Origin: a virus | Reading direction: 5' to 3' (one strand) | Length of the DNA: 64,000 bases | Virus record (IMG/VR): IMGVR_UViG_3300002143_000172 | Coordinates: 64,001-128,000 of that record | Shown: positions 1 to 64,000 of the stretch, one piece after another | Layout: each line of letters opens with the position of its first letter | Position numbering within the stretch: the first letter of the stretch is position 1 | Translations under genes and position numbers: made by a program | The notes under the pieces: model-generated | Told to the model about the DNA's origin: nothing | Databases searched by the model: none | Seen by the model: only the letters and a program-made list of their open reading frames with translations

Positions 1-89
1 AAAGGCAATGTCTTTGCGAACACTGCCTTCATAAATTCAGTTGACTCTGCTTGTTTGTGTTTTTCTTGTGTTAATTCTTTTAAGCTCAT
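1..89 (-). CDS. Heme oxygenase, N-terminal part (runs off window)
   Basis: Manual translation MSLKELTQEKHKQAESTEFMKAVFAKTLP resembles the heme oxygenase proximal helix (LKExTxxxHxxAExxxFM); ATGA overlap with clpS stop. Confidence 0.7.
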   Translation of the reverse strand, partial: MSLKELTQEKHKQAESTEFMKAVFAKTLP

Positions 90-394
90 TCAGCCTCCAT
101 TTTTACTACTAAGGGGAATCCATTTGCCCGTGCCATCTGTGTGGCATCCATAGTTTTTTGTTCTGCGATCTCGTGTGAATAAGTTCCGGCGATAGCACTG
201 CCTTCGTGATGGACTTTGATCGTTAATTCAACAGCGGCAGGTTCTGGATGTTTAAAAACCCTAACCAACATGGCTACTACAAATTCTACAGGAGTTACAT
301 CATCGTTACAAACGATGACATTAAATTTACTAGGTTCCTTAGGTTTACGGATACTAGTTTTTTTCTTCTCAATAACTTCGGTGTCTGTAGTCAT
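86..394 (-). CDS. clpS: ATP-dependent Clp protease adaptor ClpS
   Basis: FNVIVCNDDVTPVEFVV, VHHEGSAIAG, EIAEQK, ARANGFPL motifs. Confidence 0.95.
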   Translation of the reverse strand: MTTDTEVIEKKKTSIRKPKEPSKFNVIVCNDDVTPVEFVVAMLVRVFKHPEPAAVELTIKVHHEGSAIAGTYSHEIAEQKTMDATQMARANGFPLVVKMEAE

Positions 395-420
395 AATCTC
401 TATTTTTAAAAAGTTTTAAA

Positions 421-442
421 ATGGGGGCAGGAATGCCCCCAT
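421..442. terminator. Intrinsic terminator-like hairpin between hsp20 and clpS
   Basis: ATGGGGGCA-GGAA-TGCCCCCAT inverted repeat, followed by TTTT on the minus strand. Confidence 0.65.
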
Positions 443-448
443 TGCTAA

Positions 449-883
449 TTACTTAGCAGTGATTTTTAGCACCCGTGGCTTTAATGCTTCGGGGATAACA
501 CGCTTGAGTTCGATAGTTAGCACACCATTCTTAATAGTTAGCTCACCGACCTCCATGTGTTCTGCTAGGGTCCAGGAACGAGTAAAATCTCGTGTCGCTA
601 GTCCGCGGTGCAAATAAGCTGGTTCTTGTAGCTCAACTTCTTTGTGCTGACCCTTAACGATCATTTGAGTTTGATCAAGTTCAACTGTAATTTCTTCCTT
701 TTCAAATCCAGTAACAGCAATTTCGATCTCATAGGTATCGTCATCGTGTTTTAGGATATTGTAAGGGGGATAGTTTTGATTAATTTGATTTGCAAAACGA
801 TGTTCAAAATCGTTAAAAAGTGTATCAAAACCTAGAAGTGCTCTGTTGAGCGAGTTAGTATCGAAGCGTACAATTTGATTCAT
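449..883 (-). CDS. ibpA: Small heat-shock protein Hsp20 (IbpA-like)
   Basis: NYPPYNI, YLHRGLATRDFTRSWTL, NGVLTIEL alpha-crystallin motifs; SD AAGGAG. Confidence 0.95.
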   Translation of the reverse strand: MNQIVRFDTNSLNRALLGFDTLFNDFEHRFANQINQNYPPYNILKHDDDTYEIEIAVTGFEKEEITVELDQTQMIVKGQHKEVELQEPAYLHRGLATRDFTRSWTLAEHMEVGELTIKNGVLTIELKRVIPEALKPRVLKITAK

Positions 884-955
884 AATTTTCTCCTTTAATA
901 AGTAAGAATCATTTGGGCTCTATGCCCAGCGTAGCAGCCATTAGGTCTACTACAC
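884..955 (-). promoter_or_regulatory. ROSE-like RNA thermometer candidate in the hsp20 5'UTR
   Basis: Two upstream hairpins, then UUCUUACUU-AUU-AAAGGAGAA that can sequester the SD. Confidence 0.5.
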
Positions 956-963
956 AGTTATTT

Positions 964-992
964 ATTATAGATGAAATCAAAGTATTTGTCAA
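964..992 (-). promoter_or_regulatory. Consensus sigma70 promoter for hsp20
   Basis: TTGACA-17 bp-TATAAT on the minus strand; adjacent TAAATA. Confidence 0.85.
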
Positions 993-994
993 AT
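966..994. repeat. 29-bp direct repeat, copy 1 (copy 2 at 2250-2278)
   Basis: tatagatgaaatcaaagtatttgtcaaat is identical at both sites. Confidence 0.95.
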
Positions 995-2239
995 TGATTT
1001 TTGAAACAACCAAAGATCTTCAAAATTTCCATCTCTAGTTTTTTTGGCTTGTCTAGAGCCCGAAATAGCACTCCACTGAACTTTATAATGTGTTGCTTTA
1101 CCAAAGTGCGCTTCTGCGATATCACGCATGTCTTGACTAATTGTAACTTCTTCTTTGGCCTTATTCCTATAGTTACTAATAACAAATGCAAGGCGGCCAT
1201 CGGGCTTTAACACTTGTTTAGCAATCATAATTGTAGATTCCCAATAGTTAAGTAACCAATCTTCGTAGTTTGGATAGTTGGTAAAACTCTGTTCTTCACC
1301 TGGATAAATTTCTAAATCGTAGTAGGGCGGACTGAACAAGACTGCGTCTACTTGTTCTTTATACTTCTCACCAAACTGATGTCGTTTGTTTAATTCTTCA
1401 CTTGGACACAAGTACAAGTCTATTTCTTTGTCGGCAATTTCAAATAAACTAGCATCTCTGTATTTTTGCCATTCAGCATGTAACTTGTTTCCGTTATCTA
1501 CTACTTCTGGAATAACATCTGTACTAATAAACTTCTTCCAATTACTATTATAAAATCCAAGCTGATAAGCGTTCCAGCCCATACACGGCGCAAAGATTGT
1601 ATCACCTTCAAATAGTTCTTCCATAATACCCCGGTAAGTTACAGGGTTAAAAATACTAGCACGATTACAGCCCATCATAAAGTCTGTCCAGAACTGTCCA
1701 TAATCGCTATCGATCTTACAGATGTGATCAAAGAATGCCGGCCCAACTAAACTATTGCGTAGTTTGAAATCTTCAAACATAGCCTTCATTAGGCCAACGA
1801 CATATTCAAAGTCGTTACTGTATAACTTCTTAGTGTTATAGAAATTTTCAAAGTTTATATTTTTACAAAGTCTGCCATACTTAGAATGAGTGCGCCCAGC
1901 AAATGTATTACCTTCTAATATACTAGCCGGTGGAATCTGAAAATAGAAATTCATATCGGTAATTGCTACCGTACGACGGTACCATGATTCTAGTACCACT
2001 TCGGGTTCTTGTACTATCATCTTGTACAATTTTAGTTTATAATCGTTTAATCTAGCCGCACGATTATCCTTCTTTGCTACACGAGTAACAAAAGTATCTA
2101 GATCACTGCGTACAACAAAATTACCAGAAGTATCGCTACCGTTAAGTACAGATAGTTTTGCAGAAAAGTCGTTAAACGAGACATTTTTTTGTAAGTTGAA
2201 TAAGTTTAAGAATTGTTGTAAGGTATATTTCATAGTCAC
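989..2239 (-). CDS. Putative amino (N4C/N6A) DNA methyltransferase
   Basis: SPPYY catalytic motif, degenerate motif I (FAPCMGW), LKPDGRL motif. Confidence 0.75.
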   Translation of the reverse strand: MTMKYTLQQFLNLFNLQKNVSFNDFSAKLSVLNGSDTSGNFVVRSDLDTFVTRVAKKDNRAARLNDYKLKLYKMIVQEPEVVLESWYRRTVAITDMNFYFQIPPASILEGNTFAGRTHSKYGRLCKNINFENFYNTKKLYSNDFEYVVGLMKAMFEDFKLRNSLVGPAFFDHICKIDSDYGQFWTDFMMGCNRASIFNPVTYRGIMEELFEGDTIFAPCMGWNAYQLGFYNSNWKKFISTDVIPEVVDNGNKLHAEWQKYRDASLFEIADKEIDLYLCPSEELNKRHQFGEKYKEQVDAVLFSPPYYDLEIYPGEEQSFTNYPNYEDWLLNYWESTIMIAKQVLKPDGRLAFVISNYRNKAKEEVTISQDMRDIAEAHFGKATHYKVQWSAISGSRQAKKTRDGNFEDLWLFQKSI

Positions 2240-2240
2240 G

Positions 2241-2278
2241 TATTTATAATATAGATGAAATCAAAGTATTTGTCAAAT
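2241..2278 (-). promoter_or_regulatory. Sigma70-type promoter plus TATAAATA late box; contains direct-repeat copy 2 (2250-2278)
   Basis: TTGACA-17-TATATT followed by TATAAATA. Confidence 0.8.
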
Positions 2279-2289
2279 GAATTGTATTT

Positions 2290-2577
2290 TTATAAGTCAT
2301 CATCGATAACATGATCTGCTACTCCGTTTGGGATTTTATCCAAATAGTGTTGTTTATAGGCCGCCTTTTCTTTTTCTAAATCGTATGTACTAATGACAGA
2401 TTCGTTAAGAGCCTTGTAAATTGGATGTAGTAATTTTTCCATTATCCTGCGGCTCATTTCTTCTAATACTTGTTCTGTATCTTTACCTTGTGCAATCTGC
2501 ATCATAGCGTGGCCGTGTTCAAACATAGCCACTCGTTTAGACCACTCTTCATAACTTTCGTTTGTATATGGCTTCAT
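2290..2577 (-). CDS. Stand-alone glutamyl-tRNA reductase dimerisation-domain-like protein
   Basis: AMMQIAQGKDTEQVLEEMSRRIMEKLLHP resembles the HemA C-terminal helices; start set at ATGA overlap. Confidence 0.5.
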   Translation of the reverse strand: MKPYTNESYEEWSKRVAMFEHGHAMMQIAQGKDTEQVLEEMSRRIMEKLLHPIYKALNESVISTYDLEKEKAAYKQHYLDKIPNGVADHVIDDDL

Positions 2578-2801
2578 CCGCTCCACCTTAGCAAGAACAA
2601 GGTCAAATACTTCGGCTCTTTAAAAATAAAGGTGGTATTTCCAAACATACTGCTCATGGCCCATTTGCGACCGTTGTCCCAGTCCACGCTATCAGTGCCC
2701 CACCCACCTGCTCCTACATTGTCGTGGCACCATTGTTCCATCTTACTGTTAAGGTGATACCGGTTTCTGCCAACGGTAATACAGTGTGTGCGCGGAATCA
2801 T
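2574..2801 (-). CDS. Small hypothetical protein, FxL(R/K)W family
   Basis: MEQWC...FIFKEPKYLTLFLLRWSG; ATGA coupling. Confidence 0.75.
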   Translation of the reverse strand: MIPRTHCITVGRNRYHLNSKMEQWCHDNVGAGGWGTDSVDWDNGRKWAMSSMFGNTTFIFKEPKYLTLFLLRWSG

Positions 2802-3082
2802 GACCATCTTAATATAAACATTGTAGCGTCTTTCGGATCTTCAAAAATAAAGTGCCTACCGTTTCGATAGTAAGTACCTTTTGTATTTTCTTCAACCCAA
2901 TAGGTAATATCAACTGCGTGATGATTGTCTATGAATTTAGCTAAGTTAACCAATTGCCAACCTTGTTCCTCGAGCATGGTTACTCGTATACCCCAAAGTA
3001 TTTCTGCATCGATCTCTCGGGCCATTTGGTTAGCCATCTTGTTGGCTAGTTCTTCCTCTAATGGCATATTAGAAATATTCAT
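2798..3082 (-). CDS. Small hypothetical protein, FxL(R/K)W family
   Basis: YWVEEN...FIFEDPKDATMFILRWS. Confidence 0.75.
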   Translation of the reverse strand: MNISNMPLEEELANKMANQMAREIDAEILWGIRVTMLEEQGWQLVNLAKFIDNHHAVDITYWVEENTKGTYYRNGRHFIFEDPKDATMFILRWS

Positions 3083-3290
3083 CTGGTTCCGCAAAGTAAT
3101 CCCAACCTTTCCCACCTAGCATTTTCAGTAGGTCCCATTTGTCTTCTTCACGCTTACACGCTTCGGGCATAGCATCACTACCCACTACACACTCGCATTG
3201 GGCACAAAAATAATTCACTCCGTATGTAGGTTCGTCATAGTAGGCAACTCCGCCACAGGGTAATACCATATAGTCCGAATAATCAATCAT
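3069..3290 (-). CDS. Small Cys-rich hypothetical protein (possible Zn ribbon)
   Basis: PCGG...CAQC...C; ATGA coupling. Confidence 0.7.
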   Translation of the reverse strand: MIDYSDYMVLPCGGVAYYDEPTYGVNYFCAQCECVVGSDAMPEACKREEDKWDLLKMLGGKGWDYFAEPDEYF

Positions 3291-3523
3291 GAGAACCTCA
3301 ACAAAAACATTAGATACTTTTTTTCATCTACAATTTTAGTAGGTCCAGCTAGACCGGGACCGTATATACCAGTATGAATCAGCATCGGAACCCAATCTAT
3401 TCCATGTTCGGAAATCATATGAGATTTCAATGCCCTGGTGTCAAGTAGAAGTTCAATAGGAGCTGTTGCCTCCCATCGGTCTATAGCTTTGAAAAATGCG
3501 TCATCATTTATTGTATGTGTCAT
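3287..3523 (-). CDS. Small hypothetical protein, FxL(R/K)W family (divergent)
   Basis: C-terminus IVDEKKYLMFLLRFS. Confidence 0.7.
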   Translation of the reverse strand: MTHTINDDAFFKAIDRWEATAPIELLLDTRALKSHMISEHGIDWVPMLIHTGIYGPGLAGPTKIVDEKKYLMFLLRFS

Positions 3524-3789
3524 GACCACCTCAGGATAAACATGGTCATATCTCTCTCATCTTTAAAGTAGAACTTCTTTTTCTTTTCAAACCAACGGGC
3601 ACCACTTTTTCCAAATTGTTCTTTGGACCATTCTATAGCAGGAGTGACGGTATCATCATACTTATTTTTTTCAGTAACGGGCAATGATACCCAATGGTAT
3701 TCCATCCCCCAGCCGCTAGCTTTTCCTGTTCGCATGGGCTCGAGCTCGGACTCCAGCTGGATACCGTTAAAAATATTAGCTATACTCAT
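3520..3789 (-). CDS. Small hypothetical protein, FxL(R/K)W family
   Basis: IEWSKEQFG...RW...FYFKDERDMTMFILRWS. Confidence 0.75.
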   Translation of the reverse strand: MSIANIFNGIQLESELEPMRTGKASGWGMEYHWVSLPVTEKNKYDDTVTPAIEWSKEQFGKSGARWFEKKKKFYFKDERDMTMFILRWS

Positions 3790-4075
3790 TTGCCCACCGT
3801 AATATAAACCATGTTAAATCTTTCTTATCACGGAACCAAATCTTGGCATTGTTAGTGTACCATCTCTGATTTGGAAAAATAATCCCCGGTCGACTAACAT
3901 CAATCTTTACAGGACCGAAAGTGTTAACACACCATTCAACCATATGGTTCCATCTGCGTTCTTCTTCATCGAGCACCTCGATAAGATTAATTATCCCTTC
4001 ATGTTCGGGATGTCCGATACCTACTACATGGTATTCAAACCCGTAGACATTACCGCGATATGTAGTAAGGTTCAT
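3776..4075 (-). CDS. Small hypothetical protein, FxL(R/K)W family
   Basis: VEWCVNTFG...RWY...IWFRDKKDLTWFILRWA; TAATG coupling. Confidence 0.75.
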   Translation of the reverse strand: MNLTTYRGNVYGFEYHVVGIGHPEHEGIINLIEVLDEEERRWNHMVEWCVNTFGPVKIDVSRPGIIFPNQRWYTNNAKIWFRDKKDLTWFILRWANEYS

Positions 4076-4263
4076 TAAGGCCCCCACTTTAACAGAAACA
4101 TAAGATGGTCCTGTTTATTTAAAAAGTATATTTTAGGAAACCTACAGAAATATCTATTGCTATTGCCGTAGGTCTCTTCAAGCCACTCTAGTATTTCTCT
4201 AGAAAGAAAACTACCATTGAGTTCAATTACATGATACTCGTGATCTAAAGTGATCGTTGGCAT
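4075..4263 (-). CDS. Small hypothetical protein, FxL(R/K)W family
   Basis: LEWLEETYG...IYFLNKQDHLMFLLKWGP. Confidence 0.75.
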   Translation of the reverse strand: MPTITLDHEYHVIELNGSFLSREILEWLEETYGNSNRYFCRFPKIYFLNKQDHLMFLLKWGP

Positions 4264-4266
4264 CGA

Positions 4267-5091
4267 TCATACTTCAAAAGTAAAGTTAGGATCAAAGCCA
4301 TTTCCCTCTTCCCAAGGACAGTAGCCCCGCGGGTTACAGATTACACGGGCGCCCCCGATCATGTAGTCAACTGGATCATGCATATGACCATGCACCCAGA
4401 ACTTAATCTGCGGATGATCTAAAATCAAATCACTCAGGTCAGATGCATAGGCACCGTTAACCACAGTATCATGCAGATACTTTGCGTTAACACTGGCAAA
4501 GCTAGGGGCCATGTGTGTAATGACCACAATGGGTTTATCCTTATTCAATTCCAAAATAGTTCCAAAATACTGCTTAGTCTTGAAATGTGCCGTTGCGGTA
4601 TCTTCCGGAGTTAACTTGTGATAGAGATTCTTTGCAGGATAAAAATTTTGAATAACCCGGTAGTCATTCATAACTCCCTTAATCGTGTATCTAGTCACAT
4701 GATCCCCCTTGTTAAGGTCTGTCCAAAGGGTAGCACCCAAAAATAGCACACCTTTGTACTCCTCAACTTCGTTCTCCAACAGGCTAACATTCTTTGGAAG
4801 GACTGATTTGAGTAGGTTGTAGGTCTTGTCAAAGCGGCCGCCGTAATGGTCGTGATTTCCCATAATCATAAACACCTTTTCGTATTTGGCAGTCACAAAT
4901 TCAAAAAAGTCCGAGCAAGGGAATCCACCGGGCTGCCGGTCCAGAAGCTTGGTGCTGTGAAATTCTTTGTGAAGATTTCGGGCCTCACAAGCATCTCCGG
5001 CAATGATCAGCACTTCTCCCCCTGGAAGATCTAGGTACTTAGATATATCAAGATGGAGGTCGCTAACTAGTGAGATTTTCATTGTATACAT
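4267..5091 (-). CDS. Calcineurin-like metallophosphoesterase
   Basis: SDLH, AGD, GNHD, THMAP, HGHMH motifs. Confidence 0.9.
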   Translation of the reverse strand: MYTMKISLVSDLHLDISKYLDLPGGEVLIIAGDACEARNLHKEFHSTKLLDRQPGGFPCSDFFEFVTAKYEKVFMIMGNHDHYGGRFDKTYNLLKSVLPKNVSLLENEVEEYKGVLFLGATLWTDLNKGDHVTRYTIKGVMNDYRVIQNFYPAKNLYHKLTPEDTATAHFKTKQYFGTILELNKDKPIVVITHMAPSFASVNAKYLHDTVVNGAYASDLSDLILDHPQIKFWVHGHMHDPVDYMIGGARVICNPRGYCPWEEGNGFDPNFTFEV

Positions 5092-5109
5092 CCGGTAAAA
5101 TTAATTATT

Positions 5110-5139
5110 ATTATACAATGAAAATTGGTTTTTTGTCAA
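5110..5139 (-). promoter_or_regulatory. Sigma70-type promoter
   Basis: TTGACA-18-TATAAT upstream of the phosphoesterase/small-gene operon. Confidence 0.7.
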
Positions 5140-5146
5140 GAGAAAA

Positions 5147-5347
5147 TTATCGAGCAACAGCCTTAAAGATTCCAGTCCAGCGTTCAATATCATCCGCAGT
5201 GGGGGTAGCTTCGGGCAAAGATACATCCTGCTTTAGTATTTCTTCGTTATTTAGAGATTTGGTTATCAACAGCTCTGCACCTCGTTTGGATATTCTCCTA
5301 ACTGTTAATGTATAGATTCCATCTTTTAATTTATAAAGTTCTTCCAT
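5147..5347 (-). CDS. Hypothetical protein (paralogue of 6908-7069)
   Basis: Shares ISKRGAELLITKS..NEE.LKQDVSLPE with the 6908-7069 ORF. Confidence 0.7.
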   Translation of the reverse strand: MEELYKLKDGIYTLTVRRISKRGAELLITKSLNNEEILKQDVSLPEATPTADDIERWTGIFKAVAR

Positions 5348-6381
5348 TACCGATTTTCCCAGTGTTTGTAAATATTATCCAACGCTTGTTCTGCCGCTAT
5401 TTCAATCTGTTTTAGGTATCCAACAGGGTCATTTAATAAAAATTGATCTTGTGCATCTAGATATGTTTTTAGATTTCGTTGTATAAAATCTTTCCAATGC
5501 CGGTTCAACTCGTTACCTAATAATGATGAAATCTGATCAGCCAATTCGTCGGGCTTGTTTTCTAAAATAGCACGATAAGGCAATACACTACACTCGTTGT
5601 CTACATAATGTCTGTAGGAATTTACTATCTTATACGGAGCATGTTTATGTTCTGGAATTGTTTCTATTACACAATTAACTATATCTTTCTTTTTAACAAA
5701 ACTCTCATCTATATGATGAATCAGTTTATAGTATTTCAGCATGGTCCTAAAAATAGCATAGGCAACTATTGGAAAATACTCCTGTCTTTTTCTATTTTTA
5801 AGAACATGCGCCGCAATGTCTTTGTATTGTTCTCCAAACTTCGATGTTAAATTTTTAACACATTTTGAAATCCAAGTTCGATTATTAAAAAAATCCTCAT
5901 CGACAAAAGCAGGAGGAGTAGAATCTAATCTATTTTTTAATTGTTGTAACAATGTTATCACGAGTTTTTCTTTTACAGATTCTTGTGTGATTACTAATAT
6001 GCGACAATTTGGAAATAGATTCCTATACAGGGGTATATTGCTAAAGTCGTGAGTCCAAACAACTTCGGGCTGACAGTCTACAGTTTGATACTGATCAGTT
6101 ATAAGATCTTTGTAGTATGTTAATTTTTCTTCTGGAGTATTGAATTGAGATTGGAAACGCATCCCACAATCTAAATAATCTCTCCTCTCTATTTTTTTAA
6201 TCGACTCTGCATGAGCATGTCCCGAAGAAGACAGAACTACATCACTTTCTATATTATAATGTATTTTAGACACTAGATTAAAAATAAAATTTCCGCCGGC
6301 ACCCGGATGGAATATTATAAATTTATGGGGGAGGGCAAATATAGAAGTATTATTCAACATCGTAATCAATATTGGTAACAA
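5347..6381 (-). CDS. Sulfotransferase-like / P-loop-fold protein
   Basis: N-terminal FHPGAGGNF resembles a PAPS-binding loop; long ORF. Confidence 0.5.
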   Translation of the reverse strand: MLPILITMLNNTSIFALPHKFIIFHPGAGGNFIFNLVSKIHYNIESDVVLSSSGHAHAESIKKIERRDYLDCGMRFQSQFNTPEEKLTYYKDLITDQYQTVDCQPEVVWTHDFSNIPLYRNLFPNCRILVITQESVKEKLVITLLQQLKNRLDSTPPAFVDEDFFNNRTWISKCVKNLTSKFGEQYKDIAAHVLKNRKRQEYFPIVAYAIFRTMLKYYKLIHHIDESFVKKKDIVNCVIETIPEHKHAPYKIVNSYRHYVDNECSVLPYRAILENKPDELADQISSLLGNELNRHWKDFIQRNLKTYLDAQDQFLLNDPVGYLKQIEIAAEQALDNIYKHWENR

Positions 6382-6856
6382 ATTCCTGCATCTTTAGATG
6401 CTCTCGATTTTTTACATATATGCCAGGACTGCGTGAACCGATTCCAGAAACATCAAAATAGTTGTTAAATTTAACACCAAATTTACTAAAGTCAACATTG
6501 GTATCTTTATGGGCACCGATGGTTATTATAAAGTTAGGTTTGCGTACATTGTTCTTTACCAATCGATTCATCAAACTATAAGTAGTCTCGGCGCCCTTGC
6601 TAAATCCGTAGAGTTCATAGTAGCCTGCTGAGTTATTGATAATATTGTAGGCCACGGTTTCTTGTCGCCAAGAAACAACTATTGGGAGTAGTTTCCTAGA
6701 TTTGGCAAATTTAAAAAATGCCTGATGATCAAATGTTTCGTTTAGACCTGTAAAGCCGATTATGAAACCGTAATAAGTTGGCCGCGATGCTTCAACTGCG
6801 GTTGTGATACTACCAAATATTAAAATAATAAAAACATTTATGATAAACTTTTTCAT
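6350..6856 (-). CDS. Secreted alpha/beta-hydrolase-like protein
   Basis: Signal peptide; nucleophile elbow YGFSKGA. Confidence 0.6.
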   Translation of the reverse strand: MKKFIINVFIILIFGSITTAVEASRPTYYGFIIGFTGLNETFDHQAFFKFAKSRKLLPIVVSWRQETVAYNIINNSAGYYELYGFSKGAETTYSLMNRLVKNNVRKPNFIITIGAHKDTNVDFSKFGVKFNNYFDVSGIGSRSPGIYVKNREHLKMQEFVTNIDYDVE

Positions 6857-6907
6857 TAGGCATATGGATTGATTAAGTTAAAATTAATATTTCGTTTATT
6901 CTTTTCA

Positions 6908-7069
6908 TTAATTCCAGCTCACATTATAAGTTTCAGGAAGTGACACATCCTGTTTTAATACTTCTTCGTTACTGGGAGATTTGGTTATTAATAGTTCTGC
7001 GCCTCTTTTGGAAATTTTTTTAACTATTAAGGTATGTGCAGAACTATCTATTCTATAAAGCTCTGACAT
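6908..7069 (-). CDS. Truncated paralogue of 5147-5347 (53 aa, absent from ORF track)
   Basis: Manual translation MSELYRIDSSAHTLIVKKISKRGAELLITKSPSNEEVLKQDVSLPETYNVSWN. Confidence 0.65.
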   Translation of the reverse strand: MSELYRIDSSAHTLIVKKISKRGAELLITKSPSNEEVLKQDVSLPETYNVSWN

Positions 7070-7071
7070 CT

Positions 7072-7542
7072 TTAAATATCTTTTAGCATCTTATAAAATT
7101 GAGGCATAAAATCAACGGATTTTGCACTTGCCAATCTAGCGGCATTATCCACATGAACAAAACTGGTTATTTGGTTAGCACCTAATTTCTTAGACATTTT
7201 TTCAAATTCATAATGCATTATCTTGTATAAGCCTCTTTTTCTGTATGCTTGATCGATAGCACTAAGCACAATAAATGTTTGTCGTTGATCGCTTTTATAA
7301 TTAAACATAATATGGCCAACGATTTTTTTATCGATTTCTATATATATAGCTTGAGTTTTTGAATTATATCCCGGCCAGGAAACTCCGTGACCATTTTCTA
7401 TCAGCTCAGCTAACTGTTTATAAAAAAACGACATTAGTTCTGTAGGTCCTAACCCTGTTTGATTACAAAATTTAATATCTACAGTCGCACCCTTTTTATC
7501 AGTTGCGGTTCCTAATGAAGTTACAGTAAAATTTGTGGTCAT
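7072..7542 (-). CDS. GNAT-family acetyltransferase
   Basis: AIDQAYRKRGLY acetyl-CoA motif A; VHVDN. Confidence 0.8.
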   Translation of the reverse strand: MTTNFTVTSLGTATDKKGATVDIKFCNQTGLGPTELMSFFYKQLAELIENGHGVSWPGYNSKTQAIYIEIDKKIVGHIMFNYKSDQRQTFIVLSAIDQAYRKRGLYKIMHYEFEKMSKKLGANQITSFVHVDNAARLASAKSVDFMPQFYKMLKDI

Positions 7543-7579
7543 TTAACACCTTGAATTATCATGGTATTTATTTACAGGT

Positions 7580-8110
7580 CTATCGAGGCCTAATTTTTAG
7601 TTTGGTATAGATATTTTGTACACCCACTGACTGACGAATAGCATCTTGTAGTGCATCATGGAGGCCCCCTTTAGGCATATCTGGATCAAATCCTAAATCA
7701 AAGATTGTGCGTGTATCGCGGATTTGCCAGTAATTCCAGGGCAGAGGTTTTCCAAGCTGGCGATAGATATTTTCTAGGATAGTGATATCGAAGGTAGAAC
7801 CGTGTGCCCAAAATGCATCACAGCCCCAGGCAAACTTATGAAATCGGTCCATTGCTTCTACAAGGGGAACTCGATTGTCCGGACTAAATGCTTCTTCCAT
7901 TACTTTGGCATCTTGCTTAGCCCACCAATCTAGTGTGTTTGGATCTACTTCCCGGCCGAGAGCATCCTGATCGTCGATATTGATACGCATATAGAGTTTG
8001 TCGCTATATCCGTTTCCGTAGGGATTAAAGTGTACAGCGCCCAATGAAAGGACAACTGCATTTGGGGAAACTGCCATAGTTTCCATATCTACCATAAGAT
8101 GTTTGGCCAT
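7580..8110 (-). CDS. DEDDh 3'-5' exonuclease (DexA/Rv2179c-like)
   Basis: MVDMET, FDITIL, RDTRT, HDALQDA. Confidence 0.9.
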   Translation of the reverse strand: MAKHLMVDMETMAVSPNAVVLSLGAVHFNPYGNGYSDKLYMRINIDDQDALGREVDPNTLDWWAKQDAKVMEEAFSPDNRVPLVEAMDRFHKFAWGCDAFWAHGSTFDITILENIYRQLGKPLPWNYWQIRDTRTIFDLGFDPDMPKGGLHDALQDAIRQSVGVQNIYTKLKIRPR

Positions 8111-8133
8111 TGTAGTCTTTCTATTAAAATACT

Positions 8134-8162
8134 ATTATACTGTTTTCTTTTATCTAAGTCAA
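8134..8162 (-). promoter_or_regulatory. Sigma70-type promoter
   Basis: TTGACT-17-TATAAT. Confidence 0.75.
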
Positions 8163-8216
8163 CTGAAATTAAACATTAAATACAGTTATTATTTGATAAG
8201 TAACCTAAAGGACCAA

Positions 8217-8813
8217 ATGACACAAGATCTAGCGCAACCTCTAAAGGTAATCCAAGATTCCATCCCCACGGATATCGCTTATCAAGTAAGGGCCGAATTT
8301 GAAACAGCAGATTACGACAAAATTATCCAAGAACGAACAAGACAGTTTGCTAGAGAATTTCCGGAACCTTTACCAAATATGCCTGGTGCCGATGAAATTT
8401 ATTATTCTGAATGCTATCGTTCAAAATACTTAGAAAATAGTCCACTTGTATTAGAAACATTCAATCAACATCTAAAGCCTATTATCGAAGCAGAAACGAA
8501 TAAAGTTATTATTGATGCAGACCTACGATGCTACAAGATGACCGAAGGGGGGCATTTTAGAATACACAGAGATTCAAATAGATCCGACATTGGATTTATA
8601 CTTTATCTAAGCGAGAACTGGAAGTGGGATTGGGGTGGACTGTTGCTAGTGGTGCAGGACGACGATACTGCAACTGTTACTATTCCAAAGTTTAATCAAC
8701 TAGTCATTATGGATCACAAATATAGTCAGATGCCGCATTGCGTGACTCCAATAACTAGGTTTGCCAAAGAACCTAGATTTATACTAGTTGGATTTTTAAG
8801 ATCTAAAGATTAG
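8217..8813 (+). CDS. 2OG-Fe(II) oxygenase (prolyl-hydroxylase-like)
   Basis: HRD...ILYL..W...WGG...PKFNQLV...PHCVTP...R; start moved to the ATG after AAGGA. Confidence 0.85.
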   Translation: MTQDLAQPLKVIQDSIPTDIAYQVRAEFETADYDKIIQERTRQFAREFPEPLPNMPGADEIYYSECYRSKYLENSPLVLETFNQHLKPIIEAETNKVIIDADLRCYKMTEGGHFRIHRDSNRSDIGFILYLSENWKWDWGGLLLVVQDDDTATVTIPKFNQLVIMDHKYSQMPHCVTPITRFAKEPRFILVGFLRSKD

Positions 8814-9049
8814 TATAATTTTTTTGGAAGTTGCTGATCGGAAAGCTTCTTTAGCCAGCGGGCTCTAGCCGCGCCCTTCTTTCTCTTGCGGGCAGTAGTT
8901 GGCTTTTCATAAAACATTCTACTCTTAAGCTCTTCTAATTTTCCAGAGTCGTCAACTTTCTGTTTAAACTTGCGTAGTGCAACATTTATAGGCATAGTGT
9001 CTGTTAAGACAACTTTAATACCTTGAATTATTTCTTTACTTTTGCTCAT
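8810..9049 (-). CDS. rpsU: Ribosomal protein bS21
   Basis: ALRKFKQKV...FYEKPTTARKRKK signature. Confidence 0.93.
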   Translation of the reverse strand: MSKSKEIIQGIKVVLTDTMPINVALRKFKQKVDDSGKLEELKSRMFYEKPTTARKRKKGAARARWLKKLSDQQLPKKLY

Positions 9050-10265
9050 TTTTCTCTTTTTTATCGAATATCATCACCGCAGGGGTTCCGGAAATTGTTT
9101 CTTTACTTATCACTATCTTGTTTAAACCACGCTCAACTAAGTTCATAGCGTCAAATTGATAGGGTAATAGTGTTTTTTCTAGAATATTCTTAAGGCCGCG
9201 AGCATTAGTTTTTAGCTCTTTGGCTCTTCTCGCAATCTCTTTTAAAGCCGATGTTTCAAATTGTAGATCGATCCCATCAATTTCAAAAATATACTGATAC
9301 TGCTTGCTAGGACTATTTTTTGTTTCTGTAAGTATTTGTACCAGTTGATTTTCAGTTAGTTCATCTACATTGGTAATGATTCCAAATCTTCCAACAAATT
9401 CTGGAATAAATCCGTATTGTATTAAATCTTTAGGAATCACTTCTCGATAGTGGTCTGACTGTTGTGATGCTGTAGGAATTGCTGAATGGAATCCGACTCC
9501 TCTATTTTCTAATCTTGATTTAACGATCTTTTCTAATCCAACAAATGACCCGCCGCAGATAAACAAGATTCCCGATGTATCAATTTCTTGCATATCACCG
9601 CCCGGGTGCTTTCTCTTTCCGGTGTGCGGTACTCGCATAATACTACCTTCGATCATCTTTAGCAGAGCTTGTTGTACACCCTCTCCACTTACATCTCGAC
9701 TAATATTGACACTTTCACCTTTCCGAGCAATCTTATCAATTTCGTCAATGTAAACGATTCCTCTGCTGGCTTTTTCTATATCTCCGTCTGCTTCATTAAT
9801 AAGTCGTAGTAGAATACTTTCAACATCGTCGCCCACATATCCTGCTTCTGTAACACTAGTGGCATCGCAAATTGCAAAAGGTAGATCTAGAAATTCAGCA
9901 ATTTTTCGGGCTAGCATTGTTTTGCCGCATCCTGTTGGTCCCAGGAGTAGCACATTAGTTTTTTCTAATTTGATGTCTTTGCTAGGATTAAAAATTCGTT
10001 TGAAATGTTGACTAATTGCCACACTTAAACTTATCTTTGCATCTTCCTGTCCTGTAATGTATTCGTCGAGATAGTCTTTAATTAAGCAAGGATTTAACAC
10101 TTTCTTGTCTGACGGGAACGCTTTAATCTTTTCATCCTCTAAGATGTTAACACAAAGATCTATGCAATCATTACATATGGCGGCGTGATCACCAACGATC
10201 AACTTCGTAACATCTTCTTTGCTTTTGCCGCAAAAATCACAACTGTGGTTCACTTGTTTTGGCAC
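9036..10265 (-). CDS. clpX: ClpX AAA+ unfoldase
   Basis: C4 Zn domain, GPTGCGKT, GYVG, IDEIDK, RDVSGEGVQQALL, RKH, VGF loop. Confidence 0.97.
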   Translation of the reverse strand: MPKQVNHSCDFCGKSKEDVTKLIVGDHAAICNDCIDLCVNILEDEKIKAFPSDKKVLNPCLIKDYLDEYITGQEDAKISLSVAISQHFKRIFNPSKDIKLEKTNVLLLGPTGCGKTMLARKIAEFLDLPFAICDATSVTEAGYVGDDVESILLRLINEADGDIEKASRGIVYIDEIDKIARKGESVNISRDVSGEGVQQALLKMIEGSIMRVPHTGKRKHPGGDMQEIDTSGILFICGGSFVGLEKIVKSRLENRGVGFHSAIPTASQQSDHYREVIPKDLIQYGFIPEFVGRFGIITNVDELTENQLVQILTETKNSPSKQYQYIFEIDGIDLQFETSALKEIARRAKELKTNARGLKNILEKTLLPYQFDAMNLVERGLNKIVISKETISGTPAVMIFDKKEKNEQK

Positions 10266-10650
10266 TGTTTAATACGCTCTCTAAAAAATGTTCTATATGA
10301 GTTACCCTATTTGAATTAATGTGATCATAAATTCCCGAAAGATTTACATCTTCAGTTTTATAATAAACACCATTTCTACTTAGGATATATCCGCTCAAAG
10401 CCTGCGTAATAATATTTACACAATCAATGTTTATATACTTATACTCAGATCGGTTAAGGGCGTACAAAAACCAAACAATATTAGCTTCACTGCTATACAC
10501 ATACAAATTTAAATCTTCTGGGACATCGTGAGTTGCTAACCACTTACTAACAAAATCTTGTTCTTCCTCTGACATGTGAATTAGGAATATACTTTTATTG
10601 CTATTCTCAAAAATGTCAGGTGGGGTAATTAGAGTAATATTTCCCTGCAC
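10237..10650 (-). CDS. Hypothetical protein
   Basis: 137-aa ORF in operon context. Confidence 0.75.
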   Translation of the reverse strand: MQGNITLITPPDIFENSNKSIFLIHMSEEEQDFVSKWLATHDVPEDLNLYVYSSEANIVWFLYALNRSEYKYINIDCVNIITQALSGYILSRNGVYYKTEDVNLSGIYDHINSNRVTHIEHFLESVLNSAKTSEPQL

Positions 10651-10652
10651 AG

Positions 10653-11951
10653 TTATTCCTTATTGGGTAGTTTGGTCTTGGACCAAAGTCCACTTTGACC
10701 TTGTTCTTCATTCTGAACATAGAGAGTAGAATCAACCGCAGTTTCTACTTTAGGAGGGACAGCGCCTCTACGGTAAGTCTGCCCGTTTACAGTAACATAC
10801 TCCCCGCTTGCAAATTGTTTCTCTTCAAGTTTGGGTAATGTTGGTTCTTCCAGCTTCTGTTGCACAACTTCCTCAGTAATCGAAGTCATGGTTTCTGGAG
10901 ACTTGAACACTTTCACTTCTGGAAGATTTTTACGAGACCTAGAAATAATGGTCCTAATAGATTTACTAGGTTTGGCAAGTTCGGCCGTTTGTTGGACTGG
11001 CTTAACAACGGGTTCTGTGACAGTGGGGTCCTGGACAGCTATGACTGACTCAGTTCCTAGTGGGCTGTCACCCTCCGCCAATTCTTCAGTTGGAATAGGA
11101 GCAGTGGGCACGGGAACAACACCTACGATAGTACCTTCACTGTCTTGTATTAGATCGCCTTCTTTTTGTTGATCGCTTTTTCTAAATTGAGCAAAACTAT
11201 ATTGGCTTGCTAGTAGTAGTATAACCGCTAGAGGATCGAATACTACGATAAGGATAATAATGACCCATGTAACAGCCTTTTCTAATACTGCTTGCTCTGT
11301 GTCGCCATAGATAAACGATGCGATGTATTTTATTGGACCAACTTCGGCTTCGACTTTTCTAACCTCTGCCGCAATTGGAGCTCGTTCTTCATTAAGTGCG
11401 GTAACCTTTTTCTGTTCAGTTTCGATCTCAGCAAGTAACCTAGTGCGTTCTTTCCGTTGAGTACGCCGTATCGCCACAGCCTTATCCGCACCTTTCTCGT
11501 CTGAACTTCGACCCATAACTTGATCAACAGCCTCGTCCATTTGCTTAAGAGCCTTGCGGTTAACATCTATATTTTCCTTTGATACTTTAATTTTTTCATC
11601 ATAAACTGATATCTTGGCTAAAACATCACCGCTGACTAAACTTTGCTCACTGTGTGCTTTAGACAAGAAACCAAAAATACCCATGCTGGTAATCAGCATC
11701 AGCACCATGATAGCAACGCCCAGATAGATTCTAATGGGCCAGGGAGATAATTCCCAATTTTGTTTGAGCCATAGTGTTGCGGAGATCTTTCCAATGCCCA
11801 ATGCAATTCCCATAATAACTACAGGAATAACTGCGGCGGCAAAAATTGCAGTGAGACCTAGGATACTGTAGTATTCTGCAACTACTGAAATTGCTAGCCC
11901 GCTAATCAAGGCGAGGAATGCTATAAACTTCTCATTTGTTGTTGGTTTCAT
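10653..11951 (-). CDS. Membrane protein with coiled coil and low-complexity tail
   Basis: Three N-terminal TM segments, coiled coil, further TM segment VVFDPLAVILL. Confidence 0.75.
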   Translation of the reverse strand: MKPTTNEKFIAFLALISGLAISVVAEYYSILGLTAIFAAAVIPVVIMGIALGIGKISATLWLKQNWELSPWPIRIYLGVAIMVLMLITSMGIFGFLSKAHSEQSLVSGDVLAKISVYDEKIKVSKENIDVNRKALKQMDEAVDQVMGRSSDEKGADKAVAIRRTQRKERTRLLAEIETEQKKVTALNEERAPIAAEVRKVEAEVGPIKYIASFIYGDTEQAVLEKAVTWVIIILIVVFDPLAVILLLASQYSFAQFRKSDQQKEGDLIQDSEGTIVGVVPVPTAPIPTEELAEGDSPLGTESVIAVQDPTVTEPVVKPVQQTAELAKPSKSIRTIISRSRKNLPEVKVFKSPETMTSITEEVVQQKLEEPTLPKLEEKQFASGEYVTVNGQTYRRGAVPPKVETAVDSTLYVQNEEQGQSGLWSKTKLPNKE

Positions 11952-11962
11952 ATTATCTATAT

Positions 11963-12487
11963 TTATTCAAATAATCCTTTCCAAGTTTTTATTAAAATCT
12001 TTGGTTTTCTTTGGATATTCTTTTCGTCGTTTATGTTTCCAATTGGTTTATCACCCACAAGTTCAACATATTTTTTAATTAGGTAAGTTTCCATTGCAAG
12101 TACTTCGTCCCACCAATTGATAGTTATAAACGGATATTGTGTGCAGTCGTACACAGTAATGGTGAGTTTTGTATGATCGATTCCAAATCCATACAAAATT
12201 TCAAAGGCTTCTTCAGTAATTCGAAAGGCAGATCCACTGTTCCCGGTGAGTCTCTTATTACCCCAACTTTTACAATTTCCAATTTGTCGATAAAGGCGCT
12301 CACCGTAATTTTTAGAATTATCTCCGCTCATTCCATATTTGATAACAATACCGTTATACACAATACGATACAAGTATTTTCTTATTTTGAATTGTTTCAA
12401 AATCCTCGAAATATCAAACGGAACATCGAGCGTATGCCCTAATATAGTATGTTGGGGAATTAAATTCCAATTTATTGATGTATCCAT
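11963..12487 (-). CDS. Hypothetical protein, possibly GIY-YIG-like nuclease
   Basis: YLYRI-x6-IKYGMS...R...E...P.GN pattern. Confidence 0.5.
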   Translation of the reverse strand: MDTSINWNLIPQHTILGHTLDVPFDISRILKQFKIRKYLYRIVYNGIVIKYGMSGDNSKNYGERLYRQIGNCKSWGNKRLTGNSGSAFRITEEAFEILYGFGIDHTKLTITVYDCTQYPFITINWWDEVLAMETYLIKKYVELVGDKPIGNINDEKNIQRKPKILIKTWKGLFE

Positions 12488-12489
12488 AT

Positions 12490-12879
12490 TTATCGCCTCA
12501 TTCTGCTAATATCTCTAGCCTGTTCATCACTAAAAACAGGTATAGCATTGCTCTTATGCATGGTACCTATACCAATAATTTTATTTCCAGTATAGACCTT
12601 GTCGGGCGCCTTAGTGCATGGCTCCCAAGTCGTTATTAGGCTGGGGATTTTTGGATCGTTAGCACCACGATAACTAGGCCTAGGTGCAGTATAGGGTTCT
12701 GCAGATAGCCCACGATTTTTCTTCCTAGCCGCAGTTTCTACTTCGTGCTTCTTTAGCAGTTCTTTCCAAGAAGCATCAAGGTCTCGAGCTTTTTTAGCCG
12801 CTTCAGCAGTTCGAAACTTACGCTTGCCCTTTTTCTTTCCGGTCGTAGATAACCACGGACCTTCGAGGTGCATGGTCAT
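12490..12879 (-). CDS. Basic hypothetical phage protein
   Basis: 129-aa ORF; YTG.KIIGIGTMHKSNAIPVF. Confidence 0.75.
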   Translation of the reverse strand: MTMHLEGPWLSTTGKKKGKRKFRTAEAAKKARDLDASWKELLKKHEVETAARKKNRGLSAEPYTAPRPSYRGANDPKIPSLITTWEPCTKAPDKVYTGNKIIGIGTMHKSNAIPVFSDEQARDISRMRR

Positions 12880-12884
12880 AGCTA

Positions 12885-13211
12885 TTAAGCAACAACAGGT
12901 TCTGCAATGATGATAGGCTGAGCCAGTGTGGCTTCAATTTCTTTCTGGTGCTTTTTAGGCAATCCAGTGAAACGAAGAATTGTGCCGTCTGCAGAAATCT
13001 TAAATGATCCTGCAACAACCCAAATCTGCTCACCGCCGGCTTGTACACCTGCGAGCTTTCGTACTACACCGTTAAGTGTGCCGTTAGCAGTATACTTTCC
13101 AATATTCCAATGATAAGTGGCTTTATTACCATTCCAGGTTTGACCAAAGATATCTCCAGAATTTTTAGTACAAAAACTCTTCAATGCTTCAACAGTTTTT
13201 TCAGCGGACAT
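12885..13211 (-). CDS. Hypothetical protein
   Basis: Start moved to MSAEK after SD AAGGAG. Confidence 0.7.
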   Translation of the reverse strand: MSAEKTVEALKSFCTKNSGDIFGQTWNGNKATYHWNIGKYTANGTLNGVVRKLAGVQAGGEQIWVVAGSFKISADGTILRFTGLPKKHQKEIEATLAQPIIIAEPVVA

Positions 13212-13299
13212 GTTAATCTCCTTATGTGTATGTCTAGTTACTATTATATGGTAAACCCAATAAAAGAGCAACCACTTTTTTAACCAAATAAATATTTCC

Positions 13300-14673
13300 A
13301 TGACGAAACTAGTAATATTTGATCTCGACGGTGTGCTAATTGAAAGTCGAGAATTGCATTACCAAAGTCTCAACGATGCCCTGCGTAGCATTGATCCAAA
13401 ATATGTAATAACCAGAGATGAACATCTATCAGTTTACGACGGGCTCAATACAACCAAAAAGCTAAAGATGCTGTCCGAAACTAAAGGACTGCCTGCCGAA
13501 TACCACGATATGGTTTGGCAAAGAAAACAAATGGCAACCTTTGAGCTTATTAAAAAGTTTGGACTAGATGATAATCTAATTAACATATTTTCCAAATTAA
13601 AATCTCTAGGTTATCTAATTGCTGTAGCCAGCAATAGCATTAGAGAAACGGTTAAGTTAAGTTTGTTAAAAATTGGTGTTATGGAATATGTTGATTACTA
13701 TGTCAGCAATCAAGATGTGACACACCCAAAACCATTTCCGGAAATGTATTGGAAGTGCATGAGCACATTAAAGGCCTTGCCAAAAGATACACTGATCGTC
13801 GAAGACAGTCATATTGGCAGGCAAGGTGCGTTGGACAGCGGTGCCATATTACTAGCCGTAGAAGACTCTCATGATGTTACATGGGATAAGATTGATAAGA
13901 GATTACAACAAATGAGTTCTCAAATGACAACAAACAACATCCCTTGGAAAGACAGCAGATTGAATGTATTAGTTCCCATGGCAGGTGCGGGCAGTAGATT
14001 TGCACAACAAGGATACACATTTCCAAAACCGTTAATTGAAGTTAATGGAAAGCCGATGATCCAAGCTGTTGTAGAGAATCTGAACATTGACGCACACTAT
14101 ATTTTCATTGTTCAGCAAGAGCATTATGAAAAGTATAATCTCAAGTACTTGCTAAACCTAATTGCTCCAGGTTGCGACATTGTTCAGATTAATGGAATCA
14201 CGGAAGGCGCGGCCTGTTCAACATTGCTGGCCAAAGAATACATTGATAGTGATGCTCCGTTAGTCATGGCTAACAGCGATCAATATGTTGAATGGAACAG
14301 CAACGAATGTATGTATGCCTTTACCGCAGATGCTATCGATGGCGGAATTATTACTTTCGAAGCGAGTCATCCAAAATGGAGTTATGCTAAACTAGGCACC
14401 GATGGGTTTGTTAGCGAAGTAGCCGAAAAGAAAGTTATCAGTAACGAAGCCACCGTAGGAATCTACTATTGGAAGAAAGGCAGTGACTATGTTAAGTATG
14501 CAGAACAAATGATTGAAAAGAATATCCGTGTTAATAACGAATTTTATGTTTGCCCTGTGTTCAATGAAGCAATTGAAGATGGCAAAAAGATTAAGGTCAA
14601 GCGTGTTGAAAAAATGTGGGGTATTGGTACGCCCGAAGATTTAGAACATTTCTTAAAATATCACGAACAGTGA
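13300..14673 (+). CDS. HAD phosphatase fused to sugar nucleotidyltransferase
   Basis: FDLDGVL, KPFP, VEDS; C-terminal PMAGAGSRF...PKPLI...GTPEDL. Confidence 0.9.
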   Translation: MTKLVIFDLDGVLIESRELHYQSLNDALRSIDPKYVITRDEHLSVYDGLNTTKKLKMLSETKGLPAEYHDMVWQRKQMATFELIKKFGLDDNLINIFSKLKSLGYLIAVASNSIRETVKLSLLKIGVMEYVDYYVSNQDVTHPKPFPEMYWKCMSTLKALPKDTLIVEDSHIGRQGALDSGAILLAVEDSHDVTWDKIDKRLQQMSSQMTTNNIPWKDSRLNVLVPMAGAGSRFAQQGYTFPKPLIEVNGKPMIQAVVENLNIDAHYIFIVQQEHYEKYNLKYLLNLIAPGCDIVQINGITEGAACSTLLAKEYIDSDAPLVMANSDQYVEWNSNECMYAFTADAIDGGIITFEASHPKWSYAKLGTDGFVSEVAEKKVISNEATVGIYYWKKGSDYVKYAEQMIEKNIRVNNEFYVCPVFNEAIEDGKKIKVKRVEKMWGIGTPEDLEHFLKYHEQ

Positions 14674-15378
14674 TCAATTGCGGATTTTTAGTAAACGCAA
14701 CAATTCAAAAATTTTAATCCACATCCACCCTATATCAAATTCAAACCAGCGGCGACTAAGACGAGGATTGCCGGGTTCAAGATGATGATTATTGTGCAGA
14801 CATTCACCGCCAATAAGAATGCCCCAAGGACTAATGTTCCTACTTTGATCTTTAGTTTCACCATTACGATACCCCCACCAGTGACCTAGCCCGTTGATAA
14901 CGCCAGCGGCCCAGAATGGAATCCATATCATTTGAATACTCCACACTAGCAGTCCCCATGGGCCAAAAAGAACAAGGTCTATGACCAGCATTAAAGCTAT
15001 GCCCAGGCGACTGTGTGGAGTATATATTTTTTGTTCAATCCAATCATCGGGTGTACCTACACCATACTGTTGAATCATTTTAGAATCTTTACTTGCAGAG
15101 TGGTACAGGACTGCACCCTTAGATAACACACGCCAAATTCCATATACATGGGGGCTATGTGGATCACCTTCAACATCACTAAACCTATGATGCTTGCGAT
15201 GTATAGCAACCCATTGTTTAGTAACCATGCCCGTTGTCATCCAGAGCCAAAACCGCATCAAGTGGCTTAACACGGGATGGAATTCTAATCCCTTGTGTGC
15301 CTGGCCTCTGTGAAGGAATACCGTGACACAAATTATTGTAATGTGAGTAACTATTAAAGTATATAGGAATAGATTCAT
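14674..15378 (-). CDS. Delta-9-type fatty acid desaturase
   Basis: His boxes HRGQAH, HRKHH, HNNHH. Confidence 0.93.
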   Translation of the reverse strand: MNLFLYTLIVTHITIICVTVFLHRGQAHKGLEFHPVLSHLMRFWLWMTTGMVTKQWVAIHRKHHRFSDVEGDPHSPHVYGIWRVLSKGAVLYHSASKDSKMIQQYGVGTPDDWIEQKIYTPHSRLGIALMLVIDLVLFGPWGLLVWSIQMIWIPFWAAGVINGLGHWWGYRNGETKDQSRNISPWGILIGGECLHNNHHLEPGNPRLSRRWFEFDIGWMWIKIFELLRLLKIRN

Positions 15379-15409
15379 ACTATTACTTATAACTCTAGAT
15401 AAGGCGATA

Positions 15410-15982
15410 TTATGCCCATATTACTTCGCAACCATTAACTACTTCTGTTTTAGTAATTGCTAGTTTTTCTTTTAAGAGATCTTCCGGAATGCTGATAATA
15501 TCTCGATTCATTTTTTTCTCATCTAGCCTACCTGCCTCAAGCCACTTATGTCGTTCATTGAGCAAATGCTCCAAAATGACTTTAACATTATCGGGTTGAC
15601 TAACATCATACATCCGGATCAATTCTAGATTAGCTTTATTTCGAGTAGATAAAATATACCTCGGATACTCGAGATTGCCCATGGCATGGAATTGGAAAAC
15701 GGCATCTGGGTAAAGTCCTGACCGCTTTTTCTTTTCAACCCGACTACACTTTTGCTCGATAATAACTTCGTTGGATTTAGCGTCCTCACCATTCCTGGAA
15801 AAGTTAATATTGTAATCTGCATCGTATTTCGACACAACTTCGTGAATACAAAGCGAACTTAAAGTATCGTTGTCTAGCACATCAATTTTATGCTTTTTAT
15901 ATGCTTCTTCTCGTAGTTCAAAGATCTTTTTTCGAACTTCGTTAAGATCTGCAATAACGGATTTATCCAAGTAATTTGCCAT
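15410..15982 (-). CDS. Hypothetical protein (possible PD-(D/E)xK nuclease fold)
   Basis: 190-aa ORF with GEDA...IEQK; own sigma70-type promoter. Confidence 0.6.
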   Translation of the reverse strand: MANYLDKSVIADLNEVRKKIFELREEAYKKHKIDVLDNDTLSSLCIHEVVSKYDADYNINFSRNGEDAKSNEVIIEQKCSRVEKKKRSGLYPDAVFQFHAMGNLEYPRYILSTRNKANLELIRMYDVSQPDNVKVILEHLLNERHKWLEAGRLDEKKMNRDIISIPEDLLKEKLAITKTEVVNGCEVIWA

Positions 15983-16004
15983 AGTTTTTTACCTTTCTGC
16001 TAAT

Positions 16005-16033
16005 ATTGTAACAGACCAATGACTTATTGTCAA
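16005..16033 (-). promoter_or_regulatory. Sigma70-type promoter
   Basis: TTGACA-17-TACAAT with extended TG. Confidence 0.7.
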
Positions 16034-16034
16034 G

Positions 16035-16448
16035 TTATTTGGTTTGTTCACCTAAAATCTTATATCCCTTGCCCGTAGGATGTATTCTGTCTGGACTCAT
16101 ATGTGCTTCTGGTCTATTAAGTATCGTATCGCCATATTCTTTGGCAATGCGTTCGATTGCATCTTGGGGGATTGGCTTTCGGTCCTTACCGGGACTGATC
16201 CAAAATACTCGTTGACCTTTTATTGCGGCCCGCATCTTACGCAACTCTTGCTCAGTTTTTACACCCTTGTGATCGTTAGCGCCTAAACTAATAATTACAG
16301 TTTTAGAAGGTTCTGCAGATGCCTTGTCCAAATAATCTTTATTCCATTGCCAACTGTTCCAGCCGCCGTGAGCATAGGCTACGCATTCTGGTCTAGCCAT
16401 ATGTGTACCGACTGCAATACTATCACCGATAATGAGACATTCTACCAT
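16035..16448 (-). CDS. SGNH/GDSL hydrolase
   Basis: IIGDSIA, SLGAND, DRIHP. Confidence 0.9.
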   Translation of the reverse strand: MVECLIIGDSIAVGTHMARPECVAYAHGGWNSWQWNKDYLDKASAEPSKTVIISLGANDHKGVKTEQELRKMRAAIKGQRVFWISPGKDRKPIPQDAIERIAKEYGDTILNRPEAHMSPDRIHPTGKGYKILGEQTK

Positions 16449-16469
16449 ACTAGTTCCCTGTTATTAAAA

Positions 16470-16497
16470 ACAAAAAGGACCATTACGGTCCTTTTTG
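16470..16497. terminator. Intrinsic terminator
   Basis: CAAAAAGGACC-ATTAC-GGTCCTTTTTG. Confidence 0.8.
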
Positions 16498-16525
16498 ATT
16501 TACTCTGTCTAATCTTTAAAATTGA

Positions 16526-17239
16526 TTAGAATGCTTTTGATACTGATACAACAACTGCGTCTTTGTACAACTTCTGACCAGCAATAGTATTAGCTGTTTT
16601 AGCAGATGCACTTAGTCCATTGTTGGTGTAGTAATGAGCACCAACACCGTAACCTGCTAGGTTATATGTTGCACCAACTTTGATATCATCGTAGCCAAGT
16701 GCTGAATGATTCTCAACAATGGTACGACCGTAGTGTGCGTTAGCAGTCAAGTTCTTAGTGATTGGATAAGCTAAGTCAGCTTGAAGGTATTGTGAACCTT
16801 TACTGTTAACTGCGCCAAAGTAGTCGCTCAATGAACGGCTATACTTAACACTAACTGGACCTGTGGCAACACCTACGAATACTTCGTTTGTATTGGCGTT
16901 GGATGAGAACTTATTGCCAGCTTGTGAATAAAAATAGTTATAGGTACCAACATCAACTGTTACACCTTTCATTACTTCTTTCTTGTAGCCAGCATATAGA
17001 TCACTTTCTAGGCCAGTGCTGTCTGTGTACATATTGCTACTGACATTGCTGTTCCAGTTACCGACATAAAAACCACTCTTGTCAGCATAATCGATGCCGC
17101 CTTGTAGAGCTACCGATTTCTGTGTTTGACTGATACCACGGAAACGGTAATCACTTGTTGCACCTAGATTACCTGATACTTGTGCTTGGGCGGCAGTTAC
17201 ACCTGCTACCAACAATACTGCTAATAATAACTTCTTCAT
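16526..17239 (-). CDS. TorF/TIGR02001-family outer-membrane beta-barrel (putative porin)
   Basis: Signal peptide; SDYRFRGISQT, ALQGGIDY, GFYVGNW, E.DLYAGY; terminal Phe. Confidence 0.88.
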   Translation of the reverse strand: MKKLLLAVLLVAGVTAAQAQVSGNLGATSDYRFRGISQTQKSVALQGGIDYADKSGFYVGNWNSNVSSNMYTDSTGLESDLYAGYKKEVMKGVTVDVGTYNYFYSQAGNKFSSNANTNEVFVGVATGPVSVKYSRSLSDYFGAVNSKGSQYLQADLAYPITKNLTANAHYGRTIVENHSALGYDDIKVGATYNLAGYGVGAHYYTNNGLSASAKTANTIAGQKLYKDAVVVSVSKAF

Positions 17240-17286
17240 AATTTTACATTCCTTTTTATAGATGACTGCTACGAGTCATTAGTTAC

Positions 17287-17315
17287 ATTTTATTTATTTT
17301 AGGTCTATTTGTCAA
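17287..17315 (-). promoter_or_regulatory. Sigma70-type promoter overlapping a TAAATA box
   Basis: TTGACA-17-TAAAAT. Confidence 0.65.
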
Positions 17316-17350
17316 GTAAATTATTGGTATATCTTCGCCAATAATCTATC

Positions 17351-17887
17351 TTATCTAGTAGCTTCGAGGTACTTCATTACATTTTCTGGACTACTTTCGC
17401 CGTAAGGATCATCTGGATGATTATCTTCACGACCAGGTTCTGTAAATAGCTTGTCACGAACCATGTCAGTTAATACAGCGGCATAGCGATGACTACGCAG
17501 TCCAAATCCAATATTGGATTTACTTACCAACATTCCCATCAATCGAGTGAAGTCGCCATTACCATCGGCTAACATCTTCACTTTTTTAATTCCTAACTGT
17601 CGAGCCCATTCGTTCATTACAAACGCATCGTTAACGCTGATACAATAGATCTCATCGATACCAAATGCTTTGAATTCGTCGTACTTTTCTTCAAAGCCCG
17701 GTAGTTGGTGAGTCGAGCATGTAGGGGTAAAGGCGCCCGGCAGGCTAAAAATGATTACTCGTTTGCCACCAAATAAATCTTTAGTGGTCTTGTGAACAAA
17801 CTCACCACCAATTGGACAACCACCACCTTCGGGCGGTTCATCTCCTTGCCTAAGTGCGAATGTTACTTCTGGTGCAAAATATGGCAT
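17351..17887 (-). CDS. Peroxiredoxin (Prx5 family)
   Basis: LPGAFTPTCS, SVNDAFVM, DGNGDFT. Confidence 0.95.
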   Translation of the reverse strand: MPYFAPEVTFALRQGDEPPEGGGCPIGGEFVHKTTKDLFGGKRVIIFSLPGAFTPTCSTHQLPGFEEKYDEFKAFGIDEIYCISVNDAFVMNEWARQLGIKKVKMLADGNGDFTRLMGMLVSKSNIGFGLRSHRYAAVLTDMVRDKLFTEPGREDNHPDDPYGESSPENVMKYLEATR

Positions 17888-17937
17888 AATCTGTGTCTCC
17901 TAAAGTATTAGTTATCACTAGATCGTAGGGGTGATAA

Positions 17938-17965
17938 AAAAATAGGTCCTCACAGGACCTATTTT
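17938..17965. terminator. Intrinsic terminator after the radical SAM gene
   Basis: AAAATAGGTCC-TCACA-GGACCTATTTT. Confidence 0.8.
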
Positions 17966-17988
17966 AATAGTAAAGTTTGTATTAGAAC

Positions 17989-19497
17989 TTATAAGTTCAT
18001 GAGTTTATTATAATATTCTTGGTATAGGAGTTCACTTTTTAATTTATACAAGTCCCAGTTTAAATCTTTATGTGGAACATTAAAAATTTCATCATCAGTT
18101 ACACCATACCATAATAAACTTTGCGTAGACCATATATTAACTTTTTTATGCTTTTCGATCATTGCAGTTGCTTCTTTGACAACTTCAGCAGCAGAATATG
18201 TAGTCCAATTATCGTTTTCCCAGATTAGTTGACCAAATTGTCCTACTTCTCCGGTAAACCTAAATCCATACTTTTCTGCATTTTTATCAAATTCAGATTG
18301 TATAGTATATCGACTTTTATCGTTTCCGGGTCCGAACAACCCTAATGGGTTAAATTGTATAGAGTGCATTTTATTATCGAGATACCATTGAGCAGTATCT
18401 ATAATATTTTCTCTAGTATCACCGGTAATTCCTACAATAAAATTAGTATGCATGGGAATTTTTCCTCCCCATATATTGTGATACAATTCTGGTATCCACC
18501 CTTTAGCGGTTGTGCCGCTCCAACCTTTTCCTACTAATTTACTAGCACTAGGATGAAATGTTTCAATTCCGTGATATGCACCAAACAGTCCCGATTCCTG
18601 TAATAAAGGAGCCATATTAGGGAAGCGATGAATTAAGTCGGCTCTCAGATATGCGCTATACTTTATTTTAAACGGTAGACGCTGTACCATATTATAGAAT
18701 TCCTGCATTTTGAACTCGGTGTCATTAAATGTATCATCTAGCATGTAATAATTAGTAGTTCCAAAATTCTCGTAATTATATCGAATTTCATCTTCGATAT
18801 AATTCATTCCCCGGATATAATCAAGTTTCTTTTTACCTAGGTGAGGATATTGACAAAATCTGCAGGCAAATATACATCCTCTACTTACATCAAGCGGTAA
18901 TGGTTCGTTTCGAAGGATAACATCTTGTGCGGTCCACTTAAAATCATCTTCTTCAATATTATACTTAGGATTTCTTGCTCGATCATATAACATTCTATGC
19001 TTACGCTTCTCTGTCCCCCAGTTCGGATATATGAGCTGGCCAAGTGGGGGAGGAGTACTAATTTTCAGATGCTCAAGGTATTCTAAGAATACATCTTCTG
19101 TTGCAGTTGTATAACTCATAATAGTAGCGTCTACTACTCCCCAACCCGCAACACGGTCGCTGGCATATCCGCCTAGCACTATTTTTATAGTAGGATATTC
19201 TTTCTTAATTCGTTTGATAATATTCAAGCAATGTTCCGGTATCTTACCCCATACACCGTTAGACCATTTATAGTTAGACATTGACATGAAAGTCATTGAC
19301 ACTGCTAGTATTTTTGTACATGGAGTAATAAACTTTGTCGTAGCGGCATACAGTTGCTCTTCAGTGAACTTTTCAACAAAGTCAATAACCTGTGCGGCAT
19401 GACCGTTTTTGCGTATCCAGTGGGCTACTTTATATGGTCCGATATATCGAGATACCATATGCCACTTTATCCCACCATTCCAAAAAATTACATCCAT
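17989..19497 (-). CDS. B12-binding-domain radical SAM enzyme
   Basis: SRGCIFACRFC (CxxxCxxC), DDTFN, GIET, N-terminal cobalamin-binding-like region (IVLGG). Confidence 0.88.
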   Translation of the reverse strand: MDVIFWNGGIKWHMVSRYIGPYKVAHWIRKNGHAAQVIDFVEKFTEEQLYAATTKFITPCTKILAVSMTFMSMSNYKWSNGVWGKIPEHCLNIIKRIKKEYPTIKIVLGGYASDRVAGWGVVDATIMSYTTATEDVFLEYLEHLKISTPPPLGQLIYPNWGTEKRKHRMLYDRARNPKYNIEEDDFKWTAQDVILRNEPLPLDVSRGCIFACRFCQYPHLGKKKLDYIRGMNYIEDEIRYNYENFGTTNYYMLDDTFNDTEFKMQEFYNMVQRLPFKIKYSAYLRADLIHRFPNMAPLLQESGLFGAYHGIETFHPSASKLVGKGWSGTTAKGWIPELYHNIWGGKIPMHTNFIVGITGDTRENIIDTAQWYLDNKMHSIQFNPLGLFGPGNDKSRYTIQSEFDKNAEKYGFRFTGEVGQFGQLIWENDNWTTYSAAEVVKEATAMIEKHKKVNIWSTQSLLWYGVTDDEIFNVPHKDLNWDLYKLKSELLYQEYYNKLMNL

Positions 19498-19544
19498 TTA
19501 AAATTTCCTCATTGCAGACTATTTACCGTGTATGTATTACACAG

Positions 19545-19573
19545 AAAAAGAAAGCACCCGAAGGTGCTTTCTT
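19545..19573 (-). terminator. Intrinsic terminator of the cspA-tmRNA transcript
   Basis: AAGAAAGCACC-UUCG-GGUGCUUUCUU plus U tract. Confidence 0.88.
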
Positions 19574-19905
19574 GCTATTTTCGGTTACAAGGTATAACTA
19601 CCTCGTGGAGGTTACGCCGCTAGGCGAACTTCTCCAAAAAATGCGTCGTTTGCATTTATGGTTTTTGCTTGATTTACAGTCATCGCCTACTGTGTTGCCT
19701 CTTTCGCTATCTCACCATGTCGAAACCGGTCGGGCCCATTAGGGAATATATTATCTTGGCTCCTGCTGTTAGGCTATCAACACTCAAGTTCCGCCCTCAT
19801 CATAATCTATGATTAGTTTGGGCTTCAGATTGGATCATAATATACTCTCTGGTGGACCCGAGGGGAATTGAACCCCCGTCCACGATGCCTTCACTACGAA
19901 GGAAT
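19574..19905 (-). ncRNA. ssrA: Circularly permuted (two-piece) tmRNA
   Basis: Acceptor piece (T-arm GGGGGTTCAATTCCCC, then TCGGGTCCACCA ending 19850) lies upstream of the coding piece starting GGGCCCGACCGGTTTCGAC at 19737; 7-bp acceptor stem with G3-U70; tag frame 19653-19612 = ANDAFFGEVRLAA*. Outer ends approximate. Confidence 0.92.
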
Positions 19906-19917
19906 TACAACAATTCT

Positions 19918-20121
19918 TTACTGCGGCTGAATATTAGCCGCTTGCAAACCTTTTTGTCCTTGTACTACATCGAACGATACTGTTTGATTCTCTGTTAGAA
20001 CTTTGAAGCCCGAAGTTTGAATTTCACTGTAGTGGGCAAATAAATCTGCACCACCTTTGTCTGGAGTAATAAACCCAAAACCTTTGGTTTCATTAAACCA
20101 TTTTACTTTACCTGTTGCCAT
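19918..20121 (-). CDS. cspA: Cold-shock protein
   Basis: [29 protein letters not shown]. Confidence 0.96.
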
Positions 20122-20147
20122 TTTACTAATTACCTTATTAAAAAACT

Positions 20148-20176
20148 ATTATACTATATTTATTGGATTGTGTCAA
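20148..20176 (-). promoter_or_regulatory. Consensus sigma70 promoter with embedded TAAATA box, driving cspA-ssrA
   Basis: TTGACA-17-TATAAT; spacer contains TAAATA. Confidence 0.85.
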
Positions 20177-21325
20177 TCAGGGAGTGAACACCGGAAAACC
20201 CCTAGTCTGTATTAATCTATACATTACAGTATCTTCTCTGAATTTTAATAGGTTATTTCGTACTTGTTTAATTCTCTGATTCATTAATTCGTGGTACCTG
20301 TTTCGGTACAGTTCCGTCTCAGGTCTCCGATAAATCCAGGCGTGTTTATCGGACCTATCCAATCTTTCTGGTTTCAATACTTGAAATCGATCAGTCCAGT
20401 TATCATATAACTTATATCGTAGTTTTTTCTGTTGTTGCTGATAAAAATTTTGCCAAGCAACGGCATTCTTTTTAATCGCATGACTGAATTTTATTTCGGC
20501 GTATTCTGGATCTTGTTGGAACACTAGAATCGTTTGGTAAGCCATTTCAAGTGCTAATATTGGAAATTCAGGAGACCAATAAAAAAATTCAACCCCAGTA
20601 GGATTGTCGGGATGCGGGCAACCCATAGCAGTACAAGCGTCACTAAATGACACCATGGTGCCTTGTGACTCTGTAAACACAACATTGGGTTTATCTACTC
20701 CGTAAATTCCGCCTACTGTCTTTCCTTCGCTTATTAGTTTCTCTTCCGAAGGAGACCAAGTCCATAACGAAGGTAATTCGATATCGTGCCAATGGTTAAC
20801 TTTTTTAAATAAATCTGGCAAACGATCGACTGCATCTTCTGTTAACCAATTTACTACCTTGATGTTAATTTCCGGATGTGATCGTGCAACTTCATCTAAC
20901 ACAGGTTTAATAGCATAATCCCACTCACTTAGATAATTGTATGCTGTGATATCATCGGTATTAGGTGTATAAATTCCCTTGGCAGGGTCTAACACATCGG
21001 TACACCATTTGACACACAATTCGTCTAGTTTAATCCCGTTGTCTAAAAATGCTCTCAATACATTATAGCTATCTGAACCACCTGAGAAGTATAAAATAAG
21101 ATAGTCATATTTGTCTCTAAGTTGTTGTGCTCGAGTTTTATATAATTGATTAAGGCTATACTTTCCTAGCAATGATCTATCAAAGCTGTCCCAGACATCA
21201 TTAAAGAAATTAAAACTAACCGGAGCATTTATTTCTGTCGCATATACGAGTGCTTCGTATTTGTTATCAAATACACTATCTTGTACTTCCCAAACTCCCT
21301 GAACTGATTTTCTTATATCTTTCAT
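20177..21325 (-). CDS. PP-loop (adenine nucleotide alpha-hydrolase) protein
   Basis: LYFSGGSDS motif. Confidence 0.7.
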   Translation of the reverse strand: MKDIRKSVQGVWEVQDSVFDNKYEALVYATEINAPVSFNFFNDVWDSFDRSLLGKYSLNQLYKTRAQQLRDKYDYLILYFSGGSDSYNVLRAFLDNGIKLDELCVKWCTDVLDPAKGIYTPNTDDITAYNYLSEWDYAIKPVLDEVARSHPEINIKVVNWLTEDAVDRLPDLFKKVNHWHDIELPSLWTWSPSEEKLISEGKTVGGIYGVDKPNVVFTESQGTMVSFSDACTAMGCPHPDNPTGVEFFYWSPEFPILALEMAYQTILVFQQDPEYAEIKFSHAIKKNAVAWQNFYQQQQKKLRYKLYDNWTDRFQVLKPERLDRSDKHAWIYRRPETELYRNRYHELMNQRIKQVRNNLLKFREDTVMYRLIQTRGFPVFTP

Positions 21326-22050
21326 ACTACATTCCGATCTAAGTTATAAGAGTTAACCAATGAATCATATAATTTCATAGTTTCTGCTAAATTTAACACC
21401 AGACTTCTTAAATCTCTATGTTGGTCATATGTTGTGACCTGATAATCAAATCCAAGGTCAGCACGGCCTGTTACTAATTCATCAAAGTCTATGTAGATAC
21501 CATTTCCGGCCTTCACGCACCTGTCCTGCATTTTTTCTAATCGAGCTAAAGTATAAAAACAAAATTCAAAATATGTTTTATCAATCTTTAATGGACGAGA
21601 TTTTGTTTCATCGTCATGATTCAGGTATGTCATAGTAATACATCTGCTTAACAGCTGATCAAATCTATTGATCCTACGCAGACATAGTACTTGTCTATCA
21701 GATAATACGCTAACAGCTTCTGGGAAAAAATCAAATGTACTATTTGAAGTAGTGATGATACTAGGAGTAATATCAGCATACTCGAGAAACTTTTTATATC
21801 TGTGTTGTATAATTAAAGTTTGGGTATAGTTATCGAGATTGGGGCCTCGAGTTTTCCTAGTCTTTAATACCTGATGTTGTTGAGCAACGGGCATCCTTGA
21901 GGCATATGGTATATTGGCGTTGTTTATACCATGACTGAAGGTATTAAAAAATTCTCCAAAATTATGATACCCTCTTTTTTCAAAAATTCCAGCTAATAAT
22001 TTTGAACCCGATCTAGGAAATGCTAATATTGTTTTTTTGTTTGTGTCCAT
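21322..22050 (-). CDS. Sulfotransferase-like protein
   Basis: FPRSGSKLL PAPS loop, GEFF, LRR.N.FDQLLS. Confidence 0.65.
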   Translation of the reverse strand: MDTNKKTILAFPRSGSKLLAGIFEKRGYHNFGEFFNTFSHGINNANIPYASRMPVAQQHQVLKTRKTRGPNLDNYTQTLIIQHRYKKFLEYADITPSIITTSNSTFDFFPEAVSVLSDRQVLCLRRINRFDQLLSRCITMTYLNHDDETKSRPLKIDKTYFEFCFYTLARLEKMQDRCVKAGNGIYIDFDELVTGRADLGFDYQVTTYDQHRDLRSLVLNLAETMKLYDSLVNSYNLDRNVV

Positions 22051-22538
22051 GTTCTTCTATATCCGTAGGCTAATAACGGTTTCTTAATATCTAAATTTAA
22101 TGTGCTAACAATATATGAAGAAAATGTATTACAATTTTGTGTGAGCAATTTAAATTCAGCAATTGGATACTCTTCACAGGCCTGCACAATATCTTCATAT
22201 TTAAATGTAGATTTACTCTTGCCTACAATTCTTGGAATTGCACCAAACCATTTTGCATCAGGAATACGATCACTAATGATAGGGCCTTTATCGCAATATC
22301 CCATACCATCACGAATCCAGAGAACATTTGCATTCTGAACTTCTACGGTTTCTATGTCAGTTTTTTCAGCTACTAGCCACTTGTTGTGTTTGCCAGACCA
22401 GAAGGTGATCCACGAGTGTGTTCCTCCTAGATATCCCTTCATCGCCCATGCTTGAGCGTGGATGTAATAAACATATTCTTTGTCTAGCGGAAGACTAACT
22501 GATGTTTGATCTAATAATCGCCAATCTTTAAACAGCAT
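22023..22538 (-). CDS. Permuted papain-like Cys peptidase (PPPDE/DUF3750-like)
   Basis: HSWI precedes NCNTF (His before Cys). Confidence 0.6.
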   Translation of the reverse strand: MLFKDWRLLDQTSVSLPLDKEYVYYIHAQAWAMKGYLGGTHSWITFWSGKHNKWLVAEKTDIETVEVQNANVLWIRDGMGYCDKGPIISDRIPDAKWFGAIPRIVGKSKSTFKYEDIVQACEEYPIAEFKLLTQNCNTFSSYIVSTLNLDIKKPLLAYGYRRTWTQTKKQY

Positions 22539-23334
22539 CCTGCTCCACTTTATAATAATTTAAATGTTGGCGATCATATGCCGCCTGCCAATTAACTACA
22601 TCAGTTTCCCATGTGCCAGTCGGCCTCGGATCATGCATCATATAATTAAATTCGTCTTGCCCTGAAATCATTACTGTACTTTCTGGACTAATTTCTAGTT
22701 TAGGCTTACACTCAGTGCTAACAAATATTAAGCCCATTGCTAATCTAGTTTTATCTGTGGTGTTCTTTGCACTACCATGGATGGTATACGGACTGTGCAT
22801 TAAAATATGCCCTGCGGGTACCGCTGTTTTTATTCTTTCTTTTGGAAGCTCTACATCAACTGTCTGACCACGCATCAAAAGATTTGATTCAGTCTTAACA
22901 TCTTTGTGTCGTGCTTGGAATACTCGATGACTTCCCTGAACATATTCAATACTACCGTGTTCCGGTGTTACATCATCTAGGGCAATCCATACTGTCACAG
23001 CTTTATTTTTATTGTTAAAATTCCAATATGTAGCGTCTTGGTGGAAACTAACATCACGACCATCCCCGGGTTTCTTAATCCACAATAATGCATCCCAACA
23101 ATGAAAATTTGGACCAATTAGTTCAGTTAGGTATTCTACTAATTGCGGGTGACGAGAAATCTCATCAATCCAGGGAAACAGAACATTGCTCTTACATCGA
23201 TAGTCGCTATGCATTAGATCTAACTTATTGTCAGCTTCGAGCATTGCGTCACGATACTTTATAACTTCTTCTGAAGTTAGTACAGGTAATGGGCCTACCC
23301 AGCCTTGGGTTTCTAGTGTGTTTTGTATTGTCAT
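22528..23334 (-). CDS. Phytanoyl-CoA dioxygenase (PhyH) family 2OG oxygenase
   Basis: FHQDATYW, VWIALDD, GSH, HGS..N...R. Confidence 0.9.
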   Translation of the reverse strand: MTIQNTLETQGWVGPLPVLTSEEVIKYRDAMLEADNKLDLMHSDYRCKSNVLFPWIDEISRHPQLVEYLTELIGPNFHCWDALLWIKKPGDGRDVSFHQDATYWNFNNKNKAVTVWIALDDVTPEHGSIEYVQGSHRVFQARHKDVKTESNLLMRGQTVDVELPKERIKTAVPAGHILMHSPYTIHGSAKNTTDKTRLAMGLIFVSTECKPKLEISPESTVMISGQDEFNYMMHDPRPTGTWETDVVNWQAAYDRQHLNYYKVEQDAV

Positions 23335-23369
23335 AATGAGTATTTATTTTCCAGTAATAGTGCGTATAT

Positions 23370-23924
23370 TTAATCTGATTTCCACAAGGTATTATTTTCT
23401 ACCATTTCTGCAACAACTCGAATTGGTTCATCAAAACACAATTGAAAATTTAATCGATGGGTTGAACTAGTATTAACTAAGTCATGCCAGCGTCTAGTAT
23501 TAAGCAAACATGGGCGCATATCTTCAAAGGTAGCGGTAGCAACTACGGGTCCTGCCTTTTCATCTCTAAAATATGTTGGGGGGTAATTATCAACTGGCCA
23601 TAGAGGAATACTCAGTACTGTTAGTCGTTTATTAACAACATCGTCAACATGAGTAACCACTGCAGAGCCAGGGGCGTGGCGTATAAATGCTGGCCAAGCC
23701 TGCAATTTTATATTTGTAAATAATCTCTTTACTCCGGGAGAAACAGTCTTGTGCCAGCCCTCCATCTTTCTTGGACCTAATATACCATTCCCGTCTCTTA
23801 TGTTACCCTTTTCACTAAAATAGTCCCAAAATTTCTCAACATTGAGTTCTGCCAGAATTCTTAAACTTTTACAATCTTCTTCATTAAGAATGTGTTCTTT
23901 AAATTGATAAAAATATGGTACCAT
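23370..23924 (-). CDS. Double-stranded beta-helix (cupin/2OG-like) protein
   Basis: HVD...LLNT..WH...R..FQL. Confidence 0.6.
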   Translation of the reverse strand: MVPYFYQFKEHILNEEDCKSLRILAELNVEKFWDYFSEKGNIRDGNGILGPRKMEGWHKTVSPGVKRLFTNIKLQAWPAFIRHAPGSAVVTHVDDVVNKRLTVLSIPLWPVDNYPPTYFRDEKAGPVVATATFEDMRPCLLNTRRWHDLVNTSSTHRLNFQLCFDEPIRVVAEMVENNTLWKSD

Positions 23925-23925
23925 C

Positions 23926-24501
23926 TTAATTACTCCTTTCAATAAGTAATTTCTTTTTTCTTAACAAGTCTATAACCTCTTCCCACGGTTTATTTTCTGT
24001 TATCGGAGTCCTTGCTGAAAAACACCATCTGGGTTCAGCTCTCATTTCAATCGCATGTGGGATACCCGTTTGTACTACCGTAACTTTGTTACCTAAATGA
24101 TATCTTTCTATTTCAATTAATTTATCTTTATCCCATGACATATAAGGAGTCTTTGCAGAAGTATATGATATCTTGGTAACAGTAGTGGGAGTGTTATACC
24201 AAATCATTTCGCTACCGGTTCCTCCAAAACACCAATTTATGGCAAAATTTGTTAATGTCCACGGCTCTAGTTTTAAAATATCTATATGCGCCTGTTTAGT
24301 ACTCGCATGGGATCCTCGATAAAACATCATAAAGGAGGTTACTGGTAATCCTAATGATTTCATGTATTGACGCCATGCCGGACTGCTTACCTGGTCGGCT
24401 GGTTTTGTCCACACTCCAAATTCTCCCTGCGGCACAGGGAACTTAAAGTCGTCCTTAAAACATCCTTTTAGATCTATATCTAGAGTATACCAACATTTCA
24501 T
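23926..24501 (-). CDS. Double-stranded beta-helix (cupin/2OG-like) protein
   Basis: AHID...FAINW...IPH...RWCFS. Confidence 0.6.
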   Translation of the reverse strand: MKCWYTLDIDLKGCFKDDFKFPVPQGEFGVWTKPADQVSSPAWRQYMKSLGLPVTSFMMFYRGSHASTKQAHIDILKLEPWTLTNFAINWCFGGTGSEMIWYNTPTTVTKISYTSAKTPYMSWDKDKLIEIERYHLGNKVTVVQTGIPHAIEMRAEPRWCFSARTPITENKPWEEVIDLLRKKKLLIERSN

Positions 24502-24956
24502 ATCAACATTTTTCCAACAATGACATCTTCATCTTCATATCCTAATCTATGTAAAATAGGGCGAAAATCTGGGTCTCCCTTAACATGCCAGGTAATCTTA
24601 TGAGCATACTTACGCATCTCTTGCTCAGAGTATTTAATTAATCTAACTCCAGTCATGCCCTGTCGATGATCTTTATCTAAAAATAGCACATCGTTTGCGG
24701 CAACAATAGTTTCTTTATAATGAATATGAGGTTTAACAAACCAAGCACTGTAACCAATTAACTTATTAGTTTCGTCGTCTCGTGCTGTTAACAGATAAAA
24801 ATTACCTGTTTTTTCCATCTTGTCATATAACTCCCAGTCGGGTGCTAGTTTAATTTTATCCCTGTGCAATGTTAGCTCTTTATAGTGGTCTTCTAGTAGT
24901 GGCTCCATTTCTGGTCTAACTAATAAAACCGGCTCGCATTGTAATTTTAACGCCAT
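24498..24956 (-). CDS. GNAT-family acetyltransferase
   Basis: DVLFLDKDHRQGMTGVRLI; start moved to MALKLQ. Confidence 0.8.
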   Translation of the reverse strand: MALKLQCEPVLLVRPEMEPLLEDHYKELTLHRDKIKLAPDWELYDKMEKTGNFYLLTARDDETNKLIGYSAWFVKPHIHYKETIVAANDVLFLDKDHRQGMTGVRLIKYSEQEMRKYAHKITWHVKGDPDFRPILHRLGYEDEDVIVGKMLI

Positions 24957-24966
24957 TCCAAAATCC

Positions 24967-25932
24967 TCAAAAATTAAAAGTTGGTGGAAGATATCCTCTC
25001 TTCCAATCAGTGTCAATCCAGACTGCCTTATCGGTCTGTCGTTGCTCGGATGTTCGATAATGCCTCCATGAAGGCATTTTAATTTTTTCCGTTGTATAGA
25101 ATTCATCTTTGGTAAAATCAAAGATTTGATCTTTAATCACCTGCTTATACTTTCTGAAATCATATCCGGGCCATTTTATTTCAGCTGGGGTCGACACAGC
25201 ATAGTTATTCCAATCTGCTCCTGCTCCAAAGTGAAAAAGGTTTACATCTAATATCATGTTGGGGACTTCTAATAACCACATTAGTTGTTCGCTTTGATAA
25301 TTTAAAGTGTAGTCCATCCACCAAAAGAAATCCTTGACATTTTCTATAGATCGAGGGCAGGCCCTAATTAGTTTGGTAAACATTAATCTGCTATTAGAAT
25401 CTAACGAATTTAAAAATTCTGTAGTAGATTGCTTTAACTTTTCTTCGGGGATGGCCTGATAGATATTTGCTCCAAAGACAGGATCCATTAAGTGTCCGGT
25501 GACTACTATTCCGTTTTTAATTGCATCTTTTAACGGATTGTCTGTATAAAAATCCATATTGGTAGTCGTTAACTTGCCCTTAATATGTTTTTCGTAAAAG
25601 TCCGGGTATTCTTTAATACTGTTATCGTCCATCATTACAACTAATTGATCTCGAGGGGCATACTTTAATAGCTCTGATAGAACTAGTGTAGAATCAATGC
25701 CTCCGCTCCAGGTTACATAAATTTGTTTGTAACGGGCATTTTTTAAAATATTTTGAGTACTGTTATAACACAGCTCTGCAACAGTTTTAGGTTGTACTAA
25801 TTTTCCAATAGGAGTAATACATTCAATTTCAGGAATAGAAATCATTTCTCCTGTTCTATCGTAGACATTGTACATGTAGTCAGGAGTGACCATTGTTGGG
25901 GTATATCCTGCATGATGGAAATATTTTTTCAT
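24967..25932 (-). CDS. PP-loop / asparagine-synthetase-C-like protein
   Basis: WSGGIDST, VTGH..D.VFG, YKQVIK. Confidence 0.7.
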   Translation of the reverse strand: MKKYFHHAGYTPTMVTPDYMYNVYDRTGEMISIPEIECITPIGKLVQPKTVAELCYNSTQNILKNARYKQIYVTWSGGIDSTLVLSELLKYAPRDQLVVMMDDNSIKEYPDFYEKHIKGKLTTTNMDFYTDNPLKDAIKNGIVVTGHLMDPVFGANIYQAIPEEKLKQSTTEFLNSLDSNSRLMFTKLIRACPRSIENVKDFFWWMDYTLNYQSEQLMWLLEVPNMILDVNLFHFGAGADWNNYAVSTPAEIKWPGYDFRKYKQVIKDQIFDFTKDEFYTTEKIKMPSWRHYRTSEQRQTDKAVWIDTDWKRGYLPPTFNF

Positions 25933-26120
25933 CTAACAATACCCAACTTTGCCAATTTCAATCTAATCTCTTCGGGGCTCTTTAAAGTGACCCTTTCTTC
26001 AACAGGGGGTTTCCAAGCAGGATATATCAGAGTTAGATTATATGTTTCAGGGGCTTCTGCCCCAACATGGAGATTATATTTAAAATCTTCTTTTTCAAGA
26101 TCTTCTAGGCGATTCAGCAT
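25929..26120 (-). CDS. Small hypothetical protein
   Basis: 63-aa ORF overlapping both neighbours in the operon. Confidence 0.55.
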   Translation of the reverse strand: MLNRLEDLEKEDFKYNLHVGAEAPETYNLTLIYPAWKPPVEERVTLKSPEEIRLKLAKLGIVR

Positions 26121-26850
26121 TGTTCTTAATTAACCTTATAAATGCTCCGCCTAAATCAAAATATCTCGGTTTGGTATTCCAACTGACTAGCTTTGGGTTG
26201 TCGTGATGTTCACGATGTATCCATTCACCTGCCATGGGAATGACGAATTCTAATAACCAAAGATTTCTTGCGGCAGAGGATTTTCCTTCTTCTAATTGAC
26301 CACGATGTGCAAATATAGTATGCACCCCACTAGTAACTAGATATAGTGTACTCGGTAATGCATACAAATATAAGAAGGGGTCGGCGCCAAATAGTGCCAT
26401 TAGGCAACCGTATGCGATGCTTAAAGTTAGTGAGTGGTTGATAAAGAAAATATGCATTTGATCACGCATCATGCGTAATTGAATTTTAGTGGCTTTAATA
26501 TTCCCCCTATCTGTAAATCTAAAGAAATGCCGCCAGTTAGCATCATATGGATCGTTAGTAGTATCACTAAACATATGATGATTAATATGTACTGTACTCC
26601 AGTGTACGGGAGCCGAATTAAGACTTATGCATCCTACTAGCCCAAAAAACCAATGCCAAAATCTACTACATTCAAATGCAGAATGTGTAAACAGTCTATG
26701 GTATCCTACTGTAACTGTAATCGCTATTGTGATATATAAAACAAAGGATATTAATAACCACATAGGATTATACGGTATATTAATCGCCCACAGAAATGTC
26801 GGAATAAACAACCATGCTCCCAAAGATCTATGCCAGGCTTTTGTTTTCAC
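26095..26850 (-). CDS. Second fatty acid desaturase-family protein
   Basis: GYHRLFTH, HINHH, HREHH His boxes. Confidence 0.88.
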   Translation of the reverse strand: MKTKAWHRSLGAWLFIPTFLWAINIPYNPMWLLISFVLYITIAITVTVGYHRLFTHSAFECSRFWHWFFGLVGCISLNSAPVHWSTVHINHHMFSDTTNDPYDANWRHFFRFTDRGNIKATKIQLRMMRDQMHIFFINHSLTLSIAYGCLMALFGADPFLYLYALPSTLYLVTSGVHTIFAHRGQLEEGKSSAARNLWLLEFVIPMAGEWIHREHHDNPKLVSWNTKPRYFDLGGAFIRLIKNNAESPRRS

Positions 26851-27350
26851 AGAAATACGACTCCATAAGCTGTAGAATTGTTCGAAGGGATCGCTTCAAC
26901 ATCTCCCGATCGTATACGAATCTGAGTCGGTCCTACAAATATTTTTCCTTTTATAATTAGAGATCCTCTAACTAAAAAAATATTTGTATTATTATCAATA
27001 ATAGTCGATTTACCGGGCTTAAATATTAAACTTCGTAATGTAGGTAATCCGTTTTTATTATATTGATGAGGGATACATAACCATTCGGTTGCAACTGGAA
27101 ATTTTAATTGTAAATGCCCACTTGAACTTGCATTTGCTCCTGCATGTTCTGCATTTAACCAGCCCGGAGTTCGATCGTCTAATTGTTCTCCTGTTTCGAG
27201 TACATGAACTTTAGCACACCCGGCAGTGTAATAATACCATCCAGTTTTTACTAATCCATCTTCACCTATAGGTACTACCCTTGCATCACCGGCGGCGGCC
27301 TGAGCAAGTATAACGACTTTACTAAATGCAGCATGTGGGGTAAATTTCAT
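26847..27350 (-). CDS. Hypothetical protein (possible cupin-like fold)
   Basis: 167-aa beta-rich ORF, coupled to neighbours. Confidence 0.65.
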   Translation of the reverse strand: MKFTPHAAFSKVVILAQAAAGDARVVPIGEDGLVKTGWYYYTAGCAKVHVLETGEQLDDRTPGWLNAEHAGANASSSGHLQLKFPVATEWLCIPHQYNKNGLPTLRSLIFKPGKSTIIDNNTNIFLVRGSLIIKGKIFVGPTQIRIRSGDVEAIPSNNSTAYGVVFL

Positions 27351-27811
27351 ACAGTTCCTTCAACCATCTCTTCAATAACTTCTTGAATTAATAATTTTAA
27401 TCTGACCCGTTCCTGCGCGGTGTCGGTTGCGGATACCTCAGGAGAAGATCGACCAATCAACGAATTTCGTGTGCTATCTGGTAAATTAATATCCCCAAAC
27501 TGTGATCTAGTAGAGTGTCCTGTAAAATTACTTGACGAATCAATTGTAGAAACCTCATGCACTGTATTAACTAAACTGCTATGATCAAATGAAGAGGGCG
27601 AGGTTGTTAATAATTCTCTTTCCCAATAGTCTTGCGGCGCCGAACATTTTAGTCTGTTTAAAATTGCCTCTTTATCTCCGCTAGCTAAGAATCTAGCATC
27701 AAGTTGTATGTTTAGTTTAATTGGAGTGCATTCAGATCTGTCTGGAATGTATTCTACTGAATATGAACCGTTTGAATTAAAGTTCAAAATATTCATTTTA
27801 AATGCAATCAT
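27347..27811 (-). CDS. Hypothetical protein (possible fibre assembly factor)
   Basis: Directly downstream of the putative fibre-tip gene. Confidence 0.6.
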   Translation of the reverse strand: MIAFKMNILNFNSNGSYSVEYIPDRSECTPIKLNIQLDARFLASGDKEAILNRLKCSAPQDYWERELLTTSPSSFDHSSLVNTVHEVSTIDSSSNFTGHSTRSQFGDINLPDSTRNSLIGRSSPEVSATDTAQERVRLKLLIQEVIEEMVEGTV

Positions 27812-27820
27812 ATGTTTCCT

Positions 27821-28381
27821 TTAGCCGTAATATTGTATAGAACATGTTATTGTTCCAGAAGTAGGATGGAATGTTGATGCAGACCACTTCCAGTATCGAG
27901 AAGTTCCTACAGTTGTAGAAGTCCCAGCCGATCTAATTCCCCCAACGCTGTATCCAGTTACTGACACTTGTTTAAAAGATAGATCGCTATTCGCAGGGGT
28001 AGTAGTTGACCCAAGTTCGAGATGCCAGTGACTAGTACCAGTATCATAATACAGAGCCTGTACTGACATAGTTCCACTAGGAGTTAAAAAAGACCCGCCG
28101 CTGATTGAACCGTATCCACTACCGTACCCGTATACAGACCCTTTTTTCTTGCCGCCTGTCGAAGACCCCACAGTTACCGTAAACGACAATGTCTTATTTC
28201 CCCAAGCCGAATAGTAGTCATGCAGGCTAGTTTGACCAGATGTAGCAATAGTAGTGTTTGGACTAATATTAGGAACATTTGACCCGCCTCGATATAAAGT
28301 ATTAATCGAAACCGGGTTTGAAGTTCCGAAGGCGTTTTTTAAATTAAGAAATGATATTGGTCCCGACGACGGTGTTGGCAT
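27821..28381 (-). CDS. Gly/Ser/Thr-rich putative tail-fibre tip / adhesin
   Basis: N-terminal PSSGPISF...FG.SNPVS....YRGG...SG..SL.DYY module typical of phage fibre-associated proteins; TAAATA upstream. Confidence 0.6.
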   Translation of the reverse strand: MPTPSSGPISFLNLKNAFGTSNPVSINTLYRGGSNVPNISPNTTIATSGQTSLHDYYSAWGNKTLSFTVTVGSSTGGKKKGSVYGYGSGYGSISGGSFLTPSGTMSVQALYYDTGTSHWHLELGSTTTPANSDLSFKQVSVTGYSVGGIRSAGTSTTVGTSRYWKWSASTFHPTSGTITCSIQYYG

Positions 28382-28441
28382 AATAGTAGATCCTCACAAA
28401 AGTGTGTTTCTACTATTTAGTACCTTTTAAAACTAGGGAAA

Positions 28442-28765
28442 TTATTGAGAGCAGGTTCGGGTTCTTGTGATTGAACCGTCGGGATTTTGTGTTTCCATCC
28501 ATGGACTACAATTCTGTCCTTGTTGAACGACAATAGGAGGTTGTGGTTGCTGTACTACAATTGGTGGTTGCTGTACAACTACAGGGCGATTGTATATGTC
28601 GTAGATCACAGCGCCTGCTACCGCTCCCCCAATAAAAGGTGCCCAGCCCCAGCTGCCGCTGTGGCGTACCCAATGACCACCACGATATCCACCGTGTCCG
28701 TGATGTTGTGCCATTGCTGGAATTGCTATCGCTGATAGTAACAAAATTGCTAATATTTTTTTCAT
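28442..28765 (-). CDS. Small secreted His/Gly/Pro-rich protein
   Basis: Signal peptide MKKILAILLLSAIAIPAMA; VVQQPP repeats; terminal Cys pair. Confidence 0.75.
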   Translation of the reverse strand: MKKILAILLLSAIAIPAMAQHHGHGGYRGGHWVRHSGSWGWAPFIGGAVAGAVIYDIYNRPVVVQQPPIVVQQPQPPIVVQQGQNCSPWMETQNPDGSITRTRTCSQ

Positions 28766-28913
28766 TTTATTTCCCCTTGCGTTATATTATATAACGCATT
28801 AACCCTAAAAAAGTTGACAGAATCTCTAGGGCGTGTATATCCTCTGCCAAGACCATCAGCCTCTCACTGACTGCAACCTGCTATGCAAGTTTACCCCTAC
28901 AAGACTAACTTAT

Positions 28914-29201
28914 TTACTCGTCTTTGTCTAAATAAATTCCGTTACTATGGCGTAATCTTGCAATTTCCATATTTTGATGTTGTCGCTTTTCTTGCAAAGT
29001 TAGTTCTTTCCAAACTTTTCTAGGATTGCTACACATATAGCATTTTGGATTACCACAATTCATTGCATGATGCTTGGCAAATTTATGTGGCTCCAAAAAT
29101 GGTACTCCAGAAACTTTAGCAATCTTTACCTGTTTAGCAATAGCATTATCGTCGTTAAGTCTACGCTTGGAATTCTTAAATTTAGTGGTATCGTCACCCA
29201 T
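28914..29201 (-). CDS. Hypothetical protein with CxxxxCxxC motif
   Basis: HAMNCGNPKCYMCSNPRK; upstream TTGACA-17-TATATT. Confidence 0.7.
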   Translation of the reverse strand: MGDDTTKFKNSKRRLNDDNAIAKQVKIAKVSGVPFLEPHKFAKHHAMNCGNPKCYMCSNPRKVWKELTLQEKRQHQNMEIARLRHSNGIYLDKDE

Positions 29202-29244
29202 TCTCGTATCCTTTTTTTAAATATAACATCAAACTAGATTTATG

Positions 29245-30084
29245 TCAAGTCCTGCTTGGACGGAAAGTTCCAACCCATGTAGGGTTGCTTGGAGGACACC
29301 CGCCTGGCCAACTTACGGTAACATCCCCGTCATTTGGATTGTTTCCTGCATTTTTTGGACTTTGATTCCCGCCACACATAGAGAACCCTGCACCCTTCTT
29401 TTGATAAACAAAATTCACATGCCCGTAACTCCAGAGGGCAATATCTCCACATTGTGCTTGTTCATTTGGAATCTTGGTAGCGTTCCATTTACTAGTTTTA
29501 TCTCGTATGTCGTATGCCCATGCTGTTTGGACATATTTGTAGCCCGAAGACTTTAAGGCAAAATTAACAAAGCCCATGCACCATGCTGTTTGGTCAGTGG
29601 TCCATGCACCGGATGCTGGATAGCCTAAACTTTTCCAAATTCCAGTAATGTTAGGATTGCTAGGTTTGCCACCTTGGCCGCTTTCTCTCCACATACCCCT
29701 GCTTGCTTCGTCCAGGGTTTTAGTTAAGAACGAACAAACATCGGAAGAAGATGTAGTTTCAGAAATAATTCCAGTACCGGTTGACTCATCATTAGGTGTG
29801 CCCGGGTAATTAGGTTTAACTCCACCCTCGGCTGCGACCGCATTGTAAGATGCATCGGGATTCTCTATATAGCTACTAGTCTGTGTATTAATCGAACCTT
29901 GCACAGCTTCTGGAAGCTCAACCGACACACTCACACTAACACCTGCAAATGACGCACTTTCTCCGGGTGTCTGCCACAATGCCACTAGTACATTATTTGC
30001 ATAGACATTCGTTGCATGGTAAACATCACCAACTGCATTTAATCCACTATCTTTTTGGGCTCCGCCACCTGGTACATACGGCAT
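29245..30084 (-). CDS. TIGR02594-like CHAP/NlpC-type peptidoglycan amidase (virion-associated)
   Basis: TAWCMGFVN, GDIA, GHVNF, GGNQ. Confidence 0.8.
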   Translation of the reverse strand: MPYVPGGGAQKDSGLNAVGDVYHATNVYANNVLVALWQTPGESASFAGVSVSVSVELPEAVQGSINTQTSSYIENPDASYNAVAAEGGVKPNYPGTPNDESTGTGIISETTSSSDVCSFLTKTLDEASRGMWRESGQGGKPSNPNITGIWKSLGYPASGAWTTDQTAWCMGFVNFALKSSGYKYVQTAWAYDIRDKTSKWNATKIPNEQAQCGDIALWSYGHVNFVYQKKGAGFSMCGGNQSPKNAGNNPNDGDVTVSWPGGCPPSNPTWVGTFRPSRT

Positions 30085-30107
30085 ACTCTATCTCCTATAT
30101 ACTGTAT

Positions 30108-30395
30108 TTAACGCAATGCGATACCGGTAGTACCTTCTAAATATTGCTTCGATGCCTCGCCCTTGCTTTCTACAATAAAAAATGTATTAGATTTTCTAAG
30201 GGTAATATCCCCATCCTTTCCAAGGAACACCCACGGAATCATTCCTAGGCCCTGGCCGTTCATAGTTAGCGCCAGGGGGCGATTGACCGTAATTGTATCA
30301 GTATCTTCTCTTTCAAACTTAGCAATAATTTCATCACCATTGATTAGCTTGATACTTACTACATCTCCATTGGAGAAACCTTTATTAATTAACAT
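30108..30395 (-). CDS. Conserved phage protein, Sm-like fold candidate
   Basis: VSIKLINGDEIIA...PW...Y...TTGI pattern. Confidence 0.6.
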   Translation of the reverse strand: MLINKGFSNGDVVSIKLINGDEIIAKFEREDTDTITVNRPLALTMNGQGLGMIPWVFLGKDGDITLRKSNTFFIVESKGEASKQYLEGTTGIALR

Positions 30396-30404
30396 TTTAT
30401 TCCT

Positions 30405-31265
30405 TTATTTTAAAGCTAGTTCTTTGCGGATTTTCGTAGCGGAGATCTGCGTGATGCTTTCATCAAAGGTTTCTTCGCCTGAAGTATATCCAACCCCTCG
30501 TCCCCAACCAATATGAACAATATTAGGTACTACTTGAATTTCATATTGCCCTTGATAAATCGGATCTAAGTCGCGCTTGATAAATGCTTTAACTTGCTCT
30601 ATGGCAAACGGATTAGATCCTTGCCAACCCTGAACATCTCGAATTTGAATAACGACTTGCCCAGTGCGAGCAATAAGTCGTTCAAACAGAGCACGATGTC
30701 CTTCATGCCACGGTTGCCACCGACCTAACATCTGCACTGTTTCTTTTTGCCAATCAAATGTAGGACGGCGGCGATTGTGTAAGATATGATCGCCGACTAG
30801 TTCTACCCACTTTCCTGCATCTTGTTCAGTAATACGGAAATCATAAACTTCGGGAGGAACAAATGCTTTGTTAGTGTCATCGAATCGACCCTCTTTGATA
30901 GTATCAATCCAGATTGTCCAATCGGCCTTAAAGTTGTTACGCATCTCAACTAACGGAGCAACAAAATCACAGATAACAAAATCCCCATTACATGCGATGG
31001 CAAAATCGAACATTCGAATACTTTGACGGATACGGCCTTCTTTGCTGAAGTCCCAATCGTTAAAACGCTTTCTTATTTCATCTGCGTTAAACCAGTCAAC
31101 TTTTGATTTATAGTACAACGGAACCATTTCCATTGTCGAGGCACGCCATAGCGGCATTGTTTCTACCGAGGAGTTTTCCTCGAGATATTTCTTAAGTCGT
31201 TCGGAAAAATATGTTTTCCCAGAACCGGGTAATCCCATTACTAATATTCTTTTTGTATGATTCAT
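30405..31265 (-). CDS. Adenylylsulfate-kinase-like domain fused to HxGH nucleotidyltransferase domain
   Basis: MGLPGSGKT, NADEIR, DFSKEGRIRQ; C-terminal GRWQPWHEGH and ISATKIR. Confidence 0.8.
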   Translation of the reverse strand: MNHTKRILVMGLPGSGKTYFSERLKKYLEENSSVETMPLWRASTMEMVPLYYKSKVDWFNADEIRKRFNDWDFSKEGRIRQSIRMFDFAIACNGDFVICDFVAPLVEMRNNFKADWTIWIDTIKEGRFDDTNKAFVPPEVYDFRITEQDAGKWVELVGDHILHNRRRPTFDWQKETVQMLGRWQPWHEGHRALFERLIARTGQVVIQIRDVQGWQGSNPFAIEQVKAFIKRDLDPIYQGQYEIQVVPNIVHIGWGRGVGYTSGEETFDESITQISATKIRKELALK

Positions 31266-31672
31266 TTTTCTTCTTTCGTAGGTAGTTGGCAAAGTGCTTC
31301 TAACACTTTATAATGCTCGTAGGCTTTCTTTAATGCTTCAAAGTGTTCTAACTTTTCAGGATCGGGTACAAGTATAGCAAGACGCTTTTGTATATCTTCT
31401 AATGCCTTGGCAATGCTAACACCTTTAATCTTAACATCGCCGTCAAATTCTGCATCGCCACTAACTGTTAAACTTGATTGTATACCGGTAGTGGGATAAA
31501 TGTAGGGACTCGTGGTTCCCCAAGTATTACTAGAAATAGTAATATTTCCGTATTGTGGCGTCGTAAGGCAGTTACCAGTAGTAGTATACATTGACGAGAT
31601 GTCTAAAGTAACTGTGTCGTCTGGTGGAAACAGTGGAAATTCTAAATCAAGAGTATTTTTGCTATCATCCAT
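31262..31672 (-). CDS. Hypothetical protein
   Basis: 136-aa ORF coupled to neighbours. Confidence 0.7.
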   Translation of the reverse strand: MDDSKNTLDLEFPLFPPDDTVTLDISSMYTTTGNCLTTPQYGNITISSNTWGTTSPYIYPTTGIQSSLTVSGDAEFDGDVKIKGVSIAKALEDIQKRLAILVPDPEKLEHFEALKKAYEHYKVLEALCQLPTKEEK

Positions 31673-31889
31673 TTAAGTGTGCCCGTAGTTCAGTAAACCC
31701 ACCAATTAATGTTCCATCTAAGAAAATCTGTGGGACTGTTCTTGCTGTAGGGATAGCCTCTAACAATTCTTCTTTTGTATAGCCATCGCCTATTTTCTTT
31801 TCTTCAAATTCAATCCCCTTCTGTGTTAACAGGGCCTTTGCCTGATCACAATAGGGACAATGATACTTGGACCATATTATTGCTTTCAT
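31665..31889 (-). CDS. Glutaredoxin
   Basis: CPYC, RTVPQIF, IGGF. Confidence 0.95.
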   Translation of the reverse strand: MKAIIWSKYHCPYCDQAKALLTQKGIEFEEKKIGDGYTKEELLEAIPTARTVPQIFLDGTLIGGFTELRAHLNG

Positions 31890-31890
31890 T

Positions 31891-32064
31891 TTAGCCTTCC
31901 TTTGCTTCTACTAGATAAACATCGCTCATTAAAACTTGTACAGAATGTTCGATGCTTTTAATTATTTGTTCGCTAACAACTTTGGTTGTAGTCTTACCGG
32001 CATCTTCATCTCGTACTAGTGTACTGATTGTAATGACTACTTGTTCTTCTATAATTTGTGCCAT
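31891..32064 (-). CDS. Small hypothetical protein (57 aa, absent from ORF track)
   Basis: Manual translation MAQIIEEQVVITISTLVRDED...LVEAKEG; SD GGAGG; fills the gap exactly. Confidence 0.65.
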   Translation of the reverse strand: MAQIIEEQVVITISTLVRDEDAGKTTTKVVSEQIIKSIEHSVQVLMSDVYLVEAKEG

Positions 32065-33078
32065 TTAAGCCTCCGATATTTTATATAATTTCTTTGCATT
32101 TTTAAATGCAATCTTTTCAGCTACTTCGATTGGTAATTGACCTAGAATATCTCTCCAATGATCGATGATTTTAGGATATACACTCCATGCATGTTCTTTG
32201 TGACAATCAGTAGCAAACATAAAATTATTAGAATATTTTAATAATACATCGTGCCACAACCGTTGAATTTTACCACTTGGATCTAACATACTACTACTAA
32301 GTTTATTTAATTTTTCATAACTAGCAAAGGTGTATCTTCCGAGATCGTATCCCTTAAAAGAACGCCATTTATACTTGAAATAAAACATTTCTCGCTTGCT
32401 TAATGTAAAATAAACATGTGATTGATGCAATCTTAATATTTCGTGTGCATGAACAGCACTATTATACCCTGCATGTGGAATTATAAAATCAATATCTGGA
32501 TAGCGGGTAAAAAGTTCGTTAAAGTTGGGCCAATCTCTCTCCCAATTATACATTTCCCAATGAAGCATTACTGGAATATTTTTCCCTTTAAGTTTATCCA
32601 TTAATTTTAAAAAATTAGGAGATAAGGGATTAATGTATCGTTCACCTGCTAAGTTCACTTCATTGGTGACACTATAATCACTTTGCGGATTATACTTGTC
32701 ACCATGAGTGCATTGTATCTCTCCGACAAATCTTGCACCACGCTTTATATCTTTTGAAATTGCTTTGATAAAACTTGGAGTAATATCATTTTGATGATCA
32801 AACCCTTTAACTGCTCCAAATATGATAGTATCTTTTAATGTTTGACTAATATTAAAAACATGTTCGTCACTATTATTATCAATGCCGTTAGCTCTACCAA
32901 ATAATGCAAGATGGCTAACACCCGAAGATCCTAAAACTTTACTAAGATGTTCGCTGTCTATTTTTAAATTAATCTGCCCCATTGCATCGATTAATGGGCC
33001 AGTGTACTTGTTATAACTTTTAAAACGATTAAGTTTTAATCGTAACAACAATAGACTTTCTTTTATAATTCTAATCAT
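32065..33078 (-). CDS. Amidohydrolase-family (TIM-barrel) protein
   Basis: FVGEI, PVMLH, IIPHAG, FMFATD, KIAFKNAKKLY. Confidence 0.75.
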   Translation of the reverse strand: MIRIIKESLLLLRLKLNRFKSYNKYTGPLIDAMGQINLKIDSEHLSKVLGSSGVSHLALFGRANGIDNNSDEHVFNISQTLKDTIIFGAVKGFDHQNDITPSFIKAISKDIKRGARFVGEIQCTHGDKYNPQSDYSVTNEVNLAGERYINPLSPNFLKLMDKLKGKNIPVMLHWEMYNWERDWPNFNELFTRYPDIDFIIPHAGYNSAVHAHEILRLHQSHVYFTLSKREMFYFKYKWRSFKGYDLGRYTFASYEKLNKLSSSMLDPSGKIQRLWHDVLLKYSNNFMFATDCHKEHAWSVYPKIIDHWRDILGQLPIEVAEKIAFKNAKKLYKISEA

Positions 33079-33079
33079 T

Positions 33080-34180
33080 TTATAGGTCTGGAAGTTCATC
33101 ATATTCAACTGCATCGCTCATTACACCAATAACATAATTGGTGCTTTCATTTTCTTGTAGTGCAGTTTGCTTCTTATTGATATTCACATGTTTGTTAAAC
33201 CAGGGAATTGGACTTGCTCTTGGATGCTCTTCTTCGTACTTGATCCCAACATCTTTTAATTTAATAAAAGCTGTATGATCAACAAAGTCTTTTAAAATCG
33301 CCGCATTCAATCCAATGACGGGACCAAGTTTAAACAGATAATCTGCCCAGGCTTTCTCTTCTGCAATAACTTCCATATACATAGCATATACCTCGTCACG
33401 ACATTCTTCTGCAATGGGCACAAAATCTGGATCATCCTTGACAACATTGTTGATTAACCAAGCAGTCCATTCGCTGTGTAAAATTTCATCTTGTAGGATC
33501 AAGCTGATAATGTTACCATTACCGATATAGATCTTATTTTCTACCATGGCTAATGAGGTGGCAAATGATACCATGAAGCGGAGTGCTTCCAATGCATAGC
33601 TCGCGTGTAATGCCAACCAAATCGCTTTCTTGTGATCGTGTAAAGGAATTTCTTCGCCCAATTCTTTACGACAGTTAAGTTGATGTAGATCTTCATAATA
33701 TTTTCCAACGCTGGCGGCCATGTTAGAAATCTCAGCTGTGTCATGAATTTTGTTAAACTCATCTTTAGGTACGCCATAGACATTACGAATAATATGGCTA
33801 TATGATTTACTATGGATTGAAGTTTCAAAGAAACTCCAAGTAAGTGCTAGTGCTTCTAGTTCCGGAATACTACTAACAGGACCGAATACCTGGAATGGAG
33901 CGCGGCCTTGTATACTATCAAGGGCGGTTTGGCGCAACAGGTTGCTAGTGAATATGTGTTTAACCGCATCACTTGCTTCCTTGTGATCCATTTTATCTTT
34001 AGTAAGACTAATTTCTTCCGGTACCCAAAAGAACCCACGAGCCAATTCTTCGTACTTCTGTAGTTTAGGATATTTTACTTCCTCGAATCTCTGTACTGTT
34101 ACTGGTCCTGCTGGATCCAAAAACATTTTACGCTTGAGGTAATTTGTGGGTTTGCTAAAATCGTATTGTTCTTTGCTCAT
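33080..34180 (-). CDS. nrdB: Ribonucleotide reductase class Ia beta subunit
   Basis: FWVPEE, LDSIQ, ETSIHSKSY, LEALRF, DEILH. Confidence 0.97.
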   Translation of the reverse strand: MSKEQYDFSKPTNYLKRKMFLDPAGPVTVQRFEEVKYPKLQKYEELARGFFWVPEEISLTKDKMDHKEASDAVKHIFTSNLLRQTALDSIQGRAPFQVFGPVSSIPELEALALTWSFFETSIHSKSYSHIIRNVYGVPKDEFNKIHDTAEISNMAASVGKYYEDLHQLNCRKELGEEIPLHDHKKAIWLALHASYALEALRFMVSFATSLAMVENKIYIGNGNIISLILQDEILHSEWTAWLINNVVKDDPDFVPIAEECRDEVYAMYMEVIAEEKAWADYLFKLGPVIGLNAAILKDFVDHTAFIKLKDVGIKYEEEHPRASPIPWFNKHVNINKKQTALQENESTNYVIGVMSDAVEYDELPDL

Positions 34181-34251
34181 TTATATTGTGTCCATTCAAT
34201 GTCTGCGGTTGGGATCCGGCCCTTCCTAAAATACTTTACCATGTTCATAGT

Positions 34252-36600
34252 TTACAACTTGCAGGCTTCGCAGGAATCATCATCCTCGTAAATAATCGAG
34301 GTGTCAGTTGTAATTATGCTTGTAGCTGGTATGGCCAGTAAAATTTCGTTTGTTCCAGTAACCGAGGTCTTAGCGCCAACTTTATTAATAAGGCTGTAGT
34401 AGATGGATTTGATTCCCCATTTATAGGCTAACATTAAATTCTTAGCAACTAGTGTTCCCGGAACTTTACCACCTTCAAAATGTGCTGGATTGTAAAATGT
34501 GTTAGTGCTCAAACTTTGATCAACATAGGCTGCTAATACTGCCGCAGTCTTTAGATAGGTGACACAATCTTTTTGGTCCCACATGAGTTGATAGCGATTT
34601 TTTAATCTACGATATTCAGGAACTACTTGCACAAAACTACCTGCTTTTGATTCCTTAACACTAATCATCTCCATGGGCATCTCAATACCATTTGTACTGT
34701 TTAATACTACACTACTTGACTCAACCGGAGCCACAGCCATTAATGTAGCATTACGGATACCATACTTCTTCATGTTCTCACGCAAGGGCTCCCAATTAAT
34801 GCTGGGAGTGAAATCAGTTAACTCATTTACACCTGAGTTTCTACGCTCCCAAGGAAATACGCCCTTACCATACCAAGTGTGTTCACTGCGAGTACAGGGG
34901 CCGCGCTCCTTGGCTAATTCAACACTGATCTCGGTAAGATAATATGCTTGATGTTCCATCCAACGCTTAACTTCTGCAAGTGCTTCTGGATCTCCATACT
35001 TCATTGACTTGCGAGCATGCCAGTAAGCTAAGTTAGTAATGCCCACGCCTAACGGCTCAAATTCCGTATTAGCCATTTTACTTTGAATACTAAGGAAGTC
35101 TTGGTATTGTAGTAGATTGCTTAGACTTCTTACCAATGTACGGCAGGCCTTACGCATCTCTTGAGGATTACGGAATGCACCCCAGTTAATCGAACCTAGC
35201 GTACAAAGGGCGATTCGCCCATTTGGATCTTCAATGCGTTGGAACGGTCGTGTGGGCAAGAGAATCTCTTGACATAGATTGCTTTGATATATAGGGTCAA
35301 CTTTAGTATCAAACGGGCCTTGGTTGATAACATTATCTATGTTTACTAGATAGATGCGACCGGTGTCCGACCTTTCTTTAAGAATGCCATTCTTAAAGAT
35401 TGCCTCTGCCGATAAGACTTTCTTTTTCTTAGTTTTATCTTGCTCGTACTTTAGGTACAATGTTTCAAATTCTTTACTATCTCTGTAATAGGCTTCGTAT
35501 AGGTCAGGAACTTCATTTGGATCAAATAATGTAATGCTTTCACTATTCTTATAACGGCGCCAAAACATTGCACTAACAACTACACTATAATCCATTTGAC
35601 GCACACGAGTCTCGTCAGTACCTTGATTATTTTTCAATACAATAAGGTCTTCAAATTGATAATGCCAAATAGGGAAAGTTACAGTACATGACGCATTACG
35701 AATACCGCCTTGGCTACATGAGCGCAGGTCGGAGAACCATTTCTTTAGGAATGGGAGCATGCCAGTATGCTTAATCTCTCCACCGCGGATCGGTGCTCCT
35801 AATGGACGCAACCTTCCAATCTCAAGTCCAATGCCTGCCCGCTTGCTGGCATACTTGGCCATCATTTCACCTGCGGCAAAAATACTATCTAATGTATCAT
35901 CACTGCTAATCAACACGCAACTACTAAACTGCTTGGTAGGTGTGCCAAGACCGGCGAGAACAGGAGTTGCTAGGGTAAAGTGTCCGTCGCTTGCACACTC
36001 ATAATAATCCTTCACATATTTTAATCTATTTTCTTTAGGTTCAGCATGAAAAGCTGTGCTGGCGGCTATGGCATATCGTATTTGTGGGGTTTCGTAAATT
36101 TGACCAGTGGTGCGATTCTGTACAAGATATTTTTCGCATAGTTGTGCAATAGCGGCAAAGTTATAATTTTCATCTTTATCATGATCGACGAAAAGATCGA
36201 TGATATTCCATTCGTCTTCAGTATACCATTCTAGGAGGTCTGTAGTATAGACACCTTCCTTAACATTTTTCTTAACTATCTCATAAAGTTTTGGAGGAAC
36301 ATATTCTCCATAGACTTCTTTACGCAACATACTCACTCGTTGCCTACCAGCTACATACTGATAGTTGACATTATTGATTTCTGGATTTTCGGTTTCGTCA
36401 ATTAGGTTGACCATAGCCTTGAGCAATAGCTCGTCTATAGTTTCTGTTGTAATTCCATCGTGCAATTCTATCTGTGCTTTTAATTCTATCATTGACTGAC
36501 TAACTCCGTCAATGCCTCTACATGCGTGTGCTACCTGTCTTTGTATCTTCGAAATATCGAGAGGAACACGCTCCCCATTGCGTTTAACAACTGTTATCAT
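34252..36600 (-). CDS. nrdA: Ribonucleotide reductase class Ia alpha subunit
   Basis: ATP cone, QFSSC, SNLCQEI, ALCTL, C-terminal CEAC. Confidence 0.97.
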   Translation of the reverse strand: MITVVKRNGERVPLDISKIQRQVAHACRGIDGVSQSMIELKAQIELHDGITTETIDELLLKAMVNLIDETENPEINNVNYQYVAGRQRVSMLRKEVYGEYVPPKLYEIVKKNVKEGVYTTDLLEWYTEDEWNIIDLFVDHDKDENYNFAAIAQLCEKYLVQNRTTGQIYETPQIRYAIAASTAFHAEPKENRLKYVKDYYECASDGHFTLATPVLAGLGTPTKQFSSCVLISSDDTLDSIFAAGEMMAKYASKRAGIGLEIGRLRPLGAPIRGGEIKHTGMLPFLKKWFSDLRSCSQGGIRNASCTVTFPIWHYQFEDLIVLKNNQGTDETRVRQMDYSVVVSAMFWRRYKNSESITLFDPNEVPDLYEAYYRDSKEFETLYLKYEQDKTKKKKVLSAEAIFKNGILKERSDTGRIYLVNIDNVINQGPFDTKVDPIYQSNLCQEILLPTRPFQRIEDPNGRIALCTLGSINWGAFRNPQEMRKACRTLVRSLSNLLQYQDFLSIQSKMANTEFEPLGVGITNLAYWHARKSMKYGDPEALAEVKRWMEHQAYYLTEISVELAKERGPCTRSEHTWYGKGVFPWERRNSGVNELTDFTPSINWEPLRENMKKYGIRNATLMAVAPVESSSVVLNSTNGIEMPMEMISVKESKAGSFVQVVPEYRRLKNRYQLMWDQKDCVTYLKTAAVLAAYVDQSLSTNTFYNPAHFEGGKVPGTLVAKNLMLAYKWGIKSIYYSLINKVGAKTSVTGTNEILLAIPATSIITTDTSIIYEDDDSCEACKL

Positions 36601-36633
36601 TTTTATTGCCTTCTGGTATTGTGGTGAAGATAT

Positions 36634-37068
36634 TTACCAGCGGGAGCTCAGTTCTACTTGATTTTCGAGGTAAAATGAATCCGGGACATCATCTGCCGGA
36701 ACTGGACCGTTATCGTTGTAGTTAATTACCCAAGTGTCATCGACACACACGATATTATAATAACACTTTTTTGTTGAGTTTACAAGTGTTTTGATTTCTA
36801 TTTTTGAATTTTTAAACCGATCAGTTAACTTTAATGTCCAACCGATCATTACAGCTTTAGTGAAGTCATCGAACCTATTTGAAACAATAATTTCCCAAGG
36901 TGTGGGCCAACTTTTTTTATTGTATTGATCTATTTTATTATTGAATGGAACAAATGGTGCGTCTCGCCAAAAGTTGTGCACCTCTTGTAACGGATCACTG
37001 CATTGGGTAAGATACCTGCGATGGTCAGCCCATGCCGACAGTCGATCGTCAATTGATTTTTCAAACAT
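36634..37068 (-). CDS. Hypothetical protein
   Basis: 144-aa ORF; WPTPWE motif. Confidence 0.7.
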   Translation of the reverse strand: MFEKSIDDRLSAWADHRRYLTQCSDPLQEVHNFWRDAPFVPFNNKIDQYNKKSWPTPWEIIVSNRFDDFTKAVMIGWTLKLTDRFKNSKIEIKTLVNSTKKCYYNIVCVDDTWVINYNDNGPVPADDVPDSFYLENQVELSSRW

Positions 37069-37071
37069 TAA

Positions 37072-38724
37072 TTAAACCATTATGGTTATAGTATATTCCA
37101 TTGTAGTCTCAACTTCATCAAAGTTATAAGCAACCACTGATATGTAATTAAGTGCGTCATTATCCATGTTAGTTGAGAACGCTAGTAAATTCGAAGTATC
37201 GGTTATTACTTCGGAATAGTTGTAATAGTCACTTACTGATGCAAAGTTATCGCTTGAAATATTTACGGTCAATGTACCTTTCCTGCTCATGTTGTCATTA
37301 CCTATTTGATATTCAATCAATGCAATCTGGTCATGTCCTGTAAGAGGAATTTTACAAACTTCTTGGTTATTAGTTGATGCGGCTAATGTAACATTTTCTG
37401 GGATAGTGTTTTCTATCTTTGCATGTTGGCTTGCTATAGGATTATAGTAAAAGCCCGGATCGGAATTAACCGAAACTTCTTTTCTATTAAATCGATCGTT
37501 TATTGATGTATTACCCATTGAATCAAATTTAAAAATTGGATTCTTTTGTTGCGTGATATTTTTATCAGCAATGGTTCCTAAATTACCCACAGTTCTATAG
37601 ATATTCTCTCTGCTTATCAAATTAGTTGCAGAATCATTTTGGGTAGTTTCAATTGCATACTCTCGGATGTCTTGAAATCTATTTTTAGTGACTAAAGTAT
37701 GTTGTGCAATTCTGCCTGTTGGATCTGCATTTGCAGATGATACGCGAATTCCAGTTTTTAGATAGCCAAAGGTGCTGTTGGAAATTTTTGTGCCGCTAAT
37801 ACGACCAATTAAATTAACTCCTCGCTCTATATTTTTAAAAACACAATTTTGTACCAGAGTGCTGTAAGCAACTGCTCCGGTTAAGTCCGATCCGAGATTT
37901 CCTCTAACAGTAATAGCAGTACCGGTGCTTACATAAGTAGAGGTCGATATATTAGCGTCTTTAGTTGTAAATTCTATATTATTGATTGTAGGTTTCTCAC
38001 AGTTATCTATTGTGATTAGGCTTGCTGTATTAACATTATCTTTTTTATAAGCAAGAGTCATATCTTCCAATGTTACATATTTTGAAGAAAACTCACCGGT
38101 CTGCATTGTAACTGAGAAATTATTTCCTAACCCATCCACGGTCCTAAATAAATTTGTAGCATTGTTAGTCAATGTAATTGATGTAATACCCGGACCTTCT
38201 CCACGCAAGTGGGCATATGGAGGTAAATCAACTACAGAAGAAACTCTAAAGTCTCCCGCAGGGATTTCTAAAACTCGAACGGTTCCAGTTCCATAAAATT
38301 CGTTGGAATAGATATCCTGTATAGCCCTAGTTAACGCATCCGTGATGTCAGTCCCGTCAATAAGAGCCTCTTGAGTAAAATCATGTAGGTTTACTGTAGC
38401 GTCTAGTTTTTTAGCAATCGTAGTTGTAGTACTTCTAAACTGACTAAATGGTAGATCATCGCGATATCTATATGTACTTGTACTAGCGGCAGAGCCTGTT
38501 AGACTGTGGCTTCCTTCTATCAGGTTAAAGAAATTTTGAAGGTCCTTATCGGTTAGGACCCTAGCATTATCATCGCTATTCGCTCCTTCAGATACCCGCT
38601 TACCAATATATAGATTTTGTGTATCTTCTGCCCAACCAAATTCGCCGGGCTCTAGTTGAGGAACGCCGGTTTCGTGCTCTTGTCCTCTACGGACCTGTAT
38701 TCTCGCGATTTCTATTACAGCCAT
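37072..38724 (-). CDS. Virion structural protein with pectate-lyase-like beta-helix
   Basis: IQVRRG...L.PGEFGWA.D...LYIG attachment module; DG.DIT.A..RAI, IPAG.F; late box upstream. Confidence 0.75.
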   Translation of the reverse strand: MAVIEIARIQVRRGQEHETGVPQLEPGEFGWAEDTQNLYIGKRVSEGANSDDNARVLTDKDLQNFFNLIEGSHSLTGSAASTSTYRYRDDLPFSQFRSTTTTIAKKLDATVNLHDFTQEALIDGTDITDALTRAIQDIYSNEFYGTGTVRVLEIPAGDFRVSSVVDLPPYAHLRGEGPGITSITLTNNATNLFRTVDGLGNNFSVTMQTGEFSSKYVTLEDMTLAYKKDNVNTASLITIDNCEKPTINNIEFTTKDANISTSTYVSTGTAITVRGNLGSDLTGAVAYSTLVQNCVFKNIERGVNLIGRISGTKISNSTFGYLKTGIRVSSANADPTGRIAQHTLVTKNRFQDIREYAIETTQNDSATNLISRENIYRTVGNLGTIADKNITQQKNPIFKFDSMGNTSINDRFNRKEVSVNSDPGFYYNPIASQHAKIENTIPENVTLAASTNNQEVCKIPLTGHDQIALIEYQIGNDNMSRKGTLTVNISSDNFASVSDYYNYSEVITDTSNLLAFSTNMDNDALNYISVVAYNFDEVETTMEYTITIMV

Positions 38725-38757
38725 AAAAATATCCCTGTTATAGGGATATTTATCTTA

Positions 38758-39483
38758 TTAGTTCGTGAGTTTTTGTTTGAGTCCGCGCATACCAGTGGTG
38801 TAGTATTCGTTTACTTTGTCTAACCACTGACTTTGCCAGTGTTCAAACTCGTCGGGCCAAAGATCAAATTGCTGGTACTGTAAATCTCTGCTACACATGA
38901 ACACATGACCTTCTTTTATGTTGGTACCGTAGACTTCATTGTGTGCTAAGATATATGCTATAAGTTGTATTTTGTAATCACCAACCCATTCTTCTTTTTT
39001 AGGTTTGTTGGTTTGTTTATAATCGCATACGCTAGGATTGCCTTTATAAACACCCACTAAGTCAGTTGTGCCGCTGTATAGACCTGGAAAGTACAAACTT
39101 TGTTCCATTGCCCAAATTTCGGACATGTCAACAAGGCCTTTTTCAATAATAACATCGGCCATTTTGTTGGCTTGTATATGTACAGGATTGTTTCCAGGTT
39201 GACGCTGAACCCCGGCAATAAATCTTTCTAAATTGCCATGCATAGCAGTTCCTACACCAGCAGCCTCATTGGTGATTTGTTGAGCCTTGTCATGTCCTAT
39301 CTTATCACGCCATGCGTTTAAGGAAGTCATGTCTTTGGTAGAACTTAGGATAGTGGTCACACTTGGTAGTGTTTCACCGTCGGGAGTTTGGTAAACTCTT
39401 TTACGAGTTACCGGATCATTTATTTGCTTACAGTTTTTATATTGGAATCGTTCAACGAACGGTGGAGGAGTATAAGTTTGCAT
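38758..39483 (-). CDS. PD-(D/E)xK exonuclease
   Basis: LPSVTTIL, GTAMH, GTTD, DYKQ, QLIAY. Confidence 0.88.
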   Translation of the reverse strand: MQTYTPPPFVERFQYKNCKQINDPVTRKRVYQTPDGETLPSVTTILSSTKDMTSLNAWRDKIGHDKAQQITNEAAGVGTAMHGNLERFIAGVQRQPGNNPVHIQANKMADVIIEKGLVDMSEIWAMEQSLYFPGLYSGTTDLVGVYKGNPSVCDYKQTNKPKKEEWVGDYKIQLIAYILAHNEVYGTNIKEGHVFMCSRDLQYQQFDLWPDEFEHWQSQWLDKVNEYYTTGMRGLKQKLTN

Positions 39484-39490
39484 AGTGTTA

Positions 39491-39519
39491 ATTATAACAC
39501 CTGCAACCTACCGTGTCAA
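39491..39519 (-). promoter_or_regulatory. Consensus sigma70 promoter (extended -10), ATG 7 nt downstream
   Basis: TTGACA-17-TATAAT with TG. Confidence 0.85.
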
Positions 39520-39866
39520 ATATCTGGACTTAACTTCTTAGAGTTAGCCGAAGCCATTTTGTCAACGCTGGGTCCTGTTGCTTTTTTAGGAGCAGTTCCC
39601 TGTTCTTGATTAGCACCTTGTACTTTGGTGTTTAAGGTAACGGTACCATCATCGGAAATATCTTGGATAACATCACCACTTGGATCAACAGCATTTTTGA
39701 GTGCGATCAACCCATCTGGAGTGCTAATACCCAATCCAAACGGTTTTAAAATATTCATTACAACGGGAAAGGGCAGTTCACTTGTCTGCCCTTCTTTGTC
39801 TGCCAGGCCCTGCATTACTGCTAATACATCCCTGACAGACCCTTGGTCTACTTCAAATAATCTCAT
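39516..39866 (-). CDS. Hypothetical protein (MRLFEV N-terminus)
   Basis: 116-aa ORF, TAATG coupling. Confidence 0.7.
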   Translation of the reverse strand: MRLFEVDQGSVRDVLAVMQGLADKEGQTSELPFPVVMNILKPFGLGISTPDGLIALKNAVDPSGDVIQDISDDGTVTLNTKVQGANQEQGTAPKKATGPSVDKMASANSKKLSPDI

Positions 39867-41188
39867 TACCTTGCTAACTTAGACATAATGTTGTGAGCTT
39901 CGGATAACTTACGAGCACGGCGTTGTTCTTTGCTTTCACGCATTGCACGACCTGTTACTTCAGCGCCGCCTGCGGCAGCATCTGCACCTGCAAACTCGTC
40001 CCCTGCCAGTGAATTCATCATGTCTGGGCCAGCGGCATCCATACCTGGCTCTGCTCCCATTGGCATCTCTGGTGCTGCCTCGCCTGCTAGTACTGCAACC
40101 GCATTGCTGATAGCTTCGCGCTGTTGTGTCAGTACTTCTAGTGTAGCACTTAAAGCTGGTCCGACTGACTGTTTGAATGTTTCAGATTCTTGAGCACCGA
40201 AATCTGCTTTGATAGCATCGGCTAGTTCAATCATGGTCTTTGTTTGATACTGACCAACTCGTTGCATCCAACTTGTGAAGTCATTGACCATATCGCCTGC
40301 GGCTGTAATTGCCTTGGCCTTGCCCTCTTCATCTTCCTGCAATAAGAACTGTAAACTTTCATTTACGAATCTTACATTGTGTTTGAATTGGCTTTCTTTA
40401 ACTTTCTTCTTATCCTTAACGGCTTTCTTCATTGGTTCTTTCTTATTGCCATCTTTGTCCATGTTAAGGAAGTCTGGTTTAGCTTTCTTGCTTTCCCACA
40501 TGCCTGCACACTCTTTACAACCTTTGGTCATTTTTGTATGACCTTCGGAGCAAGACTTGCCTTCATCTAGATCTTTTTCTTTATCAGCATTTTTATCTGC
40601 TTTCTGACTCTGCCACCCTTGTACTTTGCGTACATTAACATCAACATCGCCGCCGCCTTGTTTCTTCATCTTAACTGTGCGTGAAGTTTCTTTTGATGGT
40701 TTACGATCGGTGTCGTCTTCTTTAACTTTAGCAAATGGGTTAACACCCTTCTTAGGACCTGCTTTCTTGTCAGCGACAGCTTTTTTCATTGGCTCTTTTT
40801 TGTCGCCGTCTTTGTCCATGTTAAGGAAGTCTGGTTTTGCACCCTTGGCACTAATCTTTGTTTTTGGGGGGCGTGTGCCCTTTTTAGCTTCGTTTAGCGC
40901 ATCCATTTTGTCGCGCAATTTTTGCATTTGTTCGCCTAGCATCTCTTTAATCCTTATGTTGAGCAATTCTAACATTGCTTTATCTTTTTGGTATGACTCA
41001 TTCTTTAACAAATCATTGTAACCCGATTTACCTTCGTGGTGGAAAACACGGGTGCGTAATTTGTTACGCATATCTTCCAATTGCTCACGGTTATATTTTT
41101 CAAAGTTAATTGTAGTACCAAACTGTTTGGTAATATTTTCTTTCAACTTTGAACTTGAAATTTTACTTGCGAAATCTGTGGGCTTCAT
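39866..41188 (-). CDS. Charged putative head-internal/scaffold-like protein with internal repeats
   Basis: Two KPDFLNMDKDGxKKEPMKKAV repeats; TATAAATA upstream. Confidence 0.65.
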   Translation of the reverse strand: MKPTDFASKISSSKLKENITKQFGTTINFEKYNREQLEDMRNKLRTRVFHHEGKSGYNDLLKNESYQKDKAMLELLNIRIKEMLGEQMQKLRDKMDALNEAKKGTRPPKTKISAKGAKPDFLNMDKDGDKKEPMKKAVADKKAGPKKGVNPFAKVKEDDTDRKPSKETSRTVKMKKQGGGDVDVNVRKVQGWQSQKADKNADKEKDLDEGKSCSEGHTKMTKGCKECAGMWESKKAKPDFLNMDKDGNKKEPMKKAVKDKKKVKESQFKHNVRFVNESLQFLLQEDEEGKAKAITAAGDMVNDFTSWMQRVGQYQTKTMIELADAIKADFGAQESETFKQSVGPALSATLEVLTQQREAISNAVAVLAGEAAPEMPMGAEPGMDAAGPDMMNSLAGDEFAGADAAAGGAEVTGRAMRESKEQRRARKLSEAHNIMSKLAR

Positions 41189-41221
41189 ATGGTGAGTTCC
41201 AAAAAGTTATATTAAACTTAT

Positions 41222-41686
41222 TTATACGAGTTTAATAAGTTTCTGATAGCTTGAGACCAAAGATCTTCTGTGGAGCGCCTTCTTTGCTCGAGCTATATTT
41301 GCTTTAGTAGTTACTATTTCGTAAGTCTCTAACGATTTGGGGCCTTTTTTAGAAGCAATTCTAGTTTGTAATTGTTCTTCAAATTCAGCATACCCGTAGT
41401 ATCGATCATGATTTAAGATAATGTCGTTTCTAAAACGACCCAATGCTAGATCATTGGCTAAAATTACGGCAGTTTGCGGTAAATTTATTCTTTCTATTAT
41501 CGGTTCACCTGCTCTATCTAATATACTGTATCCGTAATCAGTTTTAACGATCTTATAAAATCCAACATTAACAGAACCGTCATTATTCCTTAAGGGAATA
41601 ACGATTCCTTTTTTTCTAAGAGTCCGTTTAACTTCGTTAGACAAGACTTCTATTTTTTTATAAAGTTCAGCTGGAATATTTTTCAT
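41222..41686 (-). CDS. Hypothetical protein
   Basis: 154-aa ORF. Confidence 0.7.
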   Translation of the reverse strand: MKNIPAELYKKIEVLSNEVKRTLRKKGIVIPLRNNDGSVNVGFYKIVKTDYGYSILDRAGEPIIERINLPQTAVILANDLALGRFRNDIILNHDRYYGYAEFEEQLQTRIASKKGPKSLETYEIVTTKANIARAKKALHRRSLVSSYQKLIKLV

Positions 41687-41879
41687 TTAGGTTATTGATC
41701 AATGTGATGTTATCTTTACTTATTTTATAAACTCCCTTACGGACTAAACCTTGGGCAATCCATTGATCGTGCTCATCTAAACTCGGTATCTTTACAGCCC
41801 CAGTATGATGCTCAATGAATTGTTGCTCTTCATTAGTAATGTGGATAGATGGGCCATCGATGAGCTGATGTATTTTCAT
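41667..41879 (-). CDS. Small hypothetical protein
   Basis: 70-aa ORF, winged-helix-like LVRKGV. Confidence 0.65.
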   Translation of the reverse strand: MKIHQLIDGPSIHITNEEQQFIEHHTGAVKIPSLDEHDQWIAQGLVRKGVYKISKDNITLINNLNEKYSS

Positions 41880-42229
41880 TATACTGTTTTTTGCAACTGT
41901 TGTTGCATTTGTTGTTGTTTTTGTTTTAGCCCCACAATCTGTGCGGCAATTTTATCTAAGTCGGTCATTGCCTGCTTAGATTGATCTGCAAATTGTTGTA
42001 CTTGCTGTGCTTGCTGTGCTTGTTGCGGATCTTGTCCTACCTGTTGATTTGGAGGAGGAGTTACAGGAGTTACAGGAGTTTGCCCTGCTACTGTAGATGG
42101 CGGAGTGCCATTCGATGCAGTAGGTGGAGTAGTAGTTCCTGTTTGTGCCGGAGTAGTAACTGGAGGTTTCTGTGCTTGCCCCGGGGGTACAGGTGCAACT
42201 GTCTCTTCAAATAATTCGCTTATTCTCAT
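41879..42229 (-). CDS. Pro/Thr/Gln-rich protein (MRISELFE N-terminus)
   Basis: Low complexity; coupled to neighbours. Confidence 0.7.
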   Translation of the reverse strand: MRISELFEETVAPVPPGQAQKPPVTTPAQTGTTTPPTASNGTPPSTVAGQTPVTPVTPPPNQQVGQDPQQAQQAQQVQQFADQSKQAMTDLDKIAAQIVGLKQKQQQMQQQLQKTV

Positions 42230-42230
42230 G

Positions 42231-42467
42231 TTATTTCTGTAGTACTACAACGACTAGTCCTAAAATTCCAGTAATAACTGTACCGGCAGTACCAATGAGT
42301 ATCCTAGTAATGCTGTTTTGACTAGTTTGAATCAATACTTGTAATGTGGTTAGTTTTTCTTCAACGCTGGTCAATCTCTTGTCCAGGCTTTCGTATCGAG
42401 ATGCACATAAATCAACATGGGCTTCTAGATTTTCTCTTTCTATATCAATTGGACCTTGTACGGTCAT
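42231..42467 (-). CDS. Small coiled-coil protein with C-terminal TM helix
   Basis: LEAHVDLCASRY...TM; SD AGGAG. Confidence 0.75.
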   Translation of the reverse strand: MTVQGPIDIERENLEAHVDLCASRYESLDKRLTSVEEKLTTLQVLIQTSQNSITRILIGTAGTVITGILGLVVVVLQK

Positions 42468-42512
42468 AGTTTATCTCCTAAAGGTATTACTCTCATGCTA
42501 TCCTACGATGCC

Positions 42513-42941
42513 TTACAGTGTGCCTTTATGAGCCTTGATGATAATGTTTTTAGAGGTACGGTCTTTACAATCAAAGATCGCCTTGTCTATATTTACCGTT
42601 TCTGTGAGATTTTTTATGATTGGTACAGAGTCGAGATCTTCAACTAAACTACCTTTAGCGTCACCATGCTCGTCGGCATATACGCCAACTCTATCAGGAA
42701 TAAACTTAAAGGTCCATACACGATGCTTGCCTTTGAACTCGCTACCGAACCCTAACTCTTTTACATCAATCATTTCTGAGGCAGGCGGATTATCATAGGA
42801 AATAATACTTCTAATTTCTACACACTGTCTTAGTGTGATAAAGTTTCTATTTTGGTCATACTCAAGTTGACTTCCTTGGTTAGGTCGTATTACCCGTGTA
42901 TTGGTGATGTCAACTAAAGTTTGAATTTCTATTATTTCCAT
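42513..42941 (-). CDS. Hypothetical (probably virion-associated) protein
   Basis: TLVDITNT...Q..N..TL.Q motif; late box upstream. Confidence 0.7.
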   Translation of the reverse strand: MEIIEIQTLVDITNTRVIRPNQGSQLEYDQNRNFITLRQCVEIRSIISYDNPPASEMIDVKELGFGSEFKGKHRVWTFKFIPDRVGVYADEHGDAKGSLVEDLDSVPIIKNLTETVNIDKAIFDCKDRTSKNIIIKAHKGTL

Positions 42942-42973
42942 AAAGTACCTATATAATGTATTTATGGCCAAAA

Positions 42974-42997
42974 GAAAAGGGACTTAAAAAAGTCCCT
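42974..42997 (-). terminator. Intrinsic terminator (copy also at ~43524-43546)
   Basis: AGGGACT stem followed by a U tract on the minus strand. Confidence 0.75.
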
Positions 42998-43018
42998 AGT
43001 CTTAAATCTAATTAAAGA

Positions 43019-43414
43019 TTATAGTGTGAACGCTGTAACAGATACGCTACCTAATGCGATACCGTTAACTGTACCAACTGCCTTAATTGCTGTTTCTAAA
43101 GCATCTGCTGTGCTAGATTCTTCGTCTGGAAGACCCATGCCTAACCCACTTGGGCTTAGAGAGTCTGCGCCAGTATCTTCAATAGCAATGCGTAGATCGC
43201 GATTTGCACCTGTACCAGTGTTTTGAACTGTACCGATCATTGCTACTGTGGCAAATAATGAGCAAGCCTGAATAGTCTTGTCAATTGCACCGTTTACAAC
43301 ACCAACTTGACCATTTACTGCGGCTGGGAAGGCAATGTTAAAAAAACTTAGTGTACTTGGACGCTGACTTGGGGCTGCGACTGAACCGTTAACTCGTGTA
43401 ATTCCTGCTGACAT
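43019..43414 (-). CDS. Putative abundant virion structural protein, paralogue B
   Basis: MSAGITRVNGSVAAPSQRPSTL; strong SD AAGGAG; own late box and terminator. Confidence 0.7.
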   Translation of the reverse strand: MSAGITRVNGSVAAPSQRPSTLSFFNIAFPAAVNGQVGVVNGAIDKTIQACSLFATVAMIGTVQNTGTGANRDLRIAIEDTGADSLSPSGLGMGLPDEESSTADALETAIKAVGTVNGIALGSVSVTAFTL

Positions 43415-43567
43415 AATATTTCTCCTTTATCTAAAATGTCCACTCCGCTCAGGAGTGTTTTTGGTAATAATATTTATGCTGTTTGGAAAAAATATGCGGA
43501 AATGGCCTAAATTTAGGCCAAAAGAAAAGGGACTTAAAAAGTCCCTAATCTCAAATCTAATTAAAGA

Positions 43568-43969
43568 TTATAATGTGAAAGCGGCAACAGTAGCACCTGT
43601 TAAATCAATGCTATTTTCACCAACATCGTCACCTAGAGCAGTGATTGCGGCTTCTAGAGCGGCTGCTGTGGTAGCTGCCTCATCTGGAAGGCCCATACCT
43701 AAACCACTTGGGCTAAGACTATCAACACCTGTGTCTTCAATACCGATAACTAATCCCTGTCCTGTACCACCTGTAGCACTTAATGTTCCGACCATTGCTA
43801 CTGTAGCAAATTCTGAACATGCGCGGACTGCTTGATCAATAGCGCCATTGACAAGACCGACTTCGGCCGTACAATCAACACCAAAATCAATTTGGAAAAA
43901 AGTTAGCGTACTTGGACGCTGACTTGGGGCTGCAACTGAGCCATGAACTCGTGTAATTCCTGCTGACAT
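43568..43969 (-). CDS. Putative abundant virion structural protein, paralogue A
   Basis: MSAGITRVHGSVAAPSQRPSTL; shares IEDTG.DSLSPSGLGMGLPDE with paralogue B. Confidence 0.7.
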   Translation of the reverse strand: MSAGITRVHGSVAAPSQRPSTLTFFQIDFGVDCTAEVGLVNGAIDQAVRACSEFATVAMVGTLSATGGTGQGLVIGIEDTGVDSLSPSGLGMGLPDEAATTAAALEAAITALGDDVGENSIDLTGATVAAFTL

Positions 43970-44062
43970 AATATTTCTCCTTTATCTGAATATGTCCACT
44001 CCGCTCCGGAGTGTTTTATGTAATAGTATTTATGACAACTGGGAAAAATGTGCCCAAATGGG

Positions 44063-44365
44063 TTAAAGATCGTCGTCTTTTACATCACCCTCTAGTATTT
44101 TGAGGTGTCTAGCTGTATCCTTGCTGTCGCGCAACTTGCGTATGCTACGGACGAACTTAGCTGGATCACTACCTTTTATGCTATTAATAAGCCTGCGCTC
44201 TAGCTCATACGCATCTTCTGGGTTATAATTCTCTTTGATTAGAGCTAGAAGATTGATAGCACTATCGATGACATGGGCGGCTCTACTTTCAATAATAGCA
44301 TCGCTATTCTTCTTGATAGTTATCGAATTGAGTTCTTCTAAAAGACTACGGGTGGCTCGTTTCAA
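44063..44365 (-). CDS. Conserved hypothetical phage protein
   Basis: TRSLLEEL...IESRA.HVI.SAINL...LERRL.NSI; SD AAGGA. Confidence 0.75.
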   Translation of the reverse strand: MKRATRSLLEELNSITIKKNSDAIIESRAAHVIDSAINLLALIKENYNPEDAYELERRLINSIKGSDPAKFVRSIRKLRDSKDTARHLKILEGDVKDDDL

Positions 44366-44441
44366 GATAGTTTCCTTTCTTTTATTTATTTGTTGTTAGT
44401 GTTAGTTTAACATAACGAATGGGCAAATAACAACTTGTAAA

Positions 44442-44457
44442 TTGTGCGGTCGCAACA
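44442..44457. promoter_or_regulatory. Dyad resembling a PhaR/PhbF operator
   Basis: TTGTGC-GGTC-GCAACA next to the TAAATA box of the plus-strand operon. Confidence 0.4.
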
Positions 44458-44522
44458 TATAATACTAAATACTCAGTAGAAACGCTAATATCTTTCTACA
44501 CACACTTACAGAGGAAATTGAA

Positions 44523-44702
44523 ATGGAAACTATATCAACCCGTATGTTGAACATGATTGCTCGATTGAGCGAAATGTTCCCAGACAGCTCTTATCAGAGC
44601 CGCTTAGATGCATACCTAAGCACCAAAGGCATTACCGATGCCGCACAACTAGATAATTATATACAACAATACTACTACTCTCAAAAGGAAAAATATCTAT
44701 GA
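44523..44702 (+). CDS. Small protein, DUF3563-like (59 aa, absent from ORF track)
   Basis: METISTRMLNMIARLSEMFPDSSYQSRLDAYLSTKGITDAAQLDNYIQQY...; SD GAGG. Confidence 0.6.
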   Translation: METISTRMLNMIARLSEMFPDSSYQSRLDAYLSTKGITDAAQLDNYIQQYYYSQKEKYL

Positions 44703-44821
44703 AAAAAATAATTAATGCTATCTATGAACTAATTACCGCAGTTGGACAAGCAAGCCAGGCAGCTTACCTAGCCCGTCACGGCAACTATAAAGAAGCCAAA
44801 TTACTCATGATGAAACGATAA
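44699..44821 (+). CDS. Small amphipathic protein (40 aa, absent from ORF track)
   Basis: MKKIINAIYELITAVGQASQAAYLARHGNYKEAKLLMMKR; ATGA overlap, SD AAGGA. Confidence 0.6.
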   Translation: MKKIINAIYELITAVGQASQAAYLARHGNYKEAKLLMMKR

Positions 44822-44830
44822 GAGGTAAAC

Positions 44831-45406
44831 ATGAAGCTGGTTTATATCCACGGCGCTAATGCCACTAGCGAAAGCTTCAATTATATCAAAAGCAAACTAG
44901 GTAATGGTATAGACATTGACTATGATAGCCGTAATGGGTTTGAAAATAACCTAAAAGACATGCAGTCAACACTACAGGACCATACGGACCTAGTGTTTGT
45001 TGCTCACAGTCTAGGCGGCATCTATAGTTTGCATTTGGCCAACTCAATGCCCGCCGCTGTTAAGGGTGCTGTTACACTAAGCACCCCTTATGGTGGTGCT
45101 GAAGTTGCAGACTATGTACAATACTTCCTACCGTTTAGTAGATTAATGCGCGACATTGGTCCTAGCAGTTGGGTAATGAGACAAGCAGATAAAATTAAAA
45201 TACAGCATCCGTGGTGTAATGTGGTTACTGTAAAAGGACACAGTCCATTCATTACCGAGCCCAATGATGGCGTTGTAACTATCAGCAGTCAGAGGCATCA
45301 TGCTGATATGGAATTAGTGGAAGTAGATTACAACCACTATGAGGTTGTGCTTAGTGATGAAGTTATTAAAATTATTAAAGAACGAACAAATAAGTTCAAG
45401 AAATAA
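44831..45406 (+). CDS. Alpha/beta hydrolase (lipase/esterase-like)
   Basis: IHG, AHSLGG, TPYGG, NDGVV, NH. Confidence 0.88.
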   Translation: MKLVYIHGANATSESFNYIKSKLGNGIDIDYDSRNGFENNLKDMQSTLQDHTDLVFVAHSLGGIYSLHLANSMPAAVKGAVTLSTPYGGAEVADYVQYFLPFSRLMRDIGPSSWVMRQADKIKIQHPWCNVVTVKGHSPFITEPNDGVVTISSQRHHADMELVEVDYNHYEVVLSDEVIKIIKERTNKFKK

Positions 45407-45491
45407 TTGCTTTTTTTCATATAGGCATATATAATAGTACATAGGGAAAAAGAAGTACCTATACAGACATACACACACAAGGAGAATTACA

Positions 45492-45773
45492 ATGTCAAAC
45501 ACATTCAATACACCAAAATTGCCCGAGTTCAAAGTTAATCAATCTAGGAATGGATATGAACTGAGAACAGACATCTTGGGCATGGCCAAGGATCTAGTTC
45601 AATCGGAACATAGCATAAAGTTCCATGGTTGGGAAATGACTGCCAAGCGTGACGAGAAGACTAATCAGATCGTTGGCACAGTAGAAATGCCATCGTTTCC
45701 AGGACTTGACAAAGTTCTAGAAACAGCTGAAAAGATGTATGCCTTTGTAAACTCAGGCGTTGCAAAGAAGTAA
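45492..45773 (+). CDS. Hypothetical protein
   Basis: NGYELRTDIL.MAK...VLETAEKMY.FV; SD AAGGAG. Confidence 0.75.
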   Translation: MSNTFNTPKLPEFKVNQSRNGYELRTDILGMAKDLVQSEHSIKFHGWEMTAKRDEKTNQIVGTVEMPSFPGLDKVLETAEKMYAFVNSGVAKK

Positions 45774-45829
45774 TATTAAAATATATATAGTGGCGTAGCC
45801 TACAATAATAATATAAAATATATGTGGTA

Positions 45830-45866
45830 CAAAGGATTGGGCAGTTTTGTCCAATTCTTTTTTTTG
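45830..45866 (+). terminator. Intrinsic terminator
   Basis: GGATTGGGCA-GTTT-TGTCCAATTC followed by a long T run. Confidence 0.7.
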
Positions 45867-45969
45867 GACAAATATATTTTAAAATCTTGTCAACGGGTTT
45901 ACTGGCTCAAGCGTTATATATATGTAGGGGAAATAATTCTTCCTACAAATTAACCAAAAAGGAAATACC

Positions 45970-46185
45970 ATGAAATTGATCGCAACCACAATCGCAACTT
46001 TGTTCGCAGTCTCCGCTTTTGCCGCAGAACCAGCTAAGGCTCCTGCAACTCCTGCTCCAGCCGCTACAGCAAGTGCCCCGGCTAAAGCTGAAGTTAAGAA
46101 AGACGAAAAGAAGCCTGCAAAAAGTCAACCTGCTAAGAAAGACGCACCTAAAGCAGACGCCAAAGCCGTACCAGCCGCAAAGTAA
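45970..46185 (+). CDS. Secreted Ala/Lys/Pro-rich small protein (acid-shock-protein-like)
   Basis: Signal peptide ending AFA; SD AAGGA. Confidence 0.8.
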   Translation: MKLIATTIATLFAVSAFAAEPAKAPATPAPAATASAPAKAEVKKDEKKPAKSQPAKKDAPKADAKAVPAAK

Positions 46186-46378
46186 TCGTAGTTTAGATGA
46201 TAATAATGATAATAATGATATCATTGTAGATGATGAAGTCACATTTGGCCGTAATCGAAAAGCTAGCGAGTATGGTAAATTAGTCGATGAAGATCCAGAA
46301 ATATCAGACTATGTTAAATTTAGATTATGGCTAGCTAGACAGTTAGCACTTAGGAAGTACGAAAAAGTCCACGGTTAG
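46019..46378 (+). CDS. Hypothetical protein overlapping the upstream gene in the +1 frame; start uncertain
   Basis: Protein-like C-terminus DDEVTFGRNR...SDYVKFRLWLARQLAL; terminator follows. Confidence 0.45.
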   Translation: MPQNQLRLLQLLLQPLQQVPRLKLKLRKTKRSLQKVNLLRKTHLKQTPKPYQPQSNRSLDDNNDNNDIIVDDEVTFGRNRKASEYGKLVDEDPEISDYVKFRLWLARQLALRKYEKVHG

Positions 46379-46399
46379 CCCCCTGGGCTTTTTCTTTTA

Positions 46400-46942
46400 T
46401 TATAATTTTAGACTTATTACTTCCCAGTTGATAATCCGCCACTGTCCGTCAAGATATTTTTTCTTATCACTTCCAAAATCTATCATAAATGAGTGTTCCC
46501 ACCAATCGATTAATAAGACAATATCTTTCTTAATTTCGTGATTGACTATTGTTTTAATCTCACCATTCTTGGCAAGATAAACCCAACCACTACCTTGTAT
46601 AGCCATTGCTGTTTTTAAAAACTTTTCTTTAAAATTATCAACTGATTTAAAATGTCGGTTGATAAATTCTAAGATATCGCCAGTGGGCTCATTAGACTTT
46701 GTTGGATGTTGGAATTGGGCAAAATATATGCTATGTAAAAATGCGCCGGCTTCATTAAAACCGGCATCACCTTCGCCGTTGTTAAATCGATCAACATAGG
46801 CTTTGTACAGTTTACCATAATGGTATTCCATGGTCTCTTTACCAACGCTATCTTCTAATGCACCCAACGCATAGCCTAAGGTAATTCTTTCAAGTGTCTT
46901 TGGTGTTCGACCTTCGGAGATAGTCTTGATGAAGTTGTACAT
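46400..46942 (-). CDS. Fe/Mn superoxide dismutase
   Basis: YHYGK..KAYV, FLHSIYF, QGSGWVYL, DWWEHS. Confidence 0.85.
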   Translation of the reverse strand: MYNFIKTISEGRTPKTLERITLGYALGALEDSVGKETMEYHYGKLYKAYVDRFNNGEGDAGFNEAGAFLHSIYFAQFQHPTKSNEPTGDILEFINRHFKSVDNFKEKFLKTAMAIQGSGWVYLAKNGEIKTIVNHEIKKDIVLLIDWWEHSFMIDFGSDKKKYLDGQWRIINWEVISLKL

Positions 46943-46945
46943 CTA

Positions 46946-47536
46946 CTATTCCTGTGTTCTCATGTATTCGCTAGCGTCCCCAGCTAGGCTGACATGCCAA
47001 GCATAAAATTTAGTATTTGGGAATTCTGTTTTAAGACTAACAAATGAATCTAGATTGGGTACTGCATCGTCATACATGATCGCTTTTGAATAGTTTCCAG
47101 AATTAAGCAAAGAGCTTATAATTCTCTTTTTACGATCTTCTGTAGATCCGCCCTTTAAATTTCCTGCACGGTAAACATGCACCTTGTTCATATCCACTCC
47201 GTACTTACGGAATGTGTCTAAAAACAATTCCTTGTCATTGAAGTCTGCACGGGCAGTTACCATCACTACTTTATTACCAGTGGCAATATCTTGTTTAAGC
47301 TGATCCATCATTGGTATGATTGGTTTAGCGTTGGCAAAAAATTCGCGGGCATCTCGAAAGTCGCCAAAATCAAATTCTTCATCGGGCTTTAATTTATAGT
47401 GTGTAAAGTCGTGACTGTTAAGACTTTTGATCACCTGCCCATTCCTAACTACATGTACTTTGGTCTGGGTGTGTACAAGTGTGTCGTCTATATCAAAAAT
47501 GACCAACTTGTTTGATGTTAAATCACTGGCTCTCAT
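46946..47536 (-). CDS. HAD-superfamily phosphatase (MRASDL N-terminus)
   Basis: FDIDDTL, VTAR, K, MYDD. Confidence 0.85.
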   Translation of the reverse strand: MRASDLTSNKLVIFDIDDTLVHTQTKVHVVRNGQVIKSLNSHDFTHYKLKPDEEFDFGDFRDAREFFANAKPIIPMMDQLKQDIATGNKVVMVTARADFNDKELFLDTFRKYGVDMNKVHVYRAGNLKGGSTEDRKKRIISSLLNSGNYSKAIMYDDAVPNLDSFVSLKTEFPNTKFYAWHVSLAGDASEYMRTQE

Positions 47537-47545
47537 AATATCACA

Positions 47546-48100
47546 TTATCCCCAACTTATTCCAGCGCCCTGTTGTTGAGCAAACTTAACCATAGCCATT
47601 AATGTATCAACATATCGATCCACTTGGCCTTGACTTCTGCCCATGTCATGTATTGTTGGTCCCCTGCCTATACTGGTCAATCCTGTCTCAGTATCAGTTG
47701 TTTGGCGCATATTTCCTCGATTTACCGTTGGATCTTGTGTGTAATGTTTAGTGTCTTGATTCTTTAACAGTATCAATTTTTTCATTATTGCAGGCAATTG
47801 TTCGTGTGTTATAATCCCAGAGTAGTCGCTATTATCTAAACCCAACATATCAGCTATTGCACCTGCATTGGCGTTGGATACTTGTAATGTAGGTGCATTA
47901 GATACCCATTCTTTACTCTTCCCGTCACCGCGACAATATCTACAATCGGTTCCGTCATAGCTGTCTTTTCCAGTGCCGTCACATACCATGCATGGGACCA
48001 TTTCGTATTTGCCAAACTCATTTGATGACCATTGGCCTTGGTCATTTAATTTAGCCACACCAAATTCTACACCTTCTTTAAGAAATTCTTTTGCTCTCAT
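47546..48100 (-). CDS. Protein with DnaJ-type zinc finger (MRAKEFLKE N-terminus)
   Basis: CMVCDGTG and CRYCRGDG. Confidence 0.7.
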   Translation of the reverse strand: MRAKEFLKEGVEFGVAKLNDQGQWSSNEFGKYEMVPCMVCDGTGKDSYDGTDCRYCRGDGKSKEWVSNAPTLQVSNANAGAIADMLGLDNSDYSGIITHEQLPAIMKKLILLKNQDTKHYTQDPTVNRGNMRQTTDTETGLTSIGRGPTIHDMGRSQGQVDRYVDTLMAMVKFAQQQGAGISWG

Positions 48101-48521
48101 AGTCTTCCGTTATTGGTTTTGAGTTTAAGTATTCTGGATATTGTTTATTAAAATGCCGCATGATAACACCTGCAACTGCGTGGGCTTCGTTTTCAATAGG
48201 ACTACCGGTGTCTCCACTATCGGGTCTTAGTCGGTGTTCTGTTCCTTGTTTGAAATGACATAACTCATGCGCGATAGTTCTTAAAATATCATTAGGATGC
48301 CGGTTCATTAGGGCAACATTCAGGGTGTTGGCCTCGTTATCAAATTTACCAAATGTGGGTTGATGGTCATCTCCAACCTGTGGTTCAAATATCATCTGCG
48401 GGAGTGATTTTAACTTTAAAATCTTCATGGCAAGAGGTAAGAATTTCTTAAAAATTTCAATAAAATTCTTCTTATGATCTGATATGCTACCGGTGCTTTC
48501 TGTAAATTCTTGTGCTCTCAT
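48078..48521 (-). CDS. Zincin-like metallopeptidase (MRAQEFTE N-terminus)
   Basis: RTIAHELCHFKQ...E.EA. Confidence 0.75.
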   Translation of the reverse strand: MRAQEFTESTGSISDHKKNFIEIFKKFLPLAMKILKLKSLPQMIFEPQVGDDHQPTFGKFDNEANTLNVALMNRHPNDILRTIAHELCHFKQGTEHRLRPDSGDTGSPIENEAHAVAGVIMRHFNKQYPEYLNSKPITEDYESKRIS

Positions 48522-48533
48522 GACTGTATTTAG

Positions 48534-48613
48534 TGCTCACTTTGGTAACGAATGGCGTTAAGTTACCTGGCAGCAGCCGCCACACCCGTAAAGATTAACG
48601 GTCCTAAGGGTGT
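48534..48613 (-). ncRNA. Unidentified structured RNA candidate
   Basis: GC-rich island with stems ACACCC/GGGUGU, UGGC/GCCA, GGUAAC/GUUACC and possible pseudoknot pairings. Confidence 0.45.
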
Positions 48614-48907
48614 TTTTTAAAAGATTCTACTATTTCTTCTGTATTTAAGGCAATTCCTGCCTGCCCGCAGCCAAAGCAGGCTAGACCCACCATGATATCA
48701 AGCAGAAATTCATTTTTAAGGTAGTTGATTAAATTTTCTATCATAATAAATTATACCCAATAACTATAGCTGGTCAATAGTGTTGAAGTAGTCTTCACCG
48801 TAAGTCTTGACACTTTTGTTGGAGAAAGTTTTTCTTGTTTCGAGGCAGGTATCTTACTCGTAATAACTTTTAGAGAATATAATTGAGTAATCGCAAGGAT
48901 CTGTGTA

Positions 48908-48979
48908 TTAGTAAACGCGAAATTTACTCTTAATTTTAATGTTAATGGGGATATTAATAGTAAATTCTCGTGCTCTCAT
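48908..48979 (-). pseudogene. Truncated MRAREF gene (23 codons)
   Basis: MRAREFTINIPINIKIKSKFRVY* after a TAAATA box, followed by ~290 bp without a credible ORF. Confidence 0.5.
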
Positions 48980-48989
48980 AGTTCTATAT

Positions 48990-49805
48990 TTAGTCGGCTT
49001 TACCGCATTTTTGGCGTTTCATTTGAGTTAATTTTCCAAAGTTAACAGGCCATTCTGCGCCGGGCTGAATCTCAACTGCACCTGCTGGGAAAGCATATTG
49101 TACCCCGGCTTCTTTCATAATATCAGCAATAGGTTTACGGAATACACGGAGATCGTTGCCTAAATTAGGGTATGGTGCAATGTGTGGAAATGCCCAACCT
49201 GCAATCTGCTTAGTGTTATTATTAACTACAATCTTGTAGTAACCGTGTGGAACGATAACTCCGTTGCCAATTGTTTTATCTCCAGCACCATAAAATGCAC
49301 CGACGAAGATTGTATAACTCTGATTAGTCTGTACTGCCCATCCACGAACCATCGTTTCAAGTAATTTCCAAATGCCACGATTTAATGATCCAGCTTGTGG
49401 ATACATGTTAGTCATTAAGAATGATTCATACTCCACTTGCTGTGTCCAGCTTAGGTCACCGTCTGGAGCGGCATGTCCTTTGTCGTAGCCTGTGCCTGCA
49501 TAGTCATCTGGACGAGCACCTGTGCCGCCCAGACTTTGATCAGCAACAAACGCATTTGTTCTAGGAAAGCATCCTAATGCATTTTGCGGTAATAGCGTAT
49601 ATGCCACATAAGCAGGAATCTTTACAGGAGCATCGTATGCCACCAAATATGCTTCACGACAGATAGGCTGTGCTGTGCGTTGTGTTTGTGCGAAGCCATA
49701 TGGGCTGTGTACTTGACAAGCCTGGACTGGTAGTGGGGGGCGTTGATCCCACGCTTGTGCTAGACTTGAAGCCGCTAGCAATAGGGCAAATAGAATTTTT
49801 TTCAT
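48990..49805 (-). CDS. Secreted DNA/RNA non-specific endonuclease (NucA family)
   Basis: Signal peptide; YDKGH, TNMYPQ...LNRG.W..LE. Confidence 0.93.
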   Translation of the reverse strand: MKKILFALLLAASSLAQAWDQRPPLPVQACQVHSPYGFAQTQRTAQPICREAYLVAYDAPVKIPAYVAYTLLPQNALGCFPRTNAFVADQSLGGTGARPDDYAGTGYDKGHAAPDGDLSWTQQVEYESFLMTNMYPQAGSLNRGIWKLLETMVRGWAVQTNQSYTIFVGAFYGAGDKTIGNGVIVPHGYYKIVVNNNTKQIAGWAFPHIAPYPNLGNDLRVFRKPIADIMKEAGVQYAFPAGAVEIQPGAEWPVNFGKLTQMKRQKCGKAD

Positions 49806-49812
49806 GAATATC

Positions 49813-49980
49813 TTAAGCAACCGGAGTTATTGATGATGGGGCATCTTGAGCAGGCTCAGTCATCTGCGCAAATAGTTGTGCAAATGCACCACCTATAGGA
49901 TCGGCGGGCTGTTCTTGTTGGGCGCATTCAACTCGATCGATTAGATCTAGCACGCCACGGATAATTTCAGTTGCTCTCAT
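49813..49980 (-). CDS. Small hypothetical protein (MRATEI N-terminus)
   Basis: ATG 5 nt after TAAATA. Confidence 0.6.
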   Translation of the reverse strand: MRATEIIRGVLDLIDRVECAQQEQPADPIGGAFAQLFAQMTEPAQDAPSSITPVA

Positions 49981-49994
49981 AGTGATATTTACCA

Positions 49995-52900
49995 TTAGTC
50001 AAACCACGAAGTATCTGTATTCCACGCACCGTCTGTGAATACGGCTACTGCTAGACTTCTCCAATCTTCAGCCCGAAGATTATCATCAATTTGAAAAGGA
50101 ATCCATGACTTGGGTCCTACAGTGTATCCGCCTTCACTGAAATACCTAACATTAGCAATATTGATATAGTGGTTATTAAGGCCTGCACCTTTGGGAACAA
50201 AATACATGATCTGTCCTTCCACACCGTCTGCCAAACTCCAACTGTCATCATTGCCATCAGCACTGACCAACACTTGAACACTCTTGGTTAGGTCCAGTGC
50301 GGTTGATGTTTCACTACCTGCTCCACCTGTTTTTTCTATAGTAGAATGTTTAACTACCCCATCTAATGTTATATCACCAGGTGCTGTTAAATCACCATCA
50401 TTGCCAAAGTACCAAGTTTTCTCTGTGCTGTCCTCGCCTGACACAGTGATCGAGATCTGTTGATCACTGTAGATGTCGTTGGTGTGAGTGATTTCGCCTG
50501 TGCTGGCATCGTATTGCAGTATGCTGGTTCCTGCCGCTGCTCTAACTGGCTTGACTACAAAGGTATCTTCTACTGTATTTTCTAAAGCTGCGCCAGATGC
50601 ATTAATTACAATTGAATTTGCGGCTTGATTTCCAAAACCTGCTAGATCACCTATGGCTATTGCTCTAGCGCCTTGATTACCGTTACCTGCCTGACGACCT
50701 ATAGCAACTGCACTGAAGCCTTGAGTTGTTTGACCTGCTAGATAACCTACGGCTACTGCACTGTTGCCTTGTGAGGTTTCACCTGCCTGTGCACCTACAG
50801 CCACTGCTACCACGCTTTGTGAAGTTTCACCAGCTTGATCACCAATTGCTATTGCTTTTGAACTTTGAGTTGTTTCACCTGCTTGATCACCAATTGCTAT
50901 TGCATTGGCACCTTGATTTGTTAAACCTGCACTAACACCAATGGCTACTGCCTTTATTCCTTGATTTGTTCTACCTGCACCCGAACCAAGTGCTACTGCT
51001 TCTGCGCCTTGAGTTGTTTGACCTGTAGTATATCCAATTGCTACTGCATAGCCGCTTTGAGTTGTTTCACCTGCACTCTCGCCGATTGCTACTGCCGCAA
51101 TGCCTTGAGTTGTTTTACCTGCATAAACACCAACTGCTACTGCTTCTGAGCCTTGTTGAGCTTGCCCAGCCGCGGCACCAACTGCTACTGCGTTTGCGCC
51201 TTGAGAAGTAGTACCAGCCGCAGAACCAATTGCTACTCCGCTTTCGCCTTGAGTTGTGTTACCAGCCGCAGAACCAATTGCTATCCCAAATTGGCCTTGA
51301 GTTGTGTTACCAGCCGCAACACCAATTGCTACTGCTTCTGAGCCTTGTGTTGTTTGACCTGCAAGATATCCAACTGCTACTCCGCTTTCGCCTTGAGTTG
51401 TATAACCAGCCGCAACACCAATTGCCACTGCACCTGCGCCTTGACTTGTTTCACCTGCCGTATTACCAACTGCTACTGCACTTTCGCCTTGAGTATCATT
51501 GCCAGCCCGTTTGCCAACTGCTACTGCACTTGTGCCTTGACTTGTTGCACCTGCCCTATTACCAACTGCCGTCGCGTCTGCACCTTGATCTGATTGACCA
51601 GCAGAGACGCCAACTGCCGTTGCGTTTTCGCCTTGATCTTCATTACCTGCATACCAACCAATTGCTACTGCTTCTTCACCTTGAGTATCATAACCTGCAC
51701 CCGAACCAATTGCTACTGCATCAACGCCTTGAGTTAAATAACCGGCTTCTTCTCCAATTGCTACTGCTGTTCGGCCTTGACTTGTTCGGCCTGCATCTTC
51801 TCCAATTGCTACTGCGCTTGTGCCTTGGGTTGTTTGGCCTGCACGTTGACCAATTGCTACTGCACGAGAGCCTTGAGTGTCACTACCTGCTGTGTAGCCT
51901 AATGCTATTGCAGTTTCCGATGTACGCAATCTCGCAGTCTCTACATCGCCAACGATTTTACCTGCCACACCATCTACCAATAATGTGCTGCCATCACTGA
52001 ACACTGAACCAGTGACATCACCATCCAGTGAAGTCTGCGGACCTGTGTAGGCAGTGGTCTGGACTGTATCATCTGGGAAAGTTAAACTGGCATCTGTGCC
52101 AAATAGCCAACTATTAAGATTGTTCACATCAGCACTAGCAGCCAGTCGTACACCGTAACTGTCTATTGCTAGCTGTGAAGCACTAGTGGGTGTTGGATAT
52201 GTATCTACCCAAGAAATACTGGCAAGTCCTGATCCCGAAACAAGCATGCCTGTTTGAGTATCTGCTGCTGCCACAATAAACTCTGGGCCAACACCATCTG
52301 GATTTCCAATTGACACAGTTCCACTTGGCAATGTCAACCCTCCAGTGTTTCCAAAATTCCAAGTGTAGTTACTGCTGTCTTGATTATTGACTACGATATT
52401 AATATCATCATTGCCTGACACAGTACCACCAATGGGTAAGGTTAAACTACCAGATGTAGATAACGCAACAGTGTAAGTTCCGCTAATTAAGGTCGAAGTT
52501 GTAGCAGATCCGCTGCCTGCAACAGGACTTCCGTCAACAGTTAAATTGCCACCGCTAACGCTTAATGCTGTACCGCCTAAATAAATTGTACTAGTTCCCA
52601 CATACAAACTACGCCATTGACTCGATGTTGATCCTAGATCGTAAGTTAAATCTGCGGCTGGTATAATATGCTCTGCTACAGCACTAAAATCTGGTGTAGC
52701 ACCTGTTGGTCCTGTTGGACCAACTATACCACCATTTGATTGAAATTGGAAATATAAATCTTCTGCACTAGTTAATGCTACTTGATAATAAATCTTATGA
52801 ATTAACGGATCGAAAGAAGTAATAAAATTAGGTGCGCCCGGGTCTAATATTCCGGATAATCCAGTATTCCCTGTCTTAGATACTAGGTCAATACTTGCCC

Positions 52901-53432
52901 AATTTGCATCAGGACTGTTTTGTAGTCCGCCATCTGCCATTAATCTATTATTTAAAACATACATAGCGGCAGGAATTTCTGTGAATCCTGTTAGTGTAAA
53001 AACAAGATATCCGTTGTTACTTAATCCTATTCCAGAACCGGCATCAAATGAACCAGTTAATGATCCGCTAATTGTTGTAAATGTCCAACGATTTTCTGTA
53101 TTACTGCCTCCAGCAGTTCGTTGTGCTCTTACTACAGAAACAATACCAGTACCTGTGTTCAAAGGACCAGTTGCACCGGTAGTTCCTACTGATCCCGGGT
53201 CTCCTTGTGGTCCAGTTGGTCCTGCAACACCCGGATCTCCTTGTGGACCAGTTGGACCTGCAACACCCGGGTCTCCCTGAACTCCTTGTGGTCCTGTTGG
53301 TCCTACTTCAATTGTAGAGAGCTGATCAATTATTTCACCAAAGTTATAATTGATCTTAGTAAAAGCAACTCGTAAACTGTCGCCGTTGCCTGCGTTTGGT
53401 CCTGAACCTGTATTGATATAGTAAATGGTCAT
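49995..53432 (-). CDS. Tail fibre protein with collagen segment and YadA-head-like repeats
   Basis: N-terminal INTG..PN.G.GDSLR.AF.KIN.NF module, GxxGxx collagen, YDLGS...WR.LYV, ~30 x 14-aa AVAIG repeats. Confidence 0.9.
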   Translation of the reverse strand: MTIYYINTGSGPNAGNGDSLRVAFTKINYNFGEIIDQLSTIEVGPTGPQGVQGDPGVAGPTGPQGDPGVAGPTGPQGDPGSVGTTGATGPLNTGTGIVSVVRAQRTAGGSNTENRWTFTTISGSLTGSFDAGSGIGLSNNGYLVFTLTGFTEIPAAMYVLNNRLMADGGLQNSPDANWASIDLVSKTGNTGLSGILDPGAPNFITSFDPLIHKIYYQVALTSAEDLYFQFQSNGGIVGPTGPTGATPDFSAVAEHIIPAADLTYDLGSTSSQWRSLYVGTSTIYLGGTALSVSGGNLTVDGSPVAGSGSATTSTLISGTYTVALSTSGSLTLPIGGTVSGNDDINIVVNNQDSSNYTWNFGNTGGLTLPSGTVSIGNPDGVGPEFIVAAADTQTGMLVSGSGLASISWVDTYPTPTSASQLAIDSYGVRLAASADVNNLNSWLFGTDASLTFPDDTVQTTAYTGPQTSLDGDVTGSVFSDGSTLLVDGVAGKIVGDVETARLRTSETAIALGYTAGSDTQGSRAVAIGQRAGQTTQGTSAVAIGEDAGRTSQGRTAVAIGEEAGYLTQGVDAVAIGSGAGYDTQGEEAVAIGWYAGNEDQGENATAVGVSAGQSDQGADATAVGNRAGATSQGTSAVAVGKRAGNDTQGESAVAVGNTAGETSQGAGAVAIGVAAGYTTQGESGVAVGYLAGQTTQGSEAVAIGVAAGNTTQGQFGIAIGSAAGNTTQGESGVAIGSAAGTTSQGANAVAVGAAAGQAQQGSEAVAVGVYAGKTTQGIAAVAIGESAGETTQSGYAVAIGYTTGQTTQGAEAVALGSGAGRTNQGIKAVAIGVSAGLTNQGANAIAIGDQAGETTQSSKAIAIGDQAGETSQSVVAVAVGAQAGETSQGNSAVAVGYLAGQTTQGFSAVAIGRQAGNGNQGARAIAIGDLAGFGNQAANSIVINASGAALENTVEDTFVVKPVRAAAGTSILQYDASTGEITHTNDIYSDQQISITVSGEDSTEKTWYFGNDGDLTAPGDITLDGVVKHSTIEKTGGAGSETSTALDLTKSVQVLVSADGNDDSWSLADGVEGQIMYFVPKGAGLNNHYINIANVRYFSEGGYTVGPKSWIPFQIDDNLRAEDWRSLAVAVFTDGAWNTDTSWFD
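50640..51912 (-). repeat. Degenerate 42-bp coding tandem repeat
   Basis: AGxTTQGxxAVAIG period of 14 aa. Confidence 0.9.
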
Positions 53433-53500
53433 AAGTTTTCTCGCTAACCCTGTAATATGATATTTAGTTTTACCTTTTATAATCCGAATGTAAATAACTG

Positions 53501-53788
53501 GTGATTGTGGAAATAAAAAAAATCAAAACGGAATATACAAGGCTCAGCAAGAGCGGAAAGTCACACGCTTATACTAGATATAAGAAAGTGGCTGTGCTAC
53601 GATGTGATCGCTGTTCTGTTCTGTTCGAACGAGCAGTGGGCAACATGGATAAGAAGCGGGCCAGTAATGACTATAAGCATGTCTGTGCCAACTGCAATCC
53701 AAAACAATTTGCACAAACAGTCGGAGTTAAGAATAGAAATTTCTGGAATATGCCCGTAGATACTGATATAGATATTACGAAATTCTAA
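53501..53788 (+). CDS. Hypothetical zinc-binding protein
   Basis: CDRC...CANC; TAAATA upstream. Confidence 0.7.
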   Translation: MIVEIKKIKTEYTRLSKSGKSHAYTRYKKVAVLRCDRCSVLFERAVGNMDKKRASNDYKHVCANCNPKQFAQTVGVKNRNFWNMPVDTDIDITKF

Positions 53789-53817
53789 TTGACAATACTG
53801 GTAATATCAAGTATAAT
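53789..53817 (+). promoter_or_regulatory. Consensus sigma70 promoter plus TAAATA
   Basis: TTGACA-17-TATAAT. Confidence 0.85.
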
Positions 53818-53855
53818 AAATACATTGGGTCACGCCTTTATAAAGAAATAAAAAA

Positions 53856-54362
53856 ATGTCTTGTTTAATTTTAAATGCGGATGCCGCACCAGTAAGTATG
53901 CTTCCACTTAGCACAATCTCGTGGGAAGAATCGATTCGTTATCTAGTAACGGATAAAGCCACAGTTCTAGAATGGTACGAAGATTGGATCGTTCACAGTG
54001 AATACTGGGAAACTCGCGTTCCTGCGGTTATGATTCTTAGGGAATACCAAAAGAAGAAAACCACGGTCCGATTCTCAAAACAAAATGTATTCCTGCGTGA
54101 TGGATACTCTTGCCAATATTGTGGAGATGATGTTAGCCGTAAAACTGCTACATTGGACCATGTATTGCCAACTAGTCACGGAGGAAAAACTGTTTGGGAA
54201 AACTGTGTTACTGCCTGTGCACCTTGTAATGCCCGAAAAGGTAACAACAAAAAGGTCGTACCTAAGATCAAACCATTTAAGCCAAGTTACTTCTATTTGG
54301 CCGATAAGCGTAAAAAGATGGCTTGGGAATTACAACACCCGAGCTGGGCCAACTATATATAA
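53856..54362 (+). CDS. HNH endonuclease (McrA-like)
   Basis: RDGYSCQYCG, TLDHVLP.SHGG, WENCVTAC..CN..K. Confidence 0.93.
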   Translation: MSCLILNADAAPVSMLPLSTISWEESIRYLVTDKATVLEWYEDWIVHSEYWETRVPAVMILREYQKKKTTVRFSKQNVFLRDGYSCQYCGDDVSRKTATLDHVLPTSHGGKTVWENCVTACAPCNARKGNNKKVVPKIKPFKPSYFYLADKRKKMAWELQHPSWANYI

Positions 54363-54370
54363 TAGACGGA

Positions 54371-54396
54371 ATAGCCCCGAGAGGGGCTATTTTTTT
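54371..54396. terminator. Intrinsic terminator between convergent HNH and infA
   Basis: ATAGCCCC-GAGA-GGGGCTAT-TTTTTT. Confidence 0.85.
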
Positions 54397-54409
54397 GGCT
54401 AGAAGTATT

Positions 54410-54628
54410 TTATTTTTCTCGGTACACTATACGACCTTTGGTTAGATCGTATGGACTCATTTCGAGTTTAACTCGATCGCCCATTAATATTTGAATTTTA
54501 TTTTGGCGCATTCTGCCACTTATGTGACCAAGGATCGTAGATCCTTGTTCTAGCTTTACCCGAAACATTGCGTTGGGTAACACTTCTTCAACCCTGCCTT
54601 CTAGGTTGATCATATCTTCTTTTGCCAC
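54410..54628 (-). CDS. infA: Translation initiation factor IF-1
   Basis: [18 protein letters not shown]...HISGRMR...[13 protein letters not shown]. Confidence 0.97.
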
Positions 54629-54630
54629 GA

Positions 54631-54873
54631 TTAAATTTTCTCTCCTTTTAAACCCTTAACTACTAGATCTTTCGCCCGTTGGTTGAGCTCTACTTCTCCC
54701 ACTTGCATCATTTTATGTGCTATTAAATTCATGTATTCTGACAAAACGGTTTTTCCAATATCTGTCCAATGCGAATAGTCCGGACCGGCACTGCTGTAAT
54801 AATAGTAGTCTCGATTCTTCATTAGCTGATATATACCTCCATACATCAGCTCTTTAACTGCATTACTATTCAT
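54631..54873 (-). CDS. Hypothetical protein
   Basis: Start moved to MNSNAVKE just after the ligase stop. Confidence 0.7.
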
Positions 54874-54874
54874 A

Positions 54875-56173
54875 TTAGATTTTTTCACCTTTAGCAAACC
54901 CGCGGAATCGAAGGAACCTTGGGAATCTAAGTGAGTATAACTCTTGACTATCTTGACTGAGAGTCGCCGCATCTGCTCGGACTTCCACGATCTGACCAAC
55001 AACTGCATCTTTGTCGGCCCAAAATTCGTTTCGGTCATCATCTGTAAAACCCGACCCAACATTAACACGAATCTGCTTCCCATCATCTTCGCCCTCACAT
55101 ATGATCGCACCCAATCGACCTTCATTTTTTCCGGTGCCTTCTTCTACCGCAACAACGGTTAAACTTACTTCGATAAAGGGCTTCATTTTGAGCCAGCTGG
55201 TACTCCGCTTACATTCGTAAGGGGCATCTATATCCTTGATCATAATGCCTTCGTAACCGGCTTCAATAGCATCTTTGTTATATTGCTTAAATTCTAGTTC
55301 GCCAACATAGCTCCCCAGATCAACTTCAATTTGGGGAATAATGTCAATACTACCGATTTTATCAAATTGTGCTTTTAGGCCGCGCAACAGATTGCTACGG
55401 CGGCGTTGGCCCAACACGCTTTTTCCCTTTTGGAATTCGCTAAGTGGCAGGATATCAAACAGCATTAGACGAGCGTCTTCTGTTTGGGCATTTTCCTTAC
55501 GATGCACCTGTTTCATCAGGGCTTGGAAACTGCTACTAACCATCTCACCGTCAATAACCCAACTGCGTTCAAACAGTCCTATATCGTCCTCTATGGATTT
55601 AGTAATGTGTCCGAAGTTCTCCAAGACCTTACCATTGCGGCTGTACATCACAGCGGTCTTTGCTTCTGCGTTAATGATAGTGACCACACGGACACCGTCT
55701 AGTTTTGGTTCTAGCAGTTTCTTGCCTACGATCTTCTTTTCGTGATTAGCACCGTCATGTGCCAACATACATTCAAACACAGGGACTGCATTTTTCTTAA
55801 CTTTGTTAATGGTCTTTTCACTAACACCACAGCGAAGATCTTTGATAAGGATACGGCGATACCAATTATTCCACTGATCCTTTTTACTGGCACCCAATGC
55901 CAGTTCAATAGCACTACGGGCGTCGTCGCCAGTAAGTTGTCGTGTGCTTAAAAGATGACAGAGTTCTTTGAAAGCTACCCAAGGCAAACCTTGTCCATCC
56001 GGACCACCGTGGCTGGGAACTTTCTTAACTCCGAAAGTAATATAGGGACTGAGTGCTAATTGGAAACCTTCAAACAGTTCTTCGTTATCGATTTCTGCCT
56101 CGATGATCGCTTCTTTGTTAAGACGGCTAGGATGGGTTTCCAGAGACCAAATGATGTTCTCACAGTGTGACAT
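54875..56173 (-). CDS. ATP-dependent DNA ligase
   Basis: EPKLDGVR, DGEM, FDIL, EGIMIK, WLKMK, VGSGF, LRFPRF. Confidence 0.96.
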   Translation of the reverse strand: MSHCENIIWSLETHPSRLNKEAIIEAEIDNEELFEGFQLALSPYITFGVKKVPSHGGPDGQGLPWVAFKELCHLLSTRQLTGDDARSAIELALGASKKDQWNNWYRRILIKDLRCGVSEKTINKVKKNAVPVFECMLAHDGANHEKKIVGKKLLEPKLDGVRVVTIINAEAKTAVMYSRNGKVLENFGHITKSIEDDIGLFERSWVIDGEMVSSSFQALMKQVHRKENAQTEDARLMLFDILPLSEFQKGKSVLGQRRRSNLLRGLKAQFDKIGSIDIIPQIEVDLGSYVGELEFKQYNKDAIEAGYEGIMIKDIDAPYECKRSTSWLKMKPFIEVSLTVVAVEEGTGKNEGRLGAIICEGEDDGKQIRVNVGSGFTDDDRNEFWADKDAVVGQIVEVRADAATLSQDSQELYSLRFPRFLRFRGFAKGEKI

Positions 56174-56205
56174 TAAATTTCCTTTAAGTTTGACTTGATG
56201 TATAT

Positions 56206-56234
56206 ATTATACAAGATATTTGGAAAATTGTCAA
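56206..56234 (-). promoter_or_regulatory. Consensus sigma70 promoter for the ligase-infA unit
   Basis: TTGACA-17-TATAAT. Confidence 0.85.
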
Positions 56235-56251
56235 CTGGAGTTTTTACCAAT

Positions 56252-56575
56252 TTATACCGAAAAACTAGACCCGCATCCACAGGTACTTTGGGCATTTGGA
56301 TTTTTAATAGTAAACTGACTGCCCATAAGATCGTCAGTAAAATCCACTGTTGCACCCTGCAGATATTGCATACTCATAGCATCAACGAGCAAGGTCATTC
56401 CGGGCCGTTCGACTGCAAAGTCATCTTCGCCCTGTTCTTCATCAAAAGTAAATCCATAACTAAATCCGCTACATCCGCCACCTTGGACGAATGTTCGAAG
56501 TTTTAATTTTGGATTATTTTCTTCTGCTAATAGGTCTGCAATTTTTGCAATTGCACTTTCTGTAAGTTCAATCAT
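56252..56575 (-). CDS. erpA: A-type Fe-S carrier ErpA
   Basis: [35 protein letters not shown]. Confidence 0.92.
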
Positions 56576-56898
56576 ATTCTAAAACTTTCTCCACAACCGC
56601 ATCGGTCTCGTTCGTTTGGGTTAACAAAATCAAAACCTTCGTTAAGACCTTTTTTAACCCAATCCACTGTTAGTCCTTCTAGGTAAACATGAGACCTTCC
56701 ATCTACCCAAACTGTTACTCCGTAGCTTTCATATTTGAATTGATCCCTAGTAACTGGTGTATGATCAACATATTCTAATGTATAGGCCAATCCACTGCAT
56801 CCAGTAGTTTTAACACCAAGGCGTATGCCCAGGCCTTTGCCTCTATGTGCTAACTGTTGTTGGACCTTAGTGGCCGCTTGTTCAGTTAGTGAGATCAT
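56572..56898 (-). CDS. iscA: A-type Fe-S carrier IscA
   Basis: [25 protein letters not shown]. Confidence 0.93.
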
Positions 56899-58288
56899 GT
56901 CTTTCTCTGTAGTCTTTTATTGCCGCTTTGATAGCATCTTCTGCTAGTATTGAACAATGTATTTTAACTGGCGGTAGGGCGAGCTCTTCAGCAATCTCTG
57001 AATTCTTAATGCTTCCTGCTTGGTCAAGAGTTTTACCTTTGACCCATTCAGTAACAAGACTGGAACTGGCAATAGCTGAACCACAATTGTGTGAACCGAC
57101 TCTATTAGAGAAAAACACATGAGCACCATCCTCCAATTTTAAATCATAAACTACGACTAATTTGCCATCTCTTTCACATCCACGCAATTGATTTTGATGA
57201 GTTATCGCTGAAATGCCTACGATTTCCATTCCATTGTGAATAAAATTCTGCACTTCTGGTAATGATTGTGCAATATCTTCTACTGCTAAAAATAACGAGT
57301 CGTATCCGGCTGTGGCCAATTGCTTACGCCGGTTGGCCACATAATTTGATTCCTCAGACCGATCCTGCATAAATTTCGGCATCTGCTTTGTATATACTTC
57401 TATACATTTTTTCTTGCCAGGCACAATAAAGTCCGGACTTGCTGGACCAGATTCCGTCTGAATCCATATCTTGCCAGCACTCCATCTTACAGCTACATTG
57501 TTTTCTTCAAATAAACTGATGTATTTTTGTTCAATACTAGTAGGTTTAGTCCAATCTCGTTGTGCCATTCCCTGTTGCCATTTTTCAATGTATGCTAGAT
57601 TTGACCAATTTTTAACTGAGGCTGCACTTGAACGCTTCTTTTTAGTTGCTAAATCTTTACACACATACCCAGGTTGATTTTGTGGTAATACCGAGTGGTC
57701 AAACTCCTTATTCCATGCTGTCATTCTGACACTATTTTTTTGTTTAAGTGTAGTACAATGTCTGTTGTTAGTAAGAATCCTTAGTTCGTGTTCAGTTATC
57801 TCATATAACTCTTGTCCTACTTGTAGCTGTTGCGCTTCGATTGGCTTGTTATTGGCATTCCAAAATATATGTTCCTTAGTACAAATTAATGAAAAAGTTC
57901 CAGGATTAATATTTTGTCTACTAGTTTCTCTTTGAAATGTAATTACTAACAAATCATCCACTTCGACCGAATGTTTAATAATATCTCGCACTTTTTGCGG
58001 ATGAATAGTATTTCCATCCCACGCTAACACTTCATCACCAACGACTAACGATGATATCTTTTTTCTATTAGTTGGTGTATTCACTGGCATATTGCTTGTT
58101 AGACACCCATATGTTTTAAATTTTGCGTCTTTGATAATTCCATCTTCTACTCTAATCTGTAATTTCATTACATCGCCACAAGCAGGTGCGCCCACCATTC
58201 CTGTGCCAACATCGGGATCATCTTTTTGGAAAGATCCTGCATTTCTAGGATTTTCATAATGATCAAGTACCTTGTCTGAATATGCCAT
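56882..58288 (-). CDS. iscU: Fe-S scaffold IscU interrupted by an intein
   Basis: MAYSDKVLDHYENPRN...APACGDVM...KFKTYG | intein | CGSAIASSS...LPPVKIHCS; spliced product 128 aa. Confidence 0.95.
   Translation of the reverse strand: MAYSDKVLDHYENPRNAGSFQKDDPDVGTGMVGAPACGDVMKLQIRVEDGIIKDAKFKTYGCLTSNMPVNTPTNRKKISSLVVGDEVLAWDGNTIHPQKVRDIIKHSVEVDDLLVITFQRETSRQNINPGTFSLICTKEHIFWNANNKPIEAQQLQVGQELYEITEHELRILTNNRHCTTLKQKNSVRMTAWNKEFDHSVLPQNQPGYVCKDLATKKKRSSAASVKNWSNLAYIEKWQQGMAQRDWTKPTSIEQKYISLFEENNVAVRWSAGKIWIQTESGPASPDFIVPGKKKCIEVYTKQMPKFMQDRSEESNYVANRRKQLATAGYDSLFLAVEDIAQSLPEVQNFIHNGMEIVGISAITHQNQLRGCERDGKLVVVYDLKLEDGAHVFFSNRVGSHNCGSAIASSSLVTEWVKGKTLDQAGSIKNSEIAEELALPPVKIHCSILAEDAIKAAIKDYRERHDLTN
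57086..58105 (-). mobile_element. Intein (340 aa) with DUF559/Vsr-like endonuclease domain
   Basis: Block A CLTSNMPV, block B CTKEHIFW, block F VYDLKLE, block G SHN/C; central PTSIE...PDF...CIEV...GY. Confidence 0.92.
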
Positions 58289-58298
58289 AATATGTGTG

Positions 58299-58541
58299 CT
58301 AAGAGGTGCCTATTTTAATTTTTTTTACAAACTCGATAACTTCTTTAACTGTTTGTAATTGTTCTGAATCGTCATCTGGAATTTCTATCTCTAATACTTC
58401 TTCCAAATTCATTATTAATTCAACTTTGTCCAGAGAATCTGCACCAAGGTCATTTGTTAAGTTACTATCATCTGTTACTTGCTCTATCTTAACACCTAAC
58501 TGTTCGGCTATGATTTTCTTTACTTGTTCTTCAATAAGCAT
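58299..58541 (-). CDS. acpP: Acyl carrier protein
   Basis: DLGADSLD phosphopantetheine site, IEIPD. Confidence 0.95.
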
Positions 58542-58550
58542 TTGAATCCT

Positions 58551-58802
58551 TTATTTTCCGCTGTAATCTTTAACAATACCACCGTGTGTTACGCTTTTGG
58601 CTTTACGACCTTTCAACGGGTGACCACTACCCTTAACACCCTGTTTACCCGTACCATCTGTGTGACCTGTATCGTGCTTCAACATTCCGTTGCTCACGCA
58701 TTGTGCATAACGCACATTGCTTAAACGAGAATGCCCCACAGAGCACTGGCTCTGCGTGGGCGTAGATAGATTCTTTTCAGATAAAAGTTCTGTTATTCTC
58801 AT
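58551..58802 (-). CDS. Small basic protein (MRITELLSE N-terminus)
   Basis: 83-aa ORF after a TAAATA box. Confidence 0.7.
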   Translation of the reverse strand: MRITELLSEKNLSTPTQSQCSVGHSRLSNVRYAQCVSNGMLKHDTGHTDGTGKQGVKGSGHPLKGRKAKSVTHGGIVKDYSGK

Positions 58803-58829
58803 TGATATTCCATGTATAGTTCCGTATAT

Positions 58830-59168
58830 TTACCTAAAAAATATCAAACCCATTAATACTGTTTGAGCCAAAAATCCCATACAAATCGTTGCTATGTATA
58901 ATGAATTCTTCTCAATAAGGGCTTTAAAGAATAAAGTAGTTAATCCTGCCCAAACAAAGATCATAATATCAATAGGGGGTAGTTTATCGCTTTGCGCCAT
59001 CAGTAGTGCAATCAAGGTAGGAATGCTAGCAAGGTGCAATAGAAGAATAGTCACCCATCCTAGTGTATGCGAGCTAACATGGCCCAAATGATCTTTTAAG
59101 AACTCGTAGGTACTAACCAGCACTGATGTTAAAAACTTAACGGGTGAAAAATTTGATAAAAAGCTCAT
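58830..59168 (-). CDS. Small multi-pass membrane protein
   Basis: Three hydrophobic segments; SD AAGGA. Confidence 0.75.
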   Translation of the reverse strand: MSFLSNFSPVKFLTSVLVSTYEFLKDHLGHVSSHTLGWVTILLLHLASIPTLIALLMAQSDKLPPIDIMIFVWAGLTTLFFKALIEKNSLYIATICMGFLAQTVLMGLIFFR

Positions 59169-59180
59169 GATAGTTTCCTT

Positions 59181-59762
59181 TTATTTGTAAAAGATGTGAC
59201 GGCCGATTTTTGCAACCTTTTCTTTGCGCCAGCCGGGGTTTATGTAATCAGCATGATAAAACATTGCTTCTTCTAAACTTGGAAGCCTAAATCCTTCCAA
59301 TAAAACCTTCTTGGCTACGGTCATGCTTTCTTCGTAGCTTTCTTTGTTAGGACTACGGGCGGCGACGACTTTATCGCATACCCAACTAAATTGGCAAACG
59401 ACCTTCTTATAAAAGACATTTTTCTGATAGATAGTTTGGCAAATATCTTCCGGAAACTTTCCGCTTACTGTTCTGTTTAAAGTAACCTGTGCGACTGCAA
59501 CCTTTCCTTCAAATGGTTCAGACCCAGCTTCGTGATAGATATTTTGAGCAAGACATTGTAATTGCCTTTCTCGCACCTTTGCGGTAATTTGTGTATGTTC
59601 TACTGAACTGAGCTTTGCTAGTTTAGAATCCATAACAAATGATAATAGCGACATAGTGGACACAACTGCAAGTACCATCAGAATGATAGTTGCAATCTTT
59701 TTGCATGTAGCAGTTACTACTGCGTCCATGCTATACCCTGTATCAAGTGTAATTTCAGTCAT
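59181..59762 (-). CDS. SleB/Hydrolase_2 cell wall hydrolase
   Basis: CLAQNIYHEA..E...GK.AVAQV..NR, CQFSW, YHADY, IGRHIFY; N-terminal TM. Confidence 0.92.
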   Translation of the reverse strand: MTEITLDTGYSMDAVVTATCKKIATIILMVLAVVSTMSLLSFVMDSKLAKLSSVEHTQITAKVRERQLQCLAQNIYHEAGSEPFEGKVAVAQVTLNRTVSGKFPEDICQTIYQKNVFYKKVVCQFSWVCDKVVAARSPNKESYEESMTVAKKVLLEGFRLPSLEEAMFYHADYINPGWRKEKVAKIGRHIFYK

Positions 59763-59863
59763 AAAAACCTCCTTTTTTCTCTTGTGGTAAGAATAGTTAT
59801 CAACAAGCGTATAGTATATGCTAAAAAGAGACTAAAAATCAACCTTTTTGGTAAAAATATCGG

Positions 59864-60412
59864 TTACTTGACGCCAATAATCATAAATCTACTAAATTTC
59901 CAGGTCGGATATTCAAAGTCCTTTTGGCCTGCATAATTTAGTGTAGTGATTGGATAACTGTTTACGAATGCCTTAAGATCTGTAGAATGGACATGGTGAT
60001 CCTCGTGCGGCATGTTGTTGCCTTGGAGTATGATTCTAGTTCCATAGGGAATCTGATCAAACCATTCGGTGCTGTCAAAATGTTCTGTGCTGGTGTTAAT
60101 AACTAGGTCCGGACTGCCTCTTACATAACTGTTGCAGTCAAGGGTAAAGGCTTTGAACTTCCAATCTTGCCAAACCCAATTTTCATTAATCATATCTGCA
60201 ATAGGTTCGCAGGCAGGATCAAGGTCAAAACTTTGTATATGGTCAACTTTAAACTTACCGCGTGACAATAATAGGAACGCAGTGACTCCATACCAGCCGC
60301 CATATATGTAGGTTAGATTAGAAGTCCATTTGGTTCTTTCTAATTCTTCACAGAGCCAAATTTTACTACCAACTTGACCGCTACTAAAGGCGTCGGAATT
60401 TATTTCATACAT
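59864..60412 (-). CDS. Class I SAM-dependent methyltransferase-like protein
   Basis: YGGWYG, SFDLD, INTSTEH. Confidence 0.7.
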   Translation of the reverse strand: MYEINSDAFSSGQVGSKIWLCEELERTKWTSNLTYIYGGWYGVTAFLLLSRGKFKVDHIQSFDLDPACEPIADMINENWVWQDWKFKAFTLDCNSYVRGSPDLVINTSTEHFDSTEWFDQIPYGTRIILQGNNMPHEDHHVHSTDLKAFVNSYPITTLNYAGQKDFEYPTWKFSRFMIIGVK

Positions 60413-60944
60413 AGTACAATTCTGGATATTCAACTAACACATGAGCACCGCCCTGTTCGTATGCAGATTGGTAAGCACTGAAGATATCTTTTGTCTTTTG
60501 TAAGTCGTGGAATTGAATATTTGGACAAAGAGATTTAAATTCAGAAAGGTAGTTGCCCTTGTGTTGATGTCCGGGATCTAATGGTTTGTCTGATCCTTTG
60601 CCCAGCCTAATGAGAATGTTTGCTTTCTTACTGGTCATCAATTCATACTTGTCAATATGGTTAACTAATTGGTTAACGGCCAATATGATAAAGTCCCAAC
60701 GGGGATAGAATGTAACCACTGTCTTGCCCGTCATAGCAATACCTAAGCTCATGCCCATTTGTGATTCTTCCATTACCGGAAGCTCTACCATCTTGTCTTT
60801 GGACACATCACCTAAAGTTGTGCTCATAGGATTACCTGCATAGACAATCTGCTGTCCTATAAACATCACATTGTCCTGCTGTCCTAGGAATGTCATTGCC
60901 CTAGTAAGCTCGTCCTTGTAAGGAGATAGTTGTGGTCCACTCAT
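60405..60944 (-). CDS. Transketolase / 2-oxoacid dehydrogenase E1-beta pyrimidine-binding domain
   Basis: ELPVMEESQMG...G.A..G, DFIILAVNQLVN, GHQH. Confidence 0.85.
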   Translation of the reverse strand: MSGPQLSPYKDELTRAMTFLGQQDNVMFIGQQIVYAGNPMSTTLGDVSKDKMVELPVMEESQMGMSLGIAMTGKTVVTFYPRWDFIILAVNQLVNHIDKYELMTSKKANILIRLGKGSDKPLDPGHQHKGNYLSEFKSLCPNIQFHDLQKTKDIFSAYQSAYEQGGAHVLVEYPELYYV

Positions 60945-61810
60945 GCTAGTTTCTCAATTCGTTTAATAATGTTCTCTGCCATTACTTGATGACAAGTTAC
61001 TGACGGGTGATGATCTTTGGGTGTTACTTCAAACTGTTCTTCATCCCACTTTACCGTTAATTCTGGGTTGTAGCCTTTTGACTGCATTGCGCCCGGACTC
61101 ATCAAATTCTGTATACTATCATAGTTTACACCCTTGTAGTCAAAAGTCAAGAACCGTTCTTTTAACCACGGATCTTCGTTTATAAAAGCCGAGTAGTCAT
61201 TGGGCCAGGAAAACAACATCGTCTTTATTCCGTGTTCCTCACACTGGACTAGTAGACTCTTTACATTGGCTAAGCCATCGCGTATATATTGATCAATCCA
61301 TTGATCCAGAGTAAGTCCTGTTTGATCTAACCATTTTAAGAACTTTTCCTTAAATCGATCATCTCCCCTTGCCATGTGAAAGGGTATTTCGTGTTTCTCT
61401 CCGTTAACTTCCATAAAGAAGTTATCTCGTTGCCATTGTGTTAATTGAAATACTAAATGCGACACTTCTTCGTATTCAATAGGAGGAATGTTATGTCCAC
61501 CATACCAGGCTTTAGGATCTCTATTTGTGAGACAATTTTTCCACCAATGCACCGCGCCTTGGTTTGATCCGCCGTTGTTGGGGTGTACATGTTCAAAAGT
61601 TTTAAAATGATTGGCTACAAGCCTAGGATACCTAACACTCTCCATGTATCTTTTGTGAGAAGGTGTTAATAGCTTCTCGTCGTAATGATCGGGCAATGGC
61701 TCACGCAAAGTTGACAGATTACTATAATAGTAAAGTCCCTGACCCCAAGTGAAACTGCAACCTGCAAAAATGATACCTTTAGTTACTCTAGCTGTGTCTT
61801 TACTTTTCAT
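60941..61810 (-). CDS. SGNH-like protein (paralogue of 62515-63441)
   Basis: FAGCSFTWG, GGSN, DHHP. Confidence 0.7.
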   Translation of the reverse strand: MKSKDTARVTKGIIFAGCSFTWGQGLYYYSNLSTLREPLPDHYDEKLLTPSHKRYMESVRYPRLVANHFKTFEHVHPNNGGSNQGAVHWWKNCLTNRDPKAWYGGHNIPPIEYEEVSHLVFQLTQWQRDNFFMEVNGEKHEIPFHMARGDDRFKEKFLKWLDQTGLTLDQWIDQYIRDGLANVKSLLVQCEEHGIKTMLFSWPNDYSAFINEDPWLKERFLTFDYKGVNYDSIQNLMSPGAMQSKGYNPELTVKWDEEQFEVTPKDHHPSVTCHQVMAENIIKRIEKLA

Positions 61811-61815
61811 ATGTA

Positions 61816-62514
61816 TTAAATTCCAAAATGTTCCATAATTTCATGTGCAAGAGCTTTTAATGGCGCTAGTGCAGGATGTTTCTGATTATAAAATTTTGCC
61901 GTGTCTTTGGTTGCTTCTTTGATGATTTCTGCAACTGCTTGCTCTCTTTCAATAATCTCATCAGTTATTCCTTTGAAGTCCCAAAGGCACCCTTTTCCTC
62001 TTTCTAAGAATTCAAATGCTTGGCTTTCCGGAATATCCTGTCCTGCAATTTTTGCTCTTAGATTATCTATTCTAAATTCTGCCCAGTCTAATAAATGCTT
62101 CCTGGAAGATAACAAAGGTGCGTGTCCCCCCATTATGGCCCATTGAGTCTTTGGGTACTTCGCCTTCATGTTAGTTACTTGTCCATAAATTAAATCTGCT
62201 GTTAACTCCATGGCAGCATCATAACCCACAGTCGGAATTTGACTTACAATAGGAGGAGTTAAATCCCTCATTAATTCAGAATGAAACCAAATAATTAAAT
62301 CAATTTCTCGTTCAGTTCCTTTTGTAGCATCGAGGTATACTTCTGCTTGAGTTAGTTGATAGTTGTTAGAATTGCCGCCCCAGGACCTATTAGATACTGC
62401 ATGACCTTTTTTCATAAACTGAAACTCAAACCATTCTGAAATAGTTTTGTCCATGCTCCACATATGGCAGGGAGTAATTCCCCAAGTGTCCCCTAATATT
62501 AATATATTTTTCAT
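61816..62514 (-). CDS. SGNH-like protein (degenerate)
   Basis: ILGDTWG, GNSN, KHP. Confidence 0.6.
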   Translation of the reverse strand: MKNILILGDTWGITPCHMWSMDKTISEWFEFQFMKKGHAVSNRSWGGNSNNYQLTQAEVYLDATKGTEREIDLIIWFHSELMRDLTPPIVSQIPTVGYDAAMELTADLIYGQVTNMKAKYPKTQWAIMGGHAPLLSSRKHLLDWAEFRIDNLRAKIAGQDIPESQAFEFLERGKGCLWDFKGITDEIIEREQAVAEIIKEATKDTAKFYNQKHPALAPLKALAHEIMEHFGI

Positions 62515-63441
62515 TTATTTCTCTAAAAATTTTATTACATTTTCTGCAATTATTTGATGGCATTTTAAACTAGGGTGCCCATCTGGTGGCGGAACCTTAA
62601 AATTTTCAAAATCATTTTCAATTGCTAATTCGGGATGATTCTTTATTAATGCCGAGACGCAATCATACTTGTTATTGTTATAGTTAAATTCAATAAATCG
62701 TTCCTTTAACCACGGGTCAACTTTAATGTAGGGTAGATATTCCGGAGGCCAAGACATTATTGAAGTTTTAACTCCCTGTTCCTCAAGCCCTTGTAAAAAA
62801 GTTTTAATATTTTTAACAGAAGTTGACATTAATTTAGCATTATACTTAGCTAGACTAGTTTCTTCTTTTCTAAGTTTTTCTAAAAGTATTTCTTGATAAG
62901 GCTGATCCTTATCCCATGTTTGCGATATTGTTACTTCAACCCATTTACCGTTGTAGACAACTGTATCGAGCTCGCGTGTCCATTCAGTTATTTGAAACAC
63001 AAAATGTGAAATATCAGAAATATCTAAAGGCATAGGTCGATCAACCATTTCTGGATGATCTTTCTCTACTGTCCTAAGATCAACTCCATCTAAACTACGA
63101 TTAGTGTAATCAAAATTGTGCCCACGAATACGAATTCTATCTTTGATAGTTGGTGTTTGTAAAGCTGTAGTCCAAAATTTGATTATTTGATGATTTGCTC
63201 CTCCGTTCTTAGGTTGAACTAGTTCAAATGTTTTAAAATGATTAGCCACTAATCGAGGAAAGCGCACGGCATCTTTAAACGCCAAATGTTGCGATTGCTG
63301 TAGATGGGGAGTGTATCCGTTCTTGATATCTTCTTGAACAGTTGACGAATTCATGTAATACCAAAGTCCTTGCCCCCAAGTGAAACTGCACCCTGCAAAA
63401 ATGATACCCTTAGTACGGGCTACGGTATCATTTAACTCCAT
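62515..63441 (-). CDS. SGNH-like protein (paralogue of 60941-61810)
   Basis: FAGCSFTWG, GGAN, DGHP. Confidence 0.7.
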   Translation of the reverse strand: MELNDTVARTKGIIFAGCSFTWGQGLWYYMNSSTVQEDIKNGYTPHLQQSQHLAFKDAVRFPRLVANHFKTFELVQPKNGGANHQIIKFWTTALQTPTIKDRIRIRGHNFDYTNRSLDGVDLRTVEKDHPEMVDRPMPLDISDISHFVFQITEWTRELDTVVYNGKWVEVTISQTWDKDQPYQEILLEKLRKEETSLAKYNAKLMSTSVKNIKTFLQGLEEQGVKTSIMSWPPEYLPYIKVDPWLKERFIEFNYNNNKYDCVSALIKNHPELAIENDFENFKVPPPDGHPSLKCHQIIAENVIKFLEK

Positions 63442-63862
63442 CGTCAGTCTCCTGTTTACTCCAACTAATTTCCCAATCTTTCCATTCTGCGGCCAGGCAG
63501 TCGACTTTATAATCCTTGCGACCGCCGACTACTTCTTGGATTTTATTCTTAGCAGTATTTCGGATACCATTAAGCCCGTGTGTTAGTTCTAAGTTGTTGC
63601 CATCTTTAACACCACGACGGTAATTAGACTCGTTGTGCCAGATATGCAAATTCATCTGTGATACTACAACGATAGCGCGAATAGTGTCTGCTGTAATATT
63701 CCCGGCCGCTTCGTCTAAAATGATTTGGATATCGTGTACGATATCTGCTATCTCTGTAGAATATTCATCTTTATGTTCTGAAATAAACACTTCTTTAAGT
63801 TGAACAATGCTCAGGCGATCAATTAGATCCCCAAGAGTATGTAGATATTTTCGTTCGCTCAT
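63428..63862 (-). CDS. Hypothetical helical protein (DUF4254-like)
   Basis: LGDLIDRLSI..LK, N..IWH.E, N..RN..K. Confidence 0.6.
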   Translation of the reverse strand: MSERKYLHTLGDLIDRLSIVQLKEVFISEHKDEYSTEIADIVHDIQIILDEAAGNITADTIRAIVVVSQMNLHIWHNESNYRRGVKDGNNLELTHGLNGIRNTAKNKIQEVVGGRKDYKVDCLAAEWKDWEISWSKQETDDGVK

Positions 63863-64000
63863 AAGTTTGTAAAGCTCCTGTTGTTATGGGTGATAATAAA
63901 TTGGTAAGCATCGATCAATTGTGCGATACCGTAGTCTAAGTCGTATAACGGGCGCCAACTCAGATTTTCAATCTTTTCATTTGATACGATGTAATTTCTT
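63859..64000 (-). CDS. NAD-dependent epimerase/dehydratase, C-terminal part
   Basis: Manual translation RNYIVSNEKIENLSWRPLYDLDYGIAQLI... typical of extended-SDR C-termini. Confidence 0.7.
   Translation of the reverse strand, partial: RNYIVSNEKIENLSWRPLYDLDYGIAQLIDAYQFIITHNNRSFTNL

Follow-up and report, generated by a model that had tools for sequence, protein, structure and literature searches.

A predicted class-1 intein with a nested Vsr-like nuclease domain at a cluster-ligand cysteine of phage IscU

The iscU locus of an uncultivated jumbo phage

The window analysed here is a stretch of 64,000 nucleotides (positions 64,001 to 128,000) of the IMG/VR virus record IMGVR_UViG_3300002143_000172, a phage contig of 159 kb that is estimated to be 44% complete and whose genes include those for phage RNR and tail spike. 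Related contigs are as long as 329-374 kb, and the source is an uncultivated jumbo-phage family. A megablast search of GenBank phages with 14 kb of the window gave no match, which leaves that collection without a close cultured relative, and tblastn recovered only intein-free iscU genes, in Phage C48C1 and Acinetobacter phage MD-2021a.

On the minus strand, positions 56252-58541 hold a compact string of genes for an acyl carrier protein, the iron-sulfur cluster scaffold IscU and two A-type carriers (Table 1). The phage appears to bring its own scaffold and carriers; a sulfur donor, searched for as cysteine desulfurase (PF00266), was not found in the 159-kb record, which is about 44% complete.

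Table 1. Features of the iscU locus, with positions in the window
Feature	Position	Strand	Basis
ATP-dependent DNA ligase gene, just downstream of the Fe-S gene string	54875-56173	-	Pfam DNA_ligase_A_M, E 2.2e-20
Second A-type Fe-S carrier, 4-nt overlap with the first	56252..56575	-	Pfam Fe-S_biosyn, E 3.2e-20
A-type Fe-S carrier (IscA/HesB family), 17-nt overlap with the end of iscU	56572..56898	-	Pfam Fe-S_biosyn, E 2.2e-18
iscU precursor gene, 468 aa + stop (N-extein, intein, C-extein)	56882..58288	-	TIGR01999 IscU; Pfam NifU_N, E 1.3e-48
C-extein, residues 402-468; His-Cys pair in ...KIHCS...	56885..57085	-	Aligns with residues 63-127 of 1q48 and 63-126 of 2l4x
+1 Cys codon	57083-57085	-	Aligns with Cys63 (E. 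coli numbering)
Predicted class-1 intein, 340 aa, 1020 nt	57086-58105	-	Translation, invariant catalytic residues, AF2 model, Foldseek, VIA-align
Intein terminal His-Asn	57086-57091	-	Translation
Hint C-lobe, intein residues 295-340, blocks F and G, ends ...VGSHN	57086..57223	-	Homolog alignment, model, fold matches
Vsr-like, I-Bth0305I-like PD-(D/E)xK nuclease domain (predicted), intein residues 187-294	57224..57547	-	VIA-align, profile, P0195 DUF559
Helical region, intein residues 105-186, putative DNA-binding module of homing endonuclease	57548..57793	-	Model helices
Hint N-lobe, intein residues 1-104, blocks A and B	57794..58105	-	Model strands; retained in mini-intein relative P0125
Block-B His codon	57869-57871	-	Translation
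Block-B Thr codon	57878-57880	-	Translation
Intein Cys1 codon	58103-58105	-	Translation
N-extein, residues 1-61; GAPACGD motif (Cys37, Asp39), ends ...KFKTYG	58106..58288	-	Aligns with residues 1-62 of IscU 1q48
Acyl carrier protein gene, just upstream of iscU	58299..58541	-	Pfam PP-binding, E 7.1e-15

The iscU gene is read from the minus strand; the plus-strand reading of 56882-58288 is full of stops and was dismissed. Its product matched the TIGR01999 IscU equivalog model at 206.6 bits (cut-off 192.4) in two stretches that flank an insert, and these stretches aligned end to end with residues 1-62 and 63-127 of the solved IscU structures from H. influenzae and E. coli. The junctions, marked here with a slash, are ...KFKTYG/CLTSN... 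and ...VGSHN/CGSAIASS, so that the insert comprises residues 62-401, and subtraction of its 340 residues from the 468 of the precursor leaves an IscU of 128 aa. An earlier sequence-only reading of this DNA had stated that removal of the insert restores such a protein, and the alignment of the exteins with solved structures bears this out. The motifs GAPACGD, YG/C(GSA) and KIHCS are all present in the window IscU and align to the IscU structures. The established cluster ligands of IscU are Cys37, Cys63 and Cys106, together with Asp39 and His105, and the residue that follows the insert is the one that aligns with Cys63.

A separate peculiarity was seen at the GAPACG motif of related genes. In 8 of 113 related iscU genes, the reading frame is broken just past this motif (Cys37-Gly38) by a micro-insert, in which a Gly codon is followed by a stop codon, 1-4 nt and a second Gly codon, as in GGA TGA C GGA or GGT TAG ATA GGC. 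A pattern scan found 73 viral contigs with 17 variants of the micro-insert. The related loci concerned are L006, L011, L070, L076, L081, L086, L087, L116 and L123-L195. The gap between the two Gly codons measures 4, 5, 6 or 7 nt with no preference for frame, and the flanks are otherwise open and conserved. A short programmed hop of the ribosome between the two Gly codons is a candidate mechanism that fits every variant, and the ribosome hop of T4 gene 60 offers a precedent (PMC5462505; bioRxiv 10.1101/2022.08.31.505936). The iscU gene of the window lacks the micro-insert, and its GAPACGDVM sequence is intact (around 58168-58194, minus strand).

Anatomy of the insert and its nested nuclease domain

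A search of a collection of 5.8 billion proteins returned 694 relatives. Every one of the best 120 is an IscU of about 465 aa that has this insert, and identities range over 64-98%. Conservation was assessed in 69 homologs (64-98% identity) taken from these best 120 of the 694. The first residue of the insert, Cys1 (Cys62 of the precursor), was invariant in 69 of 69 homologs, as was the C-terminal junction H400-N401/C402. Block B reads T137-K-E-H140 in precursor numbering, with T137 and H140 invariant in the 69 homologs, and a nearly invariant Cys immediately precedes the block-B Thr.

Curated families performed poorly with this insert. Searched alone against Pfam, NCBIfam and PHROGs, it matched no significant family, and the Pfam Hint model scored the window protein at 19.3 bits, under its threshold of 29.7; two homologs, P0129 and P0130, exceeded the Pfam Intein_splicing threshold of 35.8 bits, with 37.3 and 40.3 bits respectively. 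Since curated HMMs barely detect the insert, structure and profile searches were needed. An AF2 model of the insert had a pLDDT of 82.8, and its best Foldseek match was the gp41-1 intein (6qaz, probability 1.0). VIA-align superposed the model on many inteins with Z scores of 16-18.6 and an rmsd of 1.8-2.4 over 124-139 residues, in alignments that spanned residues 1..340 and skipped the middle. A sequence-profile search of the PDB with the whole intein gave weak intein matches (gp41-1, E 0.047); matches to sugar-binding and TIM-barrel structures over residues 254-332 in that search were discounted as spurious. An exhaustive HMMER search with the insert detected inteins with 27-33% identity, the middle domain included, in radical SAM, DegT, NrdD, PolB and transglutaminase genes, and these relatives exceed the Pfam intein thresholds. 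Judged by its sequence and modelled fold, the insert in the phage iscU is a genuine class-1 intein that is predicted to splice. The sequence-only reading, which gave coordinates but no strand, had called it an intein at Cys63, and the junctions, the splicing residues and the Hint fold all agree with that view.

The middle of the intein, which was skipped in the superpositions on other inteins, contains a second domain. VIA-align matched intein residues 187-294 to 3r3p, the catalytic domain of I-Bth0305I, with a Z score of 10.1 over 94 of 98 residues, and to the DUF559-like protein 3hrl (Z 9.0) and Vsr (1cw0, Z 8.6). A profile built from the nuclease domain of the intein and its free-standing relatives (profile A3) matched 3r3p with an E-value of 2e-7 (34 bits) and Vsr with an E-value of 0.02. 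The free-standing homolog P0195 matches DUF559. Conserved residues of the domain, in precursor numbering, are E253, P285-D286-F287 and E297, and the intein clade retains the Glu, the Asp of PDF and the Glu of IEV of an EDxHD-type site. The general-base His of EDxHD is not found at the aligned position, where the intein has KQM and I-Bth0305I has YWH; some of the free-standing relatives retain YWH or FHH. We therefore regard the domain as related to the EDxHD family and not as a member of it, and the missing His makes its chemistry, and even its activity, uncertain. The profile and fold matches place the nested domain in the Vsr-like homing-endonuclease lineage, as a presumed DNA-cleaving enzyme.

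Helices occupy intein residues 105-201 of the AF2 model, at a lower pLDDT of 54-80. NUMOD3 is present in the free-standing relatives P0199, P0219 and P0233, and Pfam detected no NUMOD3 in the intein itself. By model and analogy, the helical region at residues 105-186 may serve the homing endonuclease as a DNA-binding module. I-Bth0305I, the prototype of the EDxHD family (PMC3239194), resembles the nested domain in nuclease fold and profile and in the helical region N-terminal to the nuclease, and NUMOD motifs occur in free-standing relatives of the domain. However, I-Bth0305I is intron-encoded and free-standing and has the His of YWH, whereas the nuclease of the intein clade is nested and lacks a His at that position.

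The two weak points in this anatomy, a Pfam Hint score under threshold for the window sequence and the missing Vsr-type His, are what one might expect of a decayed insertion that no longer splices, in which case iscU would be a pseudogene, or the insert would stay in a modified IscU as a permanent domain. In unsaturated pairs, the median dN/dS was about 0.12 in every partition, that is, in the exteins and all parts of the intein, and 0.116 in the nuclease domain; synonymous sites were near saturation in most pairs. As judged from these substitution ratios, the nuclease domain is under purifying selection. Uniformly low dN/dS speaks against decay, as do the invariance of all the splicing residues in the 69 homologs and the confident Hint fold, and an insert left in place at Cys63 would break the scaffold. 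A non-splicing insertion is consequently very improbable.

Patchy distribution and horizontal movement

Among the 80 viral iscU loci closest to the window in the C-extein, 78 are intein-free with directly contiguous exteins, and 2 have the 1020-nt insert at the same codon. The contiguous exteins of these 78 loci identify the insert as a separate element, as opposed to a domain particular to one lineage. On a wider scale, 39 viral loci bear the intein, compared with at least 594 viral iscU loci, both counts being limited by the search patterns. No second copy of the iscU intein was found in the 159-kb record (about 44% complete). The intein model PF14890 also found no match in the record, a result that is uninformative because the model misses the iscU intein as well.

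In one relative, the phage-type IscU P0125, the same site holds a mini-intein of about 166 aa, from which the nuclease region has been cleanly deleted; the Hint N-lobe of this mini-intein is 60% identical to that of the window intein. P0125 represents a nuclease-loss stage of the homing cycle. The Cys63 site is thus known empty, with the full intein and with a mini-intein that has lost its nuclease, as expected of the stages of such a cycle.

We then compared the intein with the sequences around it. Intein and extein identities were poorly correlated across 253 pairs (r = 0.18). Between the window and locus L083, nucleotide identity was 64% in the upstream flank, 67% in the N-extein, 92% in the intein, 82% in the C-extein and 64.5% in the downstream flank. 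A second pair, L108 and L110, gave 60%, 70%, 92%, 75% and 61% for the same segments. Between loci L082 and L083, identity is 100% across the intein, the C-extein and the following 600 nt, and falls to 71% in the N-extein and 58% upstream. The boundary of this exchange lies at or near the 5' junction of the intein. It may stem from recombination linked to the nuclease or from a chimeric assembly, and chimeric assembly may also explain some of the mosaics among metagenome contigs.

The extein phylogeny was also examined. The ML tree requires at least 9 gains or losses of the intein, only 2 of which are forced by supported branches, and an AU test on these short exteins did not reject a single intein-bearing clade (p = 0.21). 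The extein tree is too short to prove multiple gains, and the case for horizontal movement consequently rests on the segment-wise contrasts in identity. On those sequence comparisons, the iscU intein moves horizontally, and the histories of intein and exteins are uncoupled.

Taken with the anatomy of the insert, these observations make it very likely that the element is a selfish class-1 intein, which would splice constitutively to restore Cys63 and would spread by nuclease-driven homing between co-infecting phages. The iscU gene would be translated as the 468-aa precursor. An N-S acyl shift at Cys1 would generate a thioester that is then attacked by Cys+1, the future cluster ligand Cys63, and cyclisation of the terminal Asn followed by an S-N shift would yield a normal 128-aa IscU with Cys63 restored. 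During co-infection, the nested Vsr-like nuclease would cut intein-free iscU alleles, and repair would copy the intein into them; horizontal movement and purifying selection lend such cleavage indirect support. The choice of the Cys63 site would follow from the needs of the element, namely a DNA target that does not vary and a Cys, Ser or Thr at +1, and would answer no need of the phage, for whose biology the effect of the intein is probably neutral. The earlier reading had offered a selfish element exploiting an invariant site as one possibility, and had proposed a search for intein-free iscU alleles in related phages. That search succeeded in 78 of the 80 closest viral loci, and the patchy distribution, the uncoupled histories and the conserved homing nuclease favor the selfish element.

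Conditional splicing and relation to known inteins

Cys63, a ligand of the cluster, is also the +1 nucleophile of the predicted intein, and the exteins contain the remaining ligands. This arrangement raises the question of whether the intein has been retained as a gate on the phage IscU, such that active scaffold is produced only under the right thiol or metal conditions. Splicing could be blocked by oxidation to a Cys1-Cys+1 disulfide, by Zn2+ or Fe2+, or by a nascent cluster held on Cys37, Asp39, His105-Cys106 and Cys+1. Published precedents exist: the M. tuberculosis SufB intein lies in an Fe-S assembly protein, and metals and oxidants are reported to influence its splicing (PMC8891592), while the DnaB intein is an oxidative-stress sensor (PMC6195587). 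The nearly invariant Cys before the block-B Thr is consistent with such a role, and the intein is as well conserved as the exteins. However, most related phages have an intein-free iscU, and the intein is thus dispensable to the phage. Conservation of the homing site fully accounts for where the intein sits and why it persists, and the intein moves horizontally. In addition, sensitivity to Zn2+ and oxidants in vitro is common among inteins with Cys1 and Cys+1 and is no proof of adaptive regulation. We therefore consider conditional splicing unlikely. If it did operate, thiol and metal conditions inside the infected cell would set the supply of phage scaffold through splicing, and a mobile element would carry a post-translational switch on Fe-S biogenesis.

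A selfish, constitutively splicing intein remains the preferred reading, and several known systems come close to it. Like the M. tuberculosis SufB intein, the window intein is of class 1, has a homing-endonuclease domain and resides in an Fe-S cluster assembly protein (PMC8891592). The two differ in setting, since the SufB intein belongs to the SUF pathway of a cellular host, whereas the window intein belongs to ISC and lies in IscU, encoded by an auxiliary gene of a phage. They also differ in that the +1 nucleophile of the window intein is itself a ligand of the scaffold cluster, and in that its nuclease is Vsr-like.

Also close are gp41-1 and other phage-type inteins of the 'fractured genes' from ocean metagenomes, gp41-1 (6qaz) being the best structural match of the Hint domain. 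Those inteins are split, with the endonuclease encoded as a separate ORF between the halves, whereas the window intein is contiguous and its nuclease is fused in frame (PMC2677866). Vsr-like homing endonucleases have been described from phage 'fractured genes' and from introns (PMC2677866, PMC3239194), and stage IIIa of the model of Dassa et al. (2009) predicted a contiguous intein with an in-frame nuclease (PMC2677866). The window intein, with its predicted Vsr-like homing nuclease in frame, has the arrangement that this model foresaw.

IscU and NifU receive zero mentions among the intein hosts in Dassa et al. (2009) (PMC2677866), and our literature searches found no published description of an IscU or NifU intein, in keeping with the earlier reading, which knew of none. 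As far as these searches show, IscU is a previously undescribed intein host gene; the sequences are nevertheless common, with hundreds in public metagenomes. The metagenome IscU/NifU inteins P0123, P0129 and P0132 occupy the same Cys63 site. Inteins of this kind always directly precede a cluster-ligand cysteine, and differ in the type of nuclease (or have none) and in host.

Two of the metagenome proteins, P0130 and P0135, contain two inteins each, one before Cys37 (GAPA/C...HN/CGDV) and, at Cys63, a mini-intein. The contig of P0135 is gene-dense and eukaryote-like, with mitochondrial-carrier, Rpb7, ThiF and MoaA-like genes, which suggests that its host is a giant virus or a compact eukaryote-like genome.

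These findings extend inteins to the ISC scaffold IscU, where a single residue would be splicing nucleophile and cluster ligand at once. The natural variants, comprising full, mini and empty alleles together with a gp41-1-like splicing domain, offer material for protein engineering. For the abundant uncultivated jumbo phages in which iscU is an auxiliary gene, the iscU intein provides a clean natural test case of whether inteins are parasites only or may be switches as well.
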